DNA of 62,787 nt, counting the filler, from Squatina squatina (Eukaryota), in the NCBI GenBank assembly GCA_031763465.1. It is 4 parts of 4 records of this genome, joined end to end, with 100 filler letters (N's around TTAATTAATTAA, not from the genome) between each part and the next. Parts side by side here need not be neighbours in the genome. Positions count along the whole stretch, not along the records: positions 29,836 to 48,838 come from JARFOE010000036.1; 3 more parts are not named here. The stretch is one strand, 5' to 3'. The position numbers and the translations under genes are program-made. The notes below the pieces were generated by a model. The model made no database searches. It was not told the origin of the DNA and saw only the letters and a program-made list of their open reading frames with translations. Position 1 is the stretch's first letter, and each line of letters starts with the position of its first letter. Positions 1-62,787 of this stretch are shown piece after piece.

Positions 1-828
1 GGATGAATACCCATCAGTAAACTTAACAACCAATCACTTGACAAACTAGAATCCAGGCACATTCCCATCACTGGACTGACAAAGACTTGGACCCTATCCA
101 CTACAAAGTTCCCAATGACTCGGCCAGTCTAGAATGGAAAGTAAAGCTGAAGTGTGATACTAGACAGTCAGACACAAAACAAAAGTTTTCTCAGCACCAA
201 CCTTGTTGCAAACCTTGGGTGTGAGCCTTCGGAATTCCATATGCTGAAGCACACTGCTACTATTGTTGGATTCAGATTCATTCAAAGCACTCCCAAACTC
301 AAAGGATCAAATTAGACGAAATTTCAACATTGATTTCAATGGAAATAAAAGTCAGATAGTTTCTGTAACATGCGACCGATCCGTAACGCCAGTGTAACGT
401 CCAGGCAGCAAGTTGAAAATGTATCCTCTATTTAACAACCAGATGAGAGGCTGACGCTGAGGACTCTGTTTATGTCTCTGCTTAGCTAGTTGTTTGGAGA
501 TTTGCATCAATGCTGTACAGCATCTGATTTTTTTTCTCCCCTATCTAAGGGAAAGCATCTGTTGTCTAGTCTGCTGCTTTTCTGGGTGGAATTTCCAAGA
601 TCTTGAACTCACTTTGTGAAGAATCAATGGAGCAACCACCTGCCTACTACTCCAAGATACAAAAGGGCAGGATGGGTGGGAGTGGGGGGGCTGGGCGGTA
701 ATGATGACCTGAAAATACTAATGCAAGAACCGTTCCAGCTTTCACAAGAAGTACCTTCCTACCCTACCTGATAGTACAATCTGCTCTATGATGTATCAGT
801 AAGAGAAGTTTTATTTTTTTTAACACAG

Positions 829-956
829 ATTTTTAAATATCTCTGGGAGAAAGTCTTGCCTTTGAAGACCAGAAAAACCAAGTCTGCTGGTAAATTGGTT
901 GAACGTACTTCTGAAACCACATCCTTATTTCAGCTTAAAAGCTACAACGACAGCAT
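829..956 (+). CDS. Unidentified candidate internal exon (IFKYLWEKVLPLKTRKTKSAGKLVERTSETTSLFQLKSYNDS)
   Basis: T-rich acceptor ttttttttaacacAG (827-828) and donor GTgagt (957); only one frame is open over 128 nt; no protein recognised. Confidence 0.35.
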
Positions 957-2224
957 GTGAGTAACGTTCTGTGTTAAAAGAATGTAAAGCGGACATAGGC
1001 TTTAGAACTAACAAGAATGACCGTAAAAGCTGGGTCTTTGATATTTCCGGTTTGTCTGGCTAAGTCTCGAGCATTTTTTTTGTTGAAAACTTTACGAAAC
1101 TTCATCTGAAGTAGAACCCAATTTGATATAAATGCTTTAGTCTCTGATGTTATATTGGGTTAAGCACAGATCATAAAATTGGTAAATCAAAGACCCATTA
1201 CTCTTTCCCCCCCCCAAGTACCAGTAAATCAATTGATGCAAATTAAGCATTTTTAAAACAATGGTAAAAGACAGCTACATTTCCTCAGTTTGGGGAAAAC
1301 TATTTTCAAAGCTATTCCTACACATCCTAACAAAGCACCTTAGCACTTTATTTATAGTCTTTTAAACTAGACTGGACTTTTCCTGCTCTTGCATCACTGG
1401 TGGATTCTTCAAGCCAGTTATCTGTAGAATGTAGACCATATTTCTGGACATGGTNNNNNNNNNNNNNNNNNNNNNNNNNNNNNNNNNNNNNNNNNNNNNN
1501 NNNNNNNNNNNNNNNNNNNNNNNNNNNNNNNNNNNNNNNNNNNNNNNNNNNNNNGTTCTGCAGGCTGCAGCTGACCCTTCTAAGGCCAAAGCACCCAGAG
1601 GGCGCCGCAAATGGCTATCTGTGCCAACAGATCCAGAGTCACAGCAGCCTGGCCGTAGCTGTGCTGTACCCATCTCCCCCCCATTGAGGAGAGAGGTTAG
1701 GCTGGTTGGTGGCTTCATGCCACTGATCCTTTTAACAGGCTGATCGTAAGATACTCCTCTTACAGCTGTGGCCACATTTCTGCCTCTCTCAGGGAATCTG
1801 AGGCTTGAGGTTATCTCTATACCTTTACTCTGTGTACATTAGGTTTTACAGTAAAGAGCTTGTGTTTAAGCCCTATCCCATGTATCCCCAGTGACAAGAG
1901 CTAGTAAAAGCTTGGATCAGGCAGCAGGTATCGATAGGATGTAACGCACAGGTTAATGGCTTTTTTTTCATTGAGAAACCAGAGTGAATGACCAAGCTCC
2001 ATAGCACAGAATACCATTGAGGTTCAAAAGAGGTAATAAACAGCAAGTGGGGATTCAGTGACATTAAGCCTGGGGGCCTTGTTCAGCACCCATCAGACGT
2101 TTGTGCCTCAGGAGACCAATACATCCCCCTTTTTGCAGCAAATGAAGTACTTTGGAAGTGTAGTCACTGTTGTAATGCTGCAATCTGGACAGAAATTGAA
2201 CTATCCACCTGCCTGGCTCACATA

Positions 2225-2290
2225 CAAAAGCAAGATACTGCAGATGCTGGAAATCTGGAATAAAAACAGAAAATGCTGGAAATACTCAGC
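2225..2290 (-). mobile_element. Penelope-like element terminal fragment
   Basis: aaaagcaagatactgcagatgctggaaatctgg...aaatgctggaaatactcagc is near-identical to the terminus of the element at 4470-4540. Confidence 0.7.
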
Positions 2291-4469
2291 NNNNNNNNNN
2301 NNNNNNNNNNNNNNNNNNNNNNNNNNNNNNNNNNNNNNNNNNNNNNNNNNNNNNNNNNNNNNNNNNNNNNNNNNNNNNNNNNNNNNNNNNGATCCATCCC
2401 ACAATTCCACTCCTGAAATAAACTAAGATAATCAGCGCTAAGTAAGTGCCCTTTAGCGCTGAAATTAGAACGGTTTTAAAGCTGTCTGAAACTTTTTTTT
2501 CCCAAAGTGTCGAATTGCAGGCCTTAAAGTGAAATTTCAAAGGCCTGAACTTTGCACTCCCCAATTCGTCCCTTAACGGCAGAAATTCAGGGCAGTCTAA
2601 TTGGGCACCCTAAATCTTTTTACATCAAAATTGCAAATCCCCAAAGCCGGGTTAACTTTTACCACAGGATAGTAAATCAGCGTTAAAATTATTGGCAGGT
2701 AGAAAGTTATTGTCATCGGAAGGTTAGAATGAGGAAGCCCATTCAGCCCGTCCCCCTCACCTGTCATTTAGCTTACACCATTTTAATTTCCCTACTGACA
2801 TTTATCCCTAAATTCACAGCCATTGGGGGGACAATACAAATAAGACATCATGCAATGTGATATACACAAAGTAAGTGGGTATAATTTGGGCAGTAAGCAT
2901 GATTAAATAAATTATTCAGGACAAAAGAATTATTTAACAAGAATTGACAGCTTCTGTCATTCCATTAACAGAAATGCACGTAACAAAGATAAGAAATAGT
3001 TTGAAAATTTCAGTTTCTATTTACTTAACAGAAGATTTTAGCTATCATAAAATCAATTAATTGGAAGTAACCTTTTTTTGTGAGCACAGGTGGTGCAGTA
3101 TAGATATGCAATTTACAACCAAACTGTTTTGCAGTATGTATTTTAATTAATTTATTTATTTATTAGCTCACACAGCTTTTTCGTGCAGAATGCAGCAGTT
3201 TTCAGTTTCTCAGACGTGTGTCCGATCTGTTATCACTTGTGATACACTGCAGCTGTACTCATTTACTGGAAAGGGGCTAAGCGCGCAAGCACTGGTTCCT
3301 TTCTCACAGCTCGTTCCGTACTCCGACAGCGTGTACCACGTCATCAGTGCTTCTCGCTCCGGAAACTGGCCCTTGCTGCCTTGTCACGAAACTGGGCCAC
3401 TAGTATCAGGTGACCTGAATCGAAGATAGCTGAGAGAAAAAAAAAAATACAGCTCAGCGCCGAGCTGCTGCACTGCAAAAACGANNNNNNNNNNNNNNNN
3501 NNNNNNNNNNNNNNNNNNNNNNNNNNNNNNNNNNNNNNNNNNNNNNNNNNNNNNNNNNNNNNNNNNNNNNNNNNNNNNNNNNNNTGTTGCCATTTTGTTT
3601 CAAGGAGTTTCAAGAGCTATTTTTGTTGAAATTATTATTGGGTTTTTCTTAAAAGAATGTTCAAAGAAATTAGGTACAGAATGTTGAAAGTACACTATTA
3701 ACGTTGCCGCACAATCCTGGCGAAAATAATCAACATTTGGCACTTGGAGAAATGATACTCATTGTCTCATCACATCGAACATTCCAAGCTTGCGAAGAAT
3801 ATTAGTGCCAAAGTAGCAATAATGCATCAAGATAGGGCTTGCGTGACAAACAATAAAATAGAACCTTAAAGTCTCAGATTTACCTTCTGGAGGTGTTATT
3901 AACTACAAACTGCAACCTCCAATTATCTGCTTTCCTAATTACCCACCAGACTTTTCACAGGACAAAGCCTTGTTCAAGGTGTTGAAACTACATAATGTTT
4001 CTTCTGTTATTTGCATTGTATTTATCTTAATTCCCATGTCTAAGGTATTGCTGTACCATACACACAAGATTACTTGGTGAATGAAGAAGTTCCACTGTAC
4101 ATTGATTGATTGATTTACACCTATGTATGTCCGTCTTTATGTAATTTCTGTAGAAAGGCACATTTTCTAAGTAAACCCCATATGTATAGAGTGGACGTGG
4201 GTTGTGGCAAGTAAGTCATAATGATAGTTTTAGCAGGGCTTAGGTTATAAGCAATACGTAATTAGCAAGTTTAATCCATATCATAATATTTCCCAGTATT
4301 CAACAGGACTACGTTTCTGATAAGATTGCGCGATTTTACTTTTAAACATTTTTTTAAAAAGTTATTTGTACCATAATTGTGAATTAAGCTGACTGCACCT
4401 TGTCTTATGTTCTGCATATTAATCAATCATGACCCCTTAACAAGTGTCTCAGAATACTGATCTGTTCTT

Positions 4470-5443
4470 AAGCAAAAGCAAAATATTGCAGATGCTGGAA
4501 TCTGAAATAAAACAGAGAATGCTGGAAATACTCAGCAGGGTCAGGCAGCCTCTGTGAAGAGAGAAACAGAGTTAATGTTTCAGGTCGATGAAACTGGAAA
4601 AAGTTAGAGATGTAACAGGTTTTAAGCAATTGTAGGGGCAGGGAAAAGGGGGAGGGGAGGAAAGAACAAAAGGGAGGGTCTGTGATAGGATGGAAGGTAG
4701 AAGAGATTAAGAGACAAAAGGGATGATGGTGCAAGGCAAATGGAGCTGGTAATGGGACAACTTAAGAACCAAAAGATGAGTCTAGATAGGGTGGAAATTG
4801 AGATGGCTGAATCATCAACAGCTGCCGTGCGGAAGAGAAAAAACAGGAAAAAAGAAAAAAAGTAGAGGCAGAGTTTATGGTTTGAAATTGTTGAACTCAG
4901 TGTTGAGTCCAGAAGGCTGTAAAGTGCCTAAACGAAGGATGAGGTGCTGTTACTTGAGCTTGTGTTGAGCTTCATTGGAAGAGTGTAAGAGGCCAAGGAT
5001 AGAGAGATCAGAGTGGGAATGGAGTGGAGAATTAAAGTGACAGGCGACCGGAAGCTCAGGGTCACGTTTACGGACTGAACGGAGGTGTTCTGCAAAGCGG
5101 TCACCCAATCTGCATTTGGACTCCCCAATGTAGAGGAGACCACATCGTGAGTAGCGAATACAATATACTAAGTTGAAAGAAGTACAAAGAAATCACTGAA
5201 AGGAGTGTTTGTGGCCTTGGACAGTGGGAAGGGAGGAGGTAAAAGGGCAGGTGTTGCATCCCATGTGCCTGCACAGGAAGGTGCTGTGAGAAGGGGAGGG
5301 GGTGCTGGGGGTAGTTGAGGAGAGGACCACGAATGGAACGGTCCCTTTGGAATGCTGAAAGGGGAGGGGAGGGGAAGATGTGTTTGGTGATGGGATCATG
5401 CTGGAGGTGGCAGAAATGGCGGAGGATGATCCATTGAACATGA
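4470..5443 (-). mobile_element. Degenerate Penelope-like retroelement (GIY-YIG endonuclease and terminal repeat)
   Basis: Minus strand at about 5020-5160 reads RCGLLYIGESKCRLGDRFAEHLRSVRKRDPELPVACHFNS, a PLE-type GIY-YIG motif; frameshifted; second copy at 31360-32050. Confidence 0.85.
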
Positions 5444-5550
5444 NNNNNNNNNNNNNNNNNNNNNNNNNNNNNNNNNNNNNNNNNNNNNNNNNNNNNNNNN
5501 NNNNNNNNNNNNNNNNNNNNNNNNNNNNNNNNNNNNNNNNNNNTCTCTAG

Positions 5551-5701
5551 CCAGTGTTTGGAGAAACTCCACAACACCGAACAGGATCTCAGGCAGTTCG
5601 CACTGGAGTCGCGGGCAGAAGTGACCCGGCTCCAGACCGAAATAGTAGAGGGTCAAGAGACAAATAGTGGTTCTTATATGAATCTTACTGTGACCAAGTG
5701 A
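5551..5701 (+). CDS. Unidentified candidate terminal coding exon (QCLEKLHNTEQDLRQFALESRAEVTRLQTEIVEGQETNSGSYMNLTVTK*)
   Basis: Follows tctctAG at the contig start; 49 open codons, GC/CpG-enriched, helical or coiled-coil-like composition; TGA at 5699-5701 then AT-rich sequence. Confidence 0.45.
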
Positions 5702-8700
5702 TCCTACAGAATGGAGAGAAAAGCTCAATGAGGGTTTCTACACTGTGGATTAACCAAGAAATAGCCTCTTTTATTTTCTAAAATGACAAGTTGAGACAAG
5801 TTTTCTGATGTGTTCTGATCAAATGTTAAAAAAAGACAGTATTATCTGTCTGTAATAAAGGAAAGCTTGGTGTAACTACTGGTAACAGGGTTACAAATGG
5901 GTCTAGAACCCATTCACCTTTTAAGTGAGATAGTTGGAGATCATATGGATGTAAATTGAGGCTCAAGTATAATGCCTAAGGACTCCTATGGGATGGACTG
6001 AAAGTAGTAACTATCGAAAGGGAAACTGTCCATTGAGGATGAGGCATGTCCAACTTAACAGTTGGACATTAAAGCTTTCTTCCCAGCATCACATTCTGTT
6101 CTCCACAATTTATGGGAGTTAGAATATGTAGAGATGTCATATTCAGGATAAAAACCATCAAGATGATTCCTCTCTTTCCTACAATTTTAAGAAGGCTATG
6201 TGTGATTTTCCAATCCTGGAACTATGCACCTCTCATGAACCCAAGGGGTCCAAATTGCCCATAGTATTAGCAGCACCAATCAATTTAATGTGGCTTTTGC
6301 TGCACAATCTGTGCAGTTGTTTATTTTTCTTTCTTTCTGCTGTTCCTACCACCTGTACAAAAGTTCTGGTTGGCATTAGGAAGGCCTCTGAAGAGTAACA
6401 TTTTTTCCCTGCTGAATGGCCTATTGAGCTTGTTAAGTGGCTGTGAAAAGCAAATGAAGGCTCCCTTTCTGTACTGGTGTCAGAGGTTGTTGGAGAATTG
6501 CTTCTGGTAAAAATATATCTGAACATTGGAGGGTCTTGAAAAGGTACCTTCATAAGGGAAAGAAATTTGGATGATAACTGTATAGGGATCACTGGTAATC
6601 TGGTGTCAGGTTTAGACCACATACGTGAAAGTAATTAGTTTATAGTTTGTTCAACTCATTTGAAAACTCCAGTAAGTATCACTTTAAGACAAGTAATTAT
6701 GAGAGAAATCATTCTTAGCCAGATCTCAGCCCTTCCAGTCTATTGGTCAGTTATATGTTCTGACCAATCTTATCTTAATTTACTGACAGATAANNNNNNN
6801 NNNCTTAGCTGTTGTGTTGTGTCAAATATTAAAGGTTAAAATAAACTGCCTTTTGAGTAAGATGAGACAGCAGAAAAGATGTTGAAAATCAGATTTCAGT
6901 CGGGCAACACCAGGAGGAAATGTTTTTTGTACTAGGTGGGATGCTTTCATAATTGGCATGTTATCTTACCTCCATATCTTAGGTTTTTTTTAACCTTAGA
7001 ATGTACCTTCCCTCTACCCATTCTGCAGCCCAAAGGCAAGNNNNNNNNNNNNNNNNNNNNNNNNNNNNNNNNNNNNNNNNNNNNNNNNNNNNNNNNNNNN
7101 NNNNNNNNNNNNNNNNNNNNNNNNNNNNNNNNNNNNNNNNGCTTTCACAAAAAAAAAGTTTATAAATATTTGCTTTTGTCCAATAATGGCGACGTCTGCA
7201 TACTTGATTTGTGCTGGGAATAGAGTTAAATGCTGGATTGCATCAGTACAAGGTTAACAGCCTCAGTGGGATTAGGAGGGGGTGGTATTATTTCCTTATT
7301 CAGACATCTGGCTGTAGATAAGATCAGCGATTGTGAGAAAGTAAATCACAAATTATTGGAGTTTTTTTCTTTGAAATATGAATATGATTGCAGTTTTTGT
7401 TGTGCAACCTCATCTCCATTAGGAGCTCAAATACGAATCCACAAATTCCGTTCACAGTTAGCTGCTTGAAGGAAAGGAAGTCATCACGTCTTCTGTCTGG
7501 GTCAAACTCAGGTCTAAGAGGTGAAAAGGACAGAGCAACACATTGCTCCACCCAGTTCCTTATTAGAGAGAAGTGCTATCTGCCTTATCTGGGTAGGATG
7601 AAAAGGTGCAAAGAAACTTGTTCCAAAACAGTGTGCTGAAATACACAGAATTGATGAACATACGTCACAATCGCCNNNNNNNNNNNNNNNNNNNNNNNNN
7701 NNNNNNNNNNNNNNNNNNNNNNNNNNNNNNNNNNNNNNNNNNNNNNNNNNNNNNNNNNNNNNNNNNNNNNNNNNNAATGTCTTATTGCCCCATTCCTACC
7801 CACTGTCGTCCTGACAGGTAATTGCGATAGCACCTATCTTGAACCCAAGAATTGAGCTATCTAATTGATTATTTTGTTACTTCTGCCACATTGATACCTC
7901 AAAAAAAACTGTGAGCAACTTAATTGGTTGTTTTTTTGTGGAAGTTCCTCATTTCTGCTTGGTAGCTTTTCGTGCCAATCTATATTTGAGCAAATCAGCA
8001 TCTTAACTTAACAGATACCAATTATTTGTGCCAAATTGTAATGCGTGACATATGGTTTTTTTTATGCTCAAGAGACATTTAAAGTGTTGCGGCCAACACA
8101 CATCAGATTTAAATTGTGATGTGTGCAGACCGCAAGAATTTGAGTGACACTGGGAGATTGCTGACCGTCCTCACGTGCTATCTCTGACAACCATAGCAAC
8201 AGTCACCAATATTGCCGTTGCACCCCATAACCAGTCAGGCTGGAAGCAGAATAGAAACCTGTGACAATAATGAACCATCAAAAGGTGAAAACCTTTCCAA
8301 ATGTTATTAATGAAACTTTCAGGTGTTGAGGGGCACTTGGAACCTTTGGGCCCAAAATAATCAGATATGCCAAGGGCCGGTCTACTGCAACCCTTGATCT
8401 GAACAACAGGCCTGCAGCTGGCAGAGTTACTAAAGTTTATGAAAAAAAAAGAACAGAATACCACAAACTACCCACACACACACACAGAAACACAAAACTA
8501 GAGAAACCTTCTTACATTCTCTCTGAAACTTTTCATTCTGCACAATTCGACAATTAGCTGCATTGTTCTCAGGCAATTTCCTGTCTTGCTTATCTTTCTC
8601 ATCTCTGGCTATCTCAGTGCTTATATACAGCTGTCTGGTTTCTCATAAATCATATCTGCATCATATCTGCATCATATCTGAGCGACTGGCTACGTTCTCC

Positions 8701-11700
8701 CATCTTTATCATCTTGCTGCCAACAGAAAGAAATTGCACGTTATGTGTGCTTTTAACTTTTGAAGACTGCGGCATGAAAATACAGAGCAAGATGAACATT
8801 ATTCTGAGAAAATTTCAGCAATGATGAACCAGAGCTGTGCTTGCTATTTGGTGTTTGCACAAGACAAAGCCCAAGTACTAAGGAGGACCATGTTTAAATT
8901 TGCAGTTACAGCAACTGTGACCTTTGTGCTGTGACCCTAGCACACTGCTAACATATGCGTTTGAGAATTTCAGATACANNNNNNNNNNNNNNNNNNNNNN
9001 NNNNNNNNNNNNNNNNNNNNNNNNNNNNNNNNNNNNNNNNNNNNNNNNNNNNNNNNNNNNNNNNNNNNNNNNNNNNNNTTGGTGGGCGAGGAGGGATAGT
9101 CTAATCATCTGAGGGGATGGGCAGACACGCTGGATGGAGGGATAGAATTGAGTACACCATTTGGTTATACAGACTTGTGTCTGTACATGTTCAAATCAGC
9201 ATGAGCAGGAAGCCAATCAGGTTCATGAATACATCATTTAGCCAATATGTAGTATCACATACAGATAGGATTTTCAGATTTAATGGGCATTAATGTGACC
9301 TCCATTTACCACTATAAATGAGAAGACTAAAGGCTGAATGAGTCCTAGCCTTGACTCACATTTTTGTTGAGGCTTGTGAAGCTGGATGAGGTCAGCAGGT
9401 CTGAGACAGGTCATCCAAGAGCAAAAGAGGAAAAACTGTGAGCGGTTCTTTATGTTCCTCTTCAACCCAATAGTGAGATGCCTAGCAACTATTTCACTGG
9501 CCATATCAAAGAGAGCAGTACTACACTATTGGGTGTTACTTATGAGGGGGCAGGGTGAAGGGAATCCAAATTATAGCACTGACAAAAAGTGAACTAGAGT
9601 AATTTGGTTTCTTCAAAGAAAAGTCTTACCCATAAACAGGAAACTGTATTGACATCAATTATTGAGTAGGTTGTTATACAAGATATCTATCAGTCTCATT
9701 TGTTTTTCACTTGAATCAAATGTAAGGCTTCAGTGCCACCTCTGTCACAGGCTGGGTTGCAGCAGTGGTGCTGATGTGATGCACTAAGCATTTTTGCTCA
9801 CTAATTATGTTCTTTTTTAAACCAAGCTGTCGGTAAGGTACAATTAAGTGGCTAGCCAGAGAACTTGAGGAAACCACCTGCTCAAACCATGCAGAACTCA
9901 GCCAGGATTGGAGCTGTGTCAAACACCTCACCGTGGTTCTGAATCTGGTTTTCTGTAATGTCAGTGGATTGAGGTCTAAGGTCTAGTGGCTTGGACACTG
10001 GTATCAAGAGATGTTAGGATTACAAACCAAATGAAATGCATATTCCCACAAAAAACTCTCACCTCTGCCCATCAAAGACACTAGGTTATGCATTCTGGGC
10101 ACAAATTCTGCAAGTCTTTCTTTCAAGATGTCTTTCAGATAGCAATAAAAGGAAATTCGTAAAATTTAAGTGCAATAAATTTTGCCCTGACTACCACATA
10201 TTTTTCTTCGTTTGATACGTCTTGTTGCCTTATTTTTTCTGTTTGATGCATATTTTGAATTTTTGTTTTNNNNNNNNNNNNNNNNNNNNNNNNNNNNNNN
10301 NNNNNNNNNNNNNNNNNNNNNNNNNNNNNNNNNNNNNNNNNNNNNNNNNNNNNNNNNNNNNNNNNNNNNATCATCACTTGTTTGGGGGTTCTGTGGCATT
10401 CATTAAGTGCGTCTACAAAGGGAGGGTTAAACAGCGCGGCCTTTTTCTGTGATTCAGCCATACATCACAGAGTGCTCCGGGTTAAACACAAAGAATACCA
10501 CAACAGATGGATGAAAGGGAGCTGCAGTTCCTTCACCCCGAGTACTTAACCCAGGAAAATTAGTTTCAGTGTTTGTGTCATTTTAAAAAATGAATGTGCA
10601 GCTTTGTAAGTACTACATGGCTACTGGGGCATGCAGTCTAGAAAGATACTGGGAAGAACAACAGGTCCTTGGTTTTTGTGCATGTGTTTTTAATGGAGTT
10701 GTCATTTCCTATCCATTACTTTGCAAAACACCCCCTCTCAATTGCACAACATGTCCTTGATTTACGTGCATCACAATCTGCTCAAACCATCAATTTTGAT
10801 CCTATTTTTGCCACATGAAAAATATCCCGAATGTTTCATTTTACCACCACATGTGGCGTCTGAGCCACACCCTAGGTGGAGAAGGATGAAGGGTTATTAA
10901 ACTCTTCTCCACTTGTGAACGGAAGAGACTGCAGCTTGTTGTAGCAGGGATAATAAGGAATGTTAAAAACAGAGAGCACAAACAAGGACAACGCTGCGAG
11001 CGTTGACCCAGATTAACCCTTAGACTGCCAGCAGATACAGAGATAGTTGTTTTCACATCTACATGGGCTGATTGGCTTTGTAACTACTCAAATGTCAAGA
11101 GTACTGTCATTGTTGTAATATTAAACTCTATAAGCTACTAAAATAAACATCTAAAACATATTTTTAATTAGAAATAAAAAATTAAAACATGTTACGGCTG
11201 ACCCGATCGTCTTTTAGCTCCATTTCCTCAAAATATCCTTTACCCTCCCATTTTTATTTTTTTTAAACTTTAATTTTATTTTTTTCCCCACAATCTAACC
11301 TATTTTGCCTCTTATATACCTTATTTTACTCAAAAAAAAACTTTTACATCTTTTATTTGCCATGTTTCTTCTTCCTCCTGGCTCTCATTGTCAACTTTAG
11401 AGTTTAGACCAGCTTTCAAAAAAAATCAGAGTTTCCATTTGCTGAAATCAGTTTTCAAGGCAGATTTTCCACCCAATCAAAAGCTTAGAGTATAAAGGTC
11501 AAGCAGGGTCAATTTGTGACATTAAAACCATGTTAAACACTCGAGAAACTCTGCTGACAAGTACATTTGGCAGCAGCCTCTAGAACAGCAACCAGCCGAA
11601 TGGTATCTTCTGTGTTGTAACCATGCTATGATTCTATATGAGTATNNNNNNNNNNNNNNNNNNNNNNNNNNNNNNNNNNNNNNNNNNNNNNNNNNNNNNN

Positions 11701-13478
11701 NNNNNNNNNNNNNNNNNNNNNNNNNNNNNNNNNNNNNNNNNNNNNCCTGAACCTCAGCGGGTTTATATTTTTTTTAAGCAGGCTACCCCCCCAGCTGGAC
11801 CTCTGCACGCTTACGGTAAGCAGTACCCCCCTCATTGAGGGACTTCATAGAGATGCCACACTTGCACTGCTGCTGTTTCTTCATAAGCGCTCTTTATTTT
11901 GAGTGCCTGCATATAGCTCTTGCTAAGCTTGTGGCTGAGCATTCCTGTGGCAGTATAAACCCAGACTCTTGGTTTCAAACAGATACTCAGTTTCCTTTGG
12001 GATTTTTCTGCTTTTTCTTGCTTATTCCAGTGCAACGTTCTAAAAGTGACAAAAAAACCACAAGGACTGAGAGTATCATCTGCAACGAACCATGGCATCC
12101 AACAGCATATTCGATTCATTTACAACCTATCCGCAGACCTTCTTGCGGGGTGAGTACAGGCCTCTTTTGTCTTTCAAGGCAGGAAACCTCACAGTATAAG
12201 TGTAATCTTTTTGAAGATGTAACACTAGTTCTAGTAGTGTTCAGTTCACTGCTGCTTTCCACACTATATGACTGCTTGCAACTTATATGACAATGAAATG
12301 AGATGGAACAGACCAAAACTCTTTGCATATTGGTATCGGGTTGAGTGAATTAATGATTGCAACAGCTTTGGTCTTTAAGAGTGAATTTGTGGCTTCACAG
12401 GGCAGAAGGGTGGGAGTCGTGACCAACAGCAGAGCAACCAAATCATTATTTTCCAACTCTTTGCTTTGTAATAGACTTATGGCACATCAGACGCAGTATG
12501 AAGTCAGCGCTGACCACAAGAATTAATCACTTTTTTGAAGCTAACCTTTTCATCTGACTAAAGTTATTTCTTTGCAGGAATGGTTCACCATTATCCAACC
12601 CCCACCCCTTCGCTCCCCCACCAATGCCTTCCAGGAAAGCCAAAGGCATATTCTTTTCCTGGATTTAAGATAGAACGGTTTAGCTGTAAACTATATCTTG
12701 AATTTTGCCCATGATGTCCAGAAAGCAACACTTAATTATTGCTTTAGACTGAATGTGTTAAATTACAACTTTTCTTAAAATTGTACCACTGACTTCCTCG
12801 TTTCAAACTGTATCTGAAGCCCTGCCCTCAGGACTCTAATTGGTTGGGCTACATTTTTTTTCTCTATTAGTAGGAACGCAAAAACCCGACTCAAATTTTT
12901 AAATTGTTGAATGATTAAATATTCATTTACATTTCTTACATGGTAAGTTTGAGACACTTTCCAAAGTGCATAAGAGCTGTTTTATTCTCATTACATACTT
13001 TAAAGTTGACCATTTTTGATCATTTTGTGGAACAATATGGTACTTTACTTTTACAGGTTGTCATTTAACCGAGCGCAAGAGCAAAACTCACCTTATGAGT
13101 TGGATATTCAAGGGTGATCCAAAATCTAAATTATTGCATTAATGTTATATTCGCTAAATGAAAATAATACATGTGTGAACATTTGCTTTTGTTTAGCTGA
13201 GGATATCACTTCAGGTACCCGTACTTCTTTTTACCTTCATTGTATTTTCACTAGCCAGCGTTCTGACTGCAGTGCCTGGTTGAAAGTACGGAAGGTTACT
13301 ATCAGTTCCTTATGCTGCTTATGGCAGTGACACCTATGAAGAATTGTAGTTACCTTTAGTGAGTACGTCTGCACTGTTNNNNNNNNNNNNNNNNNNNNNN
13401 NNNNNNNNNNNNNNNNNNNNNNNNNNNNNNNNNNNNNNNNNNNNNNNNNNNNNNNNNNNNNNNNNNNNNNNNNNNNNN

Positions 13479-14620
13479 ATTTTTGCCACCTTCTTAGATT
13501 TGTGTACATACACCTTCAGGTCTCTCTGTTCCTGCACCCCTTTTAAAACTGTACTGTTCAGTTTATATTGCCTCTCTTCATTCTTCCTAACAAAATGCAT
13601 CACTTTACATTTCTCTGTGTTAAATTTCATGTCATCTTCGGATGTTGAAATTTTGTCCCATATGCCCAAGTACAGATAATTAATATATATCAAAAAGAGC
13701 AGTGGTCCTACTACCGACCCCCAGGAACACCACTGTATCCTTCCCTCCAGTCTGAAAAACAACTGTTCATCACTACGCTCTACTTTCTGTCCCTTAGCAA
13801 ATCTTGTATCCACAATGCCACTGCCCCATTAATCCCATGAGCTTCAATCTTGCTATAAAGTCTATTATGTGGTATTTTATCATACGCGTTTTGAAAGTCC
13901 ATATACAGAACATCAATCGCATTACCTTCACCAACCTTCTCTGTTACGTCATCAGAGATCCCAACCAAGTTAGTCAAACAAGATTTGCCTTTAACACATC
14001 CATGTTGGCTGTCATTTATTAATTCATATTTTCCAAGTGACAATTAATTTTGTCTTGGACTATTATCTCTAAAAGTTTCTCCACCACAGAAGTTAGGCTG
14101 GCTGGCCTGTAGTTGTTCAGTTTATCCCTGTCCCACAGGTGTGTAACATTTGCAATCCTCCAGTCCTCTGACACTGCTCCCATATCTAAGAAGCCTTGCA
14201 AGATTGTGGCCAGAGCTTCAGCTACCTCCACCCTTACTTCCTTTATCCATTTAGGATGCATCCCATTCGGATCAGGTGACTTTTCTACTTTGAATGCTGC
14301 CAACCTCTTAAGTATCTGCTCTTTTTCTATCTTTATCCAGTCCAAGTTCTCTACTTCCTCTTCCTTGACTGCTACACTGGCAGCATCCTCTTCTCTAGTG
14401 AAGACAGATGCAAAGTACTGATTTACTACCTCAGCCATGCCCTCTGTCTCCACAAGAAGATCTCCTTTTTGGTCCCGAATTGGTCCCATCCTTCTTTTGA
14501 CTACCCTTTTACTACGTATATGTTTATAAAAGACTTTTGGGCTCCCTTTTATGTTAACCGCTAATCTATTCTCACTCTCTCTTTGCCTCTCATTCCCTTT
14601 TTTTAAAAAAAAAAAGGTCT
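13479..14620 (-). mobile_element. Degenerate CR1 LINE ORF2 (reverse transcriptase region)
   Basis: Frameshifted motifs NYRPASLTSVVEKLLE, SQHGCVKGKSCLTNL, DVLYMDFQNAYDKIPH, GSVVGPLLFLIYIN, MKFNTEKCKVMHF. Confidence 0.92.
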
Positions 14621-15577
14621 CCTCTGCACTTTCTATATTCACTTGGTTCTCCACTTTAATTGTCAAAAGGTTCCTTTTTCTGTCTTGATTTATTCTCTAT
14701 ATCTTGAGAATGTTATAATGTTTTTGAGGTTAATAAATTAATTTTTGGCAAACTGAAGCCTGGATATTTTCCTTCACTGTTGTCAGCATAATTTAACAAC
14801 ACGGAAGGGGCAAAAGGTACACAGATTTACACTCAAACTTTGGAATCTTATTTACGTATAAAATACCATTGCTCTTACTAAAAAAACCTTACATACAATG
14901 TTACGGTGGGAGGGATACATTATAGGAAATGTTGAAAGAAAAGACAAGACAAAGTTATCTCTAAAATGTTTTACTAAAAATAAAGCTAATACACAATCAC
15001 TTACCGGCTATACAAACTTAAAAGTTTACAGATGTAGTATGTTTCTATAAAATCCCTTCAAAACGATGCAGGAGCTTTAAAATGACACACTGGGATAATA
15101 ATGTACAAATACTCAATGCATTCATATGAGATTTCTTCCATCACTATTTTAACTCCAACAATTTCTCACGTTGTCACTGCTGTACAGAATTATAAATTCA
15201 CACTTTTATTTTCATTATAAACCTAAAGGGATTAACATTCAATTTCATTCAAATAAACGGCCCACGGGTCTGAACACAATGGCTCTTGACCATTAACTAC
15301 TGCTACATTTCTTTGAGTACAGTTGCCAAAATTAAAAGTCACGTCTGTGTGTCATTCTGAGAGCAAAGTTAATTGCAACAGATGTAGATCAAGAATGGCT
15401 ATATCCAAATGATTCCACAATCTGTGACTAGCAAGATCAGAAACAAATGTTGGGCACGGTGGGGGCAGACCTTAATACTGATCGGAGTGTTCCAATAAGC
15501 AAACTTGGATAGTGATCATATTAAAAGCCAATCTACTTTACATGGGATTAACTGCATTCTGATTTCTTGACTATAAT

Positions 15578-15677
15578 NNNNNNNNNNNNNNNNNNNNNNN
15601 NNNNNNNNNNNNNNNNNNNNNTTAATTAATTAANNNNNNNNNNNNNNNNNNNNNNNNNNNNNNNNNNNNNNNNNNNN
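15578..15677. other. Artificial spacer: 44 N + TTAATTAATTAA + 44 N
   Basis: Palindromic 12-mer at 15622-15633 gives stops in all six frames and is centred in a 100-nt gap. Confidence 0.95.
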
Positions 15678-16519
15678 AATATATACAACTTCAGAAAAGT
15701 TAAGTTGTTTCTTTTATGGGTTTCAACCATGTTAGCTGAATGTTGATTAAACTTCCTGTTAAAAGGTATCATCCAGCTTATATGAAATTATTAACCTTCT
15801 GTTTCTTTTTAATATGATTAAACTTGTCCAATAGATTCTTAAGTAGCATAGCGAAGATCATATAAAGTTTGTTTCAAGAATATGATAGGAACTAATGAGT
15901 TCTTAATGTTATGTAGGATGTCTTGCTAATGATAGGTAGGCTCCTCATGATCTTCCGCCCTGTGCTAAAATTGAATGTCATCTCTCAAAATTTACTTTAT
16001 TTTGAATGTATATTGAACATATCTGAACTCATTTTTATCAAATCTTCTAATGAAGTGTAGCATGAATTCAAACACGCAGAATAAAGTTGACAATACCACT
16101 TTTGTAGGACGTGCCCTTTTAAGTTTATATATATAATATACTATATATTATATATATTATTCAGGTTTCATTATTTACAGGAAGTGACATGTTCAGTAAG
16201 GTCATCTTACTAACATTAAGACCTGGATTTTTAAAACATTTTTGCACCATACACATTAAAACAATAATGTGCAAATTCCCACACAGTGTCAGTGAGGTCA
16301 TAGGGGAGGCACTGAACAGTTCTGCACTGACGGAAGGAGGAGAAAACTGAGGTCAACTCATCTTGTCTTGCCCTAGTACCCGTCCTCAGGGTCTGCTGAA
16401 AAGCAGCATAGGGCGAGGCCTACAAGTAGATCAACTGTTCACCCTTCAGTCAGCAAATGGCCTGTGGTATGGGGAGCAGGGAACCAAAAAAATACCTCGC
16501 AAATATGACATCAAAGAGC

Positions 16520-16710
16520 TTTGCTAATGGCTCATCGGGTAAACGTGCTACCTGAAGTGGTATTGAGCTACACAGATTTAAAGAATCCCAGGGTTCAATG
16601 CTGGGTCTGTACAGTTAGCTGATCCCCGCCAGCATTGGGGTAGGTGCACCGTAATTGGCTAGTGTTCCTGGGCTACGAAGGGAACTAAAAAACAATCAGG
16701 GCTTTCTGTT
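16520..16710 (+). repeat. Old SINE-like repeat family copy
   Basis: Shares the cccagggttcaatgc...gttagctgat...aattggc block with 23860-24215, 25335-25690 and 37860-38180. Confidence 0.5.
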
Positions 16711-16959
16711 CCTGTGTCTTTATGTGCATCAACGTCATAAGACTTTGGGGGTGAAATTGGTGTACACCAATGGTGGGTAGAGAATTAGCAGCCTGATTTT
16801 GTTTCCCAATGGGTGCTGTTTAATGCTGTTTCCCAATGNNNNNNNNNNNNNNNNNNNNNNNNNNNNNNNNNNNNNNNNNNNNNNNNNNNNNNNNNNNNNN
16901 NNNNNNNNNNNNNNNNNNNNNNNNNNNNNNNNNNNNNNCCGGCCTCCACTCCATTTGCG

Positions 16960-17300
16960 TCTCCATCTACCACCACAGGATAAGTCTAAAGGTGCAGAAA
17001 ATGGCATATTGCTTGACCATGAGCTCAGCTTTCTTCCTCACATCTGATCCATCACCAAGATCACTTCTTTCACCTTTACAACATTACTTGCTTCTACCCC
17101 TACCTCTCCCCCTCCATCGGCAAAATCCTAATGTAAACTTGCCTCACCTCACAACTGCACTTTTTGTCTTCACTGATTTTACCATCCATAAACTACAAGC
17201 ATTCCAGAATGCCTGTGTCCTCACCCACATGGAGGCCTACATGCGCATCGCCCTGTCCTCACCAAGATTCTATTGCTTCCCCGAGTTTAACACTTTGAGA
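16960..17300 (+). mobile_element. Degenerate L2-type LINE fragment
   Basis: tttgaccctgagctgagcttc / catcaccaagaccgcctacttccacctc-like and accctccataaact-like blocks typical of fish L2 ORF2 3' region. Confidence 0.5.
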
Positions 17301-17945
17301 TCTATAGCATTTATAATTCAGTGTATTTGAAATGTATTATCAATGAAGACATGTATATTTCCAGAGCTACTTAATATTAATCATCAGAAATCTATGATAA
17401 AAAGAACCTGCTTTGTGTATACATATATACTGTATTACAACTTGTGTCTATTTCCAACTCTGCATGGGAAATGGTAGTACTCAAAAGATTAACCCTTTAA
17501 TTAGTCAGCCTGCCATTTGATATATTCCTTACTTAGTGGGTGTATGATGAAATGTAACTTGCTTTATTTTACTGGAAGCGGAAATATCAATAGTTACTGA
17601 AAAGTAAAAGTCCACAACATCAAACGCTAGAATTTATTAATGCAGCACCAAACACCTAAAGCATACGTTGAAAGAAATTATGAATAATAATGAAATGACA
17701 TTGGACCCAGCAGTAAAATAAGCCTACAAATAGGTTTGTCTGCAGACTATAATAACTGGCAATTTAGCAAATCACAATTTGCAGCTGGCCTGCAATTTCT
17801 TTGTGTGTGTGTAAATTTGCATTTTACAGCAAAACTGCAAATATANNNNNNNNNNNNNNNNNNNNNNNNNNNNNNNNNNNNNNNNNNNNNNNNNNNNNNN
17901 NNNNNNNNNNNNNNNNNNNNNNNNNNNNNNNNNNNNNNNNNNNNN

Positions 17946-18831
17946 CCGTGGACTGGGAGAGTTATGAAGAGCAGCAAAGGGTTACAAAAAAAATGGTAAG
18001 TGGCAAAAGTTATTGTGAGGAAAAGCTTGCGAGGGATATTAAGGACAGCACTAAAGGTTTTTACAAATATTTTAAGAGAAAGAGGGTGGCTAAGTGGCAG
18101 ATACAGGTGATATAATTGAAAATCAGGAAATGGCAAACTTACCAAATAACTACTTTTTGTATCGGTTTTCACAGTAGAGGGTGTGGATAAAGTACCAGAG
18201 ATACAAGGAAACTAAAAATAAATCAAGGGGAGGATCTAATTAGATTCAACATCAGTAAAAGTGCTGATGAAGAAACCAACGAGATTAAAGATAGATGAAT
18301 TTCCAAGACCCAATGCTTTCTGCCCCAGGGTATGAATAGAACTAGGTGAGGCTATGTTATGATCTTCCAAAACACACTTGATTCTGGAATTGTCCCTTTT
18401 GGATTGGAAAATGGGCGTGTCACTATTATTTAAGCAGGATAGGAGAGATAAACTAGGAAATTATAGGGCTATTAGTCTAACGTCAGTTGTGGGAAGTTAC
18501 TAGAATCTGTTATTTGGGACAAAATGAACTGTTGTACAAATATAAGTTGATCAGAGAGCCAGCACGGATTTGCAAAGGGTAAGTCATGTGTAATGAACCT
18601 AGTTGAATTTTTGAGGAGGTTACTTACATGGGCTTCCAGAAGGCTTTCGATAAAGGTTCCACATAATAGACTTTAACAAAAATAAGAGTCCATGGAATTG
18701 GTGGCAACCTATTGATGGTAGGGAATTGGTTTGGAGGTAGAAGAGAGTAGGGATAATGGGAATATACTCAAATTGGCAGGATGTGACTAATGGTGTCCCT
18801 CAGGGCTCAGCTTTTCACTGTATATCCAAAT
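17946..18831 (+). mobile_element. Degenerate CR1 LINE ORF2 fragment
   Basis: EEKLARDIKDSTKGFYKYFKRKR, GNYRAISLTSVVG, SQHGFAKGKSCVMNLVEF, WQDVTNGVPQGS. Confidence 0.88.
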
Positions 18832-19607
18832 NNNNNNNNNNNNNNNNNNNNNNNNNNNNNNNNNNNNNNNNNNNNNNNNNNNNNNNNNNNNNNNNNNNNN
18901 NNNNNNNNNNNNNNNNNNNNNNNNNNNNNNNGGTGAGAGATGCTGTGATTAACATGCCGTGAATCTGCCACAGGTAAGTTCAGATTAATTATTATGGGTT
19001 TTTTTACCCCATCCAGTAACAGCTCACAGCTTGCATGCCAGCCTCTGTCGCTCCACTGGAGTAGAGTTGTACTGATTATTTTAGTTGGCCCTGTGTGTTA
19101 GGCCAGAAATAAAGCCCCTTATCTGATGGCCTGCTTTTCTTATCCACAGTCCCAGCTGCAACATGTCTACCACAAAAGCAGGTGATACGGATAAGGTTTT
19201 TGGTGAGTAGATGCTGGGGTATTGTTCAACTGAGCCTTTTAACTACAGTATTTATAGAAAGCTCAGCAGGACAAATTCTTGTTTCAACTCTTGCATCCTG
19301 ACTGTCGGATGGCAATTTGCTCTTATCCACTCAATAATTAAATCATCTTTAGTATACAACAAATAATTCTATGGAAAACAAGCAATTATTATGGTCCAGG
19401 ACCATACTAAAACAAAATATATGGAAGTATGAATGAGCTATTGATTTAATGTCTAAACACACAGAGAATATATTGTAACCCTTTACCTGAAGGGAGAAAC
19501 CAGGCAAGACAGGATAACGAGCAGTAGTTTATGCGAAGTAACTCCATATATTTGCATTATGTGTTCAGAGAAAATGGTTGATCTTTTAACTGCTTCATTT
19601 TAAGCAG

Positions 19608-19671
19608 ATGGTGCTGATGAATTGTACTCTGTGTTGATGGATATGAAGAGGAACTTTATTGACACTGGAGA
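19608..19671 (+). CDS. Unidentified candidate exon ((D)GADELYSVLMDMKRNFIDTG)
   Basis: Acceptor ttcattttaagcAG and donor GTatgt; only the phase-1 frame is open. Confidence 0.35.
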
Positions 19672-20947
19672 GTATGTTTCAGCCTCATCTGGCAGTGTTC
19701 TGGCTATGCTCGTGAAACAATATATTGTTCAACATGAAATAGATTTACCCTAGGATACTATTGTTAACTTGACTGTTACAAGCTTTCTTAAATCATTGAT
19801 GAGGTGAAAGCCACTCACTGATAGCCGCTACATAGTTATTGGGGTAGCAGGCATGTATGTATATGTACATAGACAGCGAGAAAACTAAGTAGAAGAGATC
19901 AGATAGAATTACATGNNNNNNNNNNNNNNNNNNNNNNNNNNNNNNNNNNNNNNNNNNNNNNNNNNNNNNNNNNNNNNNNNNNNNNNNNNNNNNNNNNNNN
20001 NNNNNNNNNNNNNNNCCACTACGCTACCGAGTCCCAGACTCCTCCATCACCATATATATCATATATATATATATATATGATTCCTAATTCAAAATGATAA
20101 AGCTTTGATGTATATCTTTCAACATTCTACACTGTGATTTCATAGGATTTTTATAAATATAATCCTGTGGGCCACAATGCAAATCTCATAGCATCTGTCC
20201 ATAACCTTTCTCTCAATTTCCTTTGCCCTCCTATGCACTCCAATCTTTCTGACTTTAATTTTCATTCCATTTGCCATTCAGTGACAAAGGTTTGTATGAT
20301 GTATGATAACATTGCTGGTGAACTGTGAATCATACCGAGACTGATGCAACTCTTAACAAATACCAAATTGATACAATGAAGGACTGTAAATGCAATTTTG
20401 CAGAAGAATTGAGCATTGTATTGTAGCATCTATTATTTATTTTTAGAAAGTTGATAGTAGGTGCTGTACGGGAAGTTAAGTGTGTCATTTATTCCAGCAG
20501 TACAAGAGAATGAATAATTTGCAACTGGAGAAGTTGCCACTGAGGTCTACAAACCTCACTGTAAACTGGAATAACAGGACCAAAAATCCTCAGCGCTGCT
20601 CCATTGCCATAAGTGTGGCAGAGTCAGAATCCTACTGTGCCTGTGACCTCTGTTCTTACCCCAACTGAGTATCCTGGATCACTGGGGCCTACTTTCAATA
20701 TTTCTGGCAAGTCTGGAGTGAACTTAGGCATCCCTTAGGGTGTGGAAGGATGTGGCGAGCTGCTGGTGGTGGGGAGTGAACACAACATTTCTGCCAACTT
20801 CAGAAGCCAAAGAAATCTTTCAAAGAGCCCAGTTTCTAAGAGGGTTCNNNNNNNNNNNNNNNNNNNNNNNNNNNNNNNNNNNNNNNNNNNNNNNNNNNNN
20901 NNNNNNNNNNNNNNNNNNNNNNNNNNNNNNNNNNNNNNNNNNNNNNN

Positions 20948-21280
20948 ATAGGAAACTACTATTACCCTTGGCTGAGGGGTCAATAACGGGGGCCATAGAT
21001 TTAGGGTAAGAGGCAGGAGGTTTAGAGGCGATTCGAGGGGAATTTTTTTTACGCAGAGGGTGGTGTGGATCTGGAACTCACTGCCTGAAGGGGTGGTAGA
21101 GGCAGAAACCCTCTGAACATTTAAGAAGTATTTTGATGCGCACTTGAAGTGCCATTATCTACAAGGCTATGGACCAAGTGCTGGAAAGTGGGATTAAGCT
21201 GGATAGCTATTTGTCGGCCGGTGCGGACATGATGGGCTGAATGGCCTCCTTCCATGCTGTAAATTTCTATGATTCTATGA
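20948..21280 (+). mobile_element. CR1 LINE 3' end
   Basis: TGGHRFRVRG and FFTQRVVWIWNSLPEGVVEA coding remnant, gggctgaatggcct 3' motif and (TTCTATGA)2 tail. Confidence 0.9.
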
Positions 21281-21289
21281 TGACTATGA

Positions 21290-21430
21290 ATTTGCGTTTG
21301 GTCTCCACAATATAGAGAGCCGTGAATACAGTGTACTAAATTGAAAGAAGTACAAGTAAATTGCTGTTTTATTTGGTATTTGGGGCCCTGGACAGTGGGA
21401 AGGGAGGAGGTGAAAGGGCAAGTATTACAT
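21290..21430 (-). mobile_element. Penelope-like GIY-YIG fragment
   Basis: tttggtctcc...aattgaaagaagtacaagtaaattgctgttt matches 5115-5250 and 31712-31830. Confidence 0.65.
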
Positions 21431-22980
21431 TTTAAATGTAAGCAACTTATTTGACTCAGTATGTGAGCACAGAACTACAGGTTGAAAATGAATGAGGCAG
21501 AAGCTGGACTACAAATAGAAGAAATGTTTCTTTTGCACAGTCTGGTAGATATGCGAAATCGGCTCCAAGGAAAAGCATTTGATCCTGTGTTAAGTAACTC
21601 AAAAAGGGAGCAAGCAAAACTTTTGGTTGTGAACAGAAGTGAGCCAATAGACACAAATGGAGACTAAGCAAATGGTTCCTGTGCTCCTTGTGTTGGAGGA
21701 CATTTAGTGGGAGGGGGGAGGGGTTGTCTGTGGGGATCATCAGAAGAGGTTTCAGTTATGGGCATGGCTGGACATCCTGCGGCTTTGTTTGATTATCTTG
21801 AAAGATCAGTGTAATTAAGCAAGTCTGTAAATGAAATGGATGGGGTCAGGTACGATCAATTGTGCAATCTCTAAGGAAGAAGCAGGCATGTTGAGCTGAA
21901 TGGTCATTTCTCATCCCATGTTTTCTTACTTTCTTAAGCTGTGCAACATTTTCCAGCTGAATCAGTGGATCCGTACCCTCCTCCCAGGCCTCTGCTGCTC
22001 CTGTTTGATACTCAGCAGTTATAGAGTTTGCAGGTGTGCCATGGTGTTGCTCATGTCCCAAATCTTCTAACTCTCCCTCCCAGTGTGGAACTAGTTAAAG
22101 GCACGTCTCCCCTTTATTTATGATCAGGCATGAGAAATTGCCATGTGGGGAAATTTTGTGGTTAAACCCACACCTTCCCATGCCACACATTAGCATTCCA
22201 ACGTGCTGTGCCAATGGGCCACTATACAGTAAGTTATGTTTATGTGTATACCATCAGAATTACACAGGAAAAAAACAGTTCCCATTCTGTCGGACTTTCT
22301 ACCAATATTAGAACATTTATGAAGCTACTGAAAAGTTTACAAAGGGGAGTTTATTTAACACAAACATTATTGCTCTTGAATGTACAAGTGAAGTTTCAGA
22401 CACAAATTCAGGGTTGTGCTGTCACTAATTAGTCAATAACTGCTGCACTCTTTCTGTAATCAGTTGTTGTTGCTTCCAAATCAGTCACTGAGGTTTAAGG
22501 ATCCGGACGTATTGTTTTTGGCCCAGCCTTTGGTATTTTCGCAGGACTAATCAATAATTTAAGGCCCAGTACTGCTCCCTGACAAGCTGCTGATGTTTTG
22601 TGCCTTAATTCAGTCTCAATTATTCTCCTGTGTACCGGCGTTTTGGACATTGTAATAGGCTCGGATGCGTGGGAGTGTTCTCATTAATACTCAATTATTA
22701 TTTTAATAAAAGGAGGAGACCTAATTCCAATTTTTCTTTACAGTACTAATGGTATCCAGAGGGTTAGAAGGGCTGATGTGAAGATTTTACTAATGGGAAT
22801 GATATTACTCCTACTGGTAAAACCGCACTGTGGATCAGATCTCAAGCACCTTGTTTGCCTTCGTGTAAATGGGGAAGAAGNNNNNNNNNNNNNNNNNNNN
22901 NNNNNNNNNNNNNNNNNNNNNNNNNNNNNNNNNNNNNNNNNNNNNNNNNNNNNNNNNNNNNNNNNNNNNNNNNNNNNNNN

Positions 22981-23220
22981 ATCCCCCACCCTTTCTCCGT
23001 CGTCCCTTTGCCACTTATGCTGTTCGCCTCAACTACTCATTCTAACCACTCTTTGGGTAAAGAAGTTTCTCCTGAATGCCTTTTTGGATTTATTAGTGAC
23101 TATCTTATACTTATGGCCCTTAGTTCTGGTCTCCCCCATAAGTGGAAACATCTTCTGTACGTCTACCCTGTCAAACTAAGAATCTTAAAAATGCCTATCG
23201 GGTCACCCCTTAGACTTAGC
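22981..23220 (-). mobile_element. CR1 LINE fragment
   Basis: Minus strand encodes MFPLMGETRTKGHKYKI and RRNFFTQRVVR, the CR1 ORF2 C-terminus. Confidence 0.75.
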
Positions 23221-23859
23221 AAACGCTTTATTAAATTCCTCAATCTGCTACTTCAACAGAGGATGAACTCATTTTAACTAATATATGTTTGAAGCAAATA
23301 AATATAGGCACAAATTCAACTTAGGGCGTTACAACAGCTGTCAAAGAACTAATTTCTACTTGGAGAAATAAATCGTCAGCCTACATAAACGTTAAAAGTT
23401 TCTTTGCTCTTTGATTTTTTTTTAAATAAAAGTGCATAACTTTATGAGAACTACTTTGTGCAGCTTGCCATCGCTGCAGGTGGTATTTTCAGACTGTTGG
23501 AGTTACATTTGGCAGTAGTGGTCGGAGAAGCTGCTTTCTAAAAAAAGGCTCAGGCACAAGATGAAACAAAGTGCCAGCCCAGTTCCCAGTGGTACACATG
23601 CTTCAATATCAAATATTAGGGGAGACAGTTACTTCAAAGCCAGAGGATGTCTTTCATCAAAATNNNNNNNNNNAAGACACAGAAAATATGCCTCAGACAG
23701 AATTCACGTACTTTTGCACAGAAAGGCTAAGTAATTAAGAAAAACACTTGACAATTATGCTCATATAAAGATCCATCTCGAGTGCATCCATTGTAATCTG
23801 AGCAACAATACTTAATATTGTGCCCAATACTGAAATTAATAGTGATGTCAGTGCCATAC

Positions 23860-24215
23860 AAGTATAGTACCATAATATACAGACTAGGGCTCATGGTTTC
23901 AATCCCTCGTCTGTGCTAAATTAGCTAATGGAGTGCTACGGTTCGCACCAGTAACCTTGCACATAAATGTAAGTTGCTGTTTAGGCAAACACCAGCCAGG
24001 GTTCCTGCTCCTGACTTATCATGAACATCTGCTAGAAACGCACACATGGACATTGCATGAGCACAGGTTTGAGCTTGGCTCCAATTCTATACGTGGTGGA
24101 AGTGTCTTGGATCAAACATTAAGAATGGGGACTCGTGCAATGTACGAAAGAAATGCCACTGCCCATGGATCTGTTCCCCAGCAAAGTCAGCACTTTCAGA
24201 AGAGGCGGGGGTGGA
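23860..24215 (+). repeat. Old SINE-like repeat family copy
   Basis: Similar to 25335-25690 (ggtttcaatccctcgtctgtgctaaattagct...ccagggttcctgctcctgac). Confidence 0.5.
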
Positions 24216-25129
24216 AAAGCAAGAAGAAACACTATCCTTTGCTTTCCCCCCCCACCAACCCTTTGTCTATCCATGTGGCCACATGCCCCTTAATTCCATG
24301 TGCTATTATGTGCAACCTTATCAAATATATTTTGGAGGTCCATATAAACCACACACATGACATTTTCTTTATCTATTCTCTCTGTTATTTCTTCAAAGAA
24401 TTCTATAAGATTGGCCAGATCACATCTTTGTGTCTCATTAGGACTGTTGCTTCTGGATCATTTCTCATCAGGACTGCAGCTGCTAATATAATTTAAGAAC
24501 AACTTCTTTATGTTTTCTCAGCAACATTTGTTTATAATTCAGTGGATTTTAAATAAATAGGGTTATTAACGAATTTCAATTGTTGAATTTTTGAAGTATA
24601 ATTTATCCACATACAACTGGCTATTAAAAGTTACTTTCATTCAAATTGACTGCAAAATAAGCTGATTTGGTGATTCTAAATCTTGAAAGGCCTCACCATA
24701 CTGGAGATGGAGCATATCTGTGCGCACTTTTTCCCATGTATACATATGCAATATTCATACTCATTCTCTACCCAAAACAGACTCGCTGTAAACGTACAAT
24801 GCAAATTACAATGTTTATGGAATTAATTGTGCCTTGGTGGATTTTGAATTTATGACCTCTAACCAACCAGTCCAGTAGCATAGCCACGATACTGTGATAC
24901 CTCCAAACACTTGAGCAGAAAGCAACTAATCTGTGCTTTACAGTGATTTTGGTTTAATTCTAGTCATGTAGTTAGACTTAGGCATTCCATAATTGATGTG
25001 ACATATAATTTTATATACTCCAGACTTCAAAAAATGAGTTTAGTCTAATTCCATGTGGATAAATTTACGTGTTCATATTATCATTAATACTGTTCTTACT
25101 GGTATTAATTACATTTAATATTGCCGCAG

Positions 25130-25287
25130 ATTTTAATGAGGTGATACCAGAGACTGAAAGACTTGACAGCAGCTTGCAGAAAGCCCGAGCTCAGCTCTCT
25201 GTCAAGGCAAGGCGACAGAGGCCATCTCGATCTCGACTACGAGATAGCATAAGCTCCACGGAGGGAGATGACAGCCTGGAAAGAAAG
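25130..25287 (+). CDS. SAMD14: SAMD14 / neurabin-1 (PPP1R9A)-family exon: (D)FNEVIPETERLDSSLQKARAQLSVKARRQRPSRSRLRDSISSTEGDDSLERK
   Basis: gcAG acceptor (25128-9) and GTaaat donor (25288); LDSSLxKARAQL and RPSRSRLRDS recall SAMD14, while ETERLDS and DSLERK recall PPP1R9A; paralogue assignment uncertain. Confidence 0.7.
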
Positions 25288-25334
25288 GTAAATGATTTCT
25301 TTTTTGACGATAGCACCGAAAAGTCCCCCACCCT

Positions 25335-25690
25335 CACCCAGCATGGGTCATTTGGTAAAGACAGTGTGGTGTTGAGCAGTACATCCAGAGGATCCCAGGT
25401 TCAATGCTAGCCTGTGCTAAATGAGCTGATCTCAGTCGGTCAGTGGTAGGTGGCGCTTCGACTGGCCTCAGTGTCCCTTGGTTATGAAAAGGGGGAAATG
25501 AGCCCATGTTTTCAACCTGGCTGCTGTTCAGTGAACTCTGCTGGAAAGTGGTGTGCATGGACGTCGGGTGAGGACAGCGCAGGACTTGGCCACGATGTCC
25601 TCCAGGGTTAAATAGCCACCTAGCATTCATTGTTTAGGCTCACAAATGAAGAATTGCCTTTTGGGTGAGGTGGTGAAGTGTGCCTAGGGA
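25335..25690 (+). repeat. SINE-like repeat, best-preserved copy of the family
   Basis: B-box-like ggttcaatgc near the 5' end and a body shared with three other copies in this window. Confidence 0.55.
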
Positions 25691-25746
25691 CCATATCCTA
25701 ATGGGAATCAAAGTCTTCAGGAGCGGGTGTAACGGGAGAAAATTCT

Positions 25747-26520
25747 GGGGGAGGAATTCGCATTGTTTGCGCCTCCCGTTAGTGCCCCCTGGGGGAGGGG
25801 TGCTAACGGGGCGCAAACGATTTCTCACCCGGGTGGGGGAGGGGAGGGGGCAGTGACCACCTCCCGCGAAGTTGCGCGGGAGTTAGCAGAGGTGCAAACC
25901 GGTAGCAGCCTGGGCCGCTGCGCTGACGATGATGACGTCATTGCCGTGCGTAGTGACCCATTTTTGCTCCGCAGCGGAAATTGGGTAGCTCCCCATGAGC
26001 TCGAACCGGGCAGCACTCCGCTCACGGGGTGAAAAGTAAAGGCGAGCTGCACGGCGGAAATTTATTTTCCAGGGCAACTTACCGGTCCGGCCTTCTGTGG
26101 TCTATTTCGTGGGGTCTGTGCCGCGATGGTGCAGCCCAGCACTCTGCTTCTGTGGTAGTCTGCGGCCACAGCATCCCTGGCGGCCTCGTGGNNNNNNNNN
26201 NNNNNNNNNNNNNNNNNNNNNNNNNNNNNNNNNNNNNNNNNNNNNNNNNNNNNNNNNNNNNNNNNNNNNNNNNNNNNNNNNNNNNNNNNNNGCCCCCAAA
26301 AGGTAAGTTTTTCTTAAATTTGAAAAAAGATTCTTGTGGAGCCAGGAGGGAAAAGAGTGCTTCCCCCCGACTCCGCAGTATCCAGGTTGCCACCCACTCC
26401 TCACATTGTCGCTCCACCTCCCTCTAAGGACTCACCTTTGGGCCGCTGCCGGTGAGACATGACTGACACTGACAGCTCGCGCAAAAATGTTAATGAGACG
26501 AGGACCAATTTTGGGCCAAC
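25747..26520. mobile_element. GC/CpG-rich non-autonomous DNA transposon-like sequence, interrupted by a gap
   Basis: Starts gggggaggaatt, ends aattttgggcc, has a subterminal hairpin at 25765-25818; no credible ORF. Confidence 0.5.
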
Positions 26521-28568
26521 CTCAGGCCTCTTGGTATGGACCTGAAAACAGGCCATATCTAATTTCCACCTCATAATCCCTACAAATTTTGGTGTGCACC
26601 AGGTGTTTAAAGAAAAACTTGGAAGAAATGTGAACAATATAGAAAATTGGATTACGCAGTTTATTCCCTTGTGTGGTAAGGTGCAGCCTCCACTTTTTCT
26701 TGTAATCAAATATTCGACGCCTGAAGAAACCACTTTAGTTCCCTACTATTATCCTGTCTGTGGGAGCTGTAAAAAAGCATCTTCTATTGAACCATGTTTT
26801 TTAGTAGTGAGAGAGCCATAAATAATGTGTGTTATATTGTGAGGGGTATTGAACAGTGAGGATATTTATGATCCTTCCCTACTGATGAAGCCATAAAAAC
26901 AGCCCTATTTGCGTGAAGTACGATAATGTAAATTTACTTGTCATTTAATCATCGAAATAGTCAAAGAAAAATTGTGATGTGGCCGGTTTGCTTGGAATTT
27001 ATTTTTTGTTGATTAGTTTTTATGACGATCTTGCAACATCTGGTGTGTACAAGGATCCAAGAATGCTCATGACTAATGTCCAGCAGATATAAAATCTGGT
27101 GATCAGTTCCGTGAATAATGTTCAGAATCACTCAAGATATGTCAACTTATTTTTGAACATGAAAAATTACTTAAAACTAACCTATGTTCAGCTATCTTAT
27201 ATTTTTGTTCACAACATTAACCATGTTCTCCTGGTGTCTTTGTAAATGTTTATCCCTCAATCAATACCACCAAAACAAATTATCTGGTCATTTATCTCAA
27301 AGCTGTTTGTGGGAGTTTGCTGTGTGCAAATTGGCAGCTGTGAAACACTTTGAGAAAGGCACTACATAAATANNNNNNNNNNNNNNNNNNNNNNNNNNNN
27401 NNNNNNNNNNNNNNNNNNNNNNNNNNNNNNNNNNNNNNNNNNNNNNNNNNNNNNNNNNNNNNNNNNNNNNNNTAAGCAACAAGAAATGCAAGGAGTCAAT
27501 GGATTAAACTAGACATTGTATGACTGATCTGTTTGTGAGTTCAGGTCTGTAACGGCAACCTTTGGTATTAAAAACAAGTAATATTTCACAATGCAGGCAG
27601 ATCTTTCCTGAGGCTGTGGATTACTGCTGAAAACCGTGCTGCATTTACTAGTAAACCGCATCCATCCTGGGTCAGATATAGAGGAATTATATTCTGTCAG
27701 GATAATCTATATATATAAAAAAAAATTAGGCTGTTACCCTCTGAGCACTCCTTACAGGAGTGGTACTGAGTGCATTTGTAGCACTGCTCACTTAAAAACC
27801 AATACAAATGGAGAAGTGTATGAAAAATAGCTTCAAAAAAAATGGAAGAAACTTGTTACCTCTTTTAATTGTCGAGTAACTGCATTCTAATGACTAAAAG
27901 CAGCCATCAGAAGGACAAGGGAGAATTGAGGATTAATCCTGCCTGCATTTGAAATATTACAGCTGTTTATGCACAGTTTACTCAAAACCTGAATTCTTCC
28001 ACAATCTAGGTTGTGAAGAGGGCCTCAATTGATCAAGTGAGTTGGCAGGCAATCGTGCTGTGACGGCATAAAAACATTGCATAAATGAATGGATGGAATG
28101 CTGCAATTGTGTAATGTGAATTGGGATTGAAGAAAAGGGACCAGACAACGGGATGCACTTGGTAACTTGCCATTTTTGAGCAATGTCTTCCTGTAATACA
28201 ATGTCACGATGGAGATAAACTATCAATGCCAGGGAAGACTGTGTTTTCAAAAGATCTTTTCATTCTGTGTGTGTAGTTGCACACAATATTCAAGACTTGC
28301 AAATGAGCTTGTTGATTGAAGTTTGAAATTAATCCAAAGATCTAGGAGGTGATGAACATTGTTCAGACCAATTTAATAATAACACCAGTTATGTGACCTT
28401 AAAAAAAAGTATTTCTTATTGAGAACTGCAACACTGGGTAAGATGGGCTTGCTATATTGGTGGGTCTGTCACCATCCATGTGAGACATGTAAAAAAAACA
28501 CACAAGAAAGAAGGAGCTTGGACTTTCACTCGAAAAAAAATTCTTGCAAATGAAAAGAGAAATAATGT

Positions 28569-29242
28569 GGCCGGATTTTGCAGTAGAAATAACGGTGAGG
28601 TTATCAATGCTCACCACTATTTACGTGGATATCGGACAGCAACCTCCAGTGACCGCTCATGAGCAGTTAAACGTGGAAATCAGCAAGTTGCAGTCTGAGT
28701 TGCCCTGCTTCTCCAGAGGTTGCCCAATAACAGTATCTTGCTGAAAGACTCAGCATTGAACACATGGAAGGTTGTGAAGTTGCTGTACTTACCTGATCGA
28801 TAACACTAAACTCCTAAAAAAAAAAGTTAGTGATCATCTGCTGCAGTGTAAGTACCTTTTTAACAGTGCGACAAATCTTAATTATTGCCAAACAACCTCT
28901 CTGACATTGAAAATTAGCGTTTACAAGTGTGGAGTCTAACTTCTTCATATTTTAATTAATGTATTGAACTTTTAAAACTTTTTCTTTGTCTTTTTTTTTA
29001 CCTTTCTTTTGATTCCTGTACCTGATTTGATATTGAATTCTAACTGACACTTTCTGGTTCAGACTCTCCACTGCTCACGAACAATTCTTCAATCAGATTG
29101 GTTAAGGAGATACACAGTTGCTTGTCCTGTTGACACAGGTCCCAGCACTTCTTCGATAGTTGGTTGACAGGACCTTCTAGTGCTGAAGGCCATAGAAAGT
29201 ATTTGGGCAAGTGCAAGTGTGGCCTCCCCGCAAAATCCGGCT
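28569..29242. mobile_element. MITE-like non-autonomous DNA transposon (Harbinger-type termini)
   Basis: Perfect 12-bp inverted repeats GCCGGATTTTGC (28570-28581) and GCAAAATCCGGC (29230-29241) around a non-coding interior; TSD not clean. Confidence 0.7.
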
Positions 29243-29300
29243 TAAGGATTGTTTTTTTTGTTTGAGTTCCTTTAAATATAATGGTATTCTCTCTTTCCAG

Positions 29301-29358
29301 GTTAGATCAGGTGATCATTCATGTGGGTTCCTTGAGTATTAAAGAATCGCAACAGTTG
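29301..29358 (+). CDS. NPL: N-acetylneuraminate lyase exon (LDQVIIHVGSLSIKESQQL)
   Basis: Strong acceptor ttctctctttccAG and donor GTgagc; matches recalled human NPL KLDQVIIHVGALSLKESQEL; not in the ORF track. Confidence 0.9.
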
Positions 29359-29559
29359 GTGAGCTTCAATAATTTAATAAATATACTAGCTGTAGTTACA
29401 TTCCATGTAGCTATTTGTTTCTATTTTTTAAAAAAATTACAGATAACTTAAATAACTGAGCTGTAAAGAACATCCTTGAATGCTGAAAATCTGTACTGCC
29501 TGGATATCACAAATAAAATCTGGAAATGCACAGAAGATTCAGCAGAATCTGAAAAGTTG

Positions 29560-29735
29560 GGGGGAAGGGCTCAACGGAATCAATGGCCTACTCCTGTTTC
29601 TATGTTTTTATTTTTCCAGATGCTGATTCAATAGTGCATTTAGAAACATAGAAAATAGGAGCAGGAGTAGGCCATTCGGCCCTTCGGGCCTGCTCCGCCA
29701 TTCAATATGATCATGGCTGATCATCTAATTCAGTA
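29560..29735. mobile_element. Two CR1 3' ends in opposite orientation
   Basis: aatggcctactcctgtttctatgttt (+) and tagaaacatagaaaataggagcaggagtaggccattcggccc (-). Confidence 0.7.
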
Positions 29736-29835
29736 NNNNNNNNNNNNNNNNNNNNNNNNNNNNNNNNNNNNNNNNNNNNTTAATTAATTAANNNNNNNNN
29801 NNNNNNNNNNNNNNNNNNNNNNNNNNNNNNNNNNN
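29736..29835. other. Artificial spacer: 44 N + TTAATTAATTAA + 44 N
   Basis: Linker at 29780-29791. Confidence 0.95.
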
Positions 29836-29934
29836 TTGTCCTGTCGTTTGGTACCTGTGCAGCTTTCGGTGCAGCTCAATGTGAGCAGCATTGCAGAGAC
29901 TGACCCCTGGAGGGGCCAAAAACCTAGTCATTAA

Positions 29935-30244
29935 CTGCTGGTGGCAGAGAGTCAGAGTCCCTTTCAGAGCGGGTTGATATACTGGTGGTGGGTATCGGAC
30001 TCTCTTTCAGAGGGATCTGATACTCCTGGCAGTGAGTGTGGGCTTCCCAAATCAGAGGCGTCTGATAGCCCTGGCGGCAAGAATTAAAGCCCCGGTCAAC
30101 GAGGTCCAGTACCCCTGGAGGAGAGCGTCGACTTCTACTCAGAGAGTTCTGGCACCCCTGGCAGCAAGTATCTAACTCCCCATTCAGAGGGGTCCAACGC
30201 CCCTAGAGGAGAGCATCGGGCTTCCACTCGGAGGGTTCTGGTAC
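29935..30244 (+). repeat. Degenerate tandem repeat, about 44-bp unit
   Basis: Recurring ccctgg...tcagagg..tctg.tac units, about 7 copies, ending at a 10-N gap. Confidence 0.7.
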
Positions 30245-30396
30245 NNNNNNNNNNCCCCTGTGTGTACATACGTGTCCACGTTTGATGCTGTAGCTGAAAC
30301 AGAATGTATTCCAGGCCTGGGGCAGTGAGTGGGCGTCTAATTCCAGTGAAATAATAATGTTAATTAATAAACAAATTTTAATCTTCCTTACTCCAG

Positions 30397-30546
30397 GAGA
30401 TTGATGGCAAGTCCCTGCTCCTGATGAAGAGGAACGATGTTTTGACAGGACTGGCAATTAAACTGGGCCCTGCACTAAAGATATATGAATATCATATCAA
30501 GGTGCTACAGTTACATCATTTTAACAATGAGGCACCCTCCTGCTGA
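30397..30546 (+). CDS. SAMD1: SAM-domain protein last coding exon, SAMD1-like ([49 protein letters not shown])
   Basis: Acceptor cttccttactccAG; matches the SAMD1/SAMD13 C-terminal SAM domain; HIKVLQ..HF and neighbouring 19p13-type genes favour SAMD1. Confidence 0.78.
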
Positions 30547-31359
30547 TCCATGTCTGCCATTGGTAGCAGGCTATCTGCCCTGTACACCCAGCTTATATCT
30601 GCACGCGCTCCACTGCAGCCTCACTTTAATATATTCCCAAATTAAATTCATTCTATTTAAAGTGAAAGGAGGGAAACCACCAGGAATAAGAAGTTTATTT
30701 AAGAAAAAGTGCTGGGTTTGTATAAAGTAGGGTTTGGGAAGTGTTGAAGCCCTTCTCTCACTATCGGACCCACACTGTACAGGAATTCTCCCTTTTCCTT
30801 GGCGTAGCAGAGCTCCCAGTGCCGGGCTCGTTACGGGATCTTGCCTTCTCACCGATGGGAAGGAATCGCCCTGCTGACTGGCTGACGTGGGCGCGATGTT
30901 CTGCAGCTGGGTGAAATGCTGTTCAAACGTAGAAGAGGGGCTCTCTGCAAGACCGGCCCATCATCCTGTTTGACACACACAAGTGCACAAAAAGCATCGC
31001 GAAGCACACTTGGAGGAACTGTGCGGTTTGTCTNNNNNNNNNNNNNNNNNNNNNNNNNNNNNNNNNNNNNNNNNNNNNNNNNNNNNNNNNNNNNNNNNNN
31101 NNNNNNNNNNNNNNNNNNNNNNNNNNNNNNNNNTAGGATAAAAGAATACGGAGACATAGGTTTAAAATGGTGCAAGATAAGTGTAGAAGATATCAGGAAG
31201 AACATTTTTCACAAAAATAGTGATCACTAGCGATGGTCCTCCAGGTTTAATAATAGAGGTGAAAAGTGATTCAAGAGCCAGTTAGATAATATGGTGAGAA
31301 TGTAGATCTTTTGTACAGGATGGACGAGTCAAGATGGACCAAATAGGCTCCCTCAGCTG

Positions 31360-32050
31360 AACAACGGGGAAGATCTGTGATGGGGGGAGGGCAGGATTAA
31401 ATGACAAAAGGGATGATGGTGCAAGGCAAAAGGGTGGAACCATTATCAGCACCTGCTATTCAAGAAAATGGGAGCGATGGTTTTGATCCGCAGTTGTTTA
31501 ACTCAATATTGAGGCTGGAAGGTTATAAAGTGCCTAACTGAAAGATGAATTGCTGTTCCTCGAGCTTGCGCTGAGATTTATTGAAATAGGGTTGGAGGCA
31601 GAGGTCAGAGTGGGAGTGGGTTGGAGAATTAAAACAACAAGCGACCAGAAGCTCAGGGTCACACTTGCGGACTGAACGGAGATGTTCAGCAAAGTGACCC
31701 TGCAATCTACATTTGGTCTCCCCAATGTAGAGGAAACCGCATCGTGAGAGTTGAAAGTTGAAAGAAGTACAAGTAAATTGCTGTTTCATCTGGAAGGTGC
31801 CCCAGAGGGTGGAAAGGGAGGAGGTAAAATGGCAGATGTTGCATCTTCTGCGCTTGCATAAGAAGGTGCCTAGGGAAGGGTGTTGGGGGTGATGCAAGAG
31901 TTCTCCACAATGTCAAAGAGGGAATGGTCCCTTTGGAATGCTGAAAGTGGAGAGATGGAGAAGATTTATTTGATGGTGGCATCATTTGGAGGTGTCAAAA
32001 ATGATGGAGGATGATCTGTTAAATGTGGATGCTTGTGGGTGGAAGGTAGA
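31360..32050 (-). mobile_element. Degenerate Penelope-like retroelement (GIY-YIG)
   Basis: ORF 31523-31897 reads CKRRRCNIC...FTCTS...RCGFLYIGETKCRLQGHFAEHLRSVRK. Confidence 0.85.
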
Positions 32051-32377
32051 CCTTATTGTGGTTTGTGTTTGCCCTCCCATGTAATGTGAAGAGTGCACAC
32101 ATCAGAAAGGGACACCAAGGAGGGACGTCATGGTAACTCACCCTAGAGTTCAGGTTATAAACTGCTTCAGCCTCACTTTTTTGGTTTTAGGTGCCCGTTG
32201 AACCCTCAACATATACTTCCCTGCTTTTGTTTTAATACATTTGTCTGTTGATTTATAGCCTGAGCTGAAGTCTGATAAGAGTGTATATATTCATCTACCT
32301 ACCAAAGATGAGGTGATCATGAGGGTACATGACGTACTCCAGTATAGTGGCAAGGACTCCTTGTTTGACCTCCGAGT

Positions 32378-32821
32378 TTCACTACATTGTGGAGAGACTG
32401 GAGAAGCTGAGATTGTTCTCCTTAAAAGCAGAGAAGGTTAAGAGGAGATTTGGTAAAGGTGTTCAAAACATGAATGGTTTTGACAGAGTCAAAAAGGAGA
32501 AACTATTTCCAGTGGCAGAAGGATCAGTAACCAGAGGATACTGATCTATGGTAATTGGCAAAAGAGTGAGAGGAGATATGAGGAAATTTATTTTTACGTA
32601 GCTAGTTGTGGTGATCCGGAATGCACTGCCTGCAAGTTTGGTGGAAGCAGATTCTATAATAACCTTCAAAAGGGAATTAGATAAATACTTGGAAGAAAAA
32701 AAATTGCAGGGTTATGGGGAAAGAGCAGAGGAATGGGACTAATTAGATAGCTCTTTCAAAGAGCCGGCACAGGCACGATGGCTTGAATGGCCTCCTCTGA
32801 TTGTATTATTCTATGATTCTA
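32378..32821 (+). mobile_element. CR1 LINE 3' end
   Basis: ERLEKLRLFSL, MNGFDRVKKEKLFPVAEGSVTRG, and tattctatgattcta tail. Confidence 0.9.
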
Positions 32822-33274
32822 CATTTATCTAGATATTGGGTACGTAAAGACACAATTGACTTTATAATGGATACAAATTTCATTTATGAGAGCAGCTGGT
32901 GCAATGTAACACTGAACTAAGATAGGCCAGACAGCCCCTCCTCATGCCATGCAAGTACCGCTGTTAATTAAAGCAAAATGCATATTTTATAACTCTTAGG
33001 CCCTCCTTTCAATATCGAGTCAGTCCAAATACGTTCCTATAAATAAGGGAATTAGGAAGTAGTAGCCATATAAATACACACTGCAAAATTACAGTATAGT
33101 ATTTCTGATTCATCAAATACAGATTCTCAAATTTTTGGTGATGCTACAAATGTTGATCTTCTTGTGCGCATCAAACAAGAGTAGGCAGCTACCATGAACA
33201 CTGACACCCAGCATCAGCTGCAACGTCTGAATACTGAACCATTTCCCCGATAAGTAAAATGTGGAGTGCACAGT

Positions 33275-33650
33275 TGAGGGGACTCGGTAGCGTAGTGGTT
33301 AAGTTGCGGAACTNNNNNNNNNNNNNNNNNNNNNNNNNNNNNNNNNNNNNNNNNNNNNNNNNNNNNNNNNNNNNNNNNNNNNNNNNNNNNNNNNNNNNNN
33401 NNNNNNNNNNNNNCCCACAAGGCGTCTTCCCATTCTCCTGGCCAACATTGATCCTTCACGTCAACCTACAACACCAAAAGAGATGATCTGGTCATTTATT
33501 TAATTGTTGTTTTTGGGATATAGTTGTGCACAAATTAAGTGCCCTGTTTCCCCTACTTTAAAACAATGACTACACTTTAATTGTACTTCATTGGCTGTGA
33601 AGCACTTTAGGACGTCCTTAGGATGTGAAAGGCGCTATAGAAATGCAAGC
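33275..33650 (+). mobile_element. DeuSINE (SacSINE1-like) pieces flanking a gap
   Basis: tRNA-like head ggtagcgtagtggtt; 3' body gatctggtcatttat...cattggctgtgaagcactttaggacgtcc...aaggcgctatagaaatgcaag. Confidence 0.65.
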
Positions 33651-33732
33651 GGATGAGTGGTCTGGTTTGGACGAGGCTCCTCTGTACACAGTGATTGAGG
33701 TTTATTGCATTGTGCTCTCTCCTTTCCTGTAG

Positions 33733-33843
33733 GGTAGCGACGGACCACAATGTGGACAACACCACGGCAGTGCTGAGGGAGTGGCTGGTGAATGTACAGA
33801 GATTCTACCATTCTGTCGAGTGGAGACCCATGGATGAGCCAAA
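33733..33843 (+). CDS. COLGALT1: Procollagen galactosyltransferase exon ([36 protein letters not shown])
   Basis: Acceptor cctttcctgtAG and donor GTgagt; matches recalled human COLGALT1 VATDHNMDNTSTVLREWL...YHSVEWRP. Confidence 0.9.
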
Positions 33844-34559
33844 GTGAGTCTAGCTGCTGGCTACATCATTAACCCTTGAGATTCGGGCTGTTTCTTTGCA
33901 CGGGCAGTGACCTTTCTCAATGTGGACAGAGAGCTGCGGACCCATCTGAGAACGGTTTGGCCCTGATAGTTCCCGACAGCAGAGAACCAGATCGAGATGA
34001 TCAATTGCTCCTATAATTTGAGTGGCAACTGCACGAAGTGTTCCCTCACCTCACTCGATCAGGTTGCAGGTACTTCTCCACATGTTTACACAGTGCCATA
34101 TGGCCCCCATACTCCATGGCTATCTGCTGTCCAGTGACACTTACCATTGTAGTATTCGTGCTGGTACTCGCTCACCATATTCAGTGACTTTAGTGAATCC
34201 AGCAGCTTTACCTGGATGTTGCCCATCGGGCTCTATGATCTCAATGGGTGTTTGGATCTCTTGCACTCAATTGCTATGATAATGACTATGGGGAGCAAAG
34301 ATGCTTCCAGTGAAAGACTAGTCTCGTTGGGGTGTTTTTCTACGTTAAAGAAGCTCTATAAAATCAGGCTGTTGACGCTGAAGCTCTTCCCGTATTATCT
34401 TCAGCGGNNNNNNNNNNAGTTTGTGTGGAGCCCCAGTTTGCAGCAGTGTAGCGTGCAGTGTGTACCACAGGAATAGCTCATGGCAATTCCAGGTAAGATA
34501 CAGCTGACAGTATTGGACAGTGTCTTTGTGCTTGTGTGTCTTTTACTTGTTCTTGGGCC

Positions 34560-34800
34560 GTGTGCGGCGCTGGCAAAGGCCGTACTTGCTGCCCATCCCT
34601 AGTTGCCCTAAAATAACGTGCCCATCCCGAGCTGGGTTCTTGTTGAGCCGCTGCAGTCCCGCGATGGCGTTAGGGTCAGGAATTCCAGGATAATGACCCA
34701 GCAACGATGAAGCAACGGCGATACATGTCCAAGTCAGGCTGGTGCGTGCTGTGGATGTGGTGTTCCCCTGATATTGCTGGTCACGTCCTCCTTAGAGGCA
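34560..34800 (-). mobile_element. Probable LINE 3'-region remnant
   Basis: gcccatccctagttgccct...ccgctgcagtcc...ttccagga...gacccagc pattern recalled from abundant shark LINE ends. Confidence 0.5.
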
Positions 34801-35091
34801 GGGCTGGACTACAATACAGAGGGGGATGGAGAAGGTCGGTAAGAGAAATGGCAAAGTGTGGTGTGGTTTAATATTAAGGTGGCCCAGTTAAGGATAGTTA
34901 TCTGATATNNNNNNNNNNNNNNNNNNNNNNNNNNNNNNNNNNNNNNNNNNNNNNNNNNNNNNNNNNNNNNNNNNNNNNNNNNNNNNNNNNNNNNNNNNNN
35001 NNNNNNNNATCTGCCTTGTTTCTGTGATGATAGTTGCAGTCGTGTTGCGCTGTTGAATGGATTGACTGTAATACTTGCTTTTGCTCGGAAG

Positions 35092-35296
35092 GGTTATTAC
35101 AAGCGGACCCCAGCCTATGTCCCGATACGGAAACGCGACCGACTGGGCTGCTTCCCGGTGGTCATGGTCCACTCCACGATGCTGATCGACCTCCGCAAAG
35201 AGGCCTCCAAGCAACTGGCGTTTTACCCCCCGCATCCCGACTACACCTGGTCTTTCGACGACATCATTGTCTTCGCGTTTTCGTGCCGGCAAGCAG
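35092..35296 (+). CDS. COLGALT1: Procollagen galactosyltransferase exon ([68 protein letters not shown])
   Basis: aAG acceptor (35090-1) and GTgagc donor (35297); near-identical to the recalled COLGALT1 segment. Confidence 0.93.
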
Positions 35297-35557
35297 GTGA
35301 GCCACAGGATACGGCCTGCTGTGAATAGACTGAGTGTGTGGAGCTGTGGAGGGGCCTGGGTGGGCAGAGGGCTGACTTTGGGTTCTAATTCTGAGGCTAT
35401 GGAAAAAGATGCATCGCTGCAGTCATCTCTCCATCTCCTATCAAATCCATTAACCATCTTAAACTTAACAGTTCGATCACCCCTTAATAGTCTATTCTTG
35501 ACGGAATACAAGGCTTTTGTATTCCCTTGAATAAAGGAGGTGACTGTTGCCTCTGAT

Positions 35558-36172
35558 AGGAACATAGGAACTGGAAGAAGCCATTCAGCCCCTCGAGCCT
35601 GTTCGTCATTCAATGAGATCATGGCTGATTTGTGACCTAACTCCACCTACCCACCTTTGTCCCATATCCCTTAACACCTTTGGTTAACAGAAAGCTATCA
35701 GTCTCCGATTTAAAATTAACAATTGATCTAACATCGATTGCTGTTTATGGAAGAGAGTTTCAAACTTCTTCCAACCTTTGTGTGTAGACGTGTTTCTTAA
35801 TTTCACTCCTGACTGACCTGGCTCTAATCTGCACTCCACCTCGCTAAAGGTCCTAGGGTTATACAGTGAAGACACTTTGGGGAAAGTTGTGTTGCTGTAG
35901 CCGGGCACGCCACTGAGCTTGGGTTTTAGGGTGACACAGGAGCATCCAGCCCCTCGAGCCTGTTCCATTATTCAGTTAGATCATGGCTGATCTTTATCTT
36001 AACTCCATTTACTCCGTAACCCTTAGGTTTTTGTTAGGCAAGAGTACTATCAACCTCAGTTTTGCAATTTTCAATTGACCCCCGGCCTCAACAGTCTTTG
36101 GGGGGGGGGGAGAGAGAGTTCCAGATTCCCACTTCCCTTTGTGTGAGGAAGTGCTTCCTGACATCACCCCTG
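35558..36172 (-). mobile_element. Two CR1 3'-end fragments
   Basis: Repeated cagcccctcgagcctgtt...gatcatggctga at about 35585 and 35945; RKHFLTQREVGIWNSL on the minus strand. Confidence 0.8.
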
Positions 36173-37043
36173 NNNNNNNNNNNNNNNNNNNNNNNNNNNN
36201 NNNNNNNNNNNNNNNNNNNNNNNNNNNNNNNNNNNNNNNNNNNNNNNNNNNNNNNNNNNNNNNNNNNNNNNNTTTTAAATACATGCAGGCTATCAGATTC
36301 TGATTTAAAATACAGGCCCACCACTCACACCGTCCCCGTTTATACCTGACAGCTTCCGATATCGGGCAAATGGCTGCAAAGCACTTTGGGATGTCCTGAG
36401 GTCATGAAAGACGCTCTATAAATATAATTTCTTTTGATTCTTTTCACTGTTATAGGGTAAGACACAATTATTACCTTGGTGGCTAATTCAATCAAACTCA
36501 ATCATTCTAAACAGCGATGCTTCTACATTAAAATGAACTCTTATAGTCCAGGGACCCTGTACTGTTGATTTGTTCTCCATTCACCTTGCCACTAATTATG
36601 CCAGGAGCCAATAGGAACAGCTCGCAGAATTTACCATCAGATTCTGTTTTTTCAAGAATTTGCTTGGAAGAGATTGCAAGGATAAGCATATATAAATGCT
36701 TTGTATAAATATTGTGCTGTTTGGTATCTTGTTGCATCTTTTTTTGCATCGACATAATTTTATTTCTAAATAAATCTGGCTGGGTAGCTTGGCCTGCATG
36801 CAGTAGTTTGGTGGTGTGTTATTTCCTCCCTTCTGAGGTGACAGAAGCTAATAGCAGGAATTCCATGTATTCTCCAGTGCACGTTTTACTGCAATTTGGA
36901 GTTAATTGTTACACCTGGGCTATGCGAACACATACCAGTGGAGAATAAAGACTCAGGTGGGGTCTGTTATTGGAAACTGGATACAGCCCTGGAACATGCG
37001 GAGAGTATTGGGAGGGAGCTCGAGCTGTAACACTAAATGCTGC

Positions 37044-37320
37044 TCACTCTGTTTCATGGCCTTTCTCCTCACCCATCTTCTTAATCCTGTACTTAAGCTG
37101 CCTTAAGGGGTCTGTGAGACTCTTCCAGGTCCAGTCCTCAAAGTCTTCTGGCAGGAGAAAGTTCCTGTCGATGACCTCGGATGCTTCCCACCAGTTCTTG
37201 AAACAATCCACTCCCATCGTGGAGATCTCTGCTACCCCATTCCTGGTGATGATGTCTCCATTGGGTTTGAGAACGACGATGCTTGGGATGTCCTTGATGT
37301 TGTATTTCTTTCGTAGCTCT
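37044..37320 (-). CDS. NXNL1: Nucleoredoxin-like 1 last exon (RdCVFL C-terminal half)
   Basis: Acceptor ttttgtgttccAG; IPSIVVLKPNGDIITRNG...CFKNWWEASEVIDRNFLLPEDFED...SLTDPLRQLKYR matches NXNL1; TGA at 37046-37044. Confidence 0.9.
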
Positions 37321-37749
37321 CTGGAACACAAAATGTGAACGTTCATTGGAGTCCATGCTACCTTATCAGATCGGCTCCTTGAAGGAGTGAACTGGCACTT
37401 ATATCGTGCCTTTCACCTACGCTTGACATCTTAGAGCAATTCACAGCTCATGAATTGGTTTTAAACTGCAGTCACTTGCAAATGAGGTGGATGGGAAAAA
37501 GATCCCATGGCNNNNNNNNNNNNNNNNNNNNNNNNNNNNNNNNNNNNNNNNNNNNNNNNNNNNNNNNNNNNNNNNNNNNNNNNNNNNNNNNNNNNNNNNN
37601 NNNNNNNNNNNCCATCATGCAAGATTGTAGCCAGTTTGCAATTGGCACCAAGCAGTGGATGTCAGGATGGGGAATAGCAGATTTCAACCAAATCAACTGT
37701 ACAACTCTGAGGATTTCTGCAAATTTGGACAGCAAACATTCTGAGGATA

Positions 37750-37840
37750 TAAACAAAAAATGCTGGAAAAACTCAGCAGGTCAGGCAGCATCTATGGAGA
37801 GAAAAACAGAGTTAATATTTCGGGTCGATGACCCTTCGTC
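37750..37840 (-). mobile_element. Penelope-like terminal repeat fragment with hammerhead-like remnant
   Basis: Matches 4505-4590; minus strand reads GACGA-A-GGGTC-ATC-GACCC-GAAA. Confidence 0.7.
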
Positions 37841-37859
37841 TTTTGGCTCAAGGATTTCA

Positions 37860-38180
37860 GATGGCCTAGTTAGTGGTTTAGTGGGTAAACACATTAACTA
37901 GTGTGATCATGATCTAATCAGATCAGGAAGCTCCCAAGTTTGATCCCCAGTTTGCGCTCAGTAGTTTTGTTTTCTACTTTGGTGGTTTCAGATATACTAC
38001 AATTGACCTCAGCCTCTTTTTGCTAGGCTGGGGATAAACTAGGCAGGGTTCCCATGCCTGATTACTATCCATTGTCTGAAAAGTTCTTGTGTAGGGATAT
38101 AAGGAAGACAGTCTGTAATTCCCCATGGTTGAATAGCTTGAAACGAGGTCACTGGATCTGAAGAATGACCACCTATGAGC
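37860..38180 (+). repeat. Old SINE-like repeat family copy
   Basis: Similar to 25335-25690. Confidence 0.5.
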
Positions 38181-38329
38181 GGCAATGGAGAGCTAAGGTT
38201 ACATAATGCTAATTTATGCCAGTGGCAATGAAACAATCCAGCATGTGTCAGCGTCTTCAGGAGAGGAGGTAGAGCATTGAAAAACCAGAAATTGTGTTCC
38301 CAAGGCTTGCTATGCTGCATTAAACAGAA

Positions 38330-39090
38330 CCTACCTGTTCCAATGATACCTATGGTGGCCTACAAACCATGCACCACCATTAATGGTGAAATCAAATATG
38401 TTACACAGATATTAACACTGATGTCGATTTCAAGTGCTACTTAAAGGGACACTCACCACCTAAAGGTATACTCACCATTTCATGGTCATTGCAACTGGAG
38501 CTGTGAAGAGGATCCCTGAAACACATCAGGAGATGTTCTGGAACACTTTACTAAGACTTCACCAAGACTCTCAAAATTTATTCCAGAAATTCCCTGAGAA
38601 CTTCACCTAAATAGTGTAAGTGCTGTGCTACTCCACCTTATTGGACACCTTATAGAAGCCACCAGGAGAAAGGGAATGCTTGGTCATCGGCATCTTGTTA
38701 GGGGTCCTCCTTGGCCTGGATGAAGCATGGAAGGAGGACATGAGGCCAAGCAGAGTAGCACCAGTTGCTGCAGGAGAGAGGGACAGGAGGGCGAGAAGGG
38801 CAAAGTGGCATCCTTCCCTCCCTGCAGATACAGGACATCCCTATTCCTCTGGATCTCCTCTACCAGGATCTCCAGGGCCACAGCTGAGAACCTGTGCACC
38901 CTCTCCCATCCTGCAACATGCCGCAGTGTGCCAGCACACTCCACACCTTCAGTGGAAATGGGTGCAAGGAGCCCACATACACTGCTCTACGAAAATTGCG
39001 TCTAATCAGCACACGAGTGCTAAACCTACAGGTTTCTGGTTAGCATCTCCAGGCAAGTTGAAATTATGGTAATCAACAATTAGGCCCAAA
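38330..39090 (-). mobile_element. Degenerate PIF/Harbinger element with Myb/SANT-like ORF remnant
   Basis: ORF 38684-38944 RVHRFSAVALEILVEEIQRNRDVLY resembles the N-terminus of Harbinger Myb-like proteins; boundaries approximate. Confidence 0.6.
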
Positions 39091-39597
39091 ATTGTGTGCT
39101 GAATCTGGATTTTTAAACATGCTAGTCTTATTAGCACAGCACCCAGTTAGCATCTGTTTTCACCCTTTTGCCTAAATAATCCCCTATTTAACCATGTTGC
39201 TATGATGTTAGGTGCTTATTATTTCAGCTCCCAACATCATAACAATATGCTTATATTGCATCTGTACACCAGTAATAACATAATTCCTTATATTCACCCT
39301 TGTATCGCAAATAACTATTGCATGTTATTTGATTCAACCTGTTGTAAAAATGATGCAGAATGTCAGATACCAGATGGACCATATTGTGCAAATAAGCCAC
39401 TGTGTTTTTAGTACTACTGCGCTGAATTACTGCTTAAGCACATAAAATATGAGTGTTCTCTGATTTTCTATATTTTTATCAAGGATTTTGACTTCAACAT
39501 TGGCTTTTTGAGTCAATACTTAAAATGAATGTAGTTTACTCAGAAGCAGCGATACACAGAATTAATTTCCTCTGCTATTTATGATTTTCCGAACGTT

Positions 39598-39950
39598 TTA
39601 CAACAACAACATGCATTGATCTAGCACCTTGAACGTAGTAAAATGTCCCAAGGCGCTCCTGTGATCAGACAAAATTCGACACCGAGCCACATAAGGAGTC
39701 ACTAAGCTTGGTCAAAGAGGTGGGTTTTGAGGAGTATCTTAAAGGAGGAGAGAGCGAGGCGGAGAGGCAGAGGTTTAGGGAGTGAATTCCAGAGCTTAGG
39801 GCCGAGGCAGTTGAAAGCACGGCCGCCAATTGTGAAGGTTGTGGGAGATGGACGAGAGGCCACAGTTGGAGTAACGCAGAGATCTGAGTTGTAGGGCTAG
39901 AGGAGATTAGAGATAGGGAGGGTCGAGGCCATGGAGGGATTTGAAAGCAA
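39598..39950 (-). mobile_element. L2-type LINE 3' end
   Basis: Minus strand APPWPRPSLSL...LWNSLP-type remnant with a ttgggacattttactacgtt...atgcatgttgttgttg tail; homologous to 41645-42130. Confidence 0.8.
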
Positions 39951-40857
39951 GGTCCTATAGAAACAACCTGTGTCTCACGGGTGACCAGTTGCCGTTTTGA
40001 AATTTGGTTGGAAAGCTGACCTCCATCTTGGTCCAGTTTTAAACCCCTGAAAGAGAGGCAAATCTTCGCTCTTTCCATGGTGGACGTAAATACTTGTGTC
40101 ATCGCAGGGCAGTCCCGACACCATGAGTCAAGGTTGCTGGATGAGATGGGAAGAAGGGAGCAAATACCTGAGGAAAATGTAACCCTCCATGACGAAAAAG
40201 CAGTATCTCTTTGGGGCGTGTGTAGCTGCCTTTCCTTTCAATGTGAGGTGGGCGTGTGGCTCTGAGGGGACACAAAACGGGCCCAGAATGTGTTCAGAAA
40301 AGCACAGCACTGTCGCACCAAGCAAAGGTCAGTGTGCAGATTTTGGTGTCAACATTAATCTCTGGCGGTTTCGTAACTCGATCTCCTGCTATAATTAAAG
40401 ATAATTTGTTTATAATTAATCCCTGGTCCGGTTGAGTGTCACGGAGTTTGATGCCAAGGATTCTGGAGCATTTACTTATCCAAACGAGCGGCTTATTTGT
40501 TTCGAACAGGTGGCCTGTTGACAGCCCATTAACAGCAGACAGTACTCNNNNNNNNNNNNNNNNNNNNNNNNNNNNNNNNNNNNNNNNNNNNNNNNNNNNN
40601 NNNNNNNNNNNNNNNNNNNNNNNNNNNNNNNNNNNNNNNNNNNNNNNGAAGTCATGTTTGTTTCCACCTTTTAGTTCAAGAATCTGCCCCACAGTCTGAA
40701 TGGAAAATGTTGTGAAGCAAAAGGAGGAGTGACATTAGAATTATATACAAAGTAATTCATCAATACCCACTGCAGACAGGACGTCCCAGGCCAGATAGGT
40801 CGCTGTTCTGAGAGAGAGACCAACCTAGGGACAACTCAGCGGTTCCGGGAACGGTAG

Positions 40858-40942
40858 TTATGCCGCCTGCCTCTCCTCCATCATCTTCTTCCTCTTCAGC
40901 AGGCGCCTCTCCCTCTCGTACTCTTTCATACGCATCACATAA
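40858..40942 (-). CDS. NDUFB7: Complex I subunit NDUFB7 last coding exon ((D)YVMRMKEYERERRLLKRKKMMEERQAA*)
   Basis: Acceptor ctctctcgccccAG; phase matches the upstream exon (GA+T = Asp); TAA at 40860-40858. Confidence 0.95.
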
Positions 40943-41430
40943 CTGGGGCGAGAGAGAACATGAGGTTAGTGGGCTGGACTCTCCGCCCTGACTGAATGCA
41001 CCAAGACAAATGAACAGGGAATCTGCTGTTGGTTCAGGGAACTATATTTGAGTGTAGCTCCAAAGATGCCAGCAGCCCTCTGGTATCCTGCCCAAAAAGA
41101 CCATTCTTCGTGCCAATCTGGAAGCCGAGTACTGACTGGCTCTTGCGCCATGAGTGGGACACCACCCACTGGATCCTGTCACAAGATAGCAACCCACCGA
41201 CTAGAAGGCCTGGCTGAACGTTACGCTCTCTGGCCCAGTGGGGAAATTGGAAGTTGGACTGGACAGAGATCTGGGAACAAAGCAGGTGCCTTTCCTATTG
41301 CCTGTGGCTCAGCTCTGGCCACTGTGTTCACCAACTCATTACTGGGGGGGGTTAAACTAGGTGTGGACCAGGTAGACCACGCGCTACCCCAGACACAGAG
41401 CGAGCGCAGCAGGCAAAGGTGAACTCTTAC

Positions 41431-41599
41431 TCCTGGTGCTCGCAGTAATCCCAGTCGTGACGCTCGTGTTTACACTCCAGGAAGTTGGGCCACATGTCGC
41501 GCTTACACTTCAGGAACTTGATGAGGTAATGAGCACAGTAATCTCGCTGACTGAGGGGCAGCTGGGCATCATTCATCTCCTGCTGTGTCGCGATCATCA
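41431..41599 (-). CDS. NDUFB7: NDUFB7 penultimate exon with twin CX9C motif
   Basis: [55 protein letters not shown]; ctctctcAG acceptor and GTaaga donor. Confidence 0.96.
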
Positions 41600-41644
41600 C
41601 TGAGAGAGAGAAAAGCACACGGTCACTACATTAAATCCCAGGCA

Positions 41645-42130
41645 GACAATTGCATTTATATAGCACCTTTAATGTAGTAAAGCGTTCCAAGGTGCTTTAC
41701 AGGAGTGTTCTCAAACAAAATTCAGTTCCAATATTAGCACGGGGTTGGTCAAAGCAATATTTTTTTAAGTAGTGTCTTAGAGGAGAGACGGAGAGATTTA
41801 GGGAGGGAATTCCAGAGCTTCGAGCCCCAAGTAGCTGAAGGCACGGCCGTCAGTGGTGGAGCGATTAAATCAGGGATGCACGAGCGGCTAGAATTGGAGG
41901 AGGGCCGAGATCTCAGAGGGTTGCGGGACTGGAGGAGGTTACAGAGATAGGGAGGGGCGAGGCCATGGAGGGATTTGAAAACAAGGATGAGAATTTTAAG
42001 CATTGTGGCGTTGCCGGACCGGGAGCCTTTGTAGGTCAGAGAGCACAGGGGGTGATGGGTGAATGGGACTTGGTGCGAGTTAGGCTACGGGGAGCAGAGG
42101 TTTGGATCACCTCGAGTCGATGTTTTAAGT
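41645..42130 (-). mobile_element. L2-type LINE 3' fragment
   Basis: LKILILVFKSLHGLAPPYLCNLLQ...KLWNSLPKSLR and an aaaggtgctatataaatgcaa tail. Confidence 0.85.
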
Positions 42131-42659
42131 ATGGTAAACCTTCACGATCTTGTGGAATTCTATCAGGTCAAAGGTTACAGAGGGTGCAAGGCCAGGAGAG
42201 CATTGCAATAGTCGAGGCTGGAGGCAATTAAAACACTTAAAATAAAAATCATTCTGATTAACTCCTGTTACAGAATTCCGGCTCTTCATTGAACACTTCC
42301 CATCACTGTTTCTATTTACCAAATTGCTTTTTTCAGCGCTGTTGCTGACATTTACTTTAACAAGTCGATCTCCCGTGGTGTTGTACAAAGGGCAGGACTG
42401 CACCGTGTTTTACAAGGTCCATCGGGCCTGCCCCACACCATGGCTGGAGCATCGTGATCAGACACTTCCTACCCACCCCCACAGCCATGTGACCTGGAAA
42501 ACTCTCCGACTCCCCCAGGCACTCAAAACCAGTCCAGGAAATCACATGGACCAAGCGTTATCTATAAAGACACTTGACTTCCATATGATGCGATTGCTGC
42601 CCCAAGCTACTGCTGACGTACAGAGTCAGCACCCACCACACCATCCGTCAACACGTTCC

Positions 42660-43040
42660 AGAGGCTCACTACTCTCTAGGCTGACGCTCCCAGGGCAATA
42701 CTGAGGGAGAGGTGCGCTGCTTTGTCGGAGGGGCAACACCGGCAAAGCGCTGCGCTGCCGGGAGGGCAGTATTGAGGGAGCACTGCGCTGTCGGAGGGGC
42801 AGTATTGGGGGAAGTGCTGCACTGTCGGTGGTGCCGTCTTTCAGAAGAAACATTAAACCGATGCCCCATCTGTTCTCTCAGGTGGAAGTAAAAGATCCCA
42901 GGGCAGTATTCTGAATATGAGCAGGGTTATCCTCAGTGTCCTGGCCCATATTTATCCCTCAACCAACATCACTAAAAAAAAATTAAATGACCTGGGCATT
43001 ATCTCATTCCTGCTTGTGGGATCTTGCTGCGCACAAATCA
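42660..43040 (+). mobile_element. DeuSINE (SacSINE1-like) with internally amplified about 33-bp unit
   Basis: Deu-domain-like core gtgctgcactgtcgg.ggtgccgtcttt...ttaaaccg...caggtgga.gtaaaagatccca...tttatccctcaaccaacatcactaaa. Confidence 0.8.
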
Positions 43041-43509
43041 CACTGTAACTCAGCAATTCTGCTGCTAAGATGGAGCTATGTCCCTCTTACTGTTATTAAG
43101 TCAATACAGGCTCAGGTCAATCAGAGTTTATTTGGTGTTCAGTCAGGGAGCTGTGCCGACTGATGTCGAGCTGCGGGACAGAAGTACCCAGCATTTAAAC
43201 AACAGCTTTCTCTTTTTCTTCTGAAGATGATTTTGTGTCAGAAAGACGCTGAGACTGATGCACCTTACTGCTCTGCAATGTTCTTAATCATTCCTTTAAC
43301 TTGCCCTCGCCACCACTGACAATAGAACTTCACCCCAGTGTTAATCAGCTCCAAATACTCGGCCCAGAATCGAGCGCTGCTCTGCTGGCCGTTCTCACTC
43401 TTTCAGTGGACACAGATGAAGAATAAAACTCATCACATCTCTCAGAAAAGTCTCAAAGTGCTTAGCATTCAAAGAATTACTTTGAAATGTTTGGCATGTA
43501 GGCAAATGA

Positions 43510-43830
43510 GGCAGACATTATGCACATAGCAAGATCCCACACTGAATAACGAGTTAATGTACTTCGGTGTTTTTTTGTTGCAGGAGGAATGTCACCCAGG
43601 ACAGTGGGAGAACTGCCTGTCATTCTTCAGATAGTGTCTTGGAGGTTTTAGCATTTGCTTGAACGCCCACCAGAACAGGCAGGCAGGGATCAAAGCACAT
43701 GGGGCCTCGGTTTAATGTTTCATCCTAATGACAGCACTCCCTCAATACTGCAGAGGTGTGTCAACCTCGATTATACACTCAAGTCCTGGAGTGCGGCTTG
43801 AAAATACAACCTCCTGATTCAAGAGGCTGA
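43510..43830 (-). mobile_element. DeuSINE-like copy
   Basis: Reverse complement of cagtattgagggagtgctg...attaaaccgaggcccc...gtgggatcttgctatgtgca. Confidence 0.7.
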
Positions 43831-44472
43831 GCCAACCTGACACGTGTGTCTGACCGGAGATGGAAGCAAACTGGGATTTAATATTTAATTGCTGAGTGAG
43901 ACAGTTAATAATCATAAAGACGAAGGGCACAAAGTGATGTCAGAATAGCAGGTGCTCCTGATAGTATTTCAAATACCCCTTTGTCTAAAAGCCAACAGTT
44001 TAACCTTTTATGTGGTTTCAAAGATTTGAGAAGTTTCTTTTCACCACCTCTGGTAAATATCAGTAACACACATTTTCTCATTTTTTAGCACTCTATAGTT
44101 GCTGGACCTCATTCTCCTAAATATTTTGTGATAATAAAGCAGCACATGGATGTCGCGCCGAGTACGCAAGGGGTTAGTTGTGTTCTTCAACATCCCCTGG
44201 TTGTCAATCACTGTCACAAACATTACAGGTGAAAGCTATAATTTATATGGCCTTTATTTCTGAAAAAAAACCTAGCTTAGACGCACACATAGAGACTCTG
44301 CAAGGCAGAGTTCACTGTAGGAGGCTGATTAAATTATATCAATGTCCAACAGCTAAACTAACAAATACAATANNNNNNNNNNNNNNNNNNNNNNNNNNNN
44401 NNNNNNNNNNNNNNNNNNNNNNNNNNNNNNNNNNNNNNNNNNNNNNNNNNNNNNNNNNNNNNNNNNNNNNNN

Positions 44473-44601
44473 GGCTTAGTGGCGCTGTTGCCGTTCATGA
44501 AGTTTGGCCGGTATGGCGTGCAATGGCCAAAGACGTGGTGCTTCATCAGTGTGGACCCCAGGAGCCATTGGACAGAGGCCGCCTTTGCCCTGCTCTTCTC
44601 C
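44473..44601 (+). CDS. Prostanoid GPCR fragment, TM4-ECL2-TM5 (EP1/TP/EP3/FP clade)
   Basis: GLVALLPFMKFGRYGVQWPKTWCFISVDPRSHWTEAAFALLFS carries the prostanoid receptor signature LP..G.GRY..Q(W/Y)P.TWCF. Confidence 0.8.
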
Positions 44602-45066
44602 GAGATTGTGCAGTACTGCCAGAACCGGGTGTACTCCGTGTCGGAGCTCCAGAACAAGCTGTCGGAGCTGGGCCAGCAGGTGGGTGCGCGCATCCTGGAC
44701 GTGCTGGTGATGCGCGAGAAGAACGGCAAGCGCGAGACCAAGGTTATCAACGTGCTGCTCTTCATCAAGGTCAACGTGTGGAAGGCCCTGTTCGGCAAGG
44801 AGGCCGACAAGCTGGAGCAGGCCAATGACGACGACAAGACCTATTACATCATTGAGAAGGAGCCACTCATCAACGCCTACATCTCTGTGCCCAAGGAGAA
44901 CAGCACGCTGAACTGCGCCTCATTCACGGCGGGCATTGTAGAGGCCATCCTCTCGTACAGTGGCTTCCCGGCCAAGGTGACCGCCCACTGGCACAAGGGC
45001 ACCACCCTGATGATCAAGTTCGACGAGTCTGTCATTGCACGCGACAAAGCTTTGGATGGACGATAA
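44581..45066 (+). CDS. TRAPPC5: TRAPP complex subunit 5, lacking its native N-terminal ~27 aa
   Basis: AFALLFSEIVQYCQNRV...WKALFGKEADKLEQANDD...YISVPKENSTLNCASFTAGIVEA...GFPAKVTAHWHKGTTLMIKF...LDGR*. Confidence 0.96.
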   Translation, partial: AFALLFSEIVQYCQNRVYSVSELQNKLSELGQQVGARILDVLVMREKNGKRETKVINVLLFIKVNVWKALFGKEADKLEQANDDDKTYYIIEKEPLINAYISVPKENSTLNCASFTAGIVEAILSYSGFPAKVTAHWHKGTTLMIKFDESVIARDKALDGR

Positions 45067-45857
45067 AATGTTCGATTAATGTTTGGTGTCAATTTGACAC
45101 GTGTCGGTGCACACCCCCACCCCTCCTTTCACTGATCTTACCCTACCAACACCCCGCCCCACCCTGCCAAAGACCTCAAAGCAGGACTGTGCACTTCAGT
45201 TTGCAATGTTGAGATGACCTTGTCTCCACCCGTCCCCAGTTCCCAGCCCCCTGTTGAACATTGACCATTCCAAGTGTGCAAGATTCAACTCTGATTATGT
45301 TCTTTAACCGTCTCTCTCTCTCTGCTGATTCTGCCCTGCAGCAGCCTCCCTTTGTTCTGGGGCTGTACTGCTCTAAGTAGTCCCCCAAATAATGCTCGAT
45401 CCTCCCAATGTCTGATATTTATTAGCACAATCTGAAGTTGTACATGCAAGTTAGCATAACATATAAAAAGAGCTATAAAACCCAGGTCACAGAGATGGTG
45501 GTTTCTCCCGTCTCCGAGGCTTCCATGAGAGTTAAAGTTAGGAACCATCTCCATCCAGGTATTGGTTGGCATGGGGTCAACAGCACAGAAATTCCCTGAA
45601 TTCTGTGTCGATCTCACTGAGAGGGACCACCGTGCCGGGGGNNNNNNNNNNNNNNNNNNNNNNNNNNNNNNNNNNNNNNNNNNNNNNNNNNNNNNNNNNN
45701 NNNNNNNNNNNNNNNNNNNNNNNNNNNNNNNNNNNNNNNNNGGCCAACTCCTGCTCCTATTATGTTCTTTAGGTTCTTATGCTGGAGCCTGGGGTTGCCG
45801 AGAGATTTGAAACCACAGATCCCAGAGGAGTCAGTAAATCTTTCCCTCTGTCCCCAG

Positions 45858-46007
45858 GAATTTGGGAAATTCTTCCGGCAGAAGCACAAGAAGGAGATGT
45901 CGTGCACCACTCGCATGGAGTTTCTCAACGGCTGGTACATCCTGCTCAGCGTCAGCGACATTCTCACCACCTTGGGAACAATCATGAAGATAGGAATCGA
46001 GTCCAAG
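45858..46007 (+). CDS. MCOLN1: Mucolipin (TRPML) internal exon
   Basis: 150-nt phase 0/0 exon (tccccAG / GTaaag); [32 protein letters not shown] matches MCOLN1 [32 protein letters not shown]. Confidence 0.88.
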
Positions 46008-46311
46008 GTAAAGGAGGTGAACGCTGGCCGGACCGTGACTTCACCCAGTGTCGGCCCGGGTACAATTTGGTCAAAGGGTGGTTTAAATCATGCGGAAAGG
46101 GCAGCTTGACAGAATTACTGCCTTCAACACTTTTACAGTGAGATAACAACAGCTGGATGTTTTGTCAATTTCGCAATACTTTTTACTGGGTGCGAAGGTG
46201 AGGTGTGAGTGTCCTGTCCCGACATTCATCTCTCACCAAAAGCTGGTCATTTATCTGCACACTGGGTGTCGAATCGCTGCTTTGTAAATCTCCATAAAAC
46301 TTTGTCCCTCT

Positions 46312-46490
46312 CAGCTATGCCCTCTAGTATTTGACATTTCTACCCTGGGAAAAAGATTCTGACTGTCTACCCTATCTATGCCTCTCATAATTTTATAAAC
46401 TTCTATCAGGTCTCCCCTCAGCCTCCAACGCTCCAGAGAAAACAATCCAAGTTTGTCCAACTTCTCGTCATAGCCAATACCCTCTAATCC
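46312..46490 (-). mobile_element. CR1 LINE fragment
   Basis: YDEKLDKLGLFSLERWRLRGDLIEVYKIMRGIDRVDSQNLFPRVEMSNTRGH. Confidence 0.9.
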
Positions 46491-47139
46491 ACAGCATCCT
46501 GTGAGGGAGTGACCATTATGCTTGCAAGCCAGACATAGATCCTGCAGCCGTAGTTCATTCAGTAATTTGTCTTCTGAGACCACAATTTTAAAGCAATTGT
46601 AGTTCACCTCAGGAAATCGTTGCGTCATGAGATAGTGATCTGATGAAGATTGTACTCAGCACCTCAAAAATGGCTGCCATCAATCCCACAATTGTTAGCC
46701 ACAAGTTCTGCCTCCTACTACAAGGTGTGAACATTTAAGCTGTATGGCCTGGAATTTGTCTAGTGGCAACAAAACTAAACTCAAAAGCATGAAACCAGAA
46801 TCTTGAGAGGATGTTGTGGCAACATTTGATTTCTCTCTTCTTCCCTGAAGTCTCTCCACACATGGCACTGTTTACAATTCAGGGAGTAAGCAACTTTATT
46901 CAAGTACTGTATTAGTGCCAATAAAGGCAGTTTGTGTAAACATTGAGCTTCAAACTCAAATAATCCAATCAACCCAATATCCACACAATAACTAATTCTC
47001 TCTTCAAATTTCATTAAGCATCAACAGTTGTCAAAATATTGAAATGTTTGCTCAGGCACTTTCACTAAATACTGGGCTTAAACTGTTTTAACGACAATAA
47101 AAATAACTGGTTAATGCTATATCATACCTCTAGATACTA

Positions 47140-47280
<141 letters not shown>

Positions 47281-48838
47281 TCAGTGACATATTTCCTGAA
47301 TTTATCCTGGTTCAAGCAGGCCAGAGCAACTAACATCCCTGGGCCACCCAACCTCACCTTGCAGGAAAAGGTGAAATGAATTCACTGAAGAATTTGACAC
47401 TTGAGCCAGCAAGCAACAATTCCACAGAAAGCATCAGCAACTGGGTAAGTAATAAAAATTCCTGAATTGCTATCTCAAACTCAAAGGCATCTTTAATGGT
47501 GATGAAACTGGCCTTGTATGGAGGCTGCATCCAAAGGGAATGCTAACTTTCATCAACCAAAAACGTTCAGGTGGAAGAAAAGCTGAGCAGCAAATTACTG
47601 TCAGGGTTTGTACTAGCATGTTTGGGGGGAGAGAGTGGGTGCAGGGCGAAAGAAAGCTACTGCTGATTGGGAGTTGAGTTCCCCCTCTTCCCACCCCCCA
47701 TTGTTTTTATGGTGCTGCTACTCTGCCTGTGTGACCTACAGAAACAACAGAAAGGCATATGAATGGTGCTTCTTTTTGAGGAGCAGTTCTGTCACTTTGT
47801 CCAAAGCAGGATATCTCCAGGCAGAAAAGTCATGTTGATGGTTAGCAACTGTGGGCTTACATGAAGTGCCTGCGTTAGAATCCATTGGCACCAGCTTTCT
47901 CCACCCACCAAATTCAACCCACCAGCTGCATTGATTCCGCATGGGGAACAGACAGCCGACGCTGAAGCAGAAAACCTCTTGGAGTGCGAGTTCTCTGTTG
48001 CAACTGTCAGAAGACATGAAGTTTGAATCCATTTTGATTAAAATAGGACTGATGCAGGGTTATAACCCTTGCTCTTTTAAGTAAAATAGCATTGGGAAAC
48101 ACCTTTTTTTCCTATTTTGCATATGTTCAATTTTACATTGGCAGCAACTCACCTAAAAAAAATTGCCTGCCCAAACATTAAAATGAGTTCAGCCCATCCT
48201 GACCCCAGATATTCCAATGTTCCCAACAGTACCTGGAACTCCGCTAGTCTGTATGACTCAATAAGTGAGCCTTGGCAGTTTGATTGAGTAACACAATACA
48301 GTTTTCCTTCTCATTTTCCTGTGATATGCTTTCACATTTACTTAAAAAGAAGTAATTCCCAATCCCCTATGAATTAAACAATGTTTGCTATCTCTCCGTA
48401 GTTCTACTCACCAGATGTTTCCAGAAAAATACTTTGCCAGATGTTATATAGCGTGCTGCTTTTGAAAAAAAAAAGCTGAAAAGTCCCTTCAGTATTCAAA
48501 GAGTTAAATTATCAGGCTTTAAGAGGCATTTGTTCTGGCGCATTTTCAATTACACTGCTTCAGAACAAAGCACGAGCTTGGCTAATGAAGAGTTGAGATA
48601 ACTGGAAGTCAGTACTTACAATGTGAAATGTTCAGTGGACAGAAGCGTTGATTCTGATACTTGAGTGGTTTTGATAATCAAGGGTTGTGAGTGCGAAGAG
48701 GACCGTTCTTTAATATGTGCTACTCACCTACCATTTTTTGAATTGGCTTGTAGTCTTTTTATTCTGTTTTTGTCATGTTGAGGTAACAAATGGCTTTGTA
48801 AGCCTATGTTGTTCTAGGTAACCATAGTAATCAGAAGA

Positions 48839-48938
48839 NNNNNNNNNNNNNNNNNNNNNNNNNNNNNNNNNNNNNNNNNNNNTTAATTAATTAANNNNNN
48901 NNNNNNNNNNNNNNNNNNNNNNNNNNNNNNNNNNNNNN
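48839..48938. other. Artificial spacer: 44 N + TTAATTAATTAA + 44 N
   Basis: Linker at 48883-48894. Confidence 0.95.
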
Positions 48939-51900
48939 ATTGAATCAACTCCAACAATATCCCAGCTGAGATTGTGTAATGCAGTACAGACTGAGGCTTA
49001 ACTGGGGAATCTTCCAGGTCTGTATTGCTCAATACACCTTGTGCCATGATTCACTAACAAAAATGTGTTTATATTTGCCCAGAGTTCATCTGTTACTTAA
49101 AAACCCAGGAATGACCAGCGACATGCCCTCACATGCACTACTGTGCCCATCAGGGCCACCTTTTCTGTATAGGTATTTTGCTGGAGTCAGATGAGAAGGA
49201 TTCTGCTATGGGTAGTGGAACTGCTTTGAAGTATTGAGAAAATGCCTCACAACCAGATGCTGAATGAGTGATACGTAAAACATTTAAAAATAGTGTCTGA
49301 TGCAGAAGGTATCATCTAGGAACATTCCTTCTGACACACAAGCAGTGATACACTGGAAAAAAAAAAGAAAGGTGGCAAATTGAAGCTGTCAGAAGTGAAT
49401 ATTTAACTGCAGCTAATGTATTAGCTGTTACATTGGGCTTGATGTTGGAGAATAAGGACAACAATTTGCATCTCAAGGCAGCTGCATTTGGTGTCACTAT
49501 TTTGATGCTCAAAATCTTGGCTGCTAACATCTTTTAAATATTCAGGTGTGCAGGTAAACATAGTACCTGTGCCAGGGCAAGCTGCATAAGCAGTAGTGCA
49601 ATGAGATTAATGTTGGTCCCCAGGTATCATTTTTTGTTAAGAAATAAAAATTAATCCAGCAGTGTATGGGGATTTTTCAAAATTATCAAACCTGTCAGGG
49701 ACTAAAATATGAGAGAAGGTAATCTGTGAATCATCATGAAATCTGTCAGAGTCATGAGAATTAAATCCACATTCTTAAATGATTTTTCAAAAATTTACAA
49801 TTTTTTTCATTTTCTTATAATTTCACACTTAGCCCTTTGGGAACAGAAGAACATTTGAAAACCAAAAGGATTTTTTAAAGAGTTTTTTTTTACTTAATTT
49901 CAAAAACACTATGACATAAAATTGTTTTATGGTTATTTAAGCAGCTTAAGTTTATTTTACAATATTGAAATTAGAAATATAGGGGGAAGAAAGTTGGAGA
50001 TGATAGCCTGGAATTTCTTCAATACGACTCATGCTCTAAGTATACTGAAATTATTNNNNNNNNNNNNNNNNNNNNNNNNNNNNNNNNNNNNNNNNNNNNN
50101 NNNNNNNNNNNNNNNNNNNNNNNNNNNNNNNNNNNNNNNNNNNNNNNNNNNNNNNCATGCCTGTTTTGAAGGAATCATTCACTAATTTATTTTAAACTGC
50201 TTATTGCCTCTATTAAAAGAGTTGACAACTGTTTAAAGAATTTGTATATTAATATTACAAACAGTAATTTCTGGACTGTGTCTTGTTAAATATATATGTA
50301 ATTCAAATAGAGGCCAGAGCAAGAATACGCATTGGAACATGTTTCTGCAATTCACGGCATTCAAGATAAAAAAAAATCTTTCAAAGGACCACAAGCAGAT
50401 TTTATTTTTAGATATGGCTCAGGGAGGCTGCTGTGATCTTCAAGGGTTAAACATGTGTGCCTAATAAATACATTTTTGCAGCACTAATAGAAATATCTAT
50501 GAAAGCAATGGGAGCAGAAATTAGCCCTCCTCTATATAGATTAACAAACAGACGCTAAGCCGATGTGACACATCTGCTACTGCAGAGCCAGGGAAAACAG
50601 GTCAAGGTTATTAAGAGCAGAGTACAGCACCGGCTTATCCCCGCAGGCGAGACTGTATACGTGGACACAGTCCTATCACTACACCAATATTTTCTGGTAA
50701 TGTTGTTAGCTTGACTGTTGTGATGTTACTGCACTTTGGATGAAATTTATCTGTATATATTCCATTATATATGTACGTATTTATTTATTAAAAATACACA
50801 TTTTTCAGGATAGACTATAAAACTGAATGCTTGTTGATAATAGGTTTACACCCAAGAGGGATTACAAAAAAAAGGTCCTCACACGTGGAACAATGCAATT
50901 TGGTAAACCATGNNNNNNNNNNNNNNNNNNNNNNNNNNNNNNNNNNNNNNNNNNNNNNNNNNNNNNNNNNNNNNNNNNNNNNNNNNNNNNNNNNNNNNNN
51001 NNNNNNNNNNNNGGCTGCCACATTTCACACAGTGACTAAATTCCAAAAGTACTTCATTGGCTGTAAAGCGCTTTGAGATGTCTGATGATCATGTCTTTTT
51101 CATTTCTAAACTTCACTTTTGATCTAATTTCTCTACTTATCCAATAAGCCCCAACCTTTGTTTTAAAGATGAGAAAAATTGGATGCTGGAAAATAAATGC
51201 ATGTCCCTACAAGCACCAAACTGCAATCTACAATGAACTGGTTTGATTTGCCTTGGTCTGAGTCAGATTTCTTACATCCCAGCAAATATTCTTCAAACTG
51301 AAGATGTTGACACCCTGCAGGCCTCCATACCACAGTATATGTCGGTCTAGTTTGGATGCCGGTTCTTCTCATCCCCAGGAAGTAGTTCTGCTATTCAGCA
51401 GACTGTGCACATGATTTACATGTACCACATATTACAGCCAGAGATATATTTTTCCACATGAAGGTATGTCACCCTCATGTGGAGAATTAGAAAAATATTC
51501 TGAAAATATCTATTAATATAGGGTTGGTTAGAGAAAACAGACCTACTTTCTGTTCCTTAGAAATCACTNNNNNNNNNNNNNNNNNNNNNNNNNNNNNNNN
51601 NNNNNNNNNNNNNNNNNNNNNNNNNNNNNNNNNNNNNNNNNNNNNNNNNNNNNNNNNNNNNNNNNNNNTGTCGCCTCCTTTACATTGTTATTTTGCCAAC
51701 TGTTTGAAGCTGCTGTTGAAAGCAAACTGGCAGTGCAAATCAGCATTACACACATCACAGCATAACTGTGAAAAGCATATATTAGTAAAGTAGTAAATTA
51801 TGAAAAGCAAATATTAATTTCTAGGAAAGCTTGTTCTGTTAAGTATATACTATTACTATCACGTCATTTTCAATTTAAGTGCATCGTATTACAATCCACA

Positions 51901-52214
51901 CATACAAATCACACTTAAACAGCAAGTTACTGACCCATTTTCTCACCTTCACAAATGCTAATCTGTTCTTTGTTCATATAAATGGGTCAATTTAATACCT
52001 CATTATTCATTCAGTCTACTCAGTGTAAAAGTCACATTTCAAACTTGTTTAAACAGTCCTAGATGCTCCTATCACTGTAAATAGGAAGCATATTTTTCTG
52101 ATTCTCATGAAGGCTCAATACAGAACATAAATTTCCTTATCCTCACTTCATGTAACACTACCATAGAAAAGGAAAGTGTTCCTTTTTGATGAAGCCCATC
52201 TGGTATTAATGAAC

Positions 52215-52405
52215 CGCACTTAAATAGTGCCTTTCATGTCCTCAGATTGGCCAAACCACTTCACAGCCAATGAATTATTTTTTGAAGTGTAGTCACCATT
52301 GTTATGAAGGTAAATGTTGCTGCACTTTATGCACAACAAGGTCCCACATACAGCAATGAAATAAATGGCCAGTTAATCTGTATTAGTGATGCTGGTTAAG
52401 GGATA
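52215..52405 (-). mobile_element. DeuSINE-like 3' half
   Basis: gcctttcatgtcctcag...cttcacagccaatgaa...tttgaagtgtagtcac...aaggtcccaca. Confidence 0.7.
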
Positions 52406-54929
52406 NNNNNNNNNNNNNNNNNNNNNNNNNNNNNNNNNNNNNNNNNNNNNNNNNNNNNNNNNNNNNNNNNNNNNNNNNNNNNNNNNNNNNNNNNNNNNNN
52501 NNNNNCTAATGTAATTTAAGAAGCTGAATATTGAAATTTGAACTATTCCTTCTCAGTGGTTGGTGGACATATTTACTGCCAAAAAACTGTCTAAAGTGTC
52601 CCAATGCCTCCATATCATCAAATCACCCCATTTGTTTCCTAATAACAGTAGTTGAGAACACAAGTGAGAAGTTGCTGCGAAGCTTTTATGTGTTATTTAT
52701 AATGTGTTCATAATATGTTTATAGCATTCCTGCTTCACTTTCCCTCTCTCTTTATAATGCAGGTGCCCTAATAGCATCATGAAACAGAGTTTATTGGCTT
52801 GTAACTTCACACAATTGTTGCTGCATATATGACATTATAATCCTGCAGTCTAATTGATGAGCAGAAAGCTAAGTAATAAGTTATTGAGGTATGTGATAAC
52901 AAATATTGATCTTATTTACTGGAAGAATGAACTCAGATCAGCATATGAATTAATTGGTTATCGGCTTATTTGAAGAGAGCTTTTTCATGCACCTTCAAAT
53001 AGGAGCAGCCAGTAATGAGGATAATAATTGCCTGAGAAATGTGTTAAAACTAACATAAATGGAACAGTTCGACTCAGCCTAATTGCCTTTCACTGCTTTG
53101 TGCCAGAGTTGCTGCTGTGAAGTTTGGTACCAATAGAAATTAAGTTTGTAAAAAGTGGATAGTAAACAAATAAAACAAAAATGTATGGATCCTTCAAAAA
53201 TTCAAACACTGCCCCCTCTGTGTAACTGATCATATCGGTTTCTACGTCCCTCGCTGCTCATCGAATTGTACGTGCATTTTTAGCTTTTCCGCCCAAAGCT
53301 AAAGGCTAATTTCCACCTCAGGCTACGTTTAGGCTTTTCTACCTAGCTGCAGGCACAACGCTGGCTAACAGTGCGGTGAGACAACATTCTGCAATTTTCT
53401 TTGGTCAATTCAATTGAATAATTATTAATAGCTGCCTGTGCACCTTAGGCCTTACATATGAGCAAAGACAATGGGTAATTTGGAAAATCCAGCTAGCAGG
53501 TTGAAATTGAAAGGGTTGGAAAGCTTTAAGGTAAGTGGCTGCACGCGATGACAAATACTGTTTCAGTTTTAATAAAGCTTCAAAATTAATTTTCAATATT
53601 TTTCAGCTTTTACCAAGGCAGTGGGGGTAGGCTGGTAAATTATGTGAAAGAAAACCCAATGTAGAGACACAAAAAAAGAATGTGTGTAGGTTTACAGAAC
53701 AGTACAGCACCAAGCCTCTTGTTTGATGGCTGGTAAAATGAAGGTGCACTTACATGGGGTGGTGCAAGGAGCGATGCTCGGATTTTCACTTTAGGACATC
53801 CTCCTCAGAGGACAGTGGTTCACCCTTCCTGTCAGCAGGTGATGACCATGCTCAGGATGTGGGANNNNNNNNNNNNNNNNNNNNNNNNNNNNNNNNNNNN
53901 NNNNNNNNNNNNNNNNNNNNNNNNNNNNNNNNNNNNNNNNNNNNNNNNNNNNNNNNNNNNNNNNTTTGCCTGAGACCAAATATCTTCTGACAATGTTCAC
54001 GTTCAGTTAGGGTCCAGAGTGCTTGTAGCTGTCACTTGTGATAAATGATAGAAATCCCATGTCTGAAGAGAAAAAAAATGCCACAGGATAAAATGCCACA
54101 GCTCTTTCTTTTAAAAGGAAATGAGATTTTTGTAAAAAATTGACTACAAGAGGATTTTTTTTCTCTCCTGTTGACTTATGCAATTCAAGATAAAATTAGG
54201 TAACAATCAATTCCCATTAACTAAATAATGTGTCTCTGCTCCAAATTTTGTCATTCATCAGGAATATTCACTCAGCGGGTTTTCAGTGAAATGTTAGTAC
54301 ACTGTTCTGTACTATTTATTGCTTTTTTATTTAAGTATGTTTATGGCAGTTAACCAATATGATTAGCAAACCTGTGTAGAAACTAAACTGCTATAAAACC
54401 CAGTGGAGCTGGCTGCAAGTGGGCAATAGTAAAGAGGTCAGACAAGGTAGGACTACCACCAATTACTTACATTAAGAAGTTGTTTAAGCAGTCAGGTGAC
54501 AATGTGCAGCCCCCTCTCACACTATCTTTACAGTCCTTTGAATACTCGCCATGCACAGTCATCTACAGTAGGGCACATTTTGCCCCAGCACCATAGACCT
54601 GTAATTCTTCTTTCAGTTGCATTCATAAAGAGATTCATCCCCCAAAAGACCCTTCCATCTGAATATAGTTGCAAAACACTTGTACATGTGATCAGATCCA
54701 CTATGACTTGCAAGATGGCCCTTCACTGTCATGGTGCATTCTTCTGTCTAGTTTAGATTACCAATGCTCCTTCTCTGTTTACAGAACCAAGCAGGATGAG
54801 TTGGAGTCAGTCACCGGGTCATCTCAAGACCCATCTAAGGAGATAGAGGGCTACTTTATTCCCAGGTGGCTTCCTATGCTTGTCTCACAACCGCTTCACT
54901 TGTGTTTGTCACAAGGTGGAGAGAGTACC

Positions 54930-55740
54930 TTGAAAGAGTAGTAGGTTTGGGTTAGAGCCTGTGCTTCAATGATATTTGCAGCTGTTTGAGGGGTGTCTTG
55001 AGCCATGGCTCCAGGTTGTAGCCTTGGCTACCTAGAAGGCAATCTTGCATTCTTATGCCTAAGCCAAATACCGGTGGCATCATGATTTGCCTCAAAATTG
55101 CCATGACTCCTGCCTGAACTTACCTGCGTTATTCTACATGGATGGTCACAAGCTGTATGCTCAAGGAATGTTAGCCCTTCTGGCTCATTAAATTGTGGCA
55201 GGGGTCCCATAGAGCCATATGGATGCCATCAACATCTCTCTAGCCAAATGGAAACAATGCACAGCCCTCTCATGTTGTTGCTGGTTGACCACATGGAATG
55301 TGATGAATGACTTGCTTTTGCAAACAAGCCATCTGCTGCACTGCTGACTGACTTATGTGACTATTGTCCCCAGAGGCTGCCTGAAAACATCCGGATGCAT
55401 AAAAGTTAAGTGTTGTTGTCACCTTTCACAATCACAGTCAACGAGATGCTCCTGGTGGAAAAAGGGCCATAAATCAGGTTTCAGTTACAGACACATTTCT
55501 ATCATGGTCTCCTGGGGTGGTTGGGGGTGGGGGGACAGTTTCTCAGACTGGTTAAAGATAAAATCCAGATAGATCCTCTGTAGTCTATAGACTATGTGGC
55601 ATGGATACCAGTGGGGCAGATGTTGCCTGTCTGTATGCAACCTCGTTCTTTCTCCCATCCTTTCCTCTTCCATATCCTCGTCACCTTTCTCTTCAAAGCA
55701 CAGGGACAATGGATTCTCCAGCAGGAAATCCAACATTTCA
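54930..55740 (-). mobile_element. Degenerate PIF/Harbinger (HARBI1-like) DDE transposase
   Basis: Ordered minus-strand remnants YPCHIVYR..RIYLD, KVTTTLNFYASGCFQAASG, VDGIHMAL, HSLSIQLV, LLGSQGYNLEPWLKTPL, with frameshifts and stops. Confidence 0.8.
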
Positions 55741-58371
55741 GTATAAGCACTTCCTTTAAACTTTCTGCAAGTTTCACAATGTGCATATAAATGCTAAGAT
55801 ACTGCAGCTTCTGAGCAGTGGGAGTGATTCCCAGCCAAAATAGTGTTGCAGAATTGCACTCCTGCATGACCTTTCATCTTTCTGATCCTTTCCTGCTCGT
55901 GAGGCTCNNNNNNNNNNNNNNNNNNNNNNNNNNNNNNNNNNNNNNNNNNNNNNNNNNNNNNNNNNNNNNNNNNNNNNNNNNNNNNNNNNNNNNNNNNNNN
56001 NNNNNNNTGTAGAAATGCATTTCAACTGAAAAATTCAGATGAGCACATGTTGGGGTCAACATTTTCAGCAGCACTCACCCAAACTGAGAGTCCCAAGGCT
56101 GCCCCAAAATTAGGCCGCGAGCCTCTTCTGCATATTCTGGTCAAGCTGCTCCCGCCTGTCGTGCTTCCACAAGCAGCCCCCACTTCAGGAGAATTACATT
56201 TCTGCCTGCTTGCCTCATCGCCAGCGTCCTCAGGTAAGTCATGAGGGGAGGTGGCCCCTTCTTAGGCCCCATTCATGCCAGCAAAATCTGCACAGAGCAG
56301 GCCCAACACCAGCTCTGCTCAAAGCAACCCAATTGCCCTCATTAGCATAGGCAAGAGGCCTCGCACCTGTTTTAGGTGGCCAACCCGTGATGCCTGAAAA
56401 TTATCCTAGGCCAATATAACGTTGGACATTTTTCAGGCGTCCTTGGAGCACTGCCCTGTGATATTTCCCATTTTAGCACTGTCTACCGCCCGTAACATCG
56501 GCACAACAGCGGTGACAAATCTCTACCACATTCTCTCTAGTGCGGCCCATTCCCATTACAACCAGCTAATGGAGTAAGGGTGGAAGGAGTTGAAAAGGCA
56601 CAGCCCAAAGGTGCTGGAGAGAGGACGCATACTTAAGGGTCCAGCTGAAAGCAGAGAGAAAGAACTAACCTAACAGATTCGGTTACTAATTTCATAATCA
56701 GCAAAAAATGTACTGAAGTTATTGAAATATCATTAAACACAGCTTAAATAGCAATATGTGAAGAAGTTTGTGGTGCACTGCATCCTTGGTATGAATATTA
56801 TCCATTCACCTCTGGGAAATCCATCTTGAGGGAGGGGATAGGTAACAGTTGGGTTTCTGCAATTTGTCTCAACTTTTCTGGGTAAGAAAAGAAAAAAAAG
56901 TCAACCTGGGTCACACTCCTGATATTTGTTAAGTGTACTTCTTGCTGCAAAGTATGTGTGTGATCTTTGGGTATGGACAAGGTTGGGCTCTACTATAATG
57001 CCTTGTACAATTGAACAGTCATCCACCACTCATAGAACTGTACCAACAATGAACTAGAGCCTACAGGAAAGAGGCGAGAAAATGGCAGGAGCATCATTTT
57101 TACGTCCCTTATTTCTAATTGCCATTAAAGGATCTTAATTCCCAGTAAACCAAACCACAAAGCACCGAACTAAACTGAGATTTGGCATAATTTACATTAA
57201 TCTGGTTTCCTTGCTCACAAAGACCAAAAGAGCAGACAATGCAGAAAATGGTAATGTCTCCAGTGTAGAAGAGGATACTCTTCTTATGTTGTCAGAACTT
57301 TGAGGCACTTTGATTAGAATTTAACGTCTGAACATGAAGGCAAACAGAAAAGGAAAATCTGACATCACCCAATCATCAGCTAAAAGAAATGCATCACTTA
57401 CGAACTGATTTCTCGTCCTGATTATTTTCACCCAAAATAGAATTCTTTCTGTTTATTGATTGTAGTTAAAACGTCAAATCACCAGCTCTTTGTATATTTG
57501 ATGAATGGATTCAAAAACCTATTTTGTTTGTTTTCTATCTTTTCTTGGAATGTGCTCAGTTCAATGATTAGAATCAGTGTTTTACTTGTATGTTTTTACA
57601 GCGTAGGATGCTGTAGTTACAGAGTGTGCCAGTATTCTTAATTGTCTGGTTTCCTGTACTTTTAATTGCAGGTGTTTGTTTCATTTACATTTTTTACATT
57701 TTGGAATAAAATACATTTCATTCTGGAATGCAAAAGAACATTCTTGCGAAAATGTAAAAAGGAAAAAGGAAAATTCTAAAACTTATGTTTTAATATAACG
57801 GACTTGTACAAAGTAGGTGAGATTTGAAATTCCACCATTTGCCATTTTTAGTGCACTGGTCAACACATTCACGTCATATTCCCATGTATACTATTTTAAC
57901 TAAGCCATTAATTTGCTATTGTTCCTTTGTGGATTTATCCTCCTTTTCGATATTTGCTTGATTTTCCCTTTTCAGTGTTCCAGTTTCACCCACAAGTGCC
58001 TCTTCCCTCCCTGCTCCCTCTTTCCATTTAAAGCAAGTGTCGATTAGTCCAGTTCACTGATCTCTCCAGGACGACCATGCATGGCAGACATACCTGAGAG
58101 AACCAAGCCATATTCTCACTGGGCATTAGTTGTGGCCACACCTCCCTGACACTACTTGCAAAATGGTGGCTATAAGTAAGGAGGATGACTACAAGCCACA
58201 GTAAAGCTCATTCACATGTTTTAGTGCAGCCACTCTGTCATAGATTTACAATATGTGCTTTTTAATTATTTGGCACCAACATTTTTAAAGTTTGTTACAG
58301 TTATGTTTTATTATCACTATTTTATGTATTTTACCATTCCACTTTTTCAGTTTTTCTTCTCCTTTCATCAG

Positions 58372-58475
58372 ACTCTCCCACATAAATGATTTATCTGTGA
58401 GGACAGCTGATTCTGAGGGATTTGCTGGTGTCAATTTTAAACTGGAAGTCAGCAGGAAAGAGAGGAATCACGCTT
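58372..58475 (+). CDS. Unidentified candidate exon (LSHINDLSVRTADSEGFAGVNFKLEVSRKERNHA)
   Basis: Long polypyrimidine acceptor tttttcttctcctttcatcAG and perfect GTAAGT donor; open frame. Confidence 0.3.
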
Positions 58476-59282
58476 GTAAGTTCTTTCTCTACTATCCTCC
58501 ATTCAAAACATACTCCAAGAATGCCTGACTGGTATTTCAGAACTCAGAGGACAGAGCAAGGTGAATGTATATGCTGTGATACAAAATCCGTGCAAACTAA
58601 GTATGTTATGCAACACTGAAAGGGTTGAGGTTTCTCAGCATTTTCAAGACAGAAAACAATTCATTTTCATATAAACATAAAAACATTTTGCAACACACCT
58701 GGGCTCAGAGGTAAAAGCAAGTCTTTAACCCCAGGGTAAGCATTAGGATCCTCTGCCACTGACTCTGCCAGAATATGTGGGGTCAAAGGGAAGTTCTGTC
58801 ATTTCAATATTCTAGTTAGTGCCCGTACCAGCATGATTACATCTCAGGCGCTTTCCAAAGTGGAGAAATTGGAGAAGTGGTGCTCCCCAGCCATTTGCCT
58901 TTATGCTGGTAGCCCACAATTTTAAAGGTGATCGCTGGCCTCCTTTGTAAAGGGGGCCACTTCCTCCTCTATGCTAGTCGTGTTCTTTGAGGGTCTAGGG
59001 CCCAGGCCAAGACACAGGCCTAGGTCCCCAGGCAGGCCCCACTTTCAGCCCAGGTAAGGCTGATGCTCCTTCTTTTGGGGATCTCTCATGGCCGTGCTCC
59101 TTCGGACAAAGGTGACCTTGTTGGCAGTGGAATGAGGTTCCTCCCCAAATCTTCATTCATTTTTGTCTTCTAACACTCCCGTNNNNNNNNNNNNNNNNNN
59201 NNNNNNNNNNNNNNNNNNNNNNNNNNNNNNNNNNNNNNNNNNNNNNNNNNNNNNNNNNNNNNNNNNNNNNNNNNNNNNNNNN

Positions 59283-59345
59283 TTCCTCATCTCGGTCCTA
59301 AATGGCTTCCCCCTTATCCTCAAACTGTGACCCCTGGTTCTGGAT
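59283..59345 (-). mobile_element. CR1 fragment
   Basis: SRTRGHSLRIRGKPFRTEMR. Confidence 0.75.
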
Positions 59346-59389
59346 CTTAGCAAAGTGCAACAAGTAAAAAAACCAGAATGATTCTACAA

Positions 59390-59770
59390 GTGTCAGCTCG
59401 ATTTAGTTGGTAGCCACTCTCATTCCAGCCAGCTTTTGGGTTCAAGCCCCACTCTAGCATTTCAGCATATATTTTATGCAGACACTAATTCAATACTGAG
59501 GGAGTGCTGCATTGTTTGAGGTGCCATCTTTTTGACTACACATTAAAGCAAAACACCATCTGTCTGTTGTAATAGTGGTTCTGGTGGACATTACCATCCT
59601 ACGACATGGAATCAACCCAGGATCCTAGCCAGCATTTCCCCCTCAAATCAACAGCACTGAACAGATCAGCTACTAATTTATCTCATCACTCTGCATAAAA
59701 TGGCTGCCACATTATGTACACAAGTGATATCACTTTGAAAATATTTCATTGTTTGTAAAGTTCTTTGAAA
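59390..59770 (+). mobile_element. DeuSINE-like copy, near full length but degenerate
   Basis: tRNA-like head (agttggtagc...gggttcaagcccc) plus core atactgagggagtgctgcattg...gaggtgccatcttt and 3' tggctgcc...tgtaaagttctttga. Confidence 0.75.
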
Positions 59771-61520
59771 CAGGTCTCTCTTTTTGTCGTGGCTTTTGGT
59801 GGTTCAAACCATTTTCAGTTGAAAAACTACAAGAAATGCAGCTGGTGTTATTAAATCTTAAAAGCAATATTCTTCTGTGCAGTTAAATGGACTCCGGGAC
59901 GTGACACAGATGAAGCCAATAAACTACAGGCGCATGAAAAAGCACAGCCTGAAGAATGCAGGCCCAGTAAATAAAGGATCAAAATTCAGAAAAAGTGATG
60001 GAGAAATATTGATTAAATTCATGTGGGCTCACAAGCTACTGCATTCCAAAGCTACTTTCATGGTATAAATACATAATTAATCCTCAATTATACAACTGCT
60101 TACACAATCTCCAGGACTTTTTGCTTAAAGTTTCAATCTTAACTTAAACTGAAAAATTCGGAGCTAAAATAAAAACTGTAATAAAGTAGATCAGGCTTTT
60201 TTTTTTACAGCATTTAGTGCAGCAGCCACTTTGAACTTAACTCATAATTTCTGTCCTAATTTGCTACTGACAGATCTGACAGGCAGTGCTGAATACTTGA
60301 ACACACAAAAACTTGCATCCACAAGTATAAAGGAATGTGAATGTTTGCCTTCGGGTTAAATAGACACAACTGTCACTCACTTGAAAGGAGAAGAGTGGAG
60401 TTGCATCATCAAATGGCGGATTTAGATGCAGCGGCATGTCACTGACCTTAATGCGCTCAGTTTGTCATTTATTTTTCCTCCAGACTCAGGAAAAACTTTT
60501 GAGGAAAAAAAAAACTGCATTCGAAAAGGCTGAAAAAAACAGCAAGCCAGCAAAGAAATCCTGTTAGCTGCAAGTCGGCAGTTGTGCTAAGCTNNNNNNN
60601 NNNNNNNNNNNNNNNNNNNNNNNNNNNNNNNNNNNNNNNNNNNNNNNNNNNNNNNNNNNNNNNNNNNNNNNNNNNNNNNNNNNNNNNNNNNNNAAGCTTG
60701 GCTGATTAATTATTGCTCATAATTTGCGTTAGAATTAATTAACTAATTAGAGACGAATGTCTGAAGGCAAAGTTATGGCTCTGCTTGTCAAACCCAGGGC
60801 TTTAATTATTTTGATATTTTTTCATTTTAATCACCCACTGAATCAGTAGCACATTGTCAGCTGTTGCAGCTGGAGCAGGCACAAGGAATTAAGTGATTGT
60901 GGGTAACGTGCTGCCACTCTACCCAGGGTAGCTATTAAAGAAAGAACATTTTCAGCAAAATCAGCCATTATTAGTATGGTGATAAGAGAACCAGAGCAAT
61001 CATACCACTTGCTGTGCCATAAGTAAGCCATTGCTTAGATATTGATAGATTACTGATTAGGCAGTTCTTATGGTGTTTATCTGCAGGACTGTGTGTGTTG
61101 CCCCGATTACACTGACACCCAGTATAATAATTCCGCTCAGGTTCTGGGGCCCACTGCAGAACTATACTTCACCCAGAGTGTTTATAAAGATGGCGCTAGT
61201 GGCAGCTGTCGCTACGCTTCCCGTTTGCATTGCTCTTGCAGATATAAAGACTCTCAGCTCAGCTCACTGCTACTAAAAGTCTAAAGTGAGGAAAGGATTG
61301 ACTGGACAATCAGCTCTTGCATCACTTGAAATGTAAAAGCACTAGAACAGACTGCTTCAGCACCTTTCAAATTTCACCTATGGAGGCAGTGAGAAACTTT
61401 GCAGAATCATTGCTCAGGACCAGAGATTGAACTGGTTGGATAGAGTCCACATTTGAATACATTTTGCATGGTCTAGGAAAGGAATGGCTTGGAAGGTCTT
61501 TTCTTGTGGAACCTGACACT

Positions 61521-61966
61521 TCTCCCTCCTCCACCAAGAGAGATCTCTCCTCCACCAAGTGTGAATCCCTCCTCCACCAAAAGAAGCTCCCTCCTCCACC
61601 GAGTGAGATTCCCTCCTCCACCAAGAGAGACTCCCTCCTCCACTGAGTGAGCCTCCTTCCTCCACTGAGACAATCACCCTCTTCAAATGAGTGAGTGTCC
61701 TTCCTCCACCAATGAGACTCTGTTCTTCACTGTTTGAGAGTTCCCTCCTCTACTGAGTGCCTCTCCCTCCTCCACCAAGTGAGACTACCTCCATCACCGA
61801 GTGGGACTCCCTCCTTCCCCGACTGAGATTCCCTCCTCCACCGAGTGAGACTCCCTCCTCCACCGAGTGAGATTCCCTCCTCCATCAAGAGAGATTCCCT
61901 CCTCCACCAAGTGTGAATACCTCCTCCACCAAGAGAGACTCTCTCCTCCACCGAGTGAGTCTCCTT
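61521..61966 (+). repeat. Minisatellite, about 22-bp unit CTCCCTCCTCCACCGAGTGAGA, about 20 copies
   Basis: Directly visible head-to-tail array running into a gap. Confidence 0.92.
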
Positions 61967-62787
61967 NNNNNNNNNNNNNNNNNNNNNNNNNNNNNNNNNN
62001 NNNNNNNNNNNNNNNNNNNNNNNNNNNNNNNNNNNNNNNNNNNNNNNNNNNNNNNNNNNNNNNNNNTTCTTCCATGGGTCAATTGTATGCAATGAGGACG
62101 TGAACAACTTGTGGCAGATAGAACTGGAATTAATTTTTAAGATTGTGGTTTTGAGATTAATGCCTGTGTGGATATTATTGTCATGTCATCACAATCTAGC
62201 ATGGTTAGAGTCATTGAATATAATTTATAACTAAAAGAATCGATTGCTGGAAAGGAAGTTGCACAAATGGTACTGGTGAGTTTTTGACATTTTAAAACTC
62301 ATACTTCTCTTGCTGTGCTACAGAATGTTACCTCTTTTAATAAACACGGAGGATTCCGTTTTCATCACAATGTTAAATCTGACTGCATTCAACATTCATT
62401 ATGCAGCGCACAATAGTCTCCAGGGCATCACACAGGAAGTAAAAGTATGTAGGGACATGACTGACTCTAACATAGTCTCACCCCAGTGCCCCTCTGTAAA
62501 TGTCTTCAATAAACATTATGAGGGAAACTGAGCCTACGCTGTTTATTCTAGATGGGCCCGATAGCCATTGCAGGGGGAAAGGAGTCCATTAGGCATCCAC
62601 AAGGAAAGTTTGGCAAGTTGAACAAAGGAGCAAAAAGAAAATACCGCGTGATTCTTTTGAAGTCAGTCGTGTAATACTGCAGGACCTGGTTTACACATTA
62701 ACCCTTTGCGCATAGATTGCTATTTCTACATTGAGTCATTAAATAGAACAGAGGTAGCACAGTTCATGATATCCTTATCCATTGTGG

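Follow-up and report, generated by a model that had tools for sequence, protein, structure and literature searches.

An in-frame chimera of an EP1 receptor-like fragment and TRAPPC5 in a Squatina squatina assembly, very probably an assembly misjoin

Is the open frame at 44473-45066 of the Squatina squatina sequence analyzed here (assembly GCA_031763465.1; a stretch of 62,787 nucleotides, filler included, hereafter the window) a new fusion gene of the animal or a product of its assembly? On the plus strand, a single open frame of 197 codons without internal stops begins at 44473, the first base of its contig and directly after a 100-N gap, and ends with a TAA at 45064-45066. An earlier sequence-only reading had described it as an in-frame receptor/TRAPPC5 chimera, uninterrupted from the contig start to the TRAPPC5 stop, and both the frame and its coordinates were confirmed. 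The chimeric contig and its upstream edge are organized as follows.

44373-44472, no strand: gap of 100 N that borders the chimeric contig, at whose edge the receptor frame begins mid-exon
44473-44580, plus strand: PTGER1-like (EP1 receptor) coding fragment of 36 codons, equivalent to residues 184-219 of the catshark protein P0002 and holding an ATG at 44497
44581-44601, plus strand: ambiguous junction of seven codons (AFALLFS) at which both receptor TM5 and TRAPPC5 helix 1 begin; presumably the k-mer common to the two genes
44602-45066, plus strand: TRAPPC5 coding part, intact from residue 35 (usual length, 188) through the stop
45067-45641, plus strand: TRAPPC5 3' flank, lacking AATAAA, ATTAAA and any poly(A) tract (at most 5 consecutive A)

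The assignment of the larger part to TRAPPC5 was borne out. Residues 38-184 cover the complete Pfam domain PF04051 (TRAPP, Bet3-like; positions 1-154 of 154) with an E value of 7.5e-44 and 149.6 bits against a cut-off of 27, and the best PDB match was zebrafish TRAPPC5 (chain 2j3w_B, the Trs31 orthologue), aligned without gaps to residues 37-197 (E 2.5e-95). Since matches to TRAPPC3/6 structures had E values of 5e-4 or worse, TRAPPC5 is the nearest relative. A caecilian TRAPPC5 (P0003) shares 93% identity with residues 29-197. The usual first 27 residues and the start codon are missing, and receptor sequence stands in their place, in agreement with the replacement of the native N-terminus proposed earlier. 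In an ungapped register, residues 1-36 are identical to the catshark receptor at 28/36 positions and to the caecilian TRAPPC5 at 3/36; residues 37-43 agree with both at 6/7, and residues 44-60 agree with the receptor at 0/17 and with TRAPPC5 at 17/17. These values for residues 1-36 led us to reject a merely divergent TRAPPC5 N-terminus as the explanation. Judged by its relatives, the N-terminus that was replaced is a conserved one: the pattern [LI]L[ED][RK] occurs at most 30 residues upstream in 73 of the 102 named relatives that have the helix-1 motif, and it is absent in the window.

The N-terminal part had been read as a prostanoid receptor, with a BLASTP-type search of the first 43 residues as the proposed check. 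In the PDB, all 21 sequences matched by residues 1-43 were prostanoid receptors, with EP1 as the best (E 1.3e-8), and in a large protein search the sole match among 56 candidates was a catshark protein labeled 'EP1 subtype-like' (P0002; E 3.8e-14), identical at 34/43 positions over its residues 184-226. Both E values reject a chance resemblance, so that the receptor identity stands and could be narrowed to a putative EP1 (PTGER1)-like gene on the basis of the best match. Pfam gave no match for residues 1-43, and five unnamed matches to 50% representatives (E 2e-5 to 2e-4) were left out of the argument. The fragment holds the TM4-ECL2 signature ending in TWCF, and 44473-44580 presumably corresponds to the end of TM4 and to extracellular loop 2. 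TM5 itself is lost, with a best 19-residue hydropathy of 0.64 at the junction versus 2.79 in the catshark receptor. The receptor arm amounts to 108 bp of unique plus 21 of ambiguous sequence, beginning mid-exon at the contig end; instead of seven transmembrane helices, the window has no other receptor sequence, and the upstream part falls in the gap. Both halves of the chimera are intact, with GC3 values of 0.78 and 0.87 and no signs of decay.

From the residue comparisons, the switch is placed inside the seven-codon stretch 44581-44601, which is compatible with both proteins, and the 20-mer quoted for it was located at 44581-44600, as stated. AFALLFS had been described as common to both proteins; this is shown for FALLFS only, as the window reads EAAFALLFS and the catshark receptor EDVFALLFS. 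Judging from the flanking codons, the DNA run common to the two native genes would be at most ca. 23 nt (44579-44601), and a 20-nt identity between them is suggested by the junction itself. Given a common AFALLFS peptide alone, such an identity has a chance of ca. 0.005 with local codon use. The reported lack of a splice site at the switch was also upheld: a pyrimidine-rich acceptor look-alike does end at AG 44603-44604, but it reads GAG instead of YAG and lies inside conserved TRAPPC5 coding sequence. Splicing was rejected as the cause of the join on this ground and because the join lies in contiguous genomic DNA. The in-frame ATG at 44497 would give a product of 189 residues (native TRAPPC5, 188); it is an ordinary receptor methionine, present in P0002 too, in a weak start context. 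The search for the native TRAPPC5 5' end and the receptor continuation, suggested together with the chimera, recovered neither within the window. There, tblastn with P0002-P0005 and parts of them found no reciprocal chimera and no other receptor or TRAPPC5 pieces (best other E 0.29), none of the 12-mers of 44473-44639 was repeated, and motif scans for further pieces yielded a single match, in a stop-rich frame.

The state of the assembly bears directly on the origin of this join. The window comprises four blocks that contain 43 contigs longer than 50 bp in all; their median length is 1169 bp, the gaps measure either 10 or 100 N, and among the 42 adjacent pairs of contigs no ends overlap by ≥6 nt. 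The elements that frame the chimera at this scale are listed below.

15578-15677, 29736-29835 and 48839-48938, no strand: three identical 100-base spacers (N44-TTAATTAATTAA-N44) that split the window into blocks of 13-18 kb
29836-48838, no strand: block holding the chimera, 11 contigs between two spacers, GC 0.46 versus 0.40 in the other three blocks
40861-41630, minus strand: two exons of NDUFB7, on the contig that precedes the gap; Pfam identified the first, and the second was read from the translation
45858-46007, plus strand: mucolipin exon on the next contig, across an N gap and on the same strand as TRAPPC5; its sequence alone does not separate MCOLN1 from MCOLN3

The spacers look artificial, and adjacency across them would be meaningless; a literature search did not reveal the convention behind them among the matches listed. 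Within the block there are scattered exons of SAMD1 (+), COLGALT1 (+), a nucleoredoxin-like gene (NXNL-like, -), NDUFB7 (-), TRAPPC5 (+), and mucolipin (+), in this order. Multi-exon genes are represented by one or two exons only; since most of their exons are missing, the block would be a thin, ordered sample of a far longer region, probably ordered by means of a reference. We take its thioredoxin-fold gene to be NXNL1, for which family matches were weak, and the order presumably interleaves genes that lie megabases apart on human 19p. The GC content of 0.46 suggests a microchromosome. By gene order, the mucolipin exon would be MCOLN1. Along 40648-45641, NDUFB7 (-) and TRAPPC5 (+) are divergent and both lack their 5' ends, which are expected in the gap at 44373-44472; a GC-rich promoter common to the two genes that dropped out of sequencing is possible.

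Some other elements of the window were also recorded. An exon at 25063-25407 (+) matches the tankyrase-binding protein C-terminal domain (PF15327, E 3.2e-7) and is presumably KIAA1671- or TNKS1BP1-like. An open frame at 38687-38986 (-) had no Pfam match at E 0.05, and we take a segment of it to resemble Myb/SANT-like proteins of Harbinger elements. Repeats comprise a minisatellite at 61522-61964 (period 22, ca. 20 copies, 74% matches), an imperfect inverted repeat at 29582-29676 (78% over 97 bases), and two dispersed pairs with 73-76% identity (4888-5431/31494-32016 and 39762-39952/41785-41986) that are probably retroelement fragments.

The neighborhood of the two genes was then compared with that of other vertebrates. 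We take human TRAPPC5 to lie at 19p13.2, and SAMD1 and NDUFB7, which are neighbors of human PTGER1, are both present in the block of the chimera. Human SAMD1, PKN1, PTGER1, and NDUFB7 are placed within one 1.2-Mb interval (PMC3363957). In teleosts, too, a mucolipin gene follows TRAPPC5 in the same orientation, as found in four merged gene models and in the mudskipper coordinates, where the annotated spacing is 53 bp and c19orf67 and a pkn gene lie at most ca. 80 kb from trappc5; 'ptger' does not appear in that supplement table of trappc5 neighbors (PMC10982859). The catshark EP1-like receptor sits on a sequence of 26.0 Mb, within the 13-30 Mb given for microchromosomes of this species (PMC11979771). 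In the portions of the skate supplement tables that were searched, trappc5, ptger1, ndufb7, mcoln1, and nxnl1 were not found (PMC10115646), and a gene-position search of the supplement tables of PMC11406177 gave 0 matches. Altogether, the receptor gene and TRAPPC5 appear to derive from the same ancestral chromosome neighborhood, and the linkage argument that had been offered for a real fusion is somewhat stronger than it was originally put (SAMD1 and NDUFB7 in the block, the mudskipper, and the human interval). With mucolipin beside TRAPPC5 as in teleosts, the TRAPPC5 part is at home, and it is the 108-bp receptor arm that would be the intruder.

We consider the chimera to be, very probably, an artifact of assembly rather than a new fusion gene: a de Bruijn misjoin that followed the clipping of tips. 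This was also the preferred explanation of the sequence-only reading, and it gains support from its fit to so fragmented an assembly. The animal would carry both genes, PTGER1-like and TRAPPC5, in normal form, with ca. 20-23 nt in common by chance, as each uses GC-rich codons for FALLFS. In a de Bruijn graph of small k, this common run would collapse into a single node, entered from either gene and left toward either gene. If coverage was low, the native path into TRAPPC5 and the native path onward in the receptor would be missing or short and would be removed as tips, leaving a single path from the receptor arm through the shared run into the TRAPPC5 arm, and the contig would then have been placed beside the mucolipin contig through its TRAPPC5 part. 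Section 16 of PMC3861042 describes both X-cuts at short repeats and the loss of correct k-mers to tip removal where coverage is low. If the native arms were clipped in this way, the reciprocal chimera would be missing from the assembly as well, and its absence lends no support to a real fusion.

A toy model (4000 trials per coverage, assuming k=21, 150-nt reads, and a 150-nt tip limit, with no read threading and no repeats) took the wrong path at shared k-mers in 8.9% of trials at 3x, 2.9% at 4x, 0.9% at 5x, and 0.2% at 6x, and recovered native joins in 19.6% (3x) and 8.7% (4x). The median island was 874 bp at 3x and 1268 bp at 4x, values that bracket the observed contig median; as repeats break contigs too, the real coverage may have been above 3-4x. 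Counting against a misjoin, an arm of ≤150 nt was present in only 12-22% of the wrong joins made at 3-4x, and the rate of wrong joins drops steeply at 5x and 6x. We estimated ca. 200-800 in-frame seven-codon collisions among 5-10 million codons, using a match rate from the GC-rich local exons that probably overstates the genome-wide figure. With that many collisions, several to tens of such chimeras are predicted, and a scan of the genome should meet one. A collision with a random k-mer would not favor a neighbor, yet the partner looks local; collisions are made likelier by the GC-rich codons used on microchromosomes, and a local, reference-binned assembly would explain a local partner.

The main rival to a misjoin is a real microhomology-mediated rearrangement between PTGER1 and TRAPPC5 (a deletion or inversion join) on one microchromosome, probably heterozygous, which we regard as unlikely. 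The in-frame join at a stretch compatible with both genes, the probable linkage indicated by the block content together with the human (PMC3363957) and mudskipper (PMC10982859) data, and the location of the catshark receptor on a sequence of microchromosome size (PMC11979771) would all fit it. However, the mudskipper table with trappc5 neighbors lacks any 'ptger', and the supplements of the skate study (PMC10115646) and of PMC11406177 yielded no gene coordinates. The microhomologies of end joining are usually only a few bases long. By the topology of these receptors, the complete product would consist of four membrane helices, with the receptor truncated behind loop 2, and a luminal TRAPP domain, and the allele would most likely be null for both genes. 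TRAPPC5 is described as a core subunit of both TRAPP complexes, in which Trs31 boosts GEF activity >400-fold (PMC10152722), and in yeast, no colonies were recovered when TRS31 was cut and a human repair template supplied (PMC13564602); a fixed loss is therefore unlikely, and a fixed fusion with its TRAPP domain in the lumen, away from the cytosolic partners, is implausible. A bolder version is highly improbable: on a shark microchromosome, a germline rearrangement would have brought TRAPPC5 under the PTGER1 promoter, with the TRAPP subunit still working and EP1 knocked out. A working subunit is conceivable because the product from the ATG at 44497 would swap only the N-terminal region, described as disordered (PMC10152722), and keep the whole TRAPP domain, but this 189-residue product needs internal initiation.

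Nor did database searches reveal such a fusion in relatives, where its independent occurrence would favor a genuine fusion gene. At E<0.01, similarity to the receptor or to residues 1-36 was seen in none of 123 named TRAPPC5 relatives (from a set of 145, with 22 unnamed ones left out; 120 of 746 matches listed). Among 26 longer proteins, 25 were TRAPPC5 joined to other partners, 0/25 with a GPCR Pfam domain, and the remaining one was the catshark receptor; as these searches rely on shared words, they are weak evidence of absence. A literature search of titles and abstract openings, a weak negative as well, gave no PTGER1-TRAPPC5 fusion among the matches listed. Chimeric molecules can also form in the library, by template switching at the shared run during PCR or whole-genome amplification, and be admitted at low coverage. 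Amplification chimeras favor nearby loci and short homologies, and the receptor part (129 nt including the shared run) fits in one short read; but a lone read is usually outvoted or clipped, and shark gene spacing probably makes a distance of a few kilobases unlikely, so we consider this origin very unlikely. A chimeric retrocopy, from a switch of reverse transcriptase between TRAPPC5 and PTGER1 mRNAs, would account for two exonic parts joined without an intron. It is barely conceivable, with neither a poly(A) tract nor a polyadenylation signal in the 575 bases 3' of the stop, and with mucolipin, the conserved neighbor of TRAPPC5, on the next contig, although that placement may be reference driven.

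Most likely, then, the chimera is present in the assembly file and was correctly described, but it is absent from the animal. As an artifact, it is a warning that seamless in-frame gene chimeras are to be expected in very fragmented assemblies. It is also an annotation trap, since it would pass as a complete TRAPPC5 of 189 amino acids with a false N-terminus, and other fusion-like findings in the same assembly should be discounted unless checked against reads. A real chimera would instead be a naturally arisen fusion allele that unites a GPCR gene with a core gene of trafficking, made at a coincidental coding microhomology.

Compared with known systems, the TRAPPC5 part resembles TRAPPC5/Trs31 in its full TRAPP domain, its gapless alignment to the zebrafish protein, and the mucolipin that follows on the same strand as in teleosts, and differs from them in lacking the first 27 of the usual 188 residues, where receptor sequence is found. 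The other part resembles PTGER1/EP1 (catshark P0002; PDB 9m1h) in 34/43 residues, with EP1 as the best PDB match, but the window has only 43 of 368 residues, and TM5-TM7 are replaced. Database proteins that fuse TRAPPC5 to another gene are known in the merged TRAPPC5-mucolipin models of teleosts (P0123, P0124, P0127, and P0128), probably gene-prediction errors from tight adjacency, with read-through as the alternative; they are joined at the TRAPPC5 C-terminus, whereas the chimera is joined at the N-terminus and already at the level of DNA. The likeness to chimeric contigs made from short shared k-mers (X-cut plus tip removal) lies in the switch within a short common stretch and in the fragmented short-read assembly; unlike a random collision, the partner here seemingly comes from the same chromosome neighborhood.
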